From Escherichia phage vB_EcoM-172859UKE1: 64,000 nucleotides of DNA. The position numbers and the translations under genes are program-made. The notes beneath the pieces were generated by a model, which was not told the DNA's origin, ran no database searches, and saw only the letters and a list, made by a program, of their open reading frames with translations. The stretch is taken from sequence record MZ234025.1. One strand, given 5' to 3'. Positions 1-64,000 of the stretch are shown here, piece after piece (the first letter of the stretch is position 1; each line of letters starts with the position of its first letter).

Positions 1-153
1 GCTGATTGTGAATGTAATGGTTGGGTTCATTCTAAAGGCCGTGAAGGTACTGTAGGTATTTTCCTTCCAATTATTAAAGGGTTCCGTTTTGATAAAACAG
101 AAGCGGATTCGTTTGAAGACGTATTTGGACCGTGGTCCCAGACAGGTTTATAA
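1..153 (+). CDS. 30: 3' end of DNA ligase gene (gp30-like), truncated by window start
   Basis: Frame open from pos 1 to TAA 151-153; C-terminal peptide ...FEDVFGPWSQTGL resembles the T4 DNA ligase C-terminus as I recall it; stop overlaps next start (TAATG). Confidence 0.5.
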   Translation, partial: ADCECNGWVHSKGREGTVGIFLPIIKGFRFDKTEADSFEDVFGPWSQTGL

Positions 154-341
154 TGAAAGCTTATTTAGAAACAGTTATTGTAGCTAAGAAGGATGGTGGA
201 GATGTTTCCACCTCTTGTTCCCAAATTGTATTAGATTTTCCTAATAACGATTCCTATCATATTTTTATGGACAATTTCGATAAGTACGAAAAAGGCTCTA
301 ATTTTGAAGTTTATCGTACTTTGCTTCCGATTGTGGATTAA
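153..341 (+). CDS. hypothetical small protein (62 aa)
   Basis: ATG at 153 overlapping the upstream stop; track ORF 132..341 begins at a GTG; followed by a hairpin terminator. Confidence 0.45.
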   Translation: MKAYLETVIVAKKDGGDVSTSCSQIVLDFPNNDSYHIFMDNFDKYEKGSNFEVYRTLLPIVD

Positions 342-361
342 GAGCCTTCGGGCTCTTTTTG
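341..361 (+). terminator. rho-independent terminator (AGAGCC-TTCG-GGCTCT + T5)
   Basis: GC stem with UUCG loop followed by TTTTT, read directly. Confidence 0.6.
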
Positions 362-396
362 GCATAAATATAAATTATTACTAAAAGGAAAACACT

Positions 397-2484
397 ATGT
401 CTGAACAATTAAATGAAGTGTTTGAATCTGAAGGCAGTCTTCCTGTCGTCAATTTGAACCCTAAAGCTAAAGTTCCACAAGTCTGGAAAATTGGTGATAT
501 CGATACAAATATTGTAGTTCGTTTATTCTCTTACCTTTCCGAAGGCGACGCTGTAAAACAAGTTAAACTTGGCGACAAATACGCTCATGTTGTTATTATG
601 AGTCTGTCTGAAAAGGGTAATCTCGCTGAATTGAAAAATGGCCTTGGTCCTGCTCCTATTGATGCAATCAACACCATTTTCAATACAGTATATGAACAGG
701 TTAAAGCTCTTCGTATGGATGCAGTTCTATTCCGATTCCCTACCAAGAAATTGAAAGGACGTGGACAGCAGCTTCAAACTCTTCTTGCTCGTTTAGTTTC
801 TACTAAAACCGGTGGTCGTTTTAAAGTATTGTCGGCAATGTATCAATTCACAGGTAAACACACCTATGTAATGATGGTTCGTAAAAATGCCAACATTGAA
901 GATATTAAAGGCATCCCTAACATTAACACAGAGTTATACACGAAAGTAGATTCTGATGTTGGCGAAGTTTATGTGAGTAAAAAGACTGGCGAAAAGGTCA
1001 CCAAAGAAACGGCTATCGCTGGTTCTATTGCTGCTGTAGAAGAAAAACGTAAAGATAAGCCTGTTATTGCTCGTACTAAAATTTCTCGTCGTGCTATTGC
1101 AGCAAGTCAATCTTTAGAAGCTGACCGCCAAGAAGGTGAGTTATTCCAGAAATACGAAAATTCTGCTAAAGAAGTTAGTGGCCCAGCTACAGCCGAATTA
1201 CTTCCTGAAGCATATGAAATCGTACTAGCCCAAGCATCATCCACAGCAAAAGGCACTTTAGTTGCTGATATCGAAAATAAGATTTATAATCGTATTGATG
1301 AATCCTTTAGATTTGCTGATGAAGTTTCTTATGGTAGTGTTATTAAGCCAACTTTAGAAAAGTTTGCTAAGAAAATTAAAACTGAAAAAACAACATCTGT
1401 TAAAGCATTAGCTGCTTTTGTTGAAGCTGCAAACGAAATTGCAGACTCTATTAAAGACGAATGGTTTGAAGATTTTAGACGTGATAATTTCCAACTGGCC
1501 GACGATGTTTTAGCTGAAGTATCTGAAAAAACTTGGAAACAACGTAAATCAGCGTTCTTGTCTAATGTGATGTATACTTATGCACGAGAATCGGCTAGAG
1601 GCACCTTTAATATAACAATGAATCGGGACCCTAAACAATACTCTGTTGCTGAAAAACGAGCTATTCGTGAATATGCCTCTTCTGCGTATACCGATATCAA
1701 TAATATGTTGTTAGGTCGTTATAAACCAGATTTTTACGATGTTGCAGATGAAGATGAAGTTAAACGCGCTATTGATGGTCTTGATTCAGCGGTTTTAAAT
1801 GGAGATCGTTTACCTGAAGGGCTAACGTTATATAGAGCTCAGTCTATCAGAATGCCTATTTACGAAGCAATGGTTAAAAATAAGGTATTCTACTTCAGAA
1901 ACTATGTTTCCACTTCACTAGCTCCTATTATTTTCGGTGGGTTTAAAGAGAACGTTGCCCTTGGACTTGCTCCTGAAGAAGTTCGCAAAGAGCTTAACAT
2001 TGACAATAATGACGAAGGTGTTACTATTTCTCCTAGTCAAGTAAGAACAGCTATGCATGCACCAGAACAAATCCGTGTTAACGTTGGATGGGCTATTGAT
2101 GGCGCCCATAAAGTTAACGTGATTTATCCAGGACAGTTGAGTAATCACCCTAATGAGCAAGAAATTATTTTGCCTAGAGGCATTCTCTTGCAGATAAATA
2201 AAATTACAGATGCGTCATCTGACACTGGTGCAGGTTTAGAATCCAACCTTAAATTTATTCAAGCTGAAGTCATGTCCTCGGACCAGTTGGATGAAGCTGT
2301 CATTTACGATGGTGATGTTCTCATGGAAACAGGCGAGGTGGTTGCTATGACGGGTGAAATTGAATCAGATGAGCCGGTATCGTTCTCCTCATTTGTAGAA
2401 AAAACTAGTGCACCTAAAGGTTTGAAATTGTTAGCATCTTTAATGGATTTAGAATCAGTTCCGTTTAAATTTGTCCAAGGATAG
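397..2484 (+). CDS. alt: Alt-like ADP-ribosyltransferase (packaged head protein)
   Basis: 695 aa (T4 Alt 682 aa); position between ligase and gene 54; C-terminal region has R / STS / EQE (R-S-ExE) ADP-ribosyltransferase motifs (YRAQS.., YVSTSLAP, NEQEII); RBS AAAAGGAAAA. Confidence 0.8.
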   Translation: MSEQLNEVFESEGSLPVVNLNPKAKVPQVWKIGDIDTNIVVRLFSYLSEGDAVKQVKLGDKYAHVVIMSLSEKGNLAELKNGLGPAPIDAINTIFNTVYEQVKALRMDAVLFRFPTKKLKGRGQQLQTLLARLVSTKTGGRFKVLSAMYQFTGKHTYVMMVRKNANIEDIKGIPNINTELYTKVDSDVGEVYVSKKTGEKVTKETAIAGSIAAVEEKRKDKPVIARTKISRRAIAASQSLEADRQEGELFQKYENSAKEVSGPATAELLPEAYEIVLAQASSTAKGTLVADIENKIYNRIDESFRFADEVSYGSVIKPTLEKFAKKIKTEKTTSVKALAAFVEAANEIADSIKDEWFEDFRRDNFQLADDVLAEVSEKTWKQRKSAFLSNVMYTYARESARGTFNITMNRDPKQYSVAEKRAIREYASSAYTDINNMLLGRYKPDFYDVADEDEVKRAIDGLDSAVLNGDRLPEGLTLYRAQSIRMPIYEAMVKNKVFYFRNYVSTSLAPIIFGGFKENVALGLAPEEVRKELNIDNNDEGVTISPSQVRTAMHAPEQIRVNVGWAIDGAHKVNVIYPGQLSNHPNEQEIILPRGILLQINKITDASSDTGAGLESNLKFIQAEVMSSDQLDEAVIYDGDVLMETGEVVAMTGEIESDEPVSFSSFVEKTSAPKGLKLLASLMDLESVPFKFVQG

Positions 2485-2513
2485 TTTACAAACACATGGA
2501 TGTGTGATACTAT
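2484..2513 (+). promoter_or_regulatory. T4-type early promoter cassette (GTTTAC -35, TACTAT -10, flanking inverted repeat GGATG/CATCC)
   Basis: GTTTAC at 2484-2489, -10-like at 2508-2513; same architecture recurs 12+ times in window. Confidence 0.55.
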
Positions 2514-2542
2514 CATCCCATCAACAACATGAGGAAAACGTT

Positions 2543-2836
2543 ATGAAATCTATGCTTCGCTTTAATGGTCAAGAACTAGTAGTTGAAGATGCTATCCCAG
2601 CGGATGATGTTTTTAACGAAGCTGTGATTGACGAATTGAATCGAGTATTCCCAGGTGCATTCCATATTGCTATGGAACCTCTTAAAAACTTTCGTGACCC
2701 TGAGCACACTGATCAAATTTTTATCGGTGTAGTGACAGGTCATTTAGAAACAGAGGTACCAATGGTCGTATTAGTTAAATACTCTAAAGATGATACTCCA
2801 TTCCGAGCACCAGCATTCCTTTCATTCCGTAAATAA
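2543..2836 (+). CDS. hypothetical early protein (97 aa)
   Basis: ATG 2543 with GAGGAAAA RBS; track ORF 2471..2836 starts further upstream inside the promoter. Confidence 0.55.
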   Translation: MKSMLRFNGQELVVEDAIPADDVFNEAVIDELNRVFPGAFHIAMEPLKNFRDPEHTDQIFIGVVTGHLETEVPMVVLVKYSKDDTPFRAPAFLSFRK

Positions 2837-2845
2837 ACCCCTAAA

Positions 2846-2869
2846 GGGAGACGTTGTCTCCCTTTTTTT
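2846..2869 (+). terminator. rho-independent terminator (GGGAGAC-GTTG-TCTCCC + T7)
   Basis: Perfect stem plus T-run, between convergent genes. Confidence 0.65.
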
Positions 2870-2871
2870 CC

Positions 2872-3834
2872 TTATAGTCCTAAAACTCTTGACGCAGAAT
2901 TCACCACACCTGTCAATGTGTTTATATTAGACACACCTCCAGCAGTCCCACCTAATCTAGAAAGTCTTGATACTGCACTTCCTAGACCAGAATCATTCTG
3001 ATTATTTCCAAACATTCCTGAAACACTACTAATAAGTCCTGATTCCAGCCATTCTAAAGCAGCCTGTCTATTTACAGCACCTGATTGCATAACGCGATAA
3101 GCAAATGTTACATCAAAAACTGTTATCTGATTATCACCATCATACGTTAACTCAGGAGAAGAGACACTAACAGGAATACATCCGGTGAACATGACAGCGG
3201 TATGTGGTAAACCATTTCGTGCATGTAAATTAACCTGAATATCTGCTTCGACATCTTGTGGTAAAGCACGAAGACCTGTTACAGGGTCTTGGACCGAGTT
3301 TACCCAGTCTTGCATTGCTCTAAAGTTAGATGCTTCGGAATCCATTCTAAAGCTTATTACTAATGGGTCCATTTCTCGGCCGGTAATTCGGATGTTCGGT
3401 GAGTTATAGTTGAAATCCGTTTCATAAGATAATCGGTTCTCAGGCATTTTTACAGAATAAATCATTAAACCTGTATTATTATATGCCATATTGAAGAAAT
3501 CTATCAGATAAGATCCTACTGTGAACTCACCTAACAAGCTTTGTACCGTACGTTGACTCATTGCTCCAATCAGATATTTACTTATACCTGATTTTCGAAT
3601 TAATTTCTGTGTTCCTGCTGTAATCAGGGTTGTTACGCCCTGATTGATATCACCTTGAGTCAATCCTAGCCAATCGGAATCCAACCCTAAGTTATTATAA
3701 GCAAAACTACCAATTGACGAAATTAGTGAAGATGATTTGGTCGATGGCGTAGTAGCAAATACACAACTAAACATATTGTTTCGTTGGAAATCTGCATTTA
3801 TAGCTTGGTTATTAAATTCTTCTAAAGAGTACAT
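2872..3834 (-). CDS. 54: baseplate tail tube initiator gp54
   Basis: 320 aa, same as T4 gp54; synteny 54-48-29. Confidence 0.8.
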   Translation of the reverse strand: MYSLEEFNNQAINADFQRNNMFSCVFATTPSTKSSSLISSIGSFAYNNLGLDSDWLGLTQGDINQGVTTLITAGTQKLIRKSGISKYLIGAMSQRTVQSLLGEFTVGSYLIDFFNMAYNNTGLMIYSVKMPENRLSYETDFNYNSPNIRITGREMDPLVISFRMDSEASNFRAMQDWVNSVQDPVTGLRALPQDVEADIQVNLHARNGLPHTAVMFTGCIPVSVSSPELTYDGDNQITVFDVTFAYRVMQSGAVNRQAALEWLESGLISSVSGMFGNNQNDSGLGSAVSRLSRLGGTAGGVSNINTLTGVVNSASRVLGL

Positions 3835-4943
3835 TAGAAAGTCCCCGCATAAAGTGAAGAACGGTTTAATGTAATAATTTCTCGCATTGTTATCTCTAAC
3901 GTAAATGTTGATGGTAAGTTAGGAGCAACAGCGAGACCATTAAATTGTCCATTTGGAGTTTTATCAAAACGTACGCTTTGAATTTGACATGGGCCAAATA
4001 CATCAGTTAACCCGTCAAATTTAGACGTGTGTCCAAAGTTTTTAACCATCCAAATTGTAGGGTTGCTTACAACTAATACATTTGTTAATGACGCAGTAAT
4101 CTTTTCAAACAATGTCTTATTTTTTACTGCATCGTCTGGTGTCATAGGCTCAATAAACGTTGAACGGTACCATTCGTCTAAATAACTTTTAATCTCTTGG
4201 GCGTATTGTGATTTACCTGTCTCACCATATGAGAAATAGTTAAAATATTGGTAAATGTTTATAATAGCCATAAGGTCTTCAGTTGAACGTGGAGTTAAAT
4301 CCCATGTAAAGACTTTAGTACGGTTCTCAGCACCGCCATACATACTACGAGAAGTCGTATAAATCTGTTCGTTATTATCAGCCATAAGCCCTTGAGTAAT
4401 AGAATCTAATGCACCAAAAACTGCAGTAGAAGCAATGTTACTTAAAACACCCGTAGCAGTACCTCCACCTTTAGTAATAAGGCTATCACCGATATCATTA
4501 AAACGATGTGAAGTTGTATCAACGTCAGATTTGGAACGTGGCAAAAGTATATTAGCAACAGGAGTTTTATTTATAGTAGATTTATTAGCTCCAGCAGGAA
4601 GCAATCCATTTGAGAATTTAGTCACTGCATCTTTCACATTATCAGTTAAATCTGATATGATACCATTAGATGAAGTCCCGGCGTATGCCGGACGTAAATT
4701 CCTGAGGGATCCTGAATCGCGTGCAGACATATTGTACGCAGTAAATAATAATCCATTCTTATAAAGGTCTGTTACCTGGAAGTCTCCTGTGGAGTCATTT
4801 CCGGCTGCTCTTCCTGTAGGAAATTGAGCAACATAAGTTTTAGTAGTTGTTTCGGTTTTAGTGCTTTGCCCAGCACTTTCTGAGACTGGTATCGCTTTAT
4901 TTAAATCCTTTGCATCTACTACTATTTCTTTTACACTAATCAT
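3834..4943 (-). CDS. 48: baseplate tail tube cap gp48
   Basis: 369 aa (T4 gp48 about 364); synteny. Confidence 0.8.
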   Translation of the reverse strand: MISVKEIVVDAKDLNKAIPVSESAGQSTKTETTTKTYVAQFPTGRAAGNDSTGDFQVTDLYKNGLLFTAYNMSARDSGSLRNLRPAYAGTSSNGIISDLTDNVKDAVTKFSNGLLPAGANKSTINKTPVANILLPRSKSDVDTTSHRFNDIGDSLITKGGGTATGVLSNIASTAVFGALDSITQGLMADNNEQIYTTSRSMYGGAENRTKVFTWDLTPRSTEDLMAIINIYQYFNYFSYGETGKSQYAQEIKSYLDEWYRSTFIEPMTPDDAVKNKTLFEKITASLTNVLVVSNPTIWMVKNFGHTSKFDGLTDVFGPCQIQSVRFDKTPNGQFNGLAVAPNLPSTFTLEITMREIITLNRSSLYAGTF

Positions 4944-4951
4944 AATAATCC

Positions 4952-6724
4952 TTAATTAACACCGGTGGCATGGAAAATTCCAGGAGCCGTTGTACTTGTT
5001 ACAGGGGTCATATTCTGGACTACGGTATTCTTTTTGACGACATTATTTGTGTTACTAATCGCCGCTACCGGTTGCTGTTGTTTAGATTCAGAAGCACGTC
5101 CTTTCTCTATTGACTGAACTTGTTTTGCTTCCGGAGATTTAGACGAAGATTCAGGCTTAACTGTTGTCTGAGCCTTTTTGGCTTCAGCCATTTTATTATT
5201 TAGCTTTTCAAATCTAGCATCTAATTCCTTTTTAACAACAGGAGTTTTATTAAGTTCAGGGTCTTTAATAAGTTTACTTAAATCAGCATAAGACTTCTCG
5301 ACGTTTTTAGCATTTTCCGGATTAGTCATATCGATTTTATCGATATAATCCTCAAATCTAACGAGTGCCGCACGAGTTTCATTAGCTTTTATATACGCCT
5401 CTTTACGCTCCTCTTCAGGTAACTCTTTTAATTTTGCCGATTCCGCAGCACGCTCATCGCTTGTACTAAACTCTTCTTTATTGTCATTACCACGAACCCA
5501 GTTAGTAACGAATGTTTTGCCACGTTGTAACATATCAAGACCTTTAGAAACGGTTCCTAATTCCCCATCGTCACGCTTCATTTGATATTTAGCGACTTTC
5601 TCTTGGTCTTCTTTCTTTAATTTGTTCCCAGTAGTTTCTTGGAATCCTTCCAAAGCACGTCCTTCTATTTCGTCCGCGGTATCACCAAAACCTATAGCAC
5701 GCAATATAGACGCGGAGAGTTTAGCCATTCCTAATTGAATTAGTTCACCTAAGTTCATTAATGCTGTTCCTACACCTTTGACAATAGCAACGGTTAAACC
5801 ACCCCAGTCTCCAGCTTCCCACAATTGTTTTATCGAGTCAATAGAAGTGAATATATCACTTAAGAATTTACCCCACTCTTTAGCTTCATCGGAGAATTTA
5901 GTAAAGTTTTCATCAAATAAATCCCAGGCAGAAGTGAACTTGTCTGTCCAATATTTGAAATGGACTATCAATAAATCAATACCGATAACAATACCAAGAA
6001 TAAGTGCGGCCATTTTTGCTGCTTCAATAGCAGCCGTTATAGTGTATTTGAAAAGCATTCCAGCAATTCTGTCTGAAATTGATATTGATTTATTAAACCC
6101 GGCTTGAACTGTTTTGGTGAGCATTGCAATTTTATCGCTCAATTTAAAGCTAATTCCGCCTTTAGAATCGGAAGTAGAATTAGCACTTTCTTGAACCGGG
6201 GCCGGGAAGAAATCTTCGTCTGGCTTATTATCAATCTTTTCAGGTGTAGGGAATGCTTTAAACAACTCATCAGAAGTTTCATTCTCAACCACTTTAACAG
6301 GTATTGCGTTCTCAATTACTTCAAGAGAGGTGCCTCCTGTATTTTGAATAGCGGTAGATGTTTGTAATTTTTGCTCTAATAATGTAGCTAATCGGTCTAA
6401 CTTAGAGCTTATTGCACTAGAAACTTCGTTTATACTTTTAGTGACTTCAGTTTGTTTTTCAATAACTTCTGCGATAAGCTCTGTGCCTTCAGCAGTATTA
6501 TCTGTCGAATTCTTTAAGTCTCCAATTGATTCAATAATTCCATTGCCTTTATCTTCTACACTTTGTGATGTGAGTTCAGACGCGGCTTGGACATCGTCTA
6601 GTTTTGATGAAATGTCATTCAATGCTTCTAATGAATCGGTAGCTGCTGTTGCAGCTACTTTTTGTGGTTTATTATCGGCAATGACCTTATTTCTACGCAT
6701 GGATTTCATTTCTTCAGGTTTCAT
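4952..6724 (-). CDS. 29: baseplate hub / tail length determinator gp29
   Basis: 590 aa, same as T4 gp29; synteny. Confidence 0.8.
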   Translation of the reverse strand: MKPEEMKSMRRNKVIADNKPQKVAATAATDSLEALNDISSKLDDVQAASELTSQSVEDKGNGIIESIGDLKNSTDNTAEGTELIAEVIEKQTEVTKSINEVSSAISSKLDRLATLLEQKLQTSTAIQNTGGTSLEVIENAIPVKVVENETSDELFKAFPTPEKIDNKPDEDFFPAPVQESANSTSDSKGGISFKLSDKIAMLTKTVQAGFNKSISISDRIAGMLFKYTITAAIEAAKMAALILGIVIGIDLLIVHFKYWTDKFTSAWDLFDENFTKFSDEAKEWGKFLSDIFTSIDSIKQLWEAGDWGGLTVAIVKGVGTALMNLGELIQLGMAKLSASILRAIGFGDTADEIEGRALEGFQETTGNKLKKEDQEKVAKYQMKRDDGELGTVSKGLDMLQRGKTFVTNWVRGNDNKEEFSTSDERAAESAKLKELPEEERKEAYIKANETRAALVRFEDYIDKIDMTNPENAKNVEKSYADLSKLIKDPELNKTPVVKKELDARFEKLNNKMAEAKKAQTTVKPESSSKSPEAKQVQSIEKGRASESKQQQPVAAISNTNNVVKKNTVVQNMTPVTSTTAPGIFHATGVN

Positions 6725-7254
6725 TCAAGCAATCCAATAATTTCTGCTATACCCTTAATAGGGCCATTAGGGCCCGGAATAGCAATAGTTGTCGAAAGGT
6801 CTTCTGCCCATTTGATTACAAAAGCAGGCATCTCAAGGAAAGAAATTTCTTTCTCTTCGTCATTAACTTTTATTAAGCAATTTGATAGCATTTCACTGAT
6901 TGTAGCGAATTGTTCAAATTTGCCTGGGGGTCTAAAATAAAAAGTATTACCTTGAAATTGGAATTCTGTTCGTTGGCATACATAGACGTCATCTAGTTTA
7001 TAAGTGAATCCATCTTTTTCAACTTCAGACTTAAGTTTATTATTAAATTCCAATATGTGTAGACATGCAAAATCAAAATCTGCGGGACTCATATTTTTAC
7101 AAATAGAATCAGCTAAGATTTTCATGTTTTCGTCAGGACCTTTAACGTCCTTTAAAAGATTATAATGTTTGAGCCCTAATTTAGGAATCATTACCTTTTT
7201 ATTAGACTGTGGTAGAATTATTTTCTTTAGAGGTAGAATCAGATTTAAGTTCAT
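6721..7254 (-). CDS. 28: baseplate hub distal subunit gp28
   Basis: 177 aa as in T4; an alternative start at 7191 (RBS AAAGG, no overlap with gp27) is possible. Confidence 0.7.
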
Positions 7255-8374
7255 TTTTAACCTTAACTGGGTTAACAGGTTCTAACACCATTGAGTTGGT
7301 AAACATGTACAGATGAGTTTGTGAGTTGTTATTTGATAACTCATGAATAACTTCATCGACGTAAAATTCGGATTTGAATTGGTTCTTTTGGTCAACAAAT
7401 ATAATTTTAGTAGCAGGCGTTATGTTAAAATTACCTGTAGTAGTGCATTTAGCATATCCGTCATATTGGGCCATTGTCTGAAGACGACTTGCTTCTTCAA
7501 ATCCATTACGATAGGTCATTTCGGAATATCCACCGGATCTTGACACAAGAATAGCATTATCACCATCGCCTGTAACAATAACCGGAATAGATGTATCTAA
7601 AAATGAATGGGCGAATATCGTGGCGTTTTTAATAGGGTCTCTTGTAAATTGGTTAGCTTTAGTCATCCAGGTGAAATCCCATACTAATGGATACTCAAGC
7701 TCTTGAATATACTGACCTACGGTATTTGGCTCGCCTACAACCATCTTAATGCCTTCTTGACCAATAAGAGTATCGTAGTCAATCATGTTTACGCCTAAAA
7801 TATCTTGCCATACGAATACGAACTTATCACTCGCTGTAGCAAGTCCTAATTCTCTGACATATGCCAAATAATCATCAAATGTGCTTGTCCAAGGAATATC
7901 AGGAACATAAGCATTAATAGTGTTTATTGGCGGAGTAATTAACGTACGGTCTTTATATATGACACCTAACATTTCACGTATAGATTCTCCTGCGTCTGGG
8001 AAGAATGGTCGCCCAAATTTAAGGTTCTCTATAGAATGTATTGTTCCAAGCTCAATTGCAATAATATTGTCACCTTTTGAGTCCACAGACACAGAATAAT
8101 GTCTACATCCGTAAATTCGAGTTCTAACTTGGAGAGGTGTGTTTGAATTTGAAACAGAGATTTGGACTATCTGTCTACCATCCATTTTAGTGTGGATGTT
8201 TTTAGTGTCATAAAATTGAAGAATCCCTTCATTTCTTCCATATAACGAATCTCGCATGGTTAAAGTTGTTATTGTTGCCGCGAGTTCAACGTATCTATTT
8301 TCTTGCCAAGCTGAATAATCTTGGTATAATTTAACGCTTAAGTTAGGATATCCTGGACGTTGGAATACTGTCAT
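7202..8374 (-). CDS. 27: baseplate hub subunit gp27
   Basis: 390 aa (T4 gp27 391); synteny. Confidence 0.8.
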
Positions 8375-9123
8375 TTTTTATGGTCCTTTTCTACTAATGT
8401 TAAAGCAATACCACGTTCAACAGGAATCATTTGCATAATAGAATCCAATGTGTATTGACTCTTTACTAGTGAATGGTTTATCTGATAGAATGTAAAAATC
8501 TCATCAGGGTTAACTAACAATTTAAAAACCTCTAAGATATCAGTATATGTTTTAACATGACGTTCACAACAACCTAATCTAAGGGTCAAATTAATAGGGT
8601 TCATAGAAGCAATAACCTTCTCGAGCGAGTCAATGTCTATTGCTTCTATTACTTGGATTTGGTTCTCTTCAGTCAAATCATTCCATGGGTACCATTCATC
8701 ATTATAATATATTTCTTTTATGTTTTCACTTATCATTAATGCCTTGTTGTCATAAAACTTTTCAGGGAAAGAAAAACGTATTTTTATACCAGCAACATCA
8801 AGTTCAGGTTCGACTAGTTCTTTTTGATATATCTCAAATGGTGCAGTTTTTTCTTTAGAGCATTTAGGGCAAGTGAAAATAACGGGAACTTTTGTTTTGC
8901 CTATAGAGCCTGCAAAAACTTGCAGGAATATAAATGGTTGCCATGTTTTAGGGTACTCGCCAAAATAATCATCAATCAGATCGGCAATTATTTCTTTTTG
9001 TTCTTGCGGCGAACGATGTTCGATATCATTTCTAACTAGTAAAAAGTCTCTATAATCCGCCACAGTGAACGGCTTAAAACGATGAACACCATCCGGTAAT
9101 TTACAACGAATTATATTAGCCAT
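8371..9123 (-). CDS. 51: baseplate hub assembly catalyst gp51
   Basis: 250 aa (T4 249); synteny. Confidence 0.75.
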
Positions 9124-9140
9124 AATTACTCCTTTTCTAT

Positions 9141-9148
9141 TATTTATA
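9141..9148 (-). promoter_or_regulatory. late promoter TATAAATA (minus strand) for gene 51
   Basis: Plus strand TATTTATA = TATAAATA on minus, 18 nt upstream of gp51 start. Confidence 0.7.
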
Positions 9149-9152
9149 AATA
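9145..9152 (+). promoter_or_regulatory. late promoter TATAAATA for gene 26
   Basis: Exact TATAAATA 19 nt upstream of gp26 ATG; overlaps divergent gp51 promoter. Confidence 0.7.
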
Positions 9153-9170
9153 CACAATAAAGGAGTTAAC

Positions 9171-9797
9171 ATGTACAAATATACGTTTACCGTACGTTTA
9201 GGCGATAAAGAAGTGAATTGTAGAGCCTTTACTTTAAAAGAATATTTAGGACTCATAGGTGCGCGGGCTACCGGTACTATTGAATCAGCAGTGAACAATA
9301 TTATCACTAATTGCTCTAACGCTAAAAACTTGACTAAACAAGAAGCCGAGTTATTGTTGGTAAATCTGTGGGCACATTCGTTAGGTGAAGTGAATCAAGA
9401 ACACACCTGGAATTGTTCCTGTGGGCATTCATTTCAAGTCTATATGAATTTATTGCACACTCAATTAGATGAACAGGCCGATCCCTGGTATTCGTTTAGT
9501 GGTATTAAAATTAAGTTCCGTCAACCTAAATTATTTGATGATAAAAATATCGCATTAATGATTGCTTCATGTATTGAGGCTGTTTTTGTCAATGGAGAGT
9601 CCATCCCTGTTGAAGATTTAACTGAAGCAGAAATAAACGACCTTTACGGCCTTATAACAGAAGATGACATGATCAATATTAAAAATCTTTTGGTATCACC
9701 ATCAATTTATCTGGCAACCCCTATTAAATGTCCCAAATGCGGGGCGTCACACGTTCACACAATACGAGGCCTCAAAGAATTCTTTGAGTTACTATAA
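9171..9797 (+). CDS. 26: baseplate hub subunit gp26
   Basis: 208 aa as in T4; RBS AAAGGAG. Confidence 0.8.
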   Translation: MYKYTFTVRLGDKEVNCRAFTLKEYLGLIGARATGTIESAVNNIITNCSNAKNLTKQEAELLLVNLWAHSLGEVNQEHTWNCSCGHSFQVYMNLLHTQLDEQADPWYSFSGIKIKFRQPKLFDDKNIALMIASCIEAVFVNGESIPVEDLTEAEINDLYGLITEDDMINIKNLLVSPSIYLATPIKCPKCGASHVHTIRGLKEFFELL

Positions 9798-10195
9798 TGT
9801 CTAATATCAATAAACTTTATTCAGATATCGATCCAGAAATGCGTATGGATTGGAACAAGGACGTTGCTCGTTCTGTAGGACTTCGTTCTATTAAAAATAG
9901 TCTTCTTGGCATAGTGACAACTAGAAAAGGCTCACGCCCCTTCGACCCTGAATTTGGATGCGATTTGGTCGACGAACTTTTCGAGAACATGACACCGCTT
10001 ACAGCCGATACGATTGAGCGTAATATCCAGGCAGCCGTCCGTAACTATGAGCCGCGCATCGACAAACTTTCTGTAAGTGTAACGCCAGTATATGATGACT
10101 ATACAGTTATAGTAGAGATTAGATTTTCGGTCGTAGATAATCCTGATGATATCGAACAAATCAAACTTCAGTTAGCATCAAGCAATAGAGTGTAA
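9797..10195 (+). CDS. 25: baseplate wedge / sheath initiator gp25
   Basis: 132 aa as in T4; synteny. Confidence 0.85.
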   Translation: MSNINKLYSDIDPEMRMDWNKDVARSVGLRSIKNSLLGIVTTRKGSRPFDPEFGCDLVDELFENMTPLTADTIERNIQAAVRNYEPRIDKLSVSVTPVYDDYTVIVEIRFSVVDNPDDIEQIKLQLASSNRV

Positions 10196-10220
10196 TGCTT
10201 CAAGGCAACCTATGTATAAT
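10194..10220 (+). promoter_or_regulatory. middle-mode promoter: MotA box (AATGCTTCA) + TATAAT
   Basis: TGCTTCA at 10196-10202, TATAAT at 10215-10220, 12-nt spacing typical of T4 middle promoters. Confidence 0.55.
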
Positions 10221-10275
10221 GGTTTTAGGTCCTTCCGATACAGCCGGGAGATTATTAGTTAAAAGAGAGAATATT

Positions 10276-10689
10276 ATGAAGCTGGAAGATTTACAGGAAG
10301 AGTTAGACGCAGACTTAGCTATTGATACGACAAAGTTGCAATATGAGACGGCGAATAATGTTAAGTTATACAGCAAATGGCTACGTAAGCACTCATTTAT
10401 TCGTAAAGAAATGTTGCGTATAGAGACTCAGAAGAAAACTGCTCTAAAAGCAAGATTAGACTACTACTCGGGACGAGGTGACGGTGATGAATTCAGTATG
10501 GACCGATACGAGAAATCTGAAATGAAAACTGTCCTGGCTGCAGATAAAGATGTGCTTAAAATAGAGACTACTTTACAATACTGGGGAATTTTACTTGAGT
10601 TCTGTAGTGGTGCACTTGACGCAGTTAAATCTCGTAGTTTTGCACTTAAACATATCCAGGATATGCGAGAATTTGAAGCGGGGCAATAA
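10276..10689 (+). CDS. uvsY: recombination mediator UvsY
   Basis: 137 aa from ATG 10276 (MKLEDLQEELDADLAIDTTKLQYE...), matches T4 UvsY N-terminus as recalled; track ORF is N-extended. Confidence 0.85.
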   Translation: MKLEDLQEELDADLAIDTTKLQYETANNVKLYSKWLRKHSFIRKEMLRIETQKKTALKARLDYYSGRGDGDEFSMDRYEKSEMKTVLAADKDVLKIETTLQYWGILLEFCSGALDAVKSRSFALKHIQDMREFEAGQ

Positions 10690-10913
10690 TGCGTTATTCA
10701 ATTGAAGATGCCTTTAATAATGATGAAGAATTTGAAACTGAAATTAAATTCTTAATGGAAAAGTATCGTCTACGTCGTCAGGATATTCGTATCCTGGCAG
10801 ACCACCCGTGTGGTGAAGACGTCCTTTATATTAAAGGAAAATTTGCCGGATATCTTGATGAATATTTTTATTCTAAAGATATGGGCATTGATATGCATAT
10901 GAGAGTTGTATAA
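10689..10913 (+). CDS. hypothetical protein (uvsY.-1-like)
   Basis: 74 aa, TAATG-coupled to uvsY; synteny. Confidence 0.55.
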   Translation: MRYSIEDAFNNDEEFETEIKFLMEKYRLRRQDIRILADHPCGEDVLYIKGKFAGYLDEYFYSKDMGIDMHMRVV

Positions 10914-10945
10914 ATAGATATGTAATTTCAACTTAGGAGGCAATC

Positions 10946-11113
10946 ATGTCAGATAAGATTTGTGTTGTCTGTAAAACTCCAATCGATTCTGCATTGGTTG
11001 TTGAAACAGACAAAGGACCAGCACATCCTGGTCCTTGTTATAATTATGTCCAACAATTGCCGGTTTCAGAAAGTTCAGAAGAGCAATTGAACGAAACCCA
11101 ACTTTTACTATAG
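10946..11113 (+). CDS. small Cys-containing protein (uvsY.-2-like), 55 aa
   Basis: ATG with AGGAGG RBS; CVVC...C motif; below the track's 60-aa cutoff. Confidence 0.5.
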   Translation: MSDKICVVCKTPIDSALVVETDKGPAHPGPCYNYVQQLPVSESSEEQLNETQLLL

Positions 11114-11138
11114 TGTTACCTTTTTGCCTATGGTTTTT

Positions 11139-11168
11139 GGCCCTTCCAAAAAGGTCGGGCCTTTTTTT
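11139..11168 (+). terminator. rho-independent terminator (GGCCCTTCC-AAAAA-GGTCGGGCC + T7)
   Basis: Stem-loop plus T-run; member of a recurring terminator family. Confidence 0.55.
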
Positions 11169-11170
11169 AA

Positions 11171-11404
11171 TTAGAAGTCTTCTTCCACATCCTCATCATC
11201 GTCGCCTTCAAGTTCGGCACGCTTACCTGCTAAGGCATCCCTGACAGAAATATCATCTGTATCTTTTAATTCCGTTTCTTTTATACGTTTCTTATAATAA
11301 GCTTCCAATTCTTCAAGCCCTTCTAAGGTATGACAACTAGCAATTTTACCCATGAATTCGTCAATAGATGCTTCGTATAAAAATTGTTTAAATTCAAGTA
11401 CCAT
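11171..11404 (-). CDS. uvsW.1: UvsW.1-like small protein
   Basis: 77 aa immediately downstream of uvsW (T4 UvsW.1 76 aa). Confidence 0.6.
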   Translation of the reverse strand: MVLEFKQFLYEASIDEFMGKIASCHTLEGLEELEAYYKKRIKETELKDTDDISVRDALAGKRAELEGDDDEDVEEDF

Positions 11405-11414
11405 TTTTATCTCC

Positions 11415-11430
11415 TAAGGGCCGAAGCCCT
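11415..11430 (-). promoter_or_regulatory. intercistronic hairpin (AAGGGC-CGAA-GCCCTT) just upstream of uvsW.1 RBS
   Basis: Perfect 6-bp stem, tetraloop; no U-run on the coding strand. Confidence 0.4.
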
Positions 11431-12944
11431 TATAAATTAATTGTTTTCATTACATAGTTAAATTTCTCATCAGCGTAACGTTGGATACGATCAATACCGT
11501 GTTTTAACAAGTAATTAAGATGAGTATACTTCTTTTTAGTATTTAATGATTTAGGTTTTACACCTGCGTCATCTATGAGATCCCAAACTGTAGCAACAGC
11601 TTTAGAACCGTGCTTACGAAGCACACGACCTACGGTTTGAAGTACGATAATTTTTGATTTAACACCATGGGCAAAAATAACATGATGAAGATTCTTGACT
11701 GAAATACCAGTAGAGAATACTCCATATGATGCGACAATAATAATGCCTTTACCATTTTCTGCCATGACTTTAAGCGCGTTACGTGTTTCAGTATCAACTT
11801 CACCTGATACGTAATAAACTTTTTCGTATCCAAGCTCTTTAATAGCTTCAAATATTTCTTTACCGTGTGTAACGTGTTTAAACATTACAAAGGCGTTCTC
11901 GTCTTTCTTAGCCAATTTGACCGAAAGTTGAGCAATCCACTTTGTACGACGTTTTAGTCCGGTAATAATTTTAACTTCTTCTTGGTATGTTTTACCTTTT
12001 AATTTAATGGCGAATTCGTCCGGATAACGAAGGAAAATACTATTAATCTTAAGCTCAGTTACCTGTCCGTCTTCCATTAATTTAGACGTGCTAACAGGAC
12101 GGAAGATTTCGCCGAACATGCCTACGTACTGCATTACATTGGCTTTTCCGTCTCTTAATGAGCCAGATAAACCGAATTTAAACATGCAATTATTTAATCC
12201 TGAGATGATTGAAGAAATACTTTTGCCTGTTGCTAAGTGGCATTCATCGTTCATCATCATACCGAACTGAGAGAACCATTCTTTAGGCTGCTTAACTACC
12301 GTTTGCCATGTGCCAACAATAATTGGAGCGTCGTTTTTAGATTTGTCCGCTTTATCAGCACCACCGCCAATTTTCTTAATCATCGAATGACTAAACAAGC
12401 GATAATCAACAAAATCATTAGCCATCTGGGTTGTCAATGCTGTTGTAGGGACGATAATGAGAATTTTACCTTCATAGTTCTCTAGATAATACCGAGCTAA
12501 AAGTGCTTGGATTAGTGATTTACCTGCTGATGTCGGAAGGTTTAAAATTCGACGACGATTAACTAGCCCTTCATATACTGCATCTTTTTGATACCAATGT
12601 GGTTCGATTTTGGCGTTGCCTGAATAAATTTCTTGTTTAGAAAGCCATGCGTCAAAATCTTCCCTGGTAAGGTCTTCAGTCTCAAAGATTTTAGGGTCAA
12701 TCCATACAGAATAACTCATATTGTTACAGAACTTTTTTATTTGTCCTACAAGTCCATATGGTAACAAACGATTGTAATCTAAAAGTCGAATTCTACCGTC
12801 CCATTGCCCATAGCGATATTTTGGGTTAAATTTATACCCGTCAGCTTCAAAGCTAAAAAAGTCACGAAGTTCGTAAAACGTACTTTCGTCGCATTCAATG
12901 CGCACGTGACTAAAATCATGAAAATGTACTTTAATGTCAGTCAT
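11430..12944 (-). CDS. uvsW: UvsW DNA/RNA helicase
   Basis: 504 aa (T4 502); Walker A TSAGKS and DECH box present. Confidence 0.9.
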   Translation of the reverse strand: MTDIKVHFHDFSHVRIECDESTFYELRDFFSFEADGYKFNPKYRYGQWDGRIRLLDYNRLLPYGLVGQIKKFCNNMSYSVWIDPKIFETEDLTREDFDAWLSKQEIYSGNAKIEPHWYQKDAVYEGLVNRRRILNLPTSAGKSLIQALLARYYLENYEGKILIIVPTTALTTQMANDFVDYRLFSHSMIKKIGGGADKADKSKNDAPIIVGTWQTVVKQPKEWFSQFGMMMNDECHLATGKSISSIISGLNNCMFKFGLSGSLRDGKANVMQYVGMFGEIFRPVSTSKLMEDGQVTELKINSIFLRYPDEFAIKLKGKTYQEEVKIITGLKRRTKWIAQLSVKLAKKDENAFVMFKHVTHGKEIFEAIKELGYEKVYYVSGEVDTETRNALKVMAENGKGIIIVASYGVFSTGISVKNLHHVIFAHGVKSKIIVLQTVGRVLRKHGSKAVATVWDLIDDAGVKPKSLNTKKKYTHLNYLLKHGIDRIQRYADEKFNYVMKTINL

Positions 12945-12973
12945 GTCAAATTACCATGTAATAAATATAGTTA

Positions 12974-12981
12974 TATTTATA
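12974..12981 (-). promoter_or_regulatory. late promoter TATAAATA (minus strand) for uvsW
   Basis: TATTTATA on plus strand, 30 nt upstream of uvsW start. Confidence 0.6.
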
Positions 12982-12994
12982 ATGAGGAAATATC

Positions 12995-13663
12995 ATGATC
13001 GATAAAGACTATATTGAAGAGTTACGTGCTCTTTCTGATAAAAAGGAAGCCAAAGCTAAACTGTTTGAATATGCGGAACAATTTGGCATTAGTGTTAAGA
13101 AAACAAAATCATTCGATAATATTGTTATTGATATCGAAGAAGCTCTTAACGCACTGGCTGATGAACCATTACCTGAAACTGATGGATTATCTATCACTGA
13201 TTTAATTACTGCCGCAGACGATGTGGACGGTGTTAATTTCACCAACGAAGAAGTTAAAGAAGAAGCTATTCTGTTGTTTGATTCTCCAACAGAACAAGTT
13301 GAAGTATTAGAAGTTGTCGAACAAGAAAAAGAATTCGACCATGATAAATTCGAAGAAGCAATTACTCAGGTTGTTGAATCTGAAAAAGAGCCTGAGTCAG
13401 AGGTAAATAAAGAAGTAAAATTTGTTCTGCCTGAAAATTTTAGTCCTACGCTCATTAAATTAGGCAAAGGCCTAGGATATGTTACTGTTCCTTGGTGGAT
13501 TTATCAATGGATAGCCGAAACCCCAGATTGGAAATCTCGCCCAACTAGTTTTGTGCATGCTTCTGCTCACCAAACATTATTTAGCTTAATTTATTATATT
13601 AATCGCGATGGATCAGTTCTAATTCGTGAAACTCGTAATTCTTCTTTCGTAACATTAAAATAA
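12995..13663 (+). CDS. inh: acidic protein, possible Inh (prohead protease inhibitor) homolog
   Basis: 222 aa (T4 Inh 226), position between uvsW and hoc; assignment by synteny and size only. Confidence 0.5.
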   Translation: MIDKDYIEELRALSDKKEAKAKLFEYAEQFGISVKKTKSFDNIVIDIEEALNALADEPLPETDGLSITDLITAADDVDGVNFTNEEVKEEAILLFDSPTEQVEVLEVVEQEKEFDHDKFEEAITQVVESEKEPESEVNKEVKFVLPENFSPTLIKLGKGLGYVTVPWWIYQWIAETPDWKSRPTSFVHASAHQTLFSLIYYINRDGSVLIRETRNSSFVTLK

Positions 13664-13672
13664 GGATAACTT

Positions 13673-15090
13673 ATGGCTTTTACAGTTGATATAACTCCTA
13701 AAACACCTACTGGAGTTATAGATCAGACTCAGCAGTTTACTGCTACACCCAGTGGTCAAACTGGAGATGGACCTATTACATATGCTTGGACTGTAGATGA
13801 TGTTCCACAAGATGGAGCTGAAGCAACTTTTAGTTATGTACTAAAAGGACCTGCCGGTCAAAAGACTATTAAAGTAGTTGCAACAAACCCAGTCCTAGAC
13901 GCTGAAGCTGAAACAGCAGAAGCTACTACAACTATCACAGTTCAAAATAAGACACAAACGACCACCTTAGCTGTAACTCCTAATAGCCCTGACGCTGGAG
14001 TAATTGGAACAGCTATTGAATTTACTGCTACTTTAGCTTCGCAGCCATCGGGCGCAAACGCTACTTATCAATGGTATGTAGATGATTCTCCTGTGGGCGA
14101 AGCAACTAACGCTACGTTCAATTACACTCCTGCCGAAAGCGGGGTAAAAAGAATTAAGTGTGTGGCTCAAGTAACTGCGACAGATTATGATGCACTAAGC
14201 GTTACTTCTAATGAAGTATCACTGACTGTTAATAAAAAGACACAGACAACTACTTTGGCAGTAACTCCCGATAGTCCTTCAGCTGGAGTAATTGGAACCC
14301 CAGTTCAATTTACTGCTGCCTTAGCTTCTCAACCAGTTGGAGCGTCTGCTACGTATCAGTGGTATGTAGATGATTCACAAGTTGGTGGAGAAACTAACTC
14401 TACATTTAGCTATACTCCAACTACAAGTGGAGTTAAAAAATTAAATGCGTAGCCCAAGTAACCGCGGCAGATTATGATGCAAAGGAAGTTACTTCTAATG
14501 AAGTATCATTAACGGTTAATAAGAAGACAATGAATCCACAGGTTACATTGACTCCTCCTTCTATTAACGTTCAGCAAGATGCTTCAGCTACATTTACCGC
14601 TAATGTCACTGATGCTCCAGAAGAAGCGCAAATTGCGTATTCATGGAAGAAAGATTCTTCTCCTGTAGAAGGATCAACTAATGTATATACCGTTGATACC
14701 TCATCTATTGGAAGTCAAACTATTGAAGTTACTGCAACTGTTACTGCTACTGATTATGATAGCAAAACTATTACAGCAGAAGGTCAAGTTCAGGTAACTG
14801 ATAAAGTTGCTCCAGAACCAGAAGGTGAATTACCTTATGTTCATCCTCTTCCACATCGTACTTCAGCTTACATCTGGTGCGGTTGGTGGGTTATGGATGA
14901 AATCCAAAAAATGACTGAAGAAGGTAAAGATTGGAAAACTGAAGATCCAGATAGTAAATACTACCTGCATCGTTACACTCTTCAGAAGATGATGAAAGAC
15001 TACCCAGAAGTTGATGTTCAAGAATCACGTAATGGATACATCATCCATAAAACTGCTTTGGAAACTGGTATCATCTATACATATCCATAA
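13673..15090 (+). CDS. hoc: Hoc-like capsid decoration protein, Ig-like repeats, frame interrupted in A6 run (ORFs 13673..14452 and 14530..15090)
   Basis: N-terminal Ig-like repeats and C-terminal ...YLHRYTLQKMMKDYPEVDVQESRNGYIIHKTALETGIIYTYP recognised as Hoc; one-base frame difference at 14435-14440. Confidence 0.8.
13947..14517 (+). repeat. tandem duplication of an Ig-like domain coding unit inside hoc (13947..14230 and 14231..14517)
   Basis: Two consecutive about 285-nt units encoding NK(K)TQTTTLAVTP...ATYQWYVDDS...SNEVSLTV. Confidence 0.8.
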
Positions 15091-15094
15091 TTGT

Positions 15095-15123
15095 AAGGGG
15101 CTTCGGCCCCTTTCTTCGTTTTT
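15095..15123 (+). terminator. rho-independent terminator (GGGGC-TTCG-GCCCC + T-rich)
   Basis: Hairpin plus TTTCTTCGTTTTT after hoc. Confidence 0.6.
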
Positions 15124-15185
15124 AAAGCATACAAAACACAACTTGAGATTGATGTATATAATGGCACAAACCAAATAATACGGGA

Positions 15186-15386
15186 TTGATTATGAGAGCT
15201 GAAGTTGAAGTTTATACATTACATGAGGCGGGATTTTCATTCGTAGAAATTGCTCAAAAAATCGGTTTACAACCTAAAGAAGTTGGATTACTATGGACTA
15301 AAGCCGAGACAGCTCGGTCAAAGTTTAAAGCAAAAGAAAAAGTTGTATACCGTAAACGTCTGATTAATAAAAAGGTGAAGAAATGA
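15186..15386 (+). CDS. hypothetical small basic protein (66 aa)
   Basis: ORF in the hoc-rnlB interval (T4 24.2/24.3 position). Confidence 0.45.
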   Translation: MIMRAEVEVYTLHEAGFSFVEIAQKIGLQPKEVGLLWTKAETARSKFKAKEKVVYRKRLINKKVKK

Positions 15387-15634
15387 GTTTTGCACAGGAA
15401 TTAAGAGAAAGGGCTCTGGCCACTAAAGCCAATTTGTTGAGTGATTTTATTACTAACTTCTCAGTAATAGCAGAGAAAGCTGCTGACAAAGGTCAGACAC
15501 AATTCACGTACTATCCATCAAAGAATGATTTAACTATCACCGAGCAAGTCGGGCAGTGGTTACGTGATAATGGCTTTCAGTATAAAATTAATCACGACCA
15601 GCGTGATGGTCATTGGATAGAAATCAAGTTCTAA
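15383..15634 (+). CDS. hypothetical protein (83 aa)
   Basis: ATGA-coupled to previous ORF. Confidence 0.5.
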   Translation: MSFAQELRERALATKANLLSDFITNFSVIAEKAADKGQTQFTYYPSKNDLTITEQVGQWLRDNGFQYKINHDQRDGHWIEIKF

Positions 15635-15753
15635 TATGCTTTACAATTTTTGATGGTATAATGAATCTAGGTTCTATCCATTCAAATTAAACATCTGGTC
15701 AGAGACAGAGTCTCTGCTAATTATTTTGATATTATTATTTATAATGGTGATTT

Positions 15754-16752
15754 ATGTTTAAGAAATACAGCAGTCTTGAAAACCACTACAACTCTAAGTT
15801 TATTGAAAAACTCTACACTAATGGTTTGACTACTGGTGTTTGGGTAGCACGTGAGAAAATCCATGGGACCAACTTCTCGTTAATAATTGAACGTGACAAC
15901 GTCACATGCGCCAAGCGCACAGGCCCTATTCTTCCAGCAGAAGATTTTTATGGTTATGAAATCGTACTCAAGAAGTATGATAAAGCTATTAAAGCCGTTC
16001 AGGAATTCATGTACACAGCTCGAGCCGTATCATATCAAGTATTCGGTGAATTCGCTGGTGGTGGAATCCAGAAAGGTGTTGACTACGGTGAAAAAGATTT
16101 TTATGTGTTCGATATCCTTATCAATACAGAAAGTGGTGATAATACGTATTTGACTGATTACGAAATGCAAGATTTCTGTAATGAATTCGGTTTTAAAATG
16201 GCACCAATGCTTGGTCGTGGCACATTTGATGCTCTTATCATGATTCCAAACGACCTTGATTCCGTCTTAGCCGCTTATAATGCTACAGCGTCAGAAGACC
16301 TTGTCGAAGCAAATAATTGTGTATTTGATGCTAATGTTATTGGCGATAATACGGCAGAAGGTTATGTTCTGAAGCCTTGTTTCCCTAAATGGCTGCCAAA
16401 CGGTACTCGTGTAGCTATTAAGTGCAAGAACTCTAAATTCAGTGAAAAGAAAAAGTCTGATAAGCCTATTAAAACTCAGGTTCCATTAACCGAAATTGAC
16501 AAAAACTTGCTTGATGTTCTAGCTTGTTATGTTACATTAAATCGTGTTAATAATGTGATTTCTAAGATTGGGACTGTAACGCCAAAAGATTTTGGCAAAG
16601 TGATGGGATTGACTGTTCAAGATATTCTGGAAGAAACTTCTCGTGAAGGTATTGTATTAACATCATCTGATAATCCGAATCTTGTTAAGAAAGAATTAGT
16701 CCGAATGGTGCAAGATGTTCTGCGTCCTGCATGGATTGAATTAGTATCATAA
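15754..16752 (+). CDS. rnlB: RNA ligase 2 (Rnl2)
   Basis: 332 aa (T4 Rnl2 334); N-terminus [20 protein letters not shown] and ligase motif KIHGTN match recalled T4 Rnl2. Confidence 0.85.
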
Positions 16753-16754
16753 CG

Positions 16755-16781
16755 AAAAAAGGGACCTTATGGTCCCTTTTT
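16755..16781. terminator. bidirectional terminator (A6-GGGACC-TTAT-GGTCCC-T5)
   Basis: Perfect hairpin flanked by A-run and T-run between convergent rnlB and gene 24. Confidence 0.7.
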
Positions 16782-16782
16782 A

Positions 16783-18063
16783 TTAGTCTATAATAATTTT
16801 AGGCAATTTAACACCGAGTAAAACAGACAAGTCTGAACGTCCTGCCATTTTATCCATGTCCCCACCATCAATTATTCTCGCTTCTTTTTCGTCTTTTGCT
16901 ACTGTGTAAGGATTTGCTGATAAAGCATATCTAACCAATAATCCGATAGACGGTTGCAAGCTTTCTGGATCAACTACAACTTTAAAAGCACCGACATGTT
17001 CCGGGTCATCTAAATCTACTCCTTCAGTGTATGGAGCATAAAAGATTGACCCTACAATTTCTTTTTCGCCGATATTTTCTACAACACCCACAACAACATA
17101 ATCTAACGGGCTGTTGGTATCGCAGTAAAGAGGTAATCCATTTGCCAAGAATCCATAAGCATTTTGTGAAAGATACTTGTCATCTTCTGGCTTATGTTTT
17201 AACCAACCAGAAGCAGCAAGAATAGCAGCTGCACGAGCTGAGGCTACACAAAACGTTGCAGTATAAGTTGTCTCTTTTTGAATGTGTGATACCATTTCAC
17301 ACACCATTCGATATAATGAACGACCTGCTTCTGGAGCGGATGCATAACTCAAGTCAATAAATCCGGTGTCAGTAATTCCAGTAACTTTATAACGTTTCGA
17401 TACAGTAATTAAAGACTGAAGAATATCTTTATTAATTTCATCAGCCATTTCAGTAGCAAGCAAATCTTCTAAGAAGTTAGGGGCATCAAATCCATTAGCT
17501 TCCAAATCTTGCGCTAATTCAACCGTGAGGCCAGTTTTAAGTTTACGAGATTTGACTGAAGTTTGCCATTTATTAATCTGGAATCTTGCATCAGAAATTT
17601 CGCTACCAGAGCTTTCAAATTTGCTTGTTACCGCTGCATCTGAAAATAACCGTACCTTTAAATGAACGATTGCAATCTGAAGAGCTAATTCTAGATCACT
17701 TTCTTGAATATCTGCAAATGGTGCATCTTCTAACACTTTATAGACGATATTATTATATTTGAAAAAATCGCCTTTATTTAGTGTGACTTTTGATTCTTCT
17801 GTGAGTTCGGTAATTTTTTCTCGGTCTACATATCCAGCTTCACCCGCATAAGTAGCACCAGTTTTAAATGTGAATTCGTTATCCGGGTTAAGATATTTGA
17901 TACCATAAAAAGCAGCAACAGGTTGATTAGTTCTTTGTGTTGCTACAATGTCAGAATATATTAATTTAGTCGTAGCGCGAGTCAAAGCAACGAGATTTGG
18001 GCGACCAATTGAGTTGCTAGTAGACGTTGTAGATTCACGCAATAATTTTTGGATTTTACTCAT
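16783..18063 (-). CDS. 24: head vertex protein gp24
   Basis: 426 aa (T4 427); paralogous to gp23 region; synteny. Confidence 0.85.
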   Translation of the reverse strand: MSKIQKLLRESTTSTSNSIGRPNLVALTRATTKLIYSDIVATQRTNQPVAAFYGIKYLNPDNEFTFKTGATYAGEAGYVDREKITELTEESKVTLNKGDFFKYNNIVYKVLEDAPFADIQESDLELALQIAIVHLKVRLFSDAAVTSKFESSGSEISDARFQINKWQTSVKSRKLKTGLTVELAQDLEANGFDAPNFLEDLLATEMADEINKDILQSLITVSKRYKVTGITDTGFIDLSYASAPEAGRSLYRMVCEMVSHIQKETTYTATFCVASARAAAILAASGWLKHKPEDDKYLSQNAYGFLANGLPLYCDTNSPLDYVVVGVVENIGEKEIVGSIFYAPYTEGVDLDDPEHVGAFKVVVDPESLQPSIGLLVRYALSANPYTVAKDEKEARIIDGGDMDKMAGRSDLSVLLGVKLPKIIID

Positions 18064-18090
18064 TGCATTTTTTCCTTATGTGATATAGAT

Positions 18091-18098
18091 TATTTATA
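18091..18098 (-). promoter_or_regulatory. late promoter TATAAATA (minus strand) for gene 24
   Basis: TATTTATA on plus strand 28 nt upstream of gp24 start. Confidence 0.65.
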
Positions 18099-18104
18099 AA
18101 GATT

Positions 18105-18134
18105 GTTTACAACGTATTTGGTATGTGATACTAT
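18105..18134 (+). promoter_or_regulatory. T4-type early promoter cassette
   Basis: GTTTAC 18105-18110, TACTAT 18129-18134; 3' part identical to cassette at 54439..54480. Confidence 0.6.
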
Positions 18135-18170
18135 AGACTTATCAACTACAGAGGAGTAAACAAAATGACT
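18129..18170 (+). repeat. dispersed promoter/5'UTR cassette, copy 1 (ACTATAGACTTATCAACTACAGAGGAGTAAACAAAATGACT)
   Basis: Identical about 41 nt found again at 54439..54480. Confidence 0.8.
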
Positions 18171-18434
18171 AAAGCACGTTTCTTACGAGATACTTTAAAA
18201 GTTCTGGAAGCTGAAGCAGTTAAGTTAGTAGAAAAATATGGTGCAAAAGTTAATGGTAATGCCTTCAACAAAGTATGGATGAAAGTTGATTCTGAAGCTC
18301 GAGCTAAAGGTTATTGGGCCACTGATAAACTTGCATCATTCAAAAACAAAGACGGTTCTCCAGCATATGTCCAAGAAGGTATGCCTAATTGGCAAAATAT
18401 TTTGAAAACTTACATCGAAATTGCACAGAAATAA
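18165..18434 (+). CDS. hypothetical early protein (89 aa) in the 24/23 intergenic position
   Basis: ATG with GAGGAG RBS downstream of the early promoter; occupies the slot where T4 has segD. Confidence 0.55.
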   Translation: MTKARFLRDTLKVLEAEAVKLVEKYGAKVNGNAFNKVWMKVDSEARAKGYWATDKLASFKNKDGSPAYVQEGMPNWQNILKTYIEIAQK

Positions 18435-18444
18435 AACCAAAAAT

Positions 18445-18462
18445 GGGAGACCGAAGTCTCCC
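18445..18462 (-). terminator. terminator hairpin (GGGAGAC-CGAA-GTCTCCC) downstream of gene 23
   Basis: Perfect stem; U-run follows on minus strand. Confidence 0.6.
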
Positions 18463-18486
18463 AAAATAAGATTTAATCAATTAAGA

Positions 18487-20055
18487 TTAGATGCCTTTTA
18501 CATATACACGTCTAAAGTAAGCGTTCTTACCAAGGCTGTTCAGGATAGACGGCATACCGGACTGGATGCGAGCACCTGGAGCCTGCAGGGAACTTTCAGC
18601 AAACGGGTTAACACCGATACCGTAACGAGTTTTAAAGCCCATTACCGGCTGGAAGTTCTTAGGATCGGAACCACGCAGTGGGGTAAGTGCAACGTAAGGA
18701 GCATAGTAAATACCTGCATCCATTTCGTTAGCGCCTTTGTAACCAACGGTGAAGTAATCCTGTTTAGCATACTGGTCGATGTATACGCGGTATTTACCGC
18801 CAAGTACACCGGCAAATACAGACTTAGTAGTGTCGGTATTAAAACCAGAAGCCAGACCCTGTGCAGCGTAAGAAATACCAGTATCAACTGAAGCCAGTAC
18901 GTTAACTACGTTACGGGAAGCGATAATGAAGTTACCTTCACCACGACCGGTTTGACGAGCAATTTCAACTGCTTCTTTATCAATCTGGAACAACAGAGCT
19001 TTAAAGCTTTCACCGGCCCAACGAGCACCACGGATATCAATCGGGTCCTGGAAGTCGAATACACCAGCTTTAGAACCAACGATATTAGTCATACCAGATT
19101 TACCAACCTGAGCGGAGTAGTTAATCCAGTCAACAACTTCACGGTTGATTTCCAGCATAATTTCAGTAGCAAGAATACCACTCAGTTCAGCATCAGCATC
19201 CATACCGTGTACTGCACGGAGGTCTTGTGCCAATTCGATGGAGTAAGCTGCTTTCAGCTGACGAGATTTAGCTTCAATAACTTGTTTGTCGATACGGAAG
19301 CCCATTTCGTTCCACGGGTTGTCGGTAGAACCATTGAAGCCTTCCTGAAGTTCAGCGATAGAAGTAGCCATACCTTCAGCGATTTCTACCAGTACACCTG
19401 CTTCCATTTGTTTGATAATTTCTGCATCCAGCAATTCTGGGGTAGAAGCCTCAGCGCTAATGGTAACAACTTTAGTGGCCTGAAGATAAGTAGAACCAGT
19501 TTCAGCGAAGAAGTGATAATAAATGTCGCCGGCTACAGTGGACATACCAGCGGTAACAGGAGCAAATGCTTTTGCAGCACCCTGACCAGAGAACATCGCA
19601 TCTGGAGCATACATCGGATGGAAAGCTTCTTTAGCGTCAGCAGCGATAGGGTCTTTACCATATACTGCACGGAGAGCAAATACCTGACCGGTAGGGCTGT
19701 TCATAGGCTGAACACCACAAATATCAAAAGCGATCAGATTAGGAATAGCACGACGAACCATACCCATAACTGCCGGCCCAATTTGGGTTACTGCACCAGA
19801 GGTTTGACCTGCTGCGATGTTCTGAGCATTATAACCGTGGTCACCACCAATTTCAGCTTCGGTCAAGAAAGAACCAAATGCCTGAGCGATTTTCTCGTCT
19901 TTATATTCAGGGGATACTTCGAAATCTTTTTCCTGGTTTTCGAAGATTTTAGCGATAATAGCCTGCTTGCTATTAGCGATTTCCGGCAGGCCTTCACCTT
20001 CCAGCAGTTCTTTCCATTTGTCTACGAGCTGAGCTTTAGTTTTGATAGTAGTCAT
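18487..20055 (-). CDS. 23: major capsid protein gp23
   Basis: 522 aa; near-identical to recalled T4 gp23 along whole length (MT[TI]KTKA...RRVYVKGI). Confidence 0.95.
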   Translation of the reverse strand: MTTIKTKAQLVDKWKELLEGEGLPEIANSKQAIIAKIFENQEKDFEVSPEYKDEKIAQAFGSFLTEAEIGGDHGYNAQNIAAGQTSGAVTQIGPAVMGMVRRAIPNLIAFDICGVQPMNSPTGQVFALRAVYGKDPIAADAKEAFHPMYAPDAMFSGQGAAKAFAPVTAGMSTVAGDIYYHFFAETGSTYLQATKVVTISAEASTPELLDAEIIKQMEAGVLVEIAEGMATSIAELQEGFNGSTDNPWNEMGFRIDKQVIEAKSRQLKAAYSIELAQDLRAVHGMDADAELSGILATEIMLEINREVVDWINYSAQVGKSGMTNIVGSKAGVFDFQDPIDIRGARWAGESFKALLFQIDKEAVEIARQTGRGEGNFIIASRNVVNVLASVDTGISYAAQGLASGFNTDTTKSVFAGVLGGKYRVYIDQYAKQDYFTVGYKGANEMDAGIYYAPYVALTPLRGSDPKNFQPVMGFKTRYGIGVNPFAESSLQAPGARIQSGMPSILNSLGKNAYFRRVYVKGI

Positions 20056-20072
20056 TTGTGTTAACCTTTAAA

Positions 20073-20885
20073 TTAGAAACGAGATGCGACTTTCGCATAT
20101 AAACTTACATTAGAATTCTGTTCTACCTGAGTTGTGGTAGTGTCAACTGCTTCGGCAACAAAATTAAGACCGGCAGCGTCATTGTCAACTGTATTTATAC
20201 TTTCGGTAATAGCGGCTTCTTCTTTAGTAGAACCTTTAACCATTTCTACAATAGCAGTTAACTTAGTACCAAATGCGTCAGAATAATCCATACCTTCAAC
20301 CAGGCCAATAACTTTTTCTTTCTGAGATTCAGTCAGGTCTTTTACGCTTTCATTAATAGCGGTTTCACGCTGAACGTAATTGATATATGCATCACGTTTG
20401 GTAACTTCTTCGAACAAACGAGCGGTTTCTTCTTTATGTTCGGCCAGCTCTTCTTCCATTTCTGCTACAACATCTACAGATTCTTCTGGAACAACAACGT
20501 TATGTTCAACAAACAGTTCTTTCAGACCACCAAGCATGGATTCGAACAAATCAGCTTTAATGCCTTTATCAACTGCGATTTGGTTTTCTGCGAGCCATTC
20601 TTTTGCAAGATGGTCTAGGAATTTAGAAGCTTGTTCAGCCAATTTTTTATCAGCTTTCTCTTCAGCATCTTCTTTAGCCTTTTCAACTTCTTCTTCGGCT
20701 TTTTCGGCGATGGCTTTGATATGAGATTCAGCCAGTTTGACTGCTTCCTGCTTAACGGTGGCTTCGAATACAGTGCTGAAATTAGCTTTAACGTCCGGAG
20801 ACAGTTCTACTGATTCGAAAACACTATTAAGAGCAACTGAAGTCTCGATGTTCTGAGCTTCTTTCAAAAGTTGTTCTTTGATCAT
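20073..20885 (-). CDS. 22: prohead core scaffold protein gp22
   Basis: 270 aa (T4 269), acidic coiled-coil composition; synteny. Confidence 0.8.
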   Translation of the reverse strand: MIKEQLLKEAQNIETSVALNSVFESVELSPDVKANFSTVFEATVKQEAVKLAESHIKAIAEKAEEEVEKAKEDAEEKADKKLAEQASKFLDHLAKEWLAENQIAVDKGIKADLFESMLGGLKELFVEHNVVVPEESVDVVAEMEEELAEHKEETARLFEEVTKRDAYINYVQRETAINESVKDLTESQKEKVIGLVEGMDYSDAFGTKLTAIVEMVKGSTKEEAAITESINTVDNDAAGLNFVAEAVDTTTTQVEQNSNVSLYAKVASRF

Positions 20886-20915
20886 TTTAGTGTCCTGTGG
20901 TTTAGATTACATTAT

Positions 20916-20923
20916 TATTTATA
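20916..20923 (-). promoter_or_regulatory. late promoter TATAAATA (minus strand) for gene 22
   Basis: TATTTATA on plus strand 31 nt upstream of gp22 start, overlapping gp21 3' end. Confidence 0.6.
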
Positions 20924-21560
20924 ATGCTTTTAAACTCTCTGCGAGAGCTTTAAATGCTTCGTCAGCACTGTTTTTGGTGATTTCCACCGAATTTTCTGAT
21001 TCTGATATTTGTTTAGGAGTAACCCAAGCATCTGGAGCAGAAGGTCCCCATACGGCATCTACGCCGACGGTTAATTTAAATCCTTCGTTCACGATACGGT
21101 ACCCTTTATTGGTGTCGGTTAAAGAACCAAGACCACGAGAGGAAACACCTGGAATCCAACCAGCTCGTATATTAGCAGCTAATTTATCGCCGGGACCGTG
21201 GTCGCCTTCAATAATTCTAGCACGTCCATATACATCGTTTCCTTTCCACCACATATCTTCAATAATGATAGCGGCTTGCATAGGGTCAACATTTGCACGA
21301 GGTGGATGGTTTAATTCTCCAAGGGCTTGTTTGGTTGCGACTTGTTCTTTAATATAGTCACTTACTGCTTTTTCCAAAACACGTTTAGGATATAAACGTT
21401 TATTTCGGTTAACAACCTCTGCCTGAAGAAAAATACCTTCTATATAAAGCCCTGGTTTTAAGCCAGAATCTTTTCCATCATGAGATTCCAACATTGGAAC
21501 GCCATCAATAATCTCACCGGGTTGACCCCAAGTTTCAATAAGTAACTCGGGTTTATTCAT
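20919..21560 (-). CDS. 21: prohead core protease gp21
   Basis: 213 aa (T4 212); synteny. Confidence 0.85.
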   Translation of the reverse strand: MNKPELLIETWGQPGEIIDGVPMLESHDGKDSGLKPGLYIEGIFLQAEVVNRNKRLYPKRVLEKAVSDYIKEQVATKQALGELNHPPRANVDPMQAAIIIEDMWWKGNDVYGRARIIEGDHGPGDKLAANIRAGWIPGVSSRGLGSLTDTNKGYRIVNEGFKLTVGVDAVWGPSAPDAWVTPKQISESENSVEITKNSADEAFKALAESLKAL

Positions 21561-21985
21561 TAGCTTAATCCTAATGCTTTACGACGTTTAAGAGCCTTTT
21601 TACGCTTACGCAAGCCTTTAACTTGGCCTGAAGGGTTAGCTTTTTTAGCTTTAACGACCTTACGAGCGATTTGTCTACGTTTTGCTTTAGAAAGACCAGT
21701 TGTTTGGAACGCGTTACGTTCACGAGTTTTACGGTCTTTAGTGCGGGTGACTTCACCACGAGAAGAAACATGTTTAACGATAAACTCATTTAACTGTTCT
21801 TCATTAATAATGGAAGCCATTGCAACAGCTAAATCCGTTTCAGTTTCAAGCATGTTCTCGATAATAGTATTTATATCGTCAATATCGAGAGCAGAAGACA
21901 ATGCATCGATTCGGCCCTGTGCTTCAGGAATAAGTGCTTCGACATTTTCGAGTACCAATTCATAAGATTCAGGGATAAGATACAT
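21560..21985 (-). CDS. 68: prohead core protein gp68
   Basis: 141 aa as in T4; basic C-terminus. Confidence 0.65.
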
Positions 21986-22221
21986 TATTCATCGTCCTCA
22001 TCATCTTCGTCTTCGTCGTCATCGCCTTCATCAGCGTCGTCTTCCGAAGCTTTAGCTTTCTTTTCTTCTTCAGGTTCTTCGCCTTCAATCAAAAATTGAG
22101 AAGCGATTTCTGCTTTGCGTGCTTCAATCAAACAAACCGTTTTTTCTGCCATTGCACTTTCAAAAAACTTTCGAGTAGCAACGAGGTCGTTTGATTTAAT
22201 AGCTTGAATTAAATCGTCCAT
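21985..22221 (-). CDS. 67: prohead core protein gp67
   Basis: 78 aa, poly-acidic C-terminus; synteny. Confidence 0.65.
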
Positions 22222-23792
22222 TAAAAATCCTCTTGTTCTTGGTCGGGGTCTTGGAAACGAGCCTCTTTCGACTCTTCTTCAATTTGCTTAGCCTCTTGTT
22301 CAATTTCCTCATCAGACATCTGAAGAATATCTTTCATAGCTGTTCTGTGAGAAATATATTTACCAATAAATGGTTCGGCCATCTGAAGCATATTAATGCG
22401 ACGCTCCAGAATCTCAGCATCCTTTAATTCCGAGAAATAACTATCCCGATGAAATTTTATCTTAATATTATTTATTTCATCATTCCACTCATCTTCTGTA
22501 ATAATTCCTTTAAGAATTAAATTAGTTTTAAGCGGGTCTAGGAATATCTCTTCAAATTTATGTTGCAGCTCACGAATAAATTTACCAAATGACAATTCAT
22601 CTCGTGTAATAGAAGTACCAGCATCAAACTGTATACCACCTTGGTCACTTGGAATACGGGTAATAGGAATACGTAAAGCCATATAAAGCGCATTACGGAA
22701 CCAACGTACATCTTCCATATTTCCAGTATTATCTGCACCTGGTAATGTGTCAACTTCTGTTACTGCTTTACCATCACGTCGTTGTAACCAATAATCTTCG
22801 GTCATCGACATAATATGCTGCTGGTTTTTAATCTTGCCTGTAGTAGCATCATATGCAATACGGTTTTTCATCGTATTCATAACATGTTGCATATGTTCTG
22901 CTGCTTTTCTTGAAGGCATATTACCTGTATCAACGTACCATACACGACGATCGGGAGCACGAGTAATACGATAAATTACGACGGCATCTTCAAGAAGTTT
23001 TAATTGGTTCGCTGGCTTAATAGCCCGATGCAAATAACCGATGATATTTTTACCACAACAATCAACTAAACCAGAATGGGCATAAACAATCGCGGCTTTA
23101 GGGATTTTTATTTTTGTGCCAGCTTCATATATGCGACCATCACAAGCATAAGATTCGTGTGATGTGTCATAAATGAAATATTCTTTATAACCCTTGACTA
23201 TTTTAACACCGGCTTCAGTGGTTGTAATAACTTCACGGACATATTGAACTTGACGTGGGTCTAAACGACGAAGCTCTTTAATACCTTCTTTAGGGCGTTT
23301 AGGGTCAATAATTTTATGGAAGAAAATTCGAGAATCTACATACCAACGCCTAAAATGGTCTGAACCTTTACGTTGGAAAGATAAATGATTCAACACTTCG
23401 TTAAATTCATCCAACATCATTGATTTGATATTTGGACTAAATTTTGTGTTGTCTAAATTTATAGAAACGACTTCTGTATCATCTTCATACACGATAGCAT
23501 CAGAAACTATTTCAGAGACCGCGTTATCCACTTCATAGTTCGTCATCAAATTTCGATACGTATCGATTAATTCACGGGTTGATTTAAGCCCCGGTTCTTG
23601 ACTACCGAACATTCTCTGAAACATAGCATTATATGTTTGCTGTGCTTCATTTTCAGATACTTCGTATTCTTTAGCGCCGTCGTCTAATTTTGGTGCGGTG
23701 ATAGATTCTAAATTTTCTTTTTCTTGGTCTTTGTAATCACGTTCGTCCATTTTTGCCCATGGAGCAAACAAACTTAAGATATTAAATTTCAT
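22221..23792 (-). CDS. 20: portal vertex protein gp20
   Basis: 523 aa (T4 524); synteny. Confidence 0.9.
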
Positions 23793-23820
23793 TGTATTCT
23801 CCGAATGGGAATTATAGTTA

Positions 23821-23828
23821 TATTTATA
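23821..23828 (-). promoter_or_regulatory. late promoter TATAAATA (minus strand) for gene 20
   Basis: TATTTATA on plus strand 29 nt upstream of gp20 start. Confidence 0.65.
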
Positions 23829-23876
23829 TGGACTTCTCCGTCATCACGGGAAGCTGGGGATTTCTCCCCAACCAGA

Positions 23877-24368
23877 TTATTCCCACCAATCAAGAGCAAG
23901 AGTTACTTCGAACGTTTCAATCTCGTTATTCGAATCCCAATCAAGAGATACTTCACCGACGTTAGTAGGCCACAAGCCAACAATTTCAACTTCTTTAGTG
24001 ACCGTTTTAGCATCACGAGCAAATTGACGAACGATAGCAGACTTTTTATATTCAGCAGGTTTACCACCGGTAATTTCATTACCTTGTCCTGCTGCAATAC
24101 CTTGCCAATCAACAAATTTCTGACGAATGCTATGAGCATCATCGTTCATTACTGTAATAGTCCAATCATCGAATGTACGATCACCGGCCACGTTAATTTT
24201 ACGGTTCATATAAGAAACAGGAACCTTTTCAACGATCGCAGCAGGAAGAGCCGTAGCACGACACTGGAAGCTAAAGTTTTGCCCAAGATAAGAGATTTCT
24301 ACTTCGAACAGGTTAGGGCGAGCGAAATCACCTGATTCGAAGGCACGAGTTACGTCATCTACAAACAT
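23877..24368 (-). CDS. 19: tail tube protein gp19
   Basis: 163 aa as in T4. Confidence 0.9.
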   Translation of the reverse strand: MFVDDVTRAFESGDFARPNLFEVEISYLGQNFSFQCRATALPAAIVEKVPVSYMNRKINVAGDRTFDDWTITVMNDDAHSIRQKFVDWQGIAAGQGNEITGGKPAEYKKSAIVRQFARDAKTVTKEVEIVGLWPTNVGEVSLDWDSNNEIETFEVTLALDWWE

Positions 24369-24440
24369 ATTAGCCTCTGTAGTAATATGGGCTTAGGATT
24401 AACCTGATGCCCATAGAATTAATTTTTAAACGATATAGTA

Positions 24441-24448
24441 TATTTATA
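24441..24448 (-). promoter_or_regulatory. late promoter TATAAATA (minus strand) for gene 19
   Basis: TATTTATA on plus strand in the 18/19 intergenic region. Confidence 0.65.
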
Positions 24449-24480
24449 TGGGCTACCGAAATAGCCCATCAGGCGTCTTA

Positions 24481-26463
24481 TTAGGCACCTACAGCACCAA
24501 TTAGTTCGTCGAAATCGGCACCAGTTGCTGTTGCTACAAAGTTCAACGTAATATAATTTATCGAGCGGGCAGGTTGTAAGTAGAAAGTAGCTACAAATTC
24601 ATTACGGTCGATAACTGCTGGTGTGTTATTGGTAGTATCACAAACAACTTTAAAGTTATATACACCACCGAGAGCTTTAATACCCTGTAGATATTGAGAA
24701 GTCTCTGTACGGAAAGAAGAACGGGTAAATGCGTTGTTCAATTCAAACAGGCGATATTTAGATGCTGAACCAATGTTCGTTTTAACCATATTGAACAAAC
24801 GACGAACGTTAATACGGTCAAATGGTGAAGGAACAGAAGTGGCAGTTTTATCACCATACAGAACATACCCATCACCACCGGTACCAGTAACAGGGTTAAT
24901 AGCTTCCTGGTACAAACGATCACGCTGCGCTTGGCGAGTTTCAATTGCAAGCTTAATAACGTTAAGAATTTGCCCACGGTTATAACCGGCAGGAGACATC
25001 CAAGGCTGAGAAATATTGTCTGTGCGAGCACAAAGACCGGCAATATCAGCAGCTAATGGAACCCAACGATTCACATCATTATATTTGTCATATTGATATT
25101 TATAGTTACCGTCAATAGCAGCATAAGTAGAACTTACATTAAAGTTATTATCAGTGTAAGTTCCTGACGCAGTACGCCAATCAACCAGATTATCAACTGC
25201 ACGATTAACAGGAATACCGACTATAGTTGCACGTGGTGGTGAGCAAAGAACCAAGCAATCTTGGCGAGAATCACCAATTGCTACAACATGTTTCTGAACT
25301 GTAGAAGCAACTTCTAAAGATTCACCTGCACAAGAACCAGCAATAAACAACTGCGCATTAACAGATTCACGGTCAGCAAACAAATCCCAAGCTTCCATTA
25401 AATCACCAGCGTCAACAGTTTCATTAGATGATAAGCCGCCGCCCAGTTTGATTACGCCAGAGAAACCTTTTGGCCAACCTTGTGCAGTAGCGAAAATATA
25501 ATTGCTTGCGCCTTTAGCAAAGAAATCATCAATAAAGATATTACTACCATAAATATCGCGTTCACCACGTTTAGTAGAAAGAACTACACTCTGGACTACA
25601 GCATCGTTACGACGAACGATAATTGCATATTGGTCATCAGTTTGTGGACCATACCCAAAGATTGCTTTAGCCGTAGATGCACGAGTACCACCATCAGGAT
25701 AAATTTTTAACTGGGCTGAAGCACCTTTGTCATAGTCTGCTTTAGATACGATTTCAATTTCGAGCTGGTCGCCAAGTTCACCAGGATAAAGAGCAACTAC
25801 GCCTGGGACACCATATTTTTTAATAGATTCTTGGAAAGTTAGAGAAGTAATAGCTTCTTCAGAAGTTTCAACTTCAGTTAACAAAATACCCGAATCGGTT
25901 ACGATAGAACCAATTGTAATAACGCCAGAGAGACCAGAAGAAGAACTGGCAACTTCGGCGGTCCAGTTAGAACCCAATGCCGGATATTCATTAATTTCTT
26001 TTGCACGAGCAATAATTTTACCGGTTGGGATATAAATGTTACGAATTTTACCATCGACATCAACTGAAGTGACATAACCATCTGCTTCAACAGTTTCGGT
26101 CAAATACTTAACGATAATTTTATCACCAACTGCATAGTTACTACCAGCAGCAGAGATTGTGAATTCAATATTGCCTGCTACAGGAGATGAGTTCTTAGCA
26201 GTATCACGATCAACTGCGCGTACAACACGAAGGTCATTACCATATTGAAGGAAGTTCATAGCAGACATGAAATAATCTGCTGTATCCGTATTAGGAGTAC
26301 CAAACATATCAACCAATGCAACTTCATCAGTGATTTGTTTAATCTGGAATGCAGGTCCCCATTGGAATTTTCCAGCCAGGGCAGCAGTACCAGTGGAGTT
26401 ATTAACTACAGTACTCTGTACGGTAGTTTCTTTGAGCTCAACGCCCGGAGAGAGAAGTGCCAT
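24481..26463 (-). CDS. 18: tail sheath protein gp18
   Basis: 660 aa (T4 659). Confidence 0.9.
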   Translation of the reverse strand: MALLSPGVELKETTVQSTVVNNSTGTAALAGKFQWGPAFQIKQITDEVALVDMFGTPNTDTADYFMSAMNFLQYGNDLRVVRAVDRDTAKNSSPVAGNIEFTISAAGSNYAVGDKIIVKYLTETVEADGYVTSVDVDGKIRNIYIPTGKIIARAKEINEYPALGSNWTAEVASSSSGLSGVITIGSIVTDSGILLTEVETSEEAITSLTFQESIKKYGVPGVVALYPGELGDQLEIEIVSKADYDKGASAQLKIYPDGGTRASTAKAIFGYGPQTDDQYAIIVRRNDAVVQSVVLSTKRGERDIYGSNIFIDDFFAKGASNYIFATAQGWPKGFSGVIKLGGGLSSNETVDAGDLMEAWDLFADRESVNAQLFIAGSCAGESLEVASTVQKHVVAIGDSRQDCLVLCSPPRATIVGIPVNRAVDNLVDWRTASGTYTDNNFNVSSTYAAIDGNYKYQYDKYNDVNRWVPLAADIAGLCARTDNISQPWMSPAGYNRGQILNVIKLAIETRQAQRDRLYQEAINPVTGTGGDGYVLYGDKTATSVPSPFDRINVRRLFNMVKTNIGSASKYRLFELNNAFTRSSFRTETSQYLQGIKALGGVYNFKVVCDTTNNTPAVIDRNEFVATFYLQPARSINYITLNFVATATGADFDELIGAVGA

Positions 26464-26490
26464 TTTAATTCCTCTTAATTTGCTTTATTT

Positions 26491-28816
<2,326 letters not shown>

Positions 28817-29641
28817 TTATTGTTTTCTAGGACCAGGAGGGGTTGGTGGAGTCGGGATTGGAATATCATGAGTATAAGTTTGTTCAACTTCACCATTCCA
28901 ATCTTGTGCTTCAACGTCTCTCGGTTTAATTTCTGTATCAACTGATTCAAAAACGCTGGCGGCTGTTTGAAGGTCTCGTTCATTAGCATGAAAATCAAGA
29001 TAAGTCGTTTTAATAAGGCCTTCAGCTGCGCCTACCGGAGGATACATCCATCCATTTACTTCAAATGTTAATGACCACTCTAAACGTCGACGAGATAAAT
29101 TATCACCGTCTATTTGTTCATCCATTGCTGCTGCCATCCATACGACTTTAATATCCCTTTCAAATGGAATATCCTGCCCATATTGCTCAATCATAGTCGT
29201 ATTAAAATGCGGCTGAAAATATGGAATAATTTGCTCAACGATTTGGAACATATCATCTTCATAACGAGTAAAGATGCTCAGTTCAAAAATCATTTTAATT
29301 GGTGATGGGTTGTATTGGTCTACAATATCCTTAGTCGATTTACTCAAAAGAGAGTTATTCAATATATTCGTTTTAAACGTTGGGTTATAAACGAAATCTA
29401 CCATTTGGAGATTTATACGCGGTAGAATAGTTTCGACTTTAGCCACATCTTCTTGTGAGTTTATAGAGGTCCATTTATTAAGTTTCATCATAAAGTGCTC
29501 TTTAGATGCATACGTAATAGGAACTCTAATTAATTTATTGCCTGTAGACAATTGACGGTTAACTTGGATATTTGAAAACAAATCGCCCATCATTGTGATA
29601 TATCGCCTGAACGACGAGTTGTAAAAATAGCCAAACATCAT
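28817..29641 (-). CDS. 15: tail sheath stabilizer / completion protein gp15
   Basis: 274 aa (T4 272). Confidence 0.85.
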   Translation of the reverse strand: MMFGYFYNSSFRRYITMMGDLFSNIQVNRQLSTGNKLIRVPITYASKEHFMMKLNKWTSINSQEDVAKVETILPRINLQMVDFVYNPTFKTNILNNSLLSKSTKDIVDQYNPSPIKMIFELSIFTRYEDDMFQIVEQIIPYFQPHFNTTMIEQYGQDIPFERDIKVVWMAAAMDEQIDGDNLSRRRLEWSLTFEVNGWMYPPVGAAEGLIKTTYLDFHANERDLQTAASVFESVDTEIKPRDVEAQDWNGEVEQTYTHDIPIPTPPTPPGPRKQ

Positions 29642-29648
29642 TTCTCCT

Positions 29649-29666
29649 AACCGGCCTTTCGACCGG
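29649..29666 (-). promoter_or_regulatory. intercistronic hairpin upstream of gene 15 RBS
   Basis: ACCGG-N8-CCGGT inverted repeat between gp14 stop and gp15 RBS. Confidence 0.35.
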
Positions 29667-29690
29667 TGTTTGCTTTATCTTATCTATTTA

Positions 29691-30455
29691 TTAATTCATA
29701 AACCCATCGTCAAATGGTGAATTTTGTCTACCACGGTTGTTAACTACTACATACGGCTCAACGTATTCACTTGCCTCTGAATTGATTTGCTCAACTTCAG
29801 AATATTCATCGATATTAATGTCATGGATACCGTCAAGATTTCTAACAGGGTTAAGTTCCAAGTCACTAAATTCAGGTATATTGATACCTTCATTTTTCTG
29901 AAGCACCGGATTGATTTCTTCGCCAGAGTAAATAAACTTGCCTGCAGTAATTTTACGAATCGCATTTTTACCTACTTGATAGAATGGGTCATATGGTTCA
30001 ACCCAGTTAATCTCAAACAAACTGTTGTCCATTGGGAAGTATATTAAATCACCTTCCTTGGGCTCCTGATTGTTGACCTGGTGTTTGAAAAGACCCGGGT
30101 TAATAGATAATGTAACTTCGTCTTGAACTTGCATTCCGAAGTTGCTGAAGAACGATTTCGCTCCTTCATAACCTTCAAATGAGTTCAGATATGCCGCAAA
30201 TTTCCATGCTTTAGTAAATTTATTTTTAAGGTCCTCACCAAAGATAAGGTCCACAGCAACATATTCACGTGGAACATAAAAACATTCAATACCGCGCATT
30301 TGTATGCTTTCTGCCACTAGAACATCGGCTAATGTCTGACTATTCTCATAATTATTAAAATTGACAAATGGATTGAGGATTTCGGTCTCATTTGTCTGAG
30401 AATACCCACCACGATTTTCTAGCTTGGCGAAAAGATTTTTATCATAAGTTGCCAT
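29691..30455 (-). CDS. 14: neck protein gp14
   Basis: 254 aa (T4 256). Confidence 0.85.
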
Positions 30456-30456
30456 A

Positions 30457-31383
30457 TTAACCTACCAAAATACCTGCAGGAGGGTCCAGTAAATATAACT
30501 CTTCTCGTAAAGCTTCTTTCTCTAAACGAGCTTCTTCAATTAATCGAACACCATCAACAGTGACGCCACCCGGTAACATCATACCTTGATGTTTAGCAAG
30601 AATTTGTCCATTAAGCTCTTTAGCTAATGCAGTTGCATAATCTTTAACCCAGCGGTTGTTATATGCGCCTTGTTTGGTTGCAGGATCTTCACCAACTCGA
30701 CGTCCGACCAAATTATGGTCTGGATTATCATAACGTTCAGAAATAGACCATGAATCACGAGGACCGACCTGTCCATACCCTACTGTATTTCCTACCATCT
30801 TATGGGTCTCGATATAAGAGCGAACATACGATTCAACGATAATGACATCTTTCTGTCTAAAGTTACCCATTACTTTTAATTGCTCGTTTGCAGAGTTAAA
30901 CCAAAAATCTGGAAGAGGAGCAATCATATCTTGAAGCATACCCATATAAGATACTAATTGAGAATAATACCCGAGGTCAGCGCCAAAAGCGTTCGGGCCG
31001 TAGAATTTACCACAATTACTACCCATACCACCTGAAACACCAGCCATTCCTAAAAGGAAATCAGTGAACCATGGATAAGTTGCATTACCATCCATTGAAG
31101 TAATAGAGCCAACATTTGTTCTTATAATTCTTGTTACAGCAAATACGTTAGAACCGCGCATATCAAATACGCCATGACGGTATTTTTCTTCGTCATCAAC
31201 AAAAAATACATGGAAACCTTTATTCAACCCGTCAAAATGGTATTCGCCATAAAGTTCTAACGCTCGTGAAATACAATCATAAATTTGGTCTGTAGTTAAT
31301 TCAACATTTACAATAGGAGCGCCTAAACGACGTAATATTACGTCCTTTAATTCTTTAGGGTTTTGTGCATTATAACCTGACAT
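30457..31383 (-). CDS. 13: neck protein gp13
   Basis: 308 aa (T4 309). Confidence 0.85.
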
Positions 31384-31394
31384 ATAAATCCTTT

Positions 31395-31410
31395 AGGGCC
31401 CGAAGGCCCT
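31395..31410 (-). promoter_or_regulatory. intercistronic hairpin (AGGGCC-CGAA-GGCCCT) between wac and gene 13
   Basis: Perfect 6-bp stem with tetraloop, immediately upstream of gp13 RBS. Confidence 0.4.
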
Positions 31411-31415
31411 TTTCA

Positions 31416-32864
31416 TTAAGCTGTAGGAAGTTCAACCCATGCACCATCTTTGCGAACATAGAATTTACCGTCTGAAGGAGCATCTTCAATATATCCAGCG
31501 TCCTTAAGAGTTTGGATTTCAGCTTCTGCAGCGGCCAAATCAGTTTCAAGAGTAGCAATTCTAGAAGTTAAACCATTAATTGTCGTATCATGACTTTTAA
31601 CTGTAGGCAATATACCTCGTTCTTCAACAGTCGAACCATTTGGGTTGGTGCCATTTATAAGAGTATTTAATGTGTTTACAGAACCCTTAATTCCTGTGGA
31701 ATTAGTCCCAACATCAGTTTGAATGTTCTGAATGTCATTACTCAGCCCACCGATAGTTCCTTCGAGCTCTCGAGTACGATAAAGCAAAGAGCCGTCTGGT
31801 TCCGGTTTCCCACCTGAAGCGTCAACACCGACTACGTTATTTAACCATGACACATTAAAACGCAATCCTGACGAAGAATCAGAGCCGACAACAGTGTTCA
31901 ATGCTCCGATAGCATCAGTATTGAGTTTAATACGTCCTTGGATTGTAGTAGGCAAATCATCGGCGCCAATGGCAGTTTCTACCGTAGTCAAACGAGGTTT
32001 AATACCGCCTGATTGATTGAGCTCAAGATTAATGTCATTTATTGCTGAACTATTCGCATTAGTTGTAGTAATAATAGAAGTCGTATTAGGATACCCAATA
32101 GACTGTTTAATGCCATCCAAGTCAGCATTTTGACGCGACAAAGTTAAATCAATACTAGAAAGACGACTAAACACTGGGGTAGTGAAAGAAGTACGAGGTC
32201 CCATTTCTTCGCGCAAGTGTTCGACTTCAAGAGTTAAAGAGCCAACATCAGAATCAGCAAATTTAGTTTCTAAATCAGTTAATCGAACACCGTGGTCAAC
32301 AATTACGGAGCTATTAGTCATAATACGGCGTTTCATACCAGTGCTATCATTTCCTGGAGTAGGAACCCCATTAATATCTTGACCAGTATATTGTCCTAAT
32401 TCGTTTTTAATCCAAAGCAGGTCGTTACGAACAGTTCTATAAACTGAATCTGTTTCCTGATTATAAACACCAATATCATCAGTATTCGCATCAATATGTT
32501 CATTCAAATCATTCAATTCACTAGCGTGGGTTTGAACTGTGACTTTAATGACATCTATATCTTGGGTGTTCTGGCCTATCTGTGCAAGAGCATCAACATC
32601 CCCAGAAACATCTAAAATACCTTGAATAACTTTGATATCTTCATTGGCTGTATTCAAAGAAGATGCTATAGTTTTAATATTAACATCTAACGCTTCTACA
32701 TTACGTTGAACTTCAACAATAGGACGGTTCATTACACCTTCAGAACCGTATTTTGTGTCAGCACCTGTTATTTCTTCATCGTTTTTAATCCATTCAATAC
32801 GACTCTGACCCGCGTCTGGCGGGCCGTCAACATATGGTAAATCTACCAGAGTTATATCAGCCAT
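31416..32864 (-). CDS. wac: fibritin (whisker) Wac
   Basis: 482 aa; C-terminal foldon-like GYIEDAPSDGKFYVRKDGAWVELPTA. Confidence 0.9.
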   Translation of the reverse strand: MADITLVDLPYVDGPPDAGQSRIEWIKNDEEITGADTKYGSEGVMNRPIVEVQRNVEALDVNIKTIASSLNTANEDIKVIQGILDVSGDVDALAQIGQNTQDIDVIKVTVQTHASELNDLNEHIDANTDDIGVYNQETDSVYRTVRNDLLWIKNELGQYTGQDINGVPTPGNDSTGMKRRIMTNSSVIVDHGVRLTDLETKFADSDVGSLTLEVEHLREEMGPRTSFTTPVFSRLSSIDLTLSRQNADLDGIKQSIGYPNTTSIITTTNANSSAINDINLELNQSGGIKPRLTTVETAIGADDLPTTIQGRIKLNTDAIGALNTVVGSDSSSGLRFNVSWLNNVVGVDASGGKPEPDGSLLYRTRELEGTIGGLSNDIQNIQTDVGTNSTGIKGSVNTLNTLINGTNPNGSTVEERGILPTVKSHDTTINGLTSRIATLETDLAAAEAEIQTLKDAGYIEDAPSDGKFYVRKDGAWVELPTA

Positions 32865-34447
32865 TATTTTACCTTAATGATATAGTTTAAAGAAATATTC
32901 CATGGACGAGTTTCATTTCCAATTAATTCTGGACGATTCATGGTATATTTAGAGTTACGCTGAGACGCTGGATCAATTTCATATCCCTCGTTAGTAAAAT
33001 ATGAACGGTTATCCCAGTCAAGTCCTTTACGAGTACCAACAAAGTTTGAACGACGAGTATTACCAAATGCACCGGAATCGTCATGTTCACCAAAACCACC
33101 AGCATGCTTATGATATGACATCTGTTGTTTTTGCACTTCACCAACATATCCACCGGTACAACCTACCGCTAGACGAGGCTTACCGAATTGGTCATTACCA
33201 TTAACATTAGGGTTAGTTAAATGGTTACCACGACCTGAGCCACGAACAAATAATCCACGCATATCAGGCAAGCCTGGGTTAGAAGAACTACCACCATATC
33301 GTGTCCCAATTCTAGAAGCATATACCGGACATTCTGAAGCAGAAACGGTCCCACCGTGGCAGAAGCGCCAGTCAGAACTCGGTAAACTATCTGCAGCCCA
33401 CATTGTAATAGCGCCAACTGGAAGAATTCGGTCTAATTCATTTTGAGTCACAATACGATTGCCTTGAATATAACCGCCGGTCATATTGACATTACCAGTT
33501 ATATTAGCGCCACCAGAACCAACCGTCAACGTATTATTAATGCGAAGCGTGCCATTAATAGTTTGTCCGCCTCGTTGGTGGATAACATCAGCATTCCAAG
33601 CAAGGGCAGAAGAACCATCACCACCTGATTGGCTACCCGCTTGTGTAGTTAAACGAACAACTCCACGTAAAGAAGTTGTAGCCCCACGCCCGTTTAATGT
33701 TGCGCCGGTCACTACAACTGAAGAGTTGTTACTATTTACTTCAGTCTGTGTCCCTAGTTTAACGACACCTTTATTAGTTTCTGATGCTACTGAATTCATA
33801 AAGGTATAAGGTGAAATTGCATAGCCTTCACGCAGGGTGCCTTGTTGTGCTTGAGCAACTGTAGCTAAACGAACAACACCTGTAATAGATTCGGTGGCGT
33901 CACTATTATTTGGAGCAATTTGTGAAATAAGTTTAATTGCTAATTGTTGTGTTTTTAACGGGGTCATTGCCGTTGTATCGTCAGAACCAGCTAATGCCGC
34001 AGCAGAAGTTGAAATTTTAATTACACCATTTGTTGCTTCTGTTGACACTTTTGTCTGAAATACATTGTCTATTTTTTGATTCAATTTAAGCGGAGTAATT
34101 GATGCATCGTCAATAGTTCCTGTTACTGCTTCATCTTCAGTAGCATAACGAGTTAAGCCATATTGAGTTTCGGTTGCATTAGGATATTGTAGACGAGCAT
34201 TCAGTGTTGCCGGAGTAACAGCTTTACTATTATCTAATCCATCAATAACTTCTTGTGGAGTAGCTATTTGAATAATTCCTGGTGTAGTAGTTGTTGCTTC
34301 CGGTACACCATTAACACCTGAAGGAGAAATAGCAGCTAATGCGGCTTGGACATTAGTGACTGTATCTGGAAAATTCGACCCCGTAGGGTCGAATTCAACG
34401 TAAATGGATTCGTTTGAAACGTGTTGGTATGTATTGTTATTACTCAT
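32864..34447 (-). CDS. 12: short tail fiber gp12
   Basis: 527 aa, same as T4 gp12. Confidence 0.9.
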
Positions 34448-35103
34448 GAGGCTCTCACAAAGTGGTAGAAAACGGTAGGAGTATCATGGTTATCAAGAGT
34501 AACCGTTTGGGCACCCAATAAATTCCATGTTCCGTATCCGGATTTTGCTTCAGACAAAATTTCTTGCGAAATTGTTACACCAAACGAAGCATATGTTGGC
34601 AACACATGACGTTGGTTATCTAAATATGTCACCTGAAGTTTATTACCTTCAGACGGATGGTCTTTATAAGAAGAAATAGCGATTTGATTAGCAATGGCTT
34701 CTTGTAAAGCTATACGAACTTGTGCCGTTAATTCGTTATCAGTCATACCGATTGTTGCTTTAACAGCAAGTCCAAATACGTTAATAACGACCGGCGTTCC
34801 AGGGGCCAAAGTATCGTCGAGAACATCACCAGAAAAAGTCCAATAATCAACTTGTGCTGTACCTTCAGGCGATACGCCTGAAGTATTTGTGACAACAGTA
34901 CCAATATCAGCTCGTGCCATATTATGGACATCATTTATTGCAGATTCTACGTTAGCATCATAAAAACCGCGAGCTAACTGAGAAATAGTCACGGAACCTA
35001 CAGCTTGGTTGTTTAAAACATCAATTTGAGCTGGATTTTTTCTGTAATTCAAAAAATCAGCATGACGGGAAATAACTCCCGCCTTTGTATTAAGTACAGT
35101 CAT
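34444..35103 (-). CDS. 11: baseplate wedge protein gp11
   Basis: 219 aa from second Met ([10 protein letters not shown]..), matches recalled T4 gp11 start; track ORF N-extended. Confidence 0.85.
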
Positions 35104-36908
35104 TATGCAATCCTTACCCAACGGTATACAGTTATAGATGGCTGAATATTAGTTATAGAACGCGCTGGAACATGAGATTCATTAGTCTTTGCATGGTCTT
35201 CACGATATTTAGTGTAAATAGGACCTTCTGCATCTGGGTCGTATTGACAACCGCCTATAATTACTGTACCATTATCATCAGAAATAAGAACCTTTTCATC
35301 GGTTTGTGTAGCTGGTAAATCAGCATTTTCTAATGTGATGGTTGTTACACCAACGGTACCACCTGCGGTATGAGTAGGGTTACCATTGACGTCAAGGTCA
35401 TTATTATTTAATGCAAAATTAGGATCCGACGCGTCGTCATTCCAACCTGCTAATACTTTGCCTTGTCCCCAAATTTTCCACGAACCAAAACCTAAATAAG
35501 TGGCCGGATTATTAGGGTTAACCGCATTTTCGTAAATAGTCCCGACAGGATAAATTGTATCAAATATTGCTGAAATAGTCGAGAATTCACGTTCATACTT
35601 AGGAACAGGTTCTACATTAGGCCATCCAATTTTATCGAAATCGGTTAATGCAACGTCACCAGTAATTTCAATGTTAGACCCTTGAGAAACATATTTCTCG
35701 TCAGCGACATCAAGGATTTCTTCCATTTCAAGAAGAGTTCCTAAATCGTTATTAAACCATGTGATGGTAATAATGTCTTGGTCTTCAAATTGACGGTCAA
35801 ACAGAATTGCGCTAGGGATATTATCGGTATATTCAATCGCATAATCTGTATACGATTGAGTCCATGTCCCACCGAGATTAGCGCATGACTCTTCAGAATC
35901 AGCATCCACGCCTTCACAACGGAAAATAGGAGTTCCAACAGTACCAGCTAATTCTTGGAGAATACCATTGAAGCGAACTTCTAATGAATTCGGGTTAGGT
36001 GGTTCTGTAGGATTAATACCAAATGCTGTAAATGGAATAGACCTGAATGTACTCAAATCAGTGACGTAAATACTTCCGTCAATAGACTTTTTAGCAGTCA
36101 ATTTACTATCTAAAATGCGAACTTGGCGACGAGTATATGAACTACGCCACTGAGAAACACCATCTAGGAATGTTTCAATTTGTACAGTGTCTCCAACATT
36201 ACATGGTTGGCGTAATCTAATATTAAATCCATCAAGTGCAACCAGTTCACCAGGATTAGCGCCTGGAGAACCAAAATCACTATTATCACTGAATACATCA
36301 CCATAATACAATTCGTTGCCACGATGTTTTACGCGAATGTTGTTAACGTTATAAGAGGTCCCGTTAAAAACATCCATGAAATCGGTCTGACCTTGGGTTT
36401 CAACCAGATATTCTCTACGAGCAACATTACTAATGTCAGAGCTAACTATTTTATCAATTTGTTTGTTCTTGATGTATTCCCAACGTCCAGGAGCACAATA
36501 AACTAATTCTAAGTCAGAGAACTGAACGTTAATTTCTACCGGAGATGAAGAACCTTTAATCGTGTCTCCGTTTGCCGGAATTAAAGTAACAGGGTTAATG
36601 TTCCAAGTTGCAAATACGTCACGAGCACGAATAACTTTATTATAGTCTGCAATTGTCCCTTTAGGAAGATTTACTGAAACTCGTCCAGAAGTAGTATTAA
36701 TTGCATAAGATTTACCCCAAGCAGCCTTAAGATTAAGACCATCAGCCGCATCATAAGTCTTCCACGCACCAGCGGCGTAAGGAACTTCACCATCACCTAA
36801 TTCATAATAGATTTCGTCAAAGTTCTCATTTATTTTTTCACCACCTCGACGAAGGTAATCGCCTTGTCCGTCATCAACGACGTTACCAATTTTAATATTT
36901 TGTTTCAT
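35103..36908 (-). CDS. 10: baseplate wedge protein gp10
   Basis: 601 aa (T4 602). Confidence 0.85.
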
Positions 36909-37780
36909 TATTGAGCGACCCCAATTTTCTGAGTTGAGATAATTTTAACTGCTGAACGTAATCCAATAATATCGGATGTAATCGTCATAGTAGCAAAGTT
37001 GTTAATAATACTAAAGCTAATATTAGCAATCTCGTCGGTTTCATCTACATTACCAACTCGCATTACTGCAAATTCGGTAGAAAGAACTTCTGAGTTAATT
37101 GTATCTATTAGAATATTTATTTCGCATGTTTTTATTTTTCTACCGTCGGCGGATTGGCATGTAACAAGCAATTTAGCCATGTTATAATCTGTGCGATAAA
37201 ACAGAGGAATAGAAACTGTGTTTCCTGTAAGACCCCAAGTCCCATCGACGGGAGATTCTTTCTGCCCAAACATGCTATCAGTAGAATAATTCCATACTGA
37301 AGTTGGCCCATTAATTTCAACACAACGAAGAACAACATGGGTATAAGGGGTGGAAATAACAAGATTATTAAGAACACCTTTAATCGAACCATCGGTTACT
37401 TGGATACTTAAAGGATTGTTAACAGAAATAGACCCATTAGAGTTTATGAATTCCACAGAGTCACCTAATTCAGGACGGTCAATAATAACAATCACACCGC
37501 CATCAGAAGCATCAATATCATGCATGGTGCCGGGTTTAATAGGAGTTTGATAATCGACCGCCTTTCCTTTTTGATAATAACCTGTGGCATGAATAGTTTG
37601 ACCTGTAGGTCCGGTTCCATCTGCTACGGCCATTTTACGTTGATCGCCAAATGCATTGTAAATAGCGTTGATATCGTCATTTATTTTATTACCACCGTCG
37701 AATAAGATATCACCTGTTGAGGCATTACCAATTTCGCCGGTATCGATTAATTGTTTAGGAGTTTGCTTAAAAAATGCCAT
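36908..37780 (-). CDS. 9: baseplate wedge / long tail fiber socket gp9
   Basis: 290 aa (T4 288). Confidence 0.85.
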   Translation of the reverse strand: MAFFKQTPKQLIDTGEIGNASTGDILFDGGNKINDDINAIYNAFGDQRKMAVADGTGPTGQTIHATGYYQKGKAVDYQTPIKPGTMHDIDASDGGVIVIIDRPELGDSVEFINSNGSISVNNPLSIQVTDGSIKGVLNNLVISTPYTHVVLRCVEINGPTSVWNYSTDSMFGQKESPVDGTWGLTGNTVSIPLFYRTDYNMAKLLVTCQSADGRKIKTCEINILIDTINSEVLSTEFAVMRVGNVDETDEIANISFSIINNFATMTITSDIIGLRSAVKIISTQKIGVAQ

Positions 37781-37812
37781 AATTCTGCCTTTTGTTGTCC
37801 GATATTATATTC

Positions 37813-37820
37813 TATTTATA
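37813..37820 (-). promoter_or_regulatory. late promoter TATAAATA (minus strand) for gene 9
   Basis: TATTTATA on plus strand between gp8 terminator and gp9 start. Confidence 0.7.
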
Positions 37821-37821
37821 G

Positions 37822-37849
37822 ATACAAAAATGGGAGCCCGAAGGCTCCC
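37822..37849 (-). terminator. terminator after gene 8 (GGGAGCC-TTCG-GGCTCCC + AUUUUUG)
   Basis: Perfect 7-bp stem, UUCG loop, U-run on minus strand. Confidence 0.6.
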
Positions 37850-37852
37850 TAA

Positions 37853-38857
37853 TTAAAACATAAACAAAATGTTAATTTCTTCTGTTTGGTCCATTGCCAT
37901 AATAACAGGTGGTCGGTTTTCCATATAAATCATTTCACCAGAATGACGCTGCAGGTCTCTAGGGTCGTAATAATCCTTTTCTGCTTTAACATTAGGGTCA
38001 TTTGGATTTTTCTTAGCTTCTAACGGGTTTGCGATAATTGATATCTGTCTAAAACCCTTGTTACCAGGCAAAGCTGCCTCAGGGAAATAAACCGAATCAA
38101 AATATGCTTTAAACCGCATCGTATTGGCTTTAACACGGTAAATCAAGCCATAGTCGTCTTGTTGCCAAGTTAAGTTATTTTCGTATCCCCAACGCGTAGG
38201 GTCTTCTTTAATTTCTTCCGGCCATGGAACTACAAGATATTCGTTAGTGCAACGGTTAATTGACACATCGGCAGGAATCTCATAAAGATATTCCCAAATA
38301 TATCCATCACCGGTTTCGATAACCCCATTAGCATCGCCTCTGCCTTCAGGAGGAGACATAGAACGAACAGACGGGGTCCATTTACCACCCAATTTAAGAC
38401 ATTCATCTTTATTATCTAAAGATTCTATTGAACAGAGCCCTACGTCAGGGACATCTAAACAACGGTAAATTAACCAACCGGCTCCAACTTCTGTCGCGTT
38501 GTACGGAGCAGTATTACATGCGACTATATCGTTAATTCTAAACGTGTAAGGGTCTGGATATCGCACATCTCCCCAATCACGCCTAGGAATAACAGAATCT
38601 AACATTGAAGGTAAAACTTTAACGGTACCCATCATATGGGTCCACATATCAGTAACACCAAGAACAGAATCTGTAGGATAAGGTGGGGCGAAGCCCACCT
38701 CATTTTCATTTGACGCCCAAGGCTCTGAACGCCCAAATGTAATATAAATGGAGTTCTTATCGTCTCCATCCCCAACTGAATTGTAAAAATTCAGCATTTT
38801 CTCTGTTCTAAATTTTGATGTAACTATTGCACGATAGATAACACTTGAATCATTCAT
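37853..38857 (-). CDS. 8: baseplate wedge protein gp8
   Basis: 334 aa as in T4. Confidence 0.85.
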   Translation of the reverse strand: MNDSSVIYRAIVTSKFRTEKMLNFYNSVGDGDDKNSIYITFGRSEPWASNENEVGFAPPYPTDSVLGVTDMWTHMMGTVKVLPSMLDSVIPRRDWGDVRYPDPYTFRINDIVACNTAPYNATEVGAGWLIYRCLDVPDVGLCSIESLDNKDECLKLGGKWTPSVRSMSPPEGRGDANGVIETGDGYIWEYLYEIPADVSINRCTNEYLVVPWPEEIKEDPTRWGYENNLTWQQDDYGLIYRVKANTMRFKAYFDSVYFPEAALPGNKGFRQISIIANPLEAKKNPNDPNVKAEKDYYDPRDLQRHSGEMIYMENRPPVIMAMDQTEEINILFMF

Positions 38858-41800
38858 CTAATTTAACCTGTGGTGGATTCACGGGGTCTCTTGGATTTCC
38901 TACATTATCGATTAACCGCTGTTCAACCAAATCTCTAAATCTAGAGAATGTTGTTCCGGACGCATCAAATAATGGGCTCATCAGTTTACGTCGTTCCGAT
39001 GGAAGTTGACCTTGAAATATGGAGTTATTGTTTTCAGCGTTATAATCTTCAGGTAATGGATAATCTTGACCAGCCATAGGGCCTATTTCATATATCGCTT
39101 TACCTGTAATAGGGTCAAACTCAACATTTCCTTGTGGGTCTAATTTAGCCACTCGGTCTGCATATTTAGTCGGTAATCCAGAATCCCACTTATAGTTTTT
39201 GTATTTATTAATAATGGTTTCAACATGTTTAAGTGTTAATCCGGTGTTAATAAACATTGTGAGAAGGGTAATTGCGATAAATCCAAATCCAACCGGATGA
39301 ACAAAACGTAATACGTCTGATTTCCAACGAGATGATGGAAGTTTAGATTTAATCTTCATTACGTAGTATGCTCTACCACGATTTATGTAATCGATGTTGT
39401 TCTGAGAAAGCTCTTTACCTTTAATACCACGAACAATTTCACCTTCAAAACCAGGGAGTCTTTCAGCTTTAACTTCCTGTCCTTGGATTAAACGACCTAA
39501 GAGGTTGTGAATTGTTACAGCCCATTGTAATTTACCTTTAGAGTAACTTCTCTCGATATACGTCACATTACAACGTCCTGTAGCGGTGTATATGGTTTGT
39601 CCGACCAAATCTTCTGTCAACGAATCAGATTCAATGATGATATCATATTCAGTCCCGGAACTAGATTCAATTTCAATTTCAACATCTTCGTTATAAAGCA
39701 CTTTAAACAAGAATTTATATGATGCTTCAGTTCCTTTAGTTGAATAGAAGTCATAACTTCTTGATTCAAAGAAACGAGACACTAAATCGCGTTTTTCGGC
39801 GTTTAAGTAAATGTTTCGTTTATAAATCTCAGACCATAAGTATTCCCACGCATGTTCTTCGCGCGGATATTGATTTTTAATAAGATTTAAAAGGTTGTTA
39901 TAATGAGTCCCATAACCGTCAGAAAGATACCGAATATAAGCCTCGCAGAATGCTTCGAAGTTTGTATTATCTAAAAGATAAGACTCTGGCATCATTGTAG
40001 TGAGCAATGGTCGTAAATCTGGGTCCGCAATACCATTCTCTTCCACAGGAGTCCATGTGGTATCTTTTTCTTGGTTTTGTAACGATGCTGTTAAGAATAT
40101 ATTAGTAGGCTTCCAAATTATAGAAACATTATCTCTAACACGATAACTAAAATCATAATAAGAAATAATCTCACCTGATGCTTTATAGAAAATCATGCCA
40201 GATGCATATTTTTTAAATCCGGTGAAATCTACGTTAGGCATAACTATTGTACAGTCACCGTCCTTCCAATATTCATGAACTTCACGGTCTGAAGAACTAA
40301 GTGGATGATTCTCAATAACCTTAGTGTAAAGTAAATCAGAATAAATTACAACGGCCTTGTCTGAGTTATTAATCCAACAACGAGTACCAGACTTTCTAGA
40401 ATAACTAAAGAATGGCTCAGCATAGTATTCCATTGGTTGAGGAGTGAACGATTCCCATTGAGAGTCTTCAGTTGAAATAAATGCCATCATATGATAATGT
40501 TTATCAGCCAACCATTCGCGAGGATACTCATATTTAACAGCACCGATTAAACCGTACTTGACTTGTGTTTTTGGGTCATCAACAATATCCGATTCTAGAA
40601 ATTTAAAATTACTAGATGAAATAGATAACTCAACACCATCAGTAGACATACTGGTGTACCCAGGTTCAATACGACGGCGTTCTTCTTCAGTATTACCAAA
40701 CACACGTTTAAATGTGCCAGCATCATGGTCTAGAACGTAAATACCCTTATCAACAGAATCAACAATAGGAGTAGTCCTCGGGTCATCGTTAAGATTAACA
40801 ACTTCACCGATAATCAGTGCAAATATTTTACCACCGACAGAATCCATTTTATAGCAAACTGCCTTAGGGTTACCTGTGATGTTAAATGTTTCTTGTTCAA
40901 ACAAACGTTCGGAATACGTCGGAGATAACGGGTCTGAATCAATAGGGGCATTACTAGTTTTAATAAAACGAACTTTATCTCGAGCAGCAACGTATACATA
41001 ATCGTCATTGCAAACGATAGCTTCTGCAATACGTGACACGTTAGCAGGTAATGATGCGTAGTTACCAAATATTTCTACATCAAATCCTAAATTTAACTGG
41101 TCACCAATTTTAGCAAATGTTATATCTTGAGAACTAAATCTCACATCATCAGCAGACCAACGAACGTCAGTTGATTTACGCCCGTAAAATAATTTATCAT
41201 ACCCAAGAACATACGTGGTATAATCTGTCTGGTAATACACTGTTCTTGATACAGGGTACCCTACACGGTCATTAAACAATTTAACCGATTTCCAGGTTTG
41301 TCCCTTATCATTAGAGACTTTAACCACAGGCTGATACCGTTCAAACAAATAAAGAATTCCTTCGGATTCCATCAAATAAACACGGTTTATATCATGACAC
41401 ACCTGTTGAATCGAACCTTGAATTTCATGATACTCATTTTCGCCAATAATGAAATTTTTAATAGATGAAATATCCGCATAAGCAGGGCTAAATTGGAACG
41501 ATTCATTCATTAGAGCTGCCATTATAGTGTCGTTATTAAAATCGACATAAGCCATGTTGTTATTTGTAAATTTTTCTCTAATAAAAGTGTTAGCCAATTG
41601 CATTTCAATCATATGTTGAAATGTATACGCGTTAGTCTGAAATGATTCAAATATTTCGGTGTATACCCAATCAGATCTCTCGAAGCCTTCGGCTGCAGTT
41701 GATACACGAATAATATAAGAAGTTAATGGGTCTAAGCTACTTTCGAACCAGTTGCTATTAGGAGTATATCCTAAATTTATCCATCTGTAGCTGGCAGGGG

Positions 41801-41948
41801 GAATTATTTCCCCGTCTGCCGTTTTAGTCTCAGCGATTTCTACGAAATAGTAGAAATTAGCACCAACGTCATCCCAGCGTATTTGAACTTGGTTAGCGGA
41901 CAACTTGGATATTCTGAGACTTGTGACTGCTGGCGCTTTTACTGTCAT
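38850..41948 (-). CDS. 7: baseplate wedge initiator gp7
   Basis: 1032 aa as in T4. Confidence 0.9.
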   Translation of the reverse strand: MTVKAPAVTSLRISKLSANQVQIRWDDVGANFYYFVEIAETKTADGEIIPPASYRWINLGYTPNSNWFESSLDPLTSYIIRVSTAAEGFERSDWVYTEIFESFQTNAYTFQHMIEMQLANTFIREKFTNNNMAYVDFNNDTIMAALMNESFQFSPAYADISSIKNFIIGENEYHEIQGSIQQVCHDINRVYLMESEGILYLFERYQPVVKVSNDKGQTWKSVKLFNDRVGYPVSRTVYYQTDYTTYVLGYDKLFYGRKSTDVRWSADDVRFSSQDITFAKIGDQLNLGFDVEIFGNYASLPANVSRIAEAIVCNDDYVYVAARDKVRFIKTSNAPIDSDPLSPTYSERLFEQETFNITGNPKAVCYKMDSVGGKIFALIIGEVVNLNDDPRTTPIVDSVDKGIYVLDHDAGTFKRVFGNTEEERRRIEPGYTSMSTDGVELSISSSNFKFLESDIVDDPKTQVKYGLIGAVKYEYPREWLADKHYHMMAFISTEDSQWESFTPQPMEYYAEPFFSYSRKSGTRCWINNSDKAVVIYSDLLYTKVIENHPLSSSDREVHEYWKDGDCTIVMPNVDFTGFKKYASGMIFYKASGEIISYYDFSYRVRDNVSIIWKPTNIFLTASLQNQEKDTTWTPVEENGIADPDLRPLLTTMMPESYLLDNTNFEAFCEAYIRYLSDGYGTHYNNLLNLIKNQYPREEHAWEYLWSEIYKRNIYLNAEKRDLVSRFFESRSYDFYSTKGTEASYKFLFKVLYNEDVEIEIESSSGTEYDIIIESDSLTEDLVGQTIYTATGRCNVTYIERSYSKGKLQWAVTIHNLLGRLIQGQEVKAERLPGFEGEIVRGIKGKELSQNNIDYINRGRAYYVMKIKSKLPSSRWKSDVLRFVHPVGFGFIAITLLTMFINTGLTLKHVETIINKYKNYKWDSGLPTKYADRVAKLDPQGNVEFDPITGKAIYEIGPMAGQDYPLPEDYNAENNNSIFQGQLPSERRKLMSPLFDASGTTFSRFRDLVEQRLIDNVGNPRDPVNPPQVKLDE

Positions 41949-43918
41949 TGTGAAATAGGCTCCAAATCTATAGTTAAGTACTGAGGACGTAAGTCATTTT
42001 CGAATACAATTAAAGAACCATCCTTTGTAAAAATAATATCATCTGCAGGGTCGGAATAAAGTTCAATTGTTTGAACTTCAAAACGGTCTGAAGTGAGGTC
42101 AATTTTAGCAATGTTCCAATAAATCGAATCGGCAGGATAATTCACTTCACCAATTGAATAGTATTTGTTTCGTCCGTCAGTAACAGTAAGTTTATTAAAA
42201 TCATTACCTGTATAAGGTTGTATATTTTCGTTTTCAACAACATCACCGTCTGCAAATGGACCAATAATAACTTGACCTATGCCACGGTCATTACGGTCAG
42301 AAGATACTATGCGAACACCGTATTTAATAGTTTCGTTTGCATTTTCTGGATTAGGTCTGTGCGAATCAAACGAGAATATATTAGATTCCATCGATCTATC
42401 TTTAATCTGATTATTGTATTTAATACCGGCCTCAGGCGTTTTATAGAAGTTTTGTACTTCGCGAACCATTTGAATAGTAGCTGAAGAACCAATAATAGAA
42501 ATATCTGCATCATCGACATAAGTTAGCATTTTAGATTTTGCAAACGATGAGTTAAAAATTTCTACATCTTCAATATAATAACGGTCTATTTTATTAATAA
42601 TCTGCCCTTCAAGATATTGTTCTGATTCTTGGAGTTTATTCAACGCGTATGTAACTTTGATATTCATTTTGATAAACAAATAATCAGGCGAAATAACAAC
42701 AGGTGTAATAGTCCCTAAGTTATAATCATTCAAATAGTTTTTGATATCATCACGTTGAACAGAAGTCAAATACAATCCAGATTTAGGCTTAGCAGCAATA
42801 TATGCGTACCCTGGTTTAGATGAATCTGTGAATGTTTGAACCGCTTGAATAATAGAACCAAACCGCTCAGAGACGAATGTGTCATAGTCGGAAGCAGTTA
42901 CACAACGTTGTTGAGTTTCGCGTTTAATTGTGCCTAATTCGCGGATACGTTCAATATCTTCAGGGTCACCACCGCCGTCAGCCCCAACAAAGTCTGGGTT
43001 ATTGCTAGGGTTCTCGTTAATATCGATTACCGTGATATTAGCTAATGTATCAGCATAAGAAAATCCTACAGCACCGTTAGCATCTGCGCCATTAGTAGAA
43101 ATATACTCAATTACGATTTTAGAACCCTGAACAGGTTTAAGGCCACCAATATAGTTAGATGTTAACGCACCTTCTGACGTGTTAATAGAGATTTCGCCTT
43201 CACCAAAATAAAATTCGGTGTTCCCATCAACTGTTTCACGCATATAATAGATTGTTGACGTAGAACCAGCGTGAACCATCGACTTACGAGTCCAGTTAAT
43301 CCATTCTGCTCCGTCAACATACAACTTAACCAAATTACGGTCAATATTCTTATCACGAATAATGATAGGTTTTAATCTATCAAATGTTAATTCAGTGCGA
43401 ACAATACGTCCTTGAGCTAATCGAAGACGTGGAAAATATTGGTTATTTTTGTCTTTAACTACAATGACATCTTCAGTAGAAACAAAGTTATACGGGTTAA
43501 CAGAAGTATCTTTAGCGTATGCTAAGAAACGAGTGCCACGTGGAATGGTGATATAGTTTCTATTTAATGCATCTGTACATGTGAGCATAATTTCTGTTTG
43601 TGCTGCTGATTTAGATGAAGGCAGATATCCGTTATCTTGAGCCGCTTGTACAACAGAACTACGCAAGTTTGCAGTACGCATAAAACTTTCATACACTGCA
43701 CTATTACTGAACTGTTGGATGTAAAGAGTGTTATATGCTAAAAGGTCACACAATACGTTTAAACGCGAACCTTCAAAATCATAATCAAGAAATTCATTCT
43801 GCCCATTGAGCCATTCAATAATGTTCTGTTTGATTTCGGCAAATGTGCCCCCGATAAAAATCTCGGGAATAGCATTCGCTGTTCGGGTTAATTGATAATT
43901 TACAGGAGTGTTTGGCAT
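41945..43918 (-). CDS. 6: baseplate wedge protein gp6
   Basis: 657 aa from MPNTPVNYQLTRTANA.. (T4 gp6 starts similarly); track ORF N-extended. Confidence 0.9.
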   Translation of the reverse strand: MPNTPVNYQLTRTANAIPEIFIGGTFAEIKQNIIEWLNGQNEFLDYDFEGSRLNVLCDLLAYNTLYIQQFSNSAVYESFMRTANLRSSVVQAAQDNGYLPSSKSAAQTEIMLTCTDALNRNYITIPRGTRFLAYAKDTSVNPYNFVSTEDVIVVKDKNNQYFPRLRLAQGRIVRTELTFDRLKPIIIRDKNIDRNLVKLYVDGAEWINWTRKSMVHAGSTSTIYYMRETVDGNTEFYFGEGEISINTSEGALTSNYIGGLKPVQGSKIVIEYISTNGADANGAVGFSYADTLANITVIDINENPSNNPDFVGADGGGDPEDIERIRELGTIKRETQQRCVTASDYDTFVSERFGSIIQAVQTFTDSSKPGYAYIAAKPKSGLYLTSVQRDDIKNYLNDYNLGTITPVVISPDYLFIKMNIKVTYALNKLQESEQYLEGQIINKIDRYYIEDVEIFNSSFAKSKMLTYVDDADISIIGSSATIQMVREVQNFYKTPEAGIKYNNQIKDRSMESNIFSFDSHRPNPENANETIKYGVRIVSSDRNDRGIGQVIIGPFADGDVVENENIQPYTGNDFNKLTVTDGRNKYYSIGEVNYPADSIYWNIAKIDLTSDRFEVQTIELYSDPADDIIFTKDGSLIVFENDLRPQYLTIDLEPISQ

Positions 43919-43926
43919 TTTAATTC

Positions 43927-44220
43927 CTATTTTATAAAGACTTTTGACGAGGCCTGAGAAACAGTATCCCCGCATGAAATTGGGTCAGCCATTTGAACGG
44001 CCTTTTTACCGGTGACGTATACTTTAGATGTACGAGGTTCAGTAACACCTCCATGAGTCTCGTATGGTTTTTTAATTTCTGTATGAGGTGTTATTTGGTC
44101 TCCTGCCACAAGAACAGGAATACCGCCGGTGAACACTTTAGATTGGGAAGCATTTATTACAGTAGGAGGCCATGCTTCATGACCTGTTGTAACGCACTTG
44201 TCGTAACTTAAGCCAGACAT
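43927..44220 (-). CDS. 5.4: PAAR-repeat spike tip protein gp5.4
   Basis: 97 aa from MSGLSYDKC..; size and position match T4 gp5.4; Gly/Thr-rich PAAR-like repeats. Confidence 0.75.
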
Positions 44221-44222
44221 TT

Positions 44223-44738
44223 TCACGGCCTCACATAAACATAGTTTCGTAATTGATGAGCCCATTTGCTCCAATTTCCTACTATAGTTTTTGTATAAAC
44301 CTTAGTAAGAGTTTTTTGTACTGGAGCCGGTGGAGGTTCTGTACCAGAGTCACTTCTAGAACCGCCTGATGAACTTTCTTCTTGGTAGTTATAAATCATT
44401 TCAACCGTATAACTAAACACTTTACGAAGATTCTGAGGAGCTCTCCACAAATATAACTGTGTGGACTCATCTTTTGGTAAATCATCCCATGAAGATGCGG
44501 TTTCAAAATCATCATTTAATCGGTATTTCAATGCGTCCGAAGAAAAGCTAAACACACTTTCATATGTTCCATATAAACGATTACCATCTACCGTAATGCC
44601 TTGTGTCGGTTCATAATCTGTTATATTTATTGACACTAAAGTTTCGGTTGTTTCTAACTGTGGAGTAAAAAGGACGTCAATAGACGCCCCTTCCATGTCT
44701 TCTCCTAAGTCGGTATTTAAAGGAAGTATTTGTGCCAT
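44223..44738 (-). CDS. hypothetical protein (gp5.1-like)
   Basis: 171 aa between gene 5 and 5.4. Confidence 0.5.
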
Positions 44739-44741
44739 ATA

Positions 44742-46475
44742 TTACCCAATATCAATACGAGATCCGTCAACGGTGTATTGTCCTGAAGCTACTGAGCTCA
44801 TTGTAGACATTGTTTCTGCCCAATCCCCGGCAACAGTCATATCAACATTACCATTAACAGTCCATTTAACGTTTCCGTTGACGGTGTAATCATGATTCCC
44901 TTCGACCTGAGTTTTAGCATCACCTTTAACAAGAATATCTGCATTTCCGTCAACAACTATTTTGATATTACCCTTAACGTAAAGAGTTCCATCGCCTTCA
45001 ACAGTTTTAGATTGGTTACCACGAATAAAGATTGTGTCATTGCCGTCTATTTGATGGAGGCGGTCTGCCATGTTATAATATATTTCATTAGCACCAACGT
45101 TAACAAGCTTATCGCCAGAAATCAAGAAGTTCCCATCGCCATTAGTGATGTCAAAAAGGTCTTCTACAGTTTTACGAGTACGACGGCCGGATGGAGAAAC
45201 TTCCTCATATGACCCTGTTGGATGAACTAAGCGATAACGTTCATTACCTGGAGTATCGTCAAATTCTTGGATATGACCACTTTCTGTTTCCATAGCATGA
45301 ACGTATGGATACTCACCACGATAACTTGATTCCGGTTCTTTAAAAAGGATACGTGAATCTAATGGAACAGGAGGACCAGCCGGGTCTTCTGGATCGGTAT
45401 TTCTAGTAACTAAATCGGCACCAACTCCTGGTGAAGGTGGTGTTTTAACAGGAACACCGTATGATTCCATGTTACCTGTTAAAATAATTGTTGTTACACG
45501 TGAAGCGCGTCCTTTAGTCTGTTGGAACCATAATGAATCGCGTCCAGATTTGTATGCAGTTTTCCAATCGCCTGCGGCCATTGCTTTAAGCATAGTATTG
45601 AATTTTGCTACACCACCAACGCCCATTTGGAAACACATGTTTTCTAATGCCATTTGACGAGACCTGTTCATTTTAGCATAAACAGGACCTACTTTAGAAT
45701 TAGAACGAATGTCTTTCTGCATCTTAGCAAGGTCTTTCTCAAATAACGCTGTTGCTTCTTCTAATGTAATAGTTCCGGGATTTCCTGTTACTTCACGCCC
45801 TACTTGATCAGATAACAATTTATTAATTCGAGACATATCTCGGGTCTTTTCCATTACGATAAGGTGTCCAATACCTACTGTAGGATACCCAAGATGGTCC
45901 CAATACACTTTATCACGAAGACCTTCGTCACGACGTAACATTTCTGTTATTGTAAAATTAGGGTCGTCATCTTCTGGAATATTTGCTAAATCTGTATCGT
46001 CTGGGTTTATACCGTAATCCAAGTTGTTATCTTGAATTACGTTAGAGTTCGAATAATAACCAGCTTCACCACCTTGGTTTAATACGTTCGTATCATTACC
46101 TAAACGTCGCGGATACTGGCCTGTCGGGTCTGAAAAACCTTCAAGTCTATTAGGCTTTTCACGTACGATTCCGCCGTATGTACCAAGTACGATCCCGTTT
46201 GTTTTCCATTTGTCTAAGAAATGACCATATACTCGAGTTCCTTCAACAGGACCTGTAACAGAACCACCAATACCTGACATTGATGCAGACGTAATAGGTT
46301 GAATAACAGTCATCCATGGAAGTTTTTCTGTAGGAATACCTTGTACATCACCTTGTGCTCTCTGTGCCGGATGAAGACCAACGACTCGAACTCGAACTCG
46401 CCCTTGTTTTAATGGGTCCATTCTGTCTTCGACAACACCCACGAACCAATTAAGACTACTGCTAATCATTTCCAT
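44742..46475 (-). CDS. 5: baseplate hub + tail lysozyme gp5
   Basis: 577 aa (T4 575); internal lysozyme domain paralogous to gene e (ITEMLRRDEGLRDKVYWDHLGYPTVGIGHL); C-terminal beta-helix VxGxxxxx repeats. Confidence 0.9.
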   Translation of the reverse strand: MEMISSSLNWFVGVVEDRMDPLKQGRVRVRVVGLHPAQRAQGDVQGIPTEKLPWMTVIQPITSASMSGIGGSVTGPVEGTRVYGHFLDKWKTNGIVLGTYGGIVREKPNRLEGFSDPTGQYPRRLGNDTNVLNQGGEAGYYSNSNVIQDNNLDYGINPDDTDLANIPEDDDPNFTITEMLRRDEGLRDKVYWDHLGYPTVGIGHLIVMEKTRDMSRINKLLSDQVGREVTGNPGTITLEEATALFEKDLAKMQKDIRSNSKVGPVYAKMNRSRQMALENMCFQMGVGGVAKFNTMLKAMAAGDWKTAYKSGRDSLWFQQTKGRASRVTTIILTGNMESYGVPVKTPPSPGVGADLVTRNTDPEDPAGPPVPLDSRILFKEPESSYRGEYPYVHAMETESGHIQEFDDTPGNERYRLVHPTGSYEEVSPSGRRTRKTVEDLFDITNGDGNFLISGDKLVNVGANEIYYNMADRLHQIDGNDTIFIRGNQSKTVEGDGTLYVKGNIKIVVDGNADILVKGDAKTQVEGNHDYTVNGNVKWTVNGNVDMTVAGDWAETMSTMSSVASGQYTVDGSRIDIG

Positions 46476-47050
46476 TATGCAATCTCCATCTCACGAATCA
46501 AATCTGTGATAAACGAGTTTATATCTTCTTTTGCAACAATTTTTATTTTACGAAGTTTTTCATTATCTAATACTGCCGCTTCATAAGTATCTACCGCAGC
46601 TAAAGGTCCTTTATATTGCGGATACTTACGAGCTTCATCACCTTTATCGTACCACACTAAAGGCTCATCCGGATATGAAACCAAATTGTAAAATTTCTCA
46701 CGGTTCTCGTTAATATGATAAAGAATTTGGTCGCCGCCTGCATTAGCATATTTCTGAATAGAAGCTTGATACGCTGCTTCCTGAGATGTAATCCAACCAT
46801 AATACGGGTCGTAGTTGTCATTACACATCAAAAGGACCCAGTATAATTGAGGGTTGCCATAAATGATATTCGCTAGTTCTTCAGGACGCGGAGAGCCTTT
46901 AATATAATAAGAACGTAATCTATAATTGGCAGCAACACGCTTAAAGTACTCTTTATAGTTACGAAATATGTCTGTCATAGGAATAGTAGGTGCATTCTTA
47001 TCAACTGTTTTAGCACTATATCCTATTGGGTCGAAGAATGTAAATAACAA
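46475..47050 (-). CDS. 53: baseplate wedge protein gp53
   Basis: 191 aa, MLFTFFDP.. as recalled for T4 gp53; first codon is TTG with AAGGAG SD 8 nt upstream. Confidence 0.8.
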   Translation of the reverse strand: MLFTFFDPIGYSAKTVDKNAPTIPMTDIFRNYKEYFKRVAANYRLRSYYIKGSPRPEELANIIYGNPQLYWVLLMCNDNYDPYYGWITSQEAAYQASIQKYANAGGDQILYHINENREKFYNLVSYPDEPLVWYDKGDEARKYPQYKGPLAAVDTYEAAVLDNEKLRKIKIVAKEDINSFITDLIREMEIA

Positions 47051-47077
47051 GATAGTCTCCTTCCAATATGAAATTGG

Positions 47078-47085
47078 TATAAATA
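47078..47085 (+). promoter_or_regulatory. late promoter TATAAATA for gene 4
   Basis: Exact octamer 26 nt upstream of gp4 ATG. Confidence 0.65.
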
Positions 47086-47092
47086 ATAATAC

Positions 47093-47100
47093 TATTTATA
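47093..47100 (-). promoter_or_regulatory. late promoter TATAAATA (minus strand) for gene 53
   Basis: TATTTATA on plus strand upstream of gp53 start; divergent pair with the gene 4 promoter. Confidence 0.6.
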
Positions 47101-47111
47101 AGGAGGACAAC

Positions 47112-47561
47112 ATGGCCTACTCTGGTAAATGGGTCCCAAAAAATTTAAAAAAATACCGTGGAGACCATACCAAAATAACGTATCGTTCAAACTGGGAAAA
47201 ATTCTTTTTCGAATGGTTGGATAAAAATCCAGAAATTATTGCATGGGGTAGTGAAACAGCAGTAATTCCATATTTTTGTAATGCTGAAGGTAAGAAACGT
47301 CGATACTATATGGACATATGGATGAAAGATGCATCAGGTCAAGAGTTCTTTGTAGAAATAAAACCAAAGAAAGAAACTCAGCCACCTATTAAGCCTGCAA
47401 ATCTTACTACCGCAGCAAAGAAACGTTATATGAATGAAATATATACCTGGTCTGTGAACTGCGACAAATGGAAAGCTGCCTCAGCTGTTGCTGAAAAGAG
47501 AAATATAAAATTTCGAGTTCTAACCGAAGATGGTCTTAGAAAACTCGGATACAAGGGGTAA
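47112..47561 (+). CDS. 4: head completion protein gp4
   Basis: 149 aa from [11 protein letters not shown].. (T4 gp4 150 aa); SD AGGAGG. Confidence 0.8.
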
Positions 47562-47563
47562 TT

Positions 47564-48385
47564 ATGAGCATATTCCAAATTATATCTGAAGGCGTACAAG
47601 CCCCTAAGATTGCTCAGTCTATGAATGAAAGAAAATGGATTGAGATAGGATTAGAATACAAGAAAGCTAAAGAGAAAGGAATCACTGCAAAAGCATTTGC
47701 AGAATCAAAAGGAATAAAATACTCGTCGTTTACATCTGCAATGTCTAGATATGCATCATCTATTAAAACTGCACAGAAAATTGAAACGCTTGAATCTAAA
47801 CCTAAAAATAAACTCAATAAGCAAGAACGTCAACTTCTGATGATAAACTCGTTTCGCAGTTCAATACGAGAAAAGATTAGAAATGAAGGCGCAGCAGTAA
47901 ACAATAAATCATCTAAGTGGTTTGTTGAAACAATTAAGAAAAGTGTAAAAGGTCATAAAGTAGTCAAGCCTACGCCAGGCAAAATTTATACTTACGTGTA
48001 TGATGCTAAACATAAAGATACTCTGCCGTATTGGGACAGATATCCTTTGATTATTTATTTAGGATTAGGTAAACATAATTTGATGTATGGGTTAAACTTG
48101 CACTATATCCCACCTAAAGCACGACAACAGTTTCTTGAAGAATTGCTGAAGCAATATGCTAGCACAACCACTATTACTAATAACACAAAGTTGAAGATAG
48201 ACTGGAGCAAGGTGAAAGGATTTCAAGGTGCTGACAAAATGATTAAAGCATACCTGCCAGGCCACATTAGAGGAACAATAACAGAAATAGCTCCTAAAGA
48301 CTGGGCTAACATAATCATGTTACCTACTCAGCAGTTTATGTCAAAAGGAAAACGTTTCTCTGCGAATACTGTTTGGAAATCTTAA
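47564..48385 (+). CDS. 2: DNA end protector protein gp2
   Basis: 273 aa (T4 274); synteny 4-2-3-1. Confidence 0.8.
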
Positions 48386-48487
48386 TTCTATTCTCTTCCG
48401 TTCTTCTGATATTCTGTTGAACCGGATTAATGGAAGAGACCTAAAACCATTATACTGCATTTTTATTAAAGCGTTTTTGAGGTGCTT

Positions 48488-49072
48488 ATGACTCGTCCAG
48501 CGAGACAGATTTTTAACCAAACAAATATAACAAACTTTGTTGTGGATATCCCAGATAGTACACGAACTTCAGGTTTTGTGCTCAATGCCCAAACGGCTCC
48601 ATTGCCAGGTGTGAGAATTCCTGTTGTTGAAACTGTGACAGGCACGATGGGGTTAGGACGTGCAATGCGCGCAGGCACTACATTTGAATATGACCCTTTT
48701 ATTGTACGCTTTATAGTTGATGAAGACATGACGTCCTGGATGAACATGTATAAATGGATGCTCAGCACTAATAACTATATAACCGGTCATAATACAGCCC
48801 ACTCCGATGGTCCTGAGTTTGTTACTTTGCACATTTTAAACAACAATAAGACTGAAGTAGTTTTGACGGCGAATTTCTATAAACCATGGATTTCTGATTT
48901 GAGTGAAATTGAATTTAGTTACACTGAAGACTCTGACCCTGCCGTTACGTGCGTAGCAACTATTCACTATGCGTATATGACGATAGAAAAAGATGGTGAA
49001 GTCATTGTATCTCAACAACCACGTCAAACGGTCGAATCTAAATCCATTTCTAGACACCCTTCCTTGCGTTAA
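48488..49072 (+). CDS. 3: tail completion / sheath stabilizer gp3
   Basis: ATG 48488 with GAGGTG SD (track starts at GTG 48482). Confidence 0.75.
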   Translation: MTRPARQIFNQTNITNFVVDIPDSTRTSGFVLNAQTAPLPGVRIPVVETVTGTMGLGRAMRAGTTFEYDPFIVRFIVDEDMTSWMNMYKWMLSTNNYITGHNTAHSDGPEFVTLHILNNNKTEVVLTANFYKPWISDLSEIEFSYTEDSDPAVTCVATIHYAYMTIEKDGEVIVSQQPRQTVESKSISRHPSLR

Positions 49073-49125
49073 TCGCTTCTAGCTCCGTATGTTATAATCA
49101 CTCATAAATTATATGAGGAAAACCT

Positions 49126-49860
49126 ATGGAGCTAATCTTTTTAAGTGGCATCAAACGTAGTGGCAAAGATACTACTGCTGATTACATCAATTCAAACTTT
49201 AAATCCGTAAAATACCAATTGGCATATCCGATTAAAGACGCTCTAGCAATAGCCTGGGGGCGTAAACATGCTGAAAACCCTGATGTATTCACCGAGTTGA
49301 AATACGAATACTTTGAAGGCATTGGATACGACCGTGAAACACCATTAAATCTCAATAAGTTGGATGTTATTGAATTATTGGAAGAAGCGCTAATTTATTT
49401 GCAAAGTCAATATTTACCGATTAATAATGTTAAAGTATTATCATCGTTAGAAGGTGGATATTCGTATCTAGATATTAAACCATATGAAGCCCTGCGTGAA
49501 GCTATAAATAATATCAACGACACATGGTCAATCCGCCGTCTTATGCAAGCCCTCGGTACGGATGTTGTCGTTAATTTATTTGACCGTATGTATTGGGTTA
49601 AGCTTTTTGCATTAAACTATATGGATTATATTGGAAGTGATTTCGATTACTATGTTGTAACCGATACACGTCAAGTCCATGAAATGGAAACCGCTAGAGC
49701 GATGGGTGCTACAGTTATTCATGTGGTTCGCTCTGGTACGGAATCCACCGATAAACATATTACAGAAGCTGGGTTGCCTATTGAAGAAGGCGATTTAGTT
49801 ATTACAAACGACGGCTCTTTAGAAGAGCTTTATTCTAAAATTGAAACAATCTTAAGGTAA
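49126..49860 (+). CDS. 1: deoxynucleoside monophosphate kinase gp1
   Basis: 244 aa (T4 241); P-loop GIKRSGKDT at N-terminus. Confidence 0.85.
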   Translation: MELIFLSGIKRSGKDTTADYINSNFKSVKYQLAYPIKDALAIAWGRKHAENPDVFTELKYEYFEGIGYDRETPLNLNKLDVIELLEEALIYLQSQYLPINNVKVLSSLEGGYSYLDIKPYEALREAINNINDTWSIRRLMQALGTDVVVNLFDRMYWVKLFALNYMDYIGSDFDYYVVTDTRQVHEMETARAMGATVIHVVRSGTESTDKHITEAGLPIEEGDLVITNDGSLEELYSKIETILR

Positions 49861-49864
49861 TAAA

Positions 49865-50550
<686 letters not shown>

Positions 50551-50563
50551 TTTTCACAAAACA

Positions 50564-50594
50564 GTTTACATAAGGATGATGGTGTGTTACTATC
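50564..50594 (+). promoter_or_regulatory. T4-type early promoter cassette with inverted repeat (GATGAT/ATCATC)
   Basis: AAAACAGTTTACA -35 region, -10 GTTACTAT. Confidence 0.6.
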
Positions 50595-50627
50595 ATCCTA
50601 TCAAATAAACAACCTCAAGGAAATAAA

Positions 50628-50915
50628 ATGAAAACTTATCAAGAGTTTATATCACCTATTGCTAACGTTTCTACTCTGACCGAAGCAACCCTTACTTCCG
50701 AAGTTATTAAAGCAAATAAAGGACGTGAGGGTAAACCAATGATTAGTCTGGCTGACGGCGAAGAAGTAAAAGGTACTGTTTACTTAGGGGATGGATGGTC
50801 TGCTAAGAAAGACGGCGCTACTATTGTTATCTCTCCGGCTGAAGAGACCGCACTGTTTAAAGCTAAGCATATTTCTGTAGCTCAGCTTAAAATTATTGCA
50901 AAAACTCTTCTGTAA
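50628..50915 (+). CDS. internal-protein-like protein with capsid targeting sequence (MKTYQEFISP..)
   Basis: 95 aa; N-terminal MKTYQEF matches the T4 IPI/IPII/IPIII capsid targeting sequence; occupies the ipI position next to 57B. Confidence 0.6.
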   Translation: MKTYQEFISPIANVSTLTEATLTSEVIKANKGREGKPMISLADGEEVKGTVYLGDGWSAKKDGATIVISPAEETALFKAKHISVAQLKIIAKTLL

Positions 50916-50918
50916 GTA

Positions 50919-50948
50919 GTTTACACGCTGATAGGACTATGTTATAGT
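50919..50948 (+). promoter_or_regulatory. T4-type early promoter cassette with inverted repeat (GGACTA/TAGTCC)
   Basis: GTTTAC 50919-50924, TATAGT 50943-50948. Confidence 0.6.
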
Positions 50949-50952
50949 AGTC

Positions 50953-50988
50953 CTATCAAAACAAATGAGTAAATGGAGAAATAAAATG
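50953..50988 (+). repeat. conserved 5'UTR cassette copy (CTATCAAAACAAATGAGTAAATGGAGAAATAAAATG)
   Basis: Nearly identical to 59056..59092. Confidence 0.7.
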
Positions 50989-51171
50989 AAACGCGCTGAA
51001 CTGATTCGTAATGTTGCTGTAGTAATTGCTTCAATGGCTTTTAGTTTTTCGATGTTTGTAGGATTCATTTGTGGACTACTGACAACAACTGAAAACTCTA
51101 ACTCATTGGTAGTAGCATTTCTAATCGGCTTAATCGCTATCGTTATGGATAAAATTGCAAAAGGTGAGTAA
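50986..51171 (+). CDS. small hydrophobic (2-TM) protein, 61 aa
   Basis: ATG 50986 downstream of early promoter; two hydrophobic stretches. Confidence 0.5.
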   Translation: MKRAELIRNVAVVIASMAFSFSMFVGFICGLLTTTENSNSLVVAFLIGLIAIVMDKIAKGE

Positions 51172-51172
51172 A

Positions 51173-51535
51173 ATGAAATATCACGTATATGCGGATTTTG
51201 AAGCAAATCCTTCTAAAGACCCTGATTGTCGTTTGATACGCAGACCATTTGATTCGGCAGCTCAAGCATGGGCTTGGATTAAAACTTGTACTCCTTCTTA
51301 CATTTTCTTTGAAGTGGTAGACGATAACGGTGTTCTGCATCCAGAACCCACAGAAACTATTAATTTCCTTCTGTTTGCTGGTTACGACTGTTATCCTCTT
51401 GGCGGTATCGATGATCTTGTTGCTACAGGAAAAACTGTTGAAGCTCTTCGCGAAATTTATAAAAACGCGGAAGAAAATTTTGACTGGTATCATATTGTTG
51501 ATGCTCATACCTTTGAAGTGGTGGAACACTCATGA
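51173..51535 (+). CDS. hypothetical protein (120 aa)
   Basis: ATG 51173 with AAGGTGAG SD; track ORF N-extended. Confidence 0.5.
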   Translation: MKYHVYADFEANPSKDPDCRLIRRPFDSAAQAWAWIKTCTPSYIFFEVVDDNGVLHPEPTETINFLLFAGYDCYPLGGIDDLVATGKTVEALREIYKNAEENFDWYHIVDAHTFEVVEHS

Positions 51536-51822
51536 TTCTTTATGCTAAAGTAAAATCTGTCGAGAATGGATATGAAAGCGATCAACGTGCAGCTAAAGCA
51601 CTAGTCGATGACTACGGTATTCTGACTAACTTTGAGGTTGAAAAGGTTTATATCGACCGTTCATCTTCACAGGTTAAATTACTCTGCGAAGACAATAAAT
51701 TTAACACAGTTAACTTTGATTTCTTTATTGAAACAGAAAAAGGCCCTCTTGAATATGATATTTTCAAGAATCCTTTGAAATTACGTTGCATTGAATATAA
51801 TTACATTAATATGGTACGGTGA
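51532..51822 (+). CDS. hypothetical protein (96 aa)
   Basis: ATGA-coupled ORF. Confidence 0.5.
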   Translation: MILYAKVKSVENGYESDQRAAKALVDDYGILTNFEVEKVYIDRSSSQVKLLCEDNKFNTVNFDFFIETEKGPLEYDIFKNPLKLRCIEYNYINMVR

Positions 51823-51826
51823 GTAA

Positions 51827-52342
51827 ATGAATATTTGTTTAGGCAGTACAATTCCTAAGGGTTACGTAATTGATGTCACTACTTGGGAAAATGACGGCGA
51901 CAACTATAAAACCAAAACATTATTTGGTGTGGAAGAGCATGAGCTCCAACAGTTTAAATATCTCTTGAAGAAATTTAAGAGTCGTCATTCTAGCACTAAA
52001 GCTGAACGTTACTGTGGTAATACACCATTCAGTGATTGCTCGCTTTTAATCTATGAATACTTGGTTGAAGGACTGTTCTCAGACCAGCTTTATCCAGAAT
52101 TCATTAAAAAGGTCTTTGGTATTGAAGTCGACCTTGGTGATAAATCTGAAGAAGACGAAGCCCGCGTATTCGACCTGTTCTTTGTGAAAGGCGATGAGAT
52201 ATCTCAAGGACTTATTGATATTCTTGGCTATGCTTCTGAATACTACGACTATGATTTCTTGCGTGTAGTTGAACGTGTTGAATTCGCTTATATTGAAGAA
52301 GAAATTGTTTTGCCAACTGTTAAAATGATTGATTTGCTTTAA
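51827..52342 (+). CDS. hypothetical protein (171 aa)
   Basis: ORF with GGTGAG SD. Confidence 0.5.
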   Translation: MNICLGSTIPKGYVIDVTTWENDGDNYKTKTLFGVEEHELQQFKYLLKKFKSRHSSTKAERYCGNTPFSDCSLLIYEYLVEGLFSDQLYPEFIKKVFGIEVDLGDKSEEDEARVFDLFFVKGDEISQGLIDILGYASEYYDYDFLRVVERVEFAYIEEEIVLPTVKMIDLL

Positions 52343-52421
52343 GAATTATGTGGTATTATTAATTCATACCCTCTATTACCAAAGGTGCTCTAAAGTGCCT
52401 TTCATAATAGAAAGTTATTTA

Positions 52422-52496
52422 GGCCCTGTAGCTCAATGGGAGAGCTGTCAGCTCATAACTGATAGGTAGCTGGATCGAAACCAGCCAGGGTCACCA
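52422..52496 (+). tRNA. tRNA, anticodon CAU (Met, or Ile if C34 is modified), CCA encoded
   Basis: Manual cloverleaf: acceptor GGCCCTG/CAGGGTC, D-stem GCTC/GAGC, anticodon loop CTCATAA, T-stem GCTGG/CCAGC, 75 nt. Confidence 0.8.
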
Positions 52497-52499
52497 ATC

Positions 52500-52576
<77 letters not shown>

Positions 52577-52594
52577 ACTTTAAGTGAGGAAAAT

Positions 52595-52939
52595 ATGAAA
52601 GGCAATATTTATCTGGTAGTTCATGACTTAACGTTTTATTTTAACGAACGTGAAACAGTTATTTCCGACCGGTTGATTAATTCGTTATATCAACACGCTG
52701 ATTACGTTTATTTCCAAAATGAATTTGGCCATTGGAAGTTTCTTAAAAACCGTTCAGGGTTAACTAGTTTTGAATACTTTGACCGTAAAGACCTTTTAAA
52801 CGAAATTCCATTACAACATCGGTTCCAGAAACGCGAATCACTATACTATTGTCGTCATATACCAAATGCTGAATGTGTTAATGAAGCGATTAATCTATGG
52901 CGGCGGCGTCGAGAGCAAATTGATGATATGCCAAAATAA
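52595..52939 (+). CDS. hypothetical protein (114 aa)
   Basis: ATG 52595 with GAGGAAAA SD just after tRNA-Arg; track ORF overlaps the tRNA and is rejected in favour of this start. Confidence 0.5.
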   Translation: MKGNIYLVVHDLTFYFNERETVISDRLINSLYQHADYVYFQNEFGHWKFLKNRSGLTSFEYFDRKDLLNEIPLQHRFQKRESLYYCRHIPNAECVNEAINLWRRRREQIDDMPK

Positions 52940-53099
52940 GAAGCCGGGTCGCTACCGGCAAGTCGTCGGACTGATGTTCCCTGAGTAAGGACTGGTCTTA
53001 ATAAATCTTTACGATTTGTTAATATCCCCTTACATCACAGCAGAAACGGCGCACCGAATTATCGATTCGAGGAAATATCTTTGCCGTAAGCCGAGTAGC

Positions 53100-53200
53100 G
53101 TTTTTGACGGAACGTTCGGATATGGTCGAGATATGGCCTTTTAAAAATATTGAGTAGCGTCAACTGCTTAATAACCGGGTTCGAATCCCGGCGTTTCGTA
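53100..53200 (+). ncRNA. tRNA-like structured RNA (canonical T-arm CCGGG-TTCGAAT-CCCGG; possible small stable RNA or degenerate tRNA)
   Basis: Perfect T-arm at 53175-53191 with putative acceptor pairing CGGAACG(53108)/CGTTTCG(53192) giving 92 nt, but no convincing D or anticodon arm. Confidence 0.3.
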
Positions 53201-53250
53201 CAAACACTTGCCTTAGCAGGTGGAACCCCGACAAGGTTGCCGCAAGGCTT

Positions 53251-53278
53251 AGCCCCTTCCGAAAGGTCGGGGCTTTTT
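53251..53278 (+). terminator. rho-independent terminator (AGCCCCTTCC-GAAA-GGTCGGGGCT + T5)
   Basis: Stem with GNRA loop plus T-run; same family as 11139 and 53795. Confidence 0.6.
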
Positions 53279-53323
53279 GGCATAATAATAAATAGATAAG
53301 TTAATTAACTTAGGAAAAGCAAC

Positions 53324-53788
53324 ATGAAATCATACGCTGAATTTTTGACTGAACAATCTAGTTCAGATGTAAAAGCCGCTGCGATTGCAGCAATTCAAGC
53401 AGGTAAATATTCTTACAAAGACGCCTCTGATGAAGAACGTTTCCGTTTTATTAGAGATTTTAAAGCCGAAGGTTTTACTAATGCTAATACTGTTAGCCGA
53501 GTTTTTAAAAGCCTAGCTGCATCAGGTGAATTGTTCCAGAAAGCTACAGGTAAAGCACCTGCGCCAAAAACAGACCCTAAAGCAGCTCAAGAAAAAAATA
53601 TCGCCAAAGGAATTATTTCTAAGTATGAAGCAATTCTTAAAGAGCTTTTAGTAATCAAAACAGAAGGCCAGAAACTGGCACGAGCACATAGCTTCAAAGA
53701 TAATCCTCACGCTCATAGCCTTGAGTATGTTGAAGATATCCAAAAACTTATTAAAGACCGTATCTGGTCTGCTAAACAAATTAAATAA
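53324..53788 (+). CDS. internal-protein-like protein with CTS-like N-terminus (MKSYAEFLTEQ..)
   Basis: 154 aa; N-terminus resembles the capsid targeting sequence with an L-x-E site. Confidence 0.5.
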   Translation: MKSYAEFLTEQSSSDVKAAAIAAIQAGKYSYKDASDEERFRFIRDFKAEGFTNANTVSRVFKSLAASGELFQKATGKAPAPKTDPKAAQEKNIAKGIISKYEAILKELLVIKTEGQKLARAHSFKDNPHAHSLEYVEDIQKLIKDRIWSAKQIK

Positions 53789-53794
53789 TAGAAT

Positions 53795-53823
53795 GCCCCT
53801 TCCTTATGGTTGGGGCCTTTTGG
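53795..53823 (+). terminator. rho-independent terminator (GCCCCTTCC..GGTTGGGGC + TTTTGG)
   Basis: Hairpin plus T-run after the 53324 gene. Confidence 0.55.
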
Positions 53824-53854
53824 TATCTAGGGCATAAAAATATTTCATAAAGAT

Positions 53855-53883
53855 GTTTACTTCTTCTAAGGACATGATACTAT
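53855..53883 (+). promoter_or_regulatory. T4-type early promoter cassette
   Basis: GTTTAC 53855-53860, TACTAT 53878-53883 (17-nt spacer). Confidence 0.6.
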
Positions 53884-53911
53884 AGACTTATCAACCATAG
53901 AGGAAAATGTT

Positions 53912-54415
53912 ATGAGTCTTTACACTGAACTGAATAAAAAATCTGAAGAATCTGCTGAAACTATTTTTAAAAACGTGCAAAAGCGTATTTTGGAAAAGAT
54001 GTATGATGCAGCATCTAAAGGTGAAAAATCTTGCCGGTTTCCGATGAGGTGTTCTTCTGATTTATGCGCAAATACTATTGAATGGCTGGAAAGTGAAGGT
54101 CTTACGGTAGAGAAAAACCCGGCGACTTCTATTGACGGCGAATCATATATTAGTATTTCTTGGGATAAATCAAGGGTAGAAGAGAAAGATGGTGATTGGG
54201 TTGTAGATGTTAAAACTTCTGATGGTGGACGTTCTGTTGAAGTTTCGGCTGTAGTTAAAGGTACCCACGAACAAAGGACTTGGGGTTGGGGTGGTGAAGA
54301 AAAAGAAATTGTTCTTAGTGTGATTGCCAGGTCAACTAGTAATAAAATTGCACAAAGCATCATTGACGCTGCAATTGCTGAAGCAGAAAAAATTTGCAAA
54401 ATTAAAAATAAATGA
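53912..54415 (+). CDS. hypothetical protein (167 aa)
   Basis: ATG with GAGGAAAA SD. Confidence 0.5.
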   Translation: MSLYTELNKKSEESAETIFKNVQKRILEKMYDAASKGEKSCRFPMRCSSDLCANTIEWLESEGLTVEKNPATSIDGESYISISWDKSRVEEKDGDWVVDVKTSDGGRSVEVSAVVKGTHEQRTWGWGGEEKEIVLSVIARSTSNKIAQSIIDAAIAEAEKICKIKNK

Positions 54416-54444
54416 TGTACAAACGCCAAGGATGGTGGTACTAT
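54416..54444 (+). promoter_or_regulatory. early promoter cassette (variant -35 TGTACA)
   Basis: TGTACA 54416-54421, TACTAT 54439-54444. Confidence 0.45.
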
Positions 54445-54480
54445 AGACTTATCAACTACAGAGGAGTAAACAAAATGACT
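54439..54480 (+). repeat. dispersed promoter/5'UTR cassette, copy 2
   Basis: Identical to 18129..18170. Confidence 0.8.
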
Positions 54481-54639
54481 ACTTTAATTATTTGGTTCGA
54501 TGAAAATGAAGAAACATACTGTGTGAATATTGGTGAAAGTCCAATGCCTGAATTTGAATCCTCGGATAAAAACTCTGTTGTATCTTGGGCTGAAGGTTAT
54601 AAAGCAGCTAAAGGTGACGTTGAAATAATTTACATCTAA
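54475..54639 (+). CDS. hypothetical small protein (54 aa)
   Basis: ATG 54475 with GAGGAG SD; track ORF 54412..54639 starts inside the promoter. Confidence 0.45.
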   Translation: MTTLIIWFDENEETYCVNIGESPMPEFESSDKNSVVSWAEGYKAAKGDVEIIYI

Positions 54640-54658
54640 GTAAGTTTATGTTATAGTA
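54628..54658 (+). promoter_or_regulatory. truncated early promoter cassette (ATTTAC ... TATAGT + TAGTCC arm)
   Basis: Contains the 3' half of the GGACTA/TAGTCC cassette only. Confidence 0.4.
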
Positions 54659-54685
54659 GTCCTATCAAATCAAGAGGAAAACAAA

Positions 54686-54913
54686 ATGGCTAAAGTTAGT
54701 ATTGATGTCGTTGATTATGAATACACAGAAGAAGTTATTCGCAACCGCCACCCTGAAGTTCGTATCGATTCAGTCCAAGATTCCAAGTTCTGGACAACTG
54801 AGCTTAATCTGAGTGGTCCTTATGAAGCTGTTAAGAAGTTCATGGTTGAAGAATACTGCGAAGGCATGCACCCCGAAGACGCCAAGTTTTATGTCAATTT
54901 GATTAAAAAATAA
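54686..54913 (+). CDS. hypothetical small protein (75 aa)
   Basis: ATG with GAGGAAAA SD. Confidence 0.5.
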   Translation: MAKVSIDVVDYEYTEEVIRNRHPEVRIDSVQDSKFWTTELNLSGPYEAVKKFMVEEYCEGMHPEDAKFYVNLIKK

Positions 54914-54942
54914 TTTACAAACTCTTGAGAGCAGAGTATAAT
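54913..54942 (+). promoter_or_regulatory. early promoter (ATTTAC-N18-TATAAT) with inverted repeat GAGAGC/GCTCTC around -10
   Basis: Read directly. Confidence 0.55.
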
Positions 54943-54983
54943 GCTCTCGTTGGATAATAAACCACCAATTGAAAGGTAATAAT

Positions 54984-55577
54984 ATGAACACACTGAAGAA
55001 ACTTGTTGAATTCATCCGCACTAAACTTGGTACTGCTATGGCTAAAAATCTGACTGTCGAAGAACAGTATAACGCAGCTGCAGATAAGTTGATTACCCAA
55101 ATCAAAGAACTAAAAACGGCTTCTGTTAAATCTATTAATGAAGAAAAACGTATTCGCGAACTTGTTAATGAAAAGAACAAACAAGCCGCTTCTAAGGAAC
55201 GTGAAATTCGTAAGCTCTTGGCTGAAGGACAAGATGTTACCATGCATGCTAAGCTTGGTCTTCTGTATCGTCGAACTGCCGAACAACTTAATACAAAAGC
55301 TGACGGGTATGCCGCTATGCGAATTGAAATTGCTCGTAAGGTGGTTGAACTTGATGATGCTCGTCAGAATCTGGCAATCAAACTCGAATACATTCGTGAA
55401 ACTCGAGCAGCCAACGCCCTTGGTATCTCTACGGCTGATGATGTAATTGAAATCGCTGCACTGACTAAGGTTGATATCGAAGACACTCTGACTCGTGTTG
55501 AAACGTTCAATGGCACTCCAGCCGGCGTCGAAACCACTTCTGCTGATGTACAAGAATATATTAACTCTTTGAAATAA
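54984..55577 (+). CDS. coiled-coil protein (197 aa), first gene of an early operon of unknowns
   Basis: ATG 54984 with GAAAGG SD; Lys/Glu/Ala-rich heptad-like composition. Confidence 0.55.
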
Positions 55578-55586
55578 AATAATACG

Positions 55587-55608
55587 GAGGACTCCGGTCC
55601 TCCTTTTG
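55587..55608 (+). terminator. hairpin (GGAGGAC-TCCG-GTCCTCC) + TTTT, probably an attenuating terminator
   Basis: Perfect 7-bp stem followed by short T-run; next gene starts 19 nt later. Confidence 0.45.
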
Positions 55609-55626
55609 GATAATAAAGGAGTTAAC

Positions 55627-56229
55627 ATGCGAAACCAAAATAATGATATTGACTCAATGTTCGAAGAGTTCCGAGATAAGGTAAATCCACCTACGTCTTT
55701 AGTTGATTCATTACGATATGTTGCAACCGGACGTAAATGGTACTGGTCGTCTTCTTATGAGACTACTGAGAAAACGGCTAGCCATAGCAGAAAATCTTTA
55801 TTAGCCCCAGGTATTATGATTCATGATATCGGAGCTATTGCTAAACTAGTTGCAGACCATGATATTAGATTCACTGATTTCGTTGCTCCTACATGGTCTG
55901 TTTGTTGTTTAAACACTGAATTGGAATATATCAGCGAACGCTCTGAAGATTATTATGGTTTTAGAGATAAGCTTCTGAGGTCTAATATGTTTTATATCGA
56001 TACAGAAGTTCTAGTCGATAATAAAAAATATTACTTTACGTTAATCATCGATTCTGAAACTATGTATGAAGGCAAGCCTTTGCTTAAAAGAGTTGATGCT
56101 TTAAGTGCTATTGATGCGCTTTATGAAACTATGGTTGTTAGTCCTAATTTCACTAACAATTTAATCCTTGAGCAATTTATTATGGAATGTAGAGAATATG
56201 TCAAAGCCAACCCTGTACATGCCAATTAA
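55627..56229 (+). CDS. hypothetical protein (200 aa) with junction motif FIMECR near the C-terminus
   Basis: ATG 55627 with AAAGGAG SD. Confidence 0.55.
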   Translation: MRNQNNDIDSMFEEFRDKVNPPTSLVDSLRYVATGRKWYWSSSYETTEKTASHSRKSLLAPGIMIHDIGAIAKLVADHDIRFTDFVAPTWSVCCLNTELEYISERSEDYYGFRDKLLRSNMFYIDTEVLVDNKKYYFTLIIDSETMYEGKPLLKRVDALSAIDALYETMVVSPNFTNNLILEQFIMECREYVKANPVHAN

Positions 56230-56593
56230 GCCCTGGGCGTATGAATACAAGCGTAAATTAATCCCAAACGAAGTACTATTTGGCCCTATTTTAGCTTTAG
56301 CATTTTTAATCTTTATGATTGTAGGAGCTGTTTTAGATTCTAGTGAAGTTATATCGTCTGATGCAGTGTTTTTACTTATTATAGCCGGGTCGTTTATTGT
56401 GCCATTTTTATTAATGCCTATTAACTGGGTGGGATATTGGTACCAAGGCCGTCATCACAGAGCTCGAGTTCGTGAATGGAAAGTTCAGTGCGCAAAAGCC
56501 AAAGCTCAGTATGATGAAGCTGTTAAAAAGTATGAATATGAAGAAGCTATGGAATTCGTTAAGGAAATAAGATGCAAAAGCCTCAACTCTTAA
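56198..56593 (+). CDS. small 2-TM membrane protein (131 aa), C-terminal ..EFVKEIRCK..
   Basis: ATG 56198 (track starts at TTG 56168); two hydrophobic helices; overlaps upstream gene by 32 nt. Confidence 0.5.
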   Translation: MSKPTLYMPIKPWAYEYKRKLIPNEVLFGPILALAFLIFMIVGAVLDSSEVISSDAVFLLIIAGSFIVPFLLMPINWVGYWYQGRHHRARVREWKVQCAKAKAQYDEAVKKYEYEEAMEFVKEIRCKSLNS

Positions 56594-56931
56594 CCGTATG
56601 GCCTTCTCTTGGTGAGAACATTCTAATTTTTATTATGAGTATTGGCATGGGATTTGCCTTTGGATTAGTTGGATTTCTTATTGACGGCGTTGTGTTAGGA
56701 TTTATAGGGAACACTGGTGGATTCACAGACCAATGGCAGGACTTACGATATACTCAAGCCTTTGCATCAATCGCATCCTTTTGTACAGTAGTCTATTTTT
56801 ACTACGATTTTATAAACCATAACAAGAAAAATAAAAAGGTTTACGCTTCTCAAATGATTAGTTATAATGAACTCCTAGCTAGACGTGAAAATGAAACAAT
56901 CGAAAACTTTATTAAGGAATGTAGAAAATGA
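56572..56931 (+). CDS. small multi-TM membrane protein (119 aa), C-terminal ..ENFIKECRK
   Basis: ATG directly after the upstream junction motif. Confidence 0.5.
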   Translation: MQKPQLLTVWPSLGENILIFIMSIGMGFAFGLVGFLIDGVVLGFIGNTGGFTDQWQDLRYTQAFASIASFCTVVYFYYDFINHNKKNKKVYASQMISYNELLARRENETIENFIKECRK

Positions 56932-57233
56932 GTAAGATTATTGAAATTAAAGTACCAGAGTTTAATGATGCCAAATCCGCTTCAGATGCAATTTATAAAC
57001 TTCTGAATCAAGCTGAACGTATCGAAGAAGAAGCAACAAAGATCGCAGACCAATATGCCGTATCATTTTCTGTAGGTGATTATGGTAGCGGTCGTACTTA
57101 TTATCCTAAGGGTGAAATCGTATCCCAGTGGATGAAAGATGAAATTGAAAATAATGGTGGCGATGTTAAGCGTGAAGGTAATGGTTACGTTATTACTGAA
57201 GGTGCTTGGGTTTCGTCTTCTGCGTTGTGCTAA
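56928..57233 (+). CDS. paralog A of tandem family ending GAWVSSSALC (101 aa)
   Basis: ATGA-coupled; shares C-terminal G-x-W-V-x-S-S-x-x-C with the next two genes. Confidence 0.55.
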   Translation: MSKIIEIKVPEFNDAKSASDAIYKLLNQAERIEEEATKIADQYAVSFSVGDYGSGRTYYPKGEIVSQWMKDEIENNGGDVKREGNGYVITEGAWVSSSALC

Positions 57234-57242
57234 GGAATCATT

Positions 57243-57515
57243 ATGTCTAAAGAACAAACCGAACTGGCTGAAGCTGTAGCAAAAATCTATGCAGCTATTG
57301 AGGCTGCCAAAGAAATTGCTGATAAACAAAACACAACATTCGACTTGTATCCAGCTTATGGTATGGGTGGAACCTATCATTCACCCGGACATCTTAAAGC
57401 CGATCTTGAACGTTGTACAAAAAACGGTTATGCTGAATGGGCTGATGTTTATCAATACGACTACAACCTGAGCCTTGAAGATGGTGGTTGGGTTGCATCT
57501 TCACACACTTGCTAA
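57243..57515 (+). CDS. paralog B of tandem family ending GGWVASSHTC (90 aa)
   Basis: SD TAAGGAA; conserved junction TGC-TAA-GGAA. Confidence 0.55.
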   Translation: MSKEQTELAEAVAKIYAAIEAAKEIADKQNTTFDLYPAYGMGGTYHSPGHLKADLERCTKNGYAEWADVYQYDYNLSLEDGGWVASSHTC

Positions 57516-57524
57516 GGAAACCAT

Positions 57525-57722
57525 ATGTCTCGTGAATTAGATTGTGCTGTACGTACCGCGGTAGCTGCTCTAGAAAACCTGTTCCAAATTGCAACAGAAG
57601 AACGCGAAGAAGTTACATTATGGATTGAAGATAACGCAGGTCTGAATCTCCAGGACGCGATCTCATTATCTAATAATAGCATTACTGTTCAAGGCTGGGT
57701 ATCGTCTAGTTATTCTTGCTAA
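57525..57722 (+). CDS. paralog C of tandem family ending QGWVSSSYSC (65 aa)
   Basis: SD AAGGAAA; conserved junction TGC-TAA-GGAA. Confidence 0.55.
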   Translation: MSRELDCAVRTAVAALENLFQIATEEREEVTLWIEDNAGLNLQDAISLSNNSITVQGWVSSSYSC

Positions 57723-57726
57723 AACA

Positions 57727-57756
57727 GTTTACAATAAGATAGGACTATGTTATAGT
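57727..57756 (+). promoter_or_regulatory. T4-type early promoter cassette with GGACTA/TAGTCC inverted repeat
   Basis: GTTTAC 57727-57732, TATAGT 57751-57756. Confidence 0.6.
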
Positions 57757-57784
57757 AGTCCTATCAAATTAAATGGAGTCCGCA

Positions 57785-58024
57785 ATGATTTATTACGAAA
57801 GTATCGGAACCAAAGTGATTGGTAAAACCATTACTCGTGAAAAGTTTGCAAAGATATTCGATATGCGTTATAAAAAATCTGAACACAAAGGCATCCGATT
57901 CGAAGATGCGCACTGTACAATTTGCCCTTATAATGAAGACATAAATGGTACAATCGTTCCATTGGTAGAGGCTTCACATGATGACCTCTGGGATGAATAT
58001 AATATCGCATGTCGTGAAATTTAA
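57785..58024 (+). CDS. hypothetical protein (79 aa)
   Basis: ATG 57785 with GGAG 6 nt upstream. Confidence 0.5.
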   Translation: MIYYESIGTKVIGKTITREKFAKIFDMRYKKSEHKGIRFEDAHCTICPYNEDINGTIVPLVEASHDDLWDEYNIACREI

Positions 58025-58052
58025 GTTAATGAATTAATCCGAGGAAAATATT

Positions 58053-59009
58053 ATGATGTTAGTTATTGGTTCTCGTGCACTTCACTATCATGGTCTTATT
58101 GATTCTAGCGCTATCAAAAATAGTGATTGGGACTTTATTGCGGACCAAGGTTCTTGGAATGCATTCAAAAATCAAATGATGGGTGTATATGTTCACCAAG
58201 ATAACCCTGATGTCCAAGTTTTCAAATGCTTCCATAATGGACGCGAAACTCATTTTGAAGCATATATTGTTCCGGCGATCACTAATGTCCGTGAATTAGT
58301 CGGTGAACTCACTCCTGAAGATTTCACGTCTTCTTATGACCTTTTAAAATACGCCAAGAAAAATTTGACTAAAGACCGTTTGACCGGGTTTTACTGGGCA
58401 ACTCCTGAGATATGTCTTGCAATTAAAATGTCTCATCGTTTCAAGAAAAATAATCCATTCTTTTTAAAGACTATGAACCATATTCAGTATCTTCGCGGTA
58501 AAGGTGTTACACTGAACGATGAACTTACTGAAATTATGCTGAAACGCCAGAAAGAAACTTTGAACTATGCTCACCCGGTTCTTGACACTTCTAAAAGTGC
58601 GTTCTTTAAAGATGACATCTATACATATGACCATGATACTATTCATGAAGCCATTGCACTAACTGACCAGCCTGCTTATAAGTTTTATATGAAAGAAGGC
58701 TCAGAAGTTATGACATCACGCGAGAAGTTCGAATCATTACCAGAAATGGTTAAATTAGCCGGTGTATATGAAGAAGCTTGTGTATTAGCTCTTGAACGTT
58801 CACAGATTCCTAACGACTTTAAAATCCATCCGAGTGATAGTTTTATGATGGCCCTTGAAAAGGTCTGTACATCAATCACATCAGGATGGTTCCGTGAGTT
58901 CGCTTGGGAAAATTATAGCAAAGTAGTAAGTATGTACCAAAGCTTAGGACATGACGATTACGTCAAGCGTTTCAAACAAAACTTTCATATGGTAAAACCT
59001 TTCAAATAA
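58053..59009 (+). CDS. hypothetical 318-aa protein; N-terminus has a GS...DxD pattern weakly reminiscent of Pol-beta-type nucleotidyltransferases
   Basis: ATG with GAGGAAAA SD; VIGSRALHYHGLIDSSAIKNSDWDFIAD; functional call is inference only. Confidence 0.55.
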   Translation: MMLVIGSRALHYHGLIDSSAIKNSDWDFIADQGSWNAFKNQMMGVYVHQDNPDVQVFKCFHNGRETHFEAYIVPAITNVRELVGELTPEDFTSSYDLLKYAKKNLTKDRLTGFYWATPEICLAIKMSHRFKKNNPFFLKTMNHIQYLRGKGVTLNDELTEIMLKRQKETLNYAHPVLDTSKSAFFKDDIYTYDHDTIHEAIALTDQPAYKFYMKEGSEVMTSREKFESLPEMVKLAGVYEEACVLALERSQIPNDFKIHPSDSFMMALEKVCTSITSGWFREFAWENYSKVVSMYQSLGHDDYVKRFKQNFHMVKPFK

Positions 59010-59021
59010 TTTCACAAAACA

Positions 59022-59051
59022 GTTTACAAGGTCTGTAGTTGTTGATACTAT
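59022..59051 (+). promoter_or_regulatory. T4-type early promoter cassette
   Basis: AAAACAGTTTACA, TACTAT 59046-59051. Confidence 0.6.
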
Positions 59052-59055
59052 AGAC

Positions 59056-59092
59056 CTATCAAAACAAATGAGTGAATGGAGATATAAAAATG
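59056..59092 (+). repeat. conserved 5'UTR cassette copy (CTATCAAAACAAATGAGTGAATGGAGATATAAAAATG)
   Basis: Nearly identical to 50953..50988. Confidence 0.7.
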
Positions 59093-59290
59093 ACTACTTT
59101 GAATAAACGTTTCGGTAAAGCTAAACCTGGTTGTGCAGCAGAACGTCGTTATGTTTTCGCTCAGTTAGAAGATGTAGAGTATCAGATTAATCAAGTTCAC
59201 ATTACTGGTATCGAGCCTATGTGTGGCCTTGAAGCTCTTCGTGAAGTTCGTGATGGGTATCGTCGTGACATCGAAGAAATGTCAAAATAA
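59090..59290 (+). CDS. hypothetical small protein (66 aa)
   Basis: ATG 59090; track ORF N-extended. Confidence 0.5.
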   Translation: MTTLNKRFGKAKPGCAAERRYVFAQLEDVEYQINQVHITGIEPMCGLEALREVRDGYRRDIEEMSK

Positions 59291-59320
59291 GTGTACAAAC
59301 TGATAGGGCTATGTTATAGT
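59291..59320 (+). promoter_or_regulatory. early promoter cassette (variant -35 GTGTAC) with inverted repeat
   Basis: GTGTAC 59291-59296, TATAGT 59315-59320. Confidence 0.5.
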
Positions 59321-59346
59321 AGTCCTATCAACTTGAGGAGAATATT

Positions 59347-59652
59347 ATGAAATTAACAGAAACCAACCGAATCGGTCTTTTTACAATATTTGCATCGCTT
59401 TTTTACGCAGCTCTTTCTGTTGCAGTATTACAAAAGGCTTACGATATGGATGGTGTTCCTGGTTGTATATTTTTATCACCGTTTTTATTATTCGTCGGAG
59501 CTTTGATATTATATGCCACGTCCGGTTTAGACCATAATGTCTGGGTCAATTATAAACGTAAATTGTCCGAAGAAGAACACGCAGAAGCTCGTAAAAAAGC
59601 TATTGAATCTACCAATCTAGAAAATTTCATTAAAGAATGTCGAGGAAAATAA
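59347..59652 (+). CDS. small 2-TM membrane protein (101 aa), C-terminal ..ENFIKECRGK
   Basis: SD GAGGAG; hydrophobic helices. Confidence 0.55.
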   Translation: MKLTETNRIGLFTIFASLFYAALSVAVLQKAYDMDGVPGCIFLSPFLLFVGALILYATSGLDHNVWVNYKRKLSEEEHAEARKKAIESTNLENFIKECRGK

Positions 59653-59653
59653 T

Positions 59654-60340
59654 ATGAATAGTTCTAAAGTGTTTAATAGTCAAGCTCGTGCAGTAGGTGG
59701 TTTTGCCGGCGGTATTTCTAATGATAAAATCAAGAACGAGCCTATGTTCTTCAACTGTAGTTTAGAATTTGCTTATAATAACGGCGGTCCTATTACTCGC
59801 TCTTTCATTATGAACTTGCCGGATGATTGGAACACCGACCAGGTTGTATTTGATTCACGAGTCCACATGCTGATGCCTGGTTGGTATCCTGCAATCCCAG
59901 GCTATCACCATGATGACGTACCACGCCCAGATATTCCAGTTGGTCAACACTTTATTACTGCAGGACAACCTGACTATGACAACCCTCGTTACCATTCTGA
60001 ACATATTCTTGGTCTTGTTAACGCTGATGTGTGTCCTACTCATTTTGCAACAGGAACTGCGGAGTTCAGTCAGATTCCTTATGGCGAACTTATCTATCGC
60101 CAGTGGCACAAAGAAGTCCTCGAAAAAATTGAAAAAGGTGAACTAGAGAAATGGGAAGCTCCAGATCGTACTCTTCTTCAGTTTGATTGGCAAACATGGC
60201 ACACTGGTTCTCGTGCAATTAGTAACGGATGGCGTTGGTTCGGACGTGTATCTCGTAATACAGACCGAGTTAAAAAGATTACCAATGAAATTCGTGTCAA
60301 TGCTCAAGTTTATCTGGAATTCCCTATGGAAGGCTGGTAA
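59654..60340 (+). CDS. hypothetical protein (228 aa), His/Asp-rich
   Basis: Starts 1 nt after previous stop, directly after the junction motif. Confidence 0.55.
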   Translation: MNSSKVFNSQARAVGGFAGGISNDKIKNEPMFFNCSLEFAYNNGGPITRSFIMNLPDDWNTDQVVFDSRVHMLMPGWYPAIPGYHHDDVPRPDIPVGQHFITAGQPDYDNPRYHSEHILGLVNADVCPTHFATGTAEFSQIPYGELIYRQWHKEVLEKIEKGELEKWEAPDRTLLQFDWQTWHTGSRAISNGWRWFGRVSRNTDRVKKITNEIRVNAQVYLEFPMEGW

Positions 60341-60831
60341 TGATACATAAAATTCACTGGGCAAACATGGACGATGACGACGAAGGTACTTCATATTATT
60401 CTATAGATTGGACAGGATGTCCATCCTACTTAGTGAAACGTCATTGTCAAGCATTTAAAATCGACCAGCCAGCAGGTATTATTGTGAACAGATACATTAA
60501 CGGATATCAACCTATCGATGAAGTAATACGAACAACTCAAGCTGAGCTTGAAAAGTTTTTCAATAAGTGCCAATGGATAACAGGATGGATTATATTTGTA
60601 CCGTCAGTGTGGTTTTTTAGTACTAAGGTGAGTTCTTTCGGTTTTGTTGATATTATTGCTATCTTATTAGCATCTAGTATCATAAGTGTTGTTGGTGGCA
60701 TCATTGGCGGCGGTACCGCCGCCATCATTATTAATCTTATTAAAAGTAGTTTACAAGAACATAAAGACAAGATAAAAGCCAAGAATAATGAAGTTGAACG
60801 TTTTATTACCGAATGCAGGAATTTGAGATGA
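60340..60831 (+). CDS. membrane protein (163 aa): soluble N-domain ending ..LEKFFNKCQ fused to TM segment, C-terminal ..ERFITECRNLR
   Basis: TAATG-coupled; internal and terminal copies of the junction motif. Confidence 0.55.
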   Translation: MIHKIHWANMDDDDEGTSYYSIDWTGCPSYLVKRHCQAFKIDQPAGIIVNRYINGYQPIDEVIRTTQAELEKFFNKCQWITGWIIFVPSVWFFSTKVSSFGFVDIIAILLASSIISVVGGIIGGGTAAIIINLIKSSLQEHKDKIKAKNNEVERFITECRNLR

Positions 60832-61064
60832 GTATAGCAATTTACATTAAATCAGAATCATGTGATAGTTATCTGTACACATATGATAAAGATGTGTCAG
60901 AAGAAAAAATCAAAGACGATCTTAATATGGACCTTGATTTGTTCCGTCCTATTGCAGATTACAAACTTGCGGTCTCTAATAGTGAAAGTCCATCTAAAGA
61001 AACGCGCATTGAAGAATTTATGTCAGAATTAATGGCCAAATCATGGGACCGAGATGATGAGTAA
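60828..61064 (+). CDS. hypothetical small protein (78 aa)
   Basis: ATGA-coupled at 60828. Confidence 0.5.
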   Translation: MSIAIYIKSESCDSYLYTYDKDVSEEKIKDDLNMDLDLFRPIADYKLAVSNSESPSKETRIEEFMSELMAKSWDRDDE

Positions 61065-61512
61065 GAAAAATAAAGTGAAAGAACTATCAGCCGGTATTAT
61101 CTTCATGACAAAAGATAAAGAGTTATTCATGGGGCGTGTAACTGGTTCTCGTCCTAAAGGTGCATTAGCTCATCGGTGGGATATTCCTAAAGGCCGTGTC
61201 GAACCCGGCGAATCTCCTATTGAAGCCGCTATTCGTGAATGCGAAGAAGAAACTGGGTTTACACAATATGACCCTGCCTTCCTGAAAGACCTAGGTGAAC
61301 ATAATTACTCAGACAATAAGAATATTCATCTGTTCCTATATACCATCCCTGTAGAGCACGAGCAATTCAGAAACAGTGTTTGTAATTCTTATCATACATT
61401 CCCAGACGGACGACAGATTCCTGAATTTGATGCATTCGCTTTAATTAAACCTTCTCAATGGGAATATGTAATGGGCAAATCATTATATAAGGTGCTCACT
61501 ACCCTCCTATAA
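61057..61512 (+). CDS. nudE: Nudix hydrolase NudE
   Basis: 151 aa; Nudix box GRVEPGESPIEAAIRECEEETGF; immediately upstream of e as in T4. Confidence 0.8.
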   Translation: MSKKNKVKELSAGIIFMTKDKELFMGRVTGSRPKGALAHRWDIPKGRVEPGESPIEAAIRECEEETGFTQYDPAFLKDLGEHNYSDNKNIHLFLYTIPVEHEQFRNSVCNSYHTFPDGRQIPEFDAFALIKPSQWEYVMGKSLYKVLTTLL

Positions 61513-61521
61513 GTAATAAAT

Positions 61522-61543
61522 ACCTCCTATAAACGTGGGAGGT
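61522..61543 (+). promoter_or_regulatory. RBS-sequestering hairpin of gene e (ACCTCC...GGAGGT) with embedded late-promoter-like AT box
   Basis: 5' arm ACCTCC pairs with SD GGAGGT 4 nt before the e ATG; loop TATAAACGTGG; upstream AATAAATA at 61514-61521. Confidence 0.5.
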
Positions 61544-61546
61544 ATT

Positions 61547-62035
61547 ATGAATATATTTGAAATGCTTCGTAATGACGAAGGTCTTAGACTGACTTTATAC
61601 AAAGACACTGAAGGCTTTTGGACGATTGGCATAGGCCATTTAGTAACAAAGAACCCGTCTTTAGCCGTAGCTAAAGCTGAACTTGACAGAATGATCGGTC
61701 GTAAATGCAACGGTACAATTACCCTTGATGAGGCTGAAAAGCTATTTAATGAAGACGTTGATAAAGCCGTTCGCGGAATCTTGGGTAATGCTAAACTTAA
61801 ACCGGTATACGATTCTTTAGATGCGGTTCGTCGATGTGCATTGGTCAATATGGTCTTCCAAATGGGTGTAGCAGGCGTCGCCGGTTTTACTAATTCTCTT
61901 CGTATGCTTCAACAGAAACGTTGGGACGAAGCGGCAGTAAATCTAGCCCAATCTAAATGGTATCGTCAGACACCTAATCGCGCGAAACGCGTAATCTCAA
62001 CATTTAAAACAGGAACTTGGAAAGCGTATATATGA
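61547..62035 (+). CDS. e: endolysin (T4 lysozyme e)
   Basis: 162 aa; near-identical to recalled T4 lysozyme ([27 protein letters not shown]; catalytic E11, D20, T26 present); track ORF starts 12 nt upstream. Confidence 0.95.
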
Positions 62036-62313
62036 AAACATATAGTGAATTTTTATCAGAATCTATTCTTAGCGAAGCTACTGACACATTTGCAACTAAG
62101 CTAGGTGCAGCTTTGGTTGAAGCTGAAAGTCTATTAGCACGTATTTCTGAACTTGCTAGTAAGATAGATACTCGCAAATTTGAGCGCACTAGTGATATCG
62201 TTAAGCTTGAAGCATTGTTGCGCATGTGCGATAAACCGGAAGAAATCGCTAAGAACGGCTCTCTAATGAAACAACGTCTTGAAAAATATATTTCAGGCGC
62301 TTCAGAAAAATAG
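62032..62313 (+). CDS. internal-protein-like protein with CTS ([11 protein letters not shown]..)
   Basis: 93 aa; ATGA-coupled to e; N-terminal capsid targeting sequence. Confidence 0.6.
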
Positions 62314-62314
62314 T

Positions 62315-62344
62315 GTTTACTTCCTCCAAGAGTTTTGATACTAT
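62315..62344 (+). promoter_or_regulatory. T4-type early promoter cassette upstream of denV
   Basis: GTTTAC 62315-62320, TACTAT 62339-62344. Confidence 0.6.
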
Positions 62345-62371
62345 ACATTCATCAACTACTTGGAGGAAATT

Positions 62372-62785
62372 ATGACCCGTATCAATTTAACACTTGTTTC
62401 TGAACTGGCCGACCAACATCTTATGGCTGAGTATCGTGAATTACCTCGTGTATTCGGTGCAGTCCGTAAACATGTCCAAAACGGTAAACGTGTAAAAGAT
62501 TTTAAAATCTCTCCAACATTTATCTTAGGCACAGGTCACGTAACATTCTTTTACGACAAACTCGAATTTTTACGTTTACGACAAATCGAGCTAATCGCTG
62601 AATGTTTGAAACGTGGTTTCAAAATCAAGGACACGACAGTCCAGGATATTTCCGACATCCCTGCCGAATTTCGTAATAATTATGTCCCGTCCGAAGCGTC
62701 CATTGCGATAAGTCAAGCACGCTTAGATGAAAAAATTGCTCAACGTCCGACTTGGTACAAATACTATGGTAAATCAATTTACTAA
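62372..62785 (+). CDS. denV: endonuclease V (pyrimidine dimer DNA glycosylase) DenV
   Basis: 137 aa; near-identical to recalled T4 DenV ([34 protein letters not shown]...). Confidence 0.9.
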
Positions 62786-62791
62786 GGAAAA

Positions 62792-62908
62792 ATGAAAATG
62801 TATCAAGAATTTATCATTGAAGCAGATGCCAAAGGTCCTAAAGTAGATGTTGACGATATTGGATACGATTTTAACAACTTCGGAATTATTTCTGGCGGTA
62901 AAGCTTAA
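62792..62908 (+). CDS. mini internal-protein-like ORF (38 aa) with CTS-like start MKMYQEFIIE
   Basis: ATG 62792 with GGAAAA SD; below track cutoff; could be a remnant. Confidence 0.35.
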   Translation: MKMYQEFIIEADAKGPKVDVDDIGYDFNNFGIISGGKA

Positions 62909-62911
62909 ATT

Positions 62912-62941
62912 GTTTACGCTTAAGTATTAATATGGTATAAT
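62912..62941 (+). promoter_or_regulatory. early promoter (GTTTAC-N18-TATAAT)
   Basis: GTTTAC 62912-62917, perfect TATAAT 62936-62941. Confidence 0.6.
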
Positions 62942-62971
62942 TACTCTATCAAAACAAACAAGGAAACAAAA

Positions 62972-63286
62972 ATGAAAACGTATAAAGAATTTATTGCAGA
63001 ATCCGCCAACCAACGCGTTGAAGGCGGTTATATTTGGATTGAACAAGTTGAACCACCGAGCCGCACTTCTACAGGTAAATGGAAAATTACTGTTGATGGT
63101 CCTGGTGGTAAACGTAGGACCCTTAAAGAAATTAATGGGTACTATGAAGAAGCTCTTTCGGATGCAGGAACTTACATGATGCAAATCATGATTAAAAACC
63201 CTGAAAACCGTTTTGCAGCTAAAGTCTTCCGTCGCATCGGTAATAAACTTTATGATGCATACTCTAAAAACTTCCCTAAAGAATAA
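62972..63286 (+). CDS. internal-protein-like protein with CTS (MKTYKEFIAES..)
   Basis: 104 aa; N-terminus matches the T4 IP capsid targeting sequence. Confidence 0.6.
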   Translation: MKTYKEFIAESANQRVEGGYIWIEQVEPPSRTSTGKWKITVDGPGGKRRTLKEINGYYEEALSDAGTYMMQIMIKNPENRFAAKVFRRIGNKLYDAYSKNFPKE

Positions 63287-63311
63287 CATAAATTAAAACA
63301 ATAGGAACAAA

Positions 63312-63641
63312 ATGAAAACGTATCAAGAGTTTATCACTGAAGTTACATTATCTGCGGAACAGAAAGCTGCTATCGAAGAAGGTAAAAATCCCAAAGTAAC
63401 ATATAAAGTAAATAGTAAAGGCGTTTTTGATGGTTTGGTTCAAGACCCTGAATTGAAAAAAGCTCTTTCTAAAACTAATGCGTACTTTGCTCCTAAATTT
63501 AACACAGCCGGTGTACTTATTGGATTGGATGTATTCAACTCTAAAGGTGTTCTATCTAGTGCCTTTGGTTATGCCGCTAACAAAATTACCAAAGCTGCAT
63601 GGGAATCCAATACCAAACAAGCTCAAAAGCCTAGAGTATAA
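63312..63641 (+). CDS. internal-protein-like protein with CTS (MKTYQEFITEV..)
   Basis: 109 aa; CTS N-terminus. Confidence 0.6.
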   Translation: MKTYQEFITEVTLSAEQKAAIEEGKNPKVTYKVNSKGVFDGLVQDPELKKALSKTNAYFAPKFNTAGVLIGLDVFNSKGVLSSAFGYAANKITKAAWESNTKQAQKPRV

Positions 63642-63814
63642 TTCTTGCCTAATAAAGGGAAACGCAACCTCTCCTCATGAACGTCGAGTCCTCTGAGTGA
63701 TGTACCTTTTCCAACCTGTAATAAGGTCGAGCCCAAGTGCGGTAATGGGTTTACATAGCGAGTCGAAGGACCTAACATGTGCCACGGAATGGCCCCAACC
63801 TTAAGAGAAACTAA

Positions 63815-64000
63815 ATGAGAACATTTTTAACCGGACCTTATCTATCCCTGATGAATGCTTTTACACACCATTCTGATGCTAGAGTAGAAGAAATTTGTAA
63901 GAACGGTTATGCCCCACCGTTTGAAGACGTACTCAAGCAGTACTGTACACTTCGTTTAGACGGCGGCAGACAATCCGGTAAATCAATTGCTGTGACTAAT
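63815..64000 (+). CDS. 5' part of a gene encoding a P-loop protein (..LDGGRQSGKS..), truncated by window end
   Basis: ATG 63815; Walker-A-like GGRQSGKS; frame open to window end. Confidence 0.4.
   Translation, partial: MRTFLTGPYLSLMNAFTHHSDARVEEICKNGYAPPFEDVLKQYCTLRLDGGRQSGKSIAVTN

Follow-up and report, generated by a model that had tools for sequence, protein, structure and literature searches.

The internal head proteins IPI, IPII and IPIII of bacteriophage T4, studied by the Black laboratory, are small and mostly basic proteins carrying an N-terminal capsid targeting sequence (CTS) with an L/I-x-E processing site. Their genes lie in two neighbourhoods, i.e. 57B-tRNA and e-denV, the T4 order being e-ipIII-ipII-denV with ipI located separately. 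For the leader of T4 IPIII, residues 4 and 7 were assigned to targeting and residues 8 and 10 to processing (Mullaney & Black 1996, in the summary given in PMC9026906). Each of the T4 proteins Ip1, Ip2 and Ip3 is an inhibitor of one GmrSD type IV system, a different one in each case, without cross-protection, and related phages were stated to encode "at least 10" of these proteins, ip4-10 showing no reproducible inhibition of those GmrSD variants which the authors found active (Silas et al. 2025, PMC12373910). IPIII is needed on ECOR17 and functions without the tag if expressed in the host (Srikant et al. 2022). Ip4-Ip10 (Repoila et al. 1994 EMBO J) are encoded by cassettes that differ from one close relative to the next, and diverse internal proteins having only this tag in common have been described since 1994. 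A further tag-bearing protein, Bas37_0260 of the Tequatrovirus Bas37, inhibits McrBC (HIDEN-SEQ preprint 2025, 10.1101/2025.11.20.689424), so that the targets reach past GmrSD to another type IV system.

Here we analyse a 64,000-nt stretch of DNA (the window) belonging to Mosigvirus (RB69-like), in which six genes encode proteins starting with this tag. We consider it quite probable that these six proteins are T4-type internal head proteins being packaged, processed by the prohead protease gp21, injected and blocking specific nucleases.

Results

The region is 97.5-98.5% identical to the best-matching Mosigvirus genomes of the RB69 group, e.g. UGJNEcP1, SSE1 and APCEc01. It encodes the prohead serine protease gp21 (20919-21560, minus strand; Pfam Peptidase_S77, E 2.9e-107) and the major scaffolding core protein gp22 (20073-20885, minus strand; Pfam T4_CASP, E 1.5e-89), the latter with many [LI]xE sites. 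Between gp21 and gp20, two ORFs of 141 aa and 78 aa are found at the positions of the minor prohead core proteins gp68 and gp67 (21560-22221, minus strand), their UGJNEcP1 counterparts being annotated as "prohead" and "head scaffolding protein". The gp20 portal, gp23 with a conserved LTE/A maturation site (slashes marking cleavage positions) and Alt (397-2484), which does not carry the MKxYxEF tag, are likewise located in the window. With gp21 and the core genes, the apparatus needed for capsid targeting is thus present in the same sequence as the tagged genes.

Scanning all six frames of the window for MK.Y.EF resulted in exactly six matches, all on the plus strand, starting at 50628, 53324, 62032, 62792, 62972 and 63312, and these are the six starts given in a preliminary description of this DNA. 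Every match is located 2-16 codons past an upstream in-frame stop and represents an ORF start, the level expected by chance being 0.013 matches per window in triplet-block shuffles and 0.009 by analytic expectation. Of the six protein sequences, five have an exact counterpart in Escherichia phage vB_EcoM-172859UKE1, the 38-aa product of 62792 being absent from the protein collection compared. The L/I-x-E site which the same description placed behind the tag is present at residues 8-10 in five of the six ORFs. The exception is 50628, having I-S-P at these residues and LTE at residues 17-19, where T4 IPI carries ITE. The equation of the tag with the T4 capsid targeting sequence is supported by the retention of the targeting and processing residues (Tyr4 and Phe7 in all six leaders, L/I8 and Glu10 apart from 50628 with its LTE further along), by gp21 and gp22 being encoded and by IPI and Ip10 being among the six proteins.

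The gene at 50628-50915 (plus strand; 95 aa) is the ipI orthologue as judged from its match to Pfam IPI_T4 (PF11634, GmrSD inhibitor IPI*; E 1e-49, 76/76 profile positions) and from a body 93% identical to T4 IPI. Its leader is of the long type, MKTYQEFISPIANVSTLTE/A, resulting in a predicted mature 76-aa IPI*, and the solved structure of mature IPI* (PDB 2JUB) aligns with residues 20-95. From the 93% identity to T4 IPI, the protein would be expected to act as inhibitor of a defined type IV nuclease.

The second gene, 53324-53788 (plus strand; 154 aa; phrog_2280), carries the tag MKSYAEFLTE/Q, has a basic predicted mature form (pI 9.6) and is located immediately 3' of tRNA-Met, tRNA-Arg and the rnaD/rnaC homologues. 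By tblastn its family comprises 511 phage records, every one named "hypothetical", spanning Tequatrovirus, Mosigvirus and Klebsiella Jiaodavirus and always being located just past the tRNA block; the type occurs in about 500 T4-like genomes. At the equivalent locus, Bas37 encodes the 75% homologue bas37_0244 starting with MKSYTQFLNE and Klebsiella phage KP01 a homologue starting with MKFKEFLAE. This gene marks a third, post-tRNA locus which is absent from the description of "two Ip loci": in T4, the position beyond the tRNA/rnaC block is empty.

The remaining four genes are arranged in the order e-[62032]-denV-[62792]-[62972]-[63312], with gene e (lysozyme; 61547-62035, plus strand) as the left landmark and denV (endonuclease V; 62372-62785, plus strand) between the first tagged gene and the other three. 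Genes 50628 and 62032 therefore occupy the two classical loci, 57B-tRNA and e-denV, the second being extended beyond denV by 62792, 62972 and 63312. In comparison to T4, with which both neighbourhoods and the gp21/gp22 machinery are shared, the phage has no IPII or IPIII homologue and instead carries four other e-denV genes, three of them beyond denV.

The ATG of 62032-62313 (plus strand; 93 aa; RB69ORF127c type; phrog_3499 "internal head protein") overlaps the stop codon of gene e (ATGA), the ORF listing starting it at TTG 62017. Alignment of the protein with bas37_0261, a member of the 90% cluster carrying the name Ip5 of T6 (Q38630_BPT6), gives 48% identity across 84 residues (E 1e-23), and the product of the "ipV" gene of phage GiZh is 47% identical. 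By these similarities, the protein is assigned as an Ip5 homologue and not as a same-locus orthologue, the locus of the Ip5 family being ipI in Bas37 and e-denV in this phage. In its leader the ten-residue tag is followed by SILSE/A, and the predicted mature form has a pI of 6.3. This near-neutral body with its extra LxE sites counts against a packaged internal protein, as does the short peptide of 28 residues that is left after the tag in the next gene.

This gene, 62792-62908 (plus strand; 38 aa; tag MKMYQEFIIE/A; phrog_35655, phrog_2667), is a deletion allele: in alignment to APCEc01_179 it lacks, in frame, 144 bp from the interior of the gene for an 86-aa "internal head protein" (phrog_2667), of which the full-length form is present in 205 of 217 phage records. 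The 38-aa allele is common to several phages and has its own PHROG; probably, it is a decaying allele. In contrast, 62972-63286 (plus strand; 104 aa; tag MKTYKEFIAE/S) is full-length and is grouped at 90% identity with CAA84455.1 "Ip10 [Enterobacteria phage Pol]", to which it is nearly identical across 95 residues. As the SP18 and VR7 copies are also annotated as Ip10, we identify this protein (predicted mature pI 9.6) by its similarity as the Ip10 of Repoila 1994. The RB69 copy of Ip10 is altered at the C-terminus and has 90 aa.

The last gene of the locus, 63312-63641 (plus strand; 109 aa; tag MKTYQEFITE/V; RB69ORF123c type), encodes a protein with a predicted mature pI of 9.7 and an NSKGV repeat inside the body. 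Its family comprises 90 phage records. The sole full-length distant relative among 1.84 billion representatives is P0080, a 119-aa protein of WG01-type phages with 34% identity (E 3e-7), starting with MKTYQQFITES. An AlphaFold model (pLDDT 79.8) gave no match in the PDB; the type is nearly restricted to Mosigvirus and lacks a PDB-like fold. One record names a homologue "RNA polymerase ADP-ribosylase", all other names in this family and that of 53324 being "hypothetical protein". As far as database names were compared, 53324 and 63312 are linked to no named Ip.

Upstream of Ip10 we identified a sigma-70-like promoter (62913-62941, plus strand; TTTACG, 17 nt, TG-TATAAT) which, with 10/12 matches, is the best site of the region. 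The late-promoter consensus TATAAATA was absent from the 200 nt preceding each of the six genes. A best promoter match of the early type without a canonical late promoter counts against the genes encoding packaged internal proteins. The intergenic region 63642-63825 folds no better than shuffled sequences.

Comparison with relatives shows the number of tagged genes being variable. In the closest relative UGJNEcP1, the motif is found across the whole 169.6-kb genome at these loci only, amounting to five tagged genes; a different 87-aa protein replaces IPI, a cassette polymorphism of the kind described for Ip4-Ip10, and a gene of the 53324 type is absent. Bas37 has four tagged genes, none of them between e and denV. 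Six tagged genes are therefore at the upper end of the relatives examined and not exceptional, and the variation in copy number corresponds to the polymorphism classically seen at these loci. The preliminary count of six against three in T4 holds for tagged ORFs and has to be qualified for full genes, 62792 being a deletion remnant.

The bodies beyond the tag show no detectable similarity to each other, in line with what had been claimed: an all-against-all BLASTP of the bodies gave no match between the proteins of the window. PHROGs places both 62972 and 63312 in phrog_3966, and the two bodies match this profile independently. We nevertheless reject paralogy of the two, since BLASTP, hhalign (probability 0.2) and a shuffle test, in which the observed Smith-Waterman score was equalled in 12% of shuffles, were all null for the bodies; phrog_3966 looks like a mixed profile. 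The quality of the Ip10 model (pLDDT 49) did not permit comparing its fold with that of 63312. Profile searches of the bodies, proposed in the preliminary description as a way to find known families, returned IPI_T4 for 50628 and PHROG internal-head families, and no Pfam match for the other five proteins, which are not members of IPI_T4 (PF11634). For the four full-length bodies other than IPI, nothing informative was found in the PDB, in Pfam or among the 1.84 billion representatives, and the structure predictions gave no functional lead.

The predicted mature proteins have masses of 8.0 kDa (50628), 16.0 kDa (53324), 9.2 kDa (62032), 2.9 kDa (62792), 10.8 kDa (62972) and 10.6 kDa (63312), and four of the six have a pI of 9.0-9.7, like T4 IPII and IPIII. 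This basic character would also fit proteins that are packaged and processed and have a mainly structural role as counter-ions organising the head DNA and aiding ejection, for which the about 1000 internal protein molecules per T4 head, the contacts of internal-protein lysines with DNA phosphates seen by solid-state NMR (PMC3012670) and the missing reproducible anti-GmrSD activity of Ip4-10 can be adduced. We regard a mainly structural role as unlikely: unrelated bodies are swapped as cassettes between near-identical phages, fitting an arms race and not a generic charge, all three T4 IPs as well as Bas37_0260 are specific restriction inhibitors, and 62032 is not basic.

The conservation of the six leaders shows at which level the tag is maintained. 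Compared pair by pair, the six genes have a mean nucleotide identity of 0.41 in the 30 nt upstream of the start, of 0.73 in codons 1-10 and of 0.31 in the following 30 nt. Conservation inside the tag is lowest at third codon positions, with 0.61 compared to 0.84 at second positions, and the genes use different synonymous codons, which points to a constraint acting on the peptide level. The conserved block stops precisely with the protease-site Glu, and upstream the genes have little in common except for a Shine-Dalgarno-like GGAA element. Taken together, the identity pattern and the third-position variation suggest the shared element being the ten-residue peptide and not a shared ribosome-binding region, so that a common translation-initiation region, considered beforehand as a source of the similarity, does not account for it.

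These data also make it very improbable that the common N-terminus is a DNA-level module for translation initiation or recombination by which cassettes are exchanged, with most of the products being neither packaged nor cleaved. The 30 bp encoding the tag are indeed the only stretch common to the cassettes, otherwise near-identical orthologues vary at tag positions 3, 4 and 5, and the Ip5 family occupies different loci in Bas37 and in this phage, the latter two being consistent with recombination inside the tag. However, besides the weak third positions, the poorly shared upstream region and the exact end at the protease-site Glu, the kept residues are those experimentally needed for targeting and cleavage according to the summary in PMC9026906, and a role in recombination is compatible with packaging and no substitute for it. 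Moreover, the tag is kept on diverged orthologues, i.e. P0080 at 34% body identity, bas37_0244 at 75% and the KP01 homologue of 53324, which argues against a recent accidental fusion. In IMG/VR, at least 144 distinct ORFs carry the tag, their bodies falling into at least 56 families and all six ORFs of the window being among them; the scan used a degenerate DNA pattern of the tag and the counts are lower bounds. That a junk-tolerant locus retains some of the six as non-functional remnants, 62792 with its deletion being the obvious case and 62032 or 63312 possible others, is hardly to be expected either, because despite the altered C-terminus of RB69 Ip10 and truncated members in several clusters each full-length family is found intact in between 90 and 511 phage genomes, and even the 38-aa allele is shared by several phages under a PHROG of its own.

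Discussion

For the six proteins as T4-type internal head proteins, we propose the following pathway. During prohead assembly, the N-terminal CTS, consisting of ten residues and of 19 residues in IPI, would bind the protein to the gp22/gp67/gp68 core. Subsequently, gp21 would cleave after the Glu of the L/I-x-E site, releasing a small, mostly basic mature protein; the predicted cut follows Glu10, Glu19 in IPI and possibly Glu15 in 62032, where the Ip5 homologue has a longer, IPI-like leader. The mature protein would stay in the head with the DNA and be ejected into the cell together with it, enabling it to act before phage genes are expressed, most probably by blocking one variant of a host nuclease attacking modified phage DNA, which here is probably arabinosyl-hmC DNA. 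For the five proteins other than IPI, we infer packaging, cleavage and injection from the features of their sequences. The literature that we searched contained no virion proteomics or N-terminal data for Mosigvirus internal proteins other than IPI.

Concerning function, the orphan proteins would most probably each block one nuclease directed against modified DNA, by analogy with the T4 proteins, and this anti-defence reading matches the published work on homologous systems. Given the negative GmrSD panel for Ip10, the target of Ip10 may be found outside GmrSD. Bas37_0260 has the tag and the kind of locus in common with the genes described here, and its body showed no homology to the six proteins of the window; we therefore rejected homology to this McrBC inhibitor, the similarity being confined to the tag. 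Bas37 carries homologues of 53324 (bas37_0244) and 62032 (bas37_0261), the main text of the preprint reporting no phenotype for either. Delivery of head-packaged proteins to the host after trimming by a prohead protease at x-x-E, as proposed here, is also described for the inner-body/ejection proteins of phiKZ and SPN3US and for T4 Alt; these have other propeptides, are far larger and come from other phage families.

The class of proteins, the tag, the protease step, the cassette diversity and the anti-restriction hypothesis are all already present in the literature. A modest residual novelty lies in 53324 and 63312, i.e. conserved tagged families which are labelled as internal protein in no record examined. 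We suggest as possible, and rather doubtful at present, that these two types are undescribed injected effectors with targets other than the GmrSD and McrBC systems that have been tested. If true, their targets might be e.g. defences recognising the arabinosyl-hmC DNA of RB69-like phages.

As a summary, the window provides no new principle; it holds a compact and well-defined set of orphan candidates, five in number, and two of these are unflagged in databases. Four body families with known targets (Ip1, Ip2, Ip3 and Bas37_0260) compare with at least 56 tagged families. Internal proteins are delivered along with the phage DNA and can be active ahead of phage gene expression, thereby helping to decide which strains a T4-like phage can infect, which is of relevance for host-range prediction and for the choice of therapeutic phages.

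Cassette replacement at the ipI locus

UGJNEcP1 is the nearest relative of this phage, with the surroundings of e and denV being 98.5% identical to the window. At the position of IPI (window 50628-50915) it encodes a different tag-bearing protein of 87 aa (L003 25889-26152, UGJNEcP1), which is a cassette replacement between near-identical genomes. UGJNEcP1 carries no 53324-type gene. In the IMG/VR loci (120 stretches, L010 onward) we found at least 56 tag-bearing body families; among the matches listed, the exact tag also opens environmental-contig ORFs as long as 610 aa.

Individual internal-protein genes

The 62032 ATG overlaps the TGA stop codon of the lysozyme gene e within ATGA (window 62032-62035), suggesting that translation of 62032 is coupled to that of e. 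Three more [LI]xE sites are present in the protein, at residues 15, 30 and 40, and its Ip5 homologue has a longer, IPI-like leader (MKTFKEFATKTTITE|S), by analogy to which the real cleavage point of 62032 may lie after Glu15. Comparison of window 62792-62908 with L001 2794-3054, in the comparison DNA, identified 62792 as an internal head protein gene with a 144-bp in-frame deletion, the junction carrying an AAG microhomology. This 38-aa allele is also present in UGJNEcP1, UGJNEcP2 and PhAPEC2 and has a separate PHROG (phrog_35655). Within the body of 63312 (window 63312-63641) a motif is repeated, as YKVNSKGVFDG and again as DVFNSKGVLSS, and in phmmer the repeat region weakly matches long repeat proteins with N-x-x-G-V-L-type motifs. 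One homologue, in phage ESCO10, is annotated as 'RNA polymerase ADP-ribosylase', a label which is probably wrong.

Promoters

A strong early-type promoter match is located upstream of Ip10 (window 62913-62941, plus strand; TTTACG, a 17-nt spacing, TG-TATAAT), and a match resembling it lies upstream of ipI (about 50566-50600). Head assembly requires internal-protein genes late, and the late-promoter consensus TATAAATA was found upstream of none of the six genes.

The post-tRNA locus and the 53324 family

A tRNA-Arg and an ORF of 114-130 aa are followed 3' by rnaD and rnaC homologues (species 2 and 1; window 52938-53209, plus strand) near-identical to the T4 small stable RNAs; no Rfam match in this region attained the gathering threshold. 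The stretch 52940-53323 folds much more strongly than shuffled sequence (z -4.8). It includes a tRNA-like T-arm (GGGTTCGAATCCCGG), and at its end, immediately 5' of 53324, there is a terminator-like hairpin. The Jiaodavirus homologue of 53324 in Klebsiella phage KP01 (L009 1477-2010) retains the N-terminal body half together with a nine-residue leader variant, MKFKEFLAE, but shows no relationship in the C-terminal half, a pattern suggestive of domain-level shuffling within an internal protein. Bas37 / KarlGJung (L008 8029-9191) has two adjacent tag-bearing genes 3' of the tRNA block, i.e. bas37_0244, the homologue of 53324, and bas37_0243, encoding 187 aa with an unrelated body, and the Bas37 e-denV interval lacks an internal-protein gene; the site after the tRNAs thus acts like a third locus for internal proteins.
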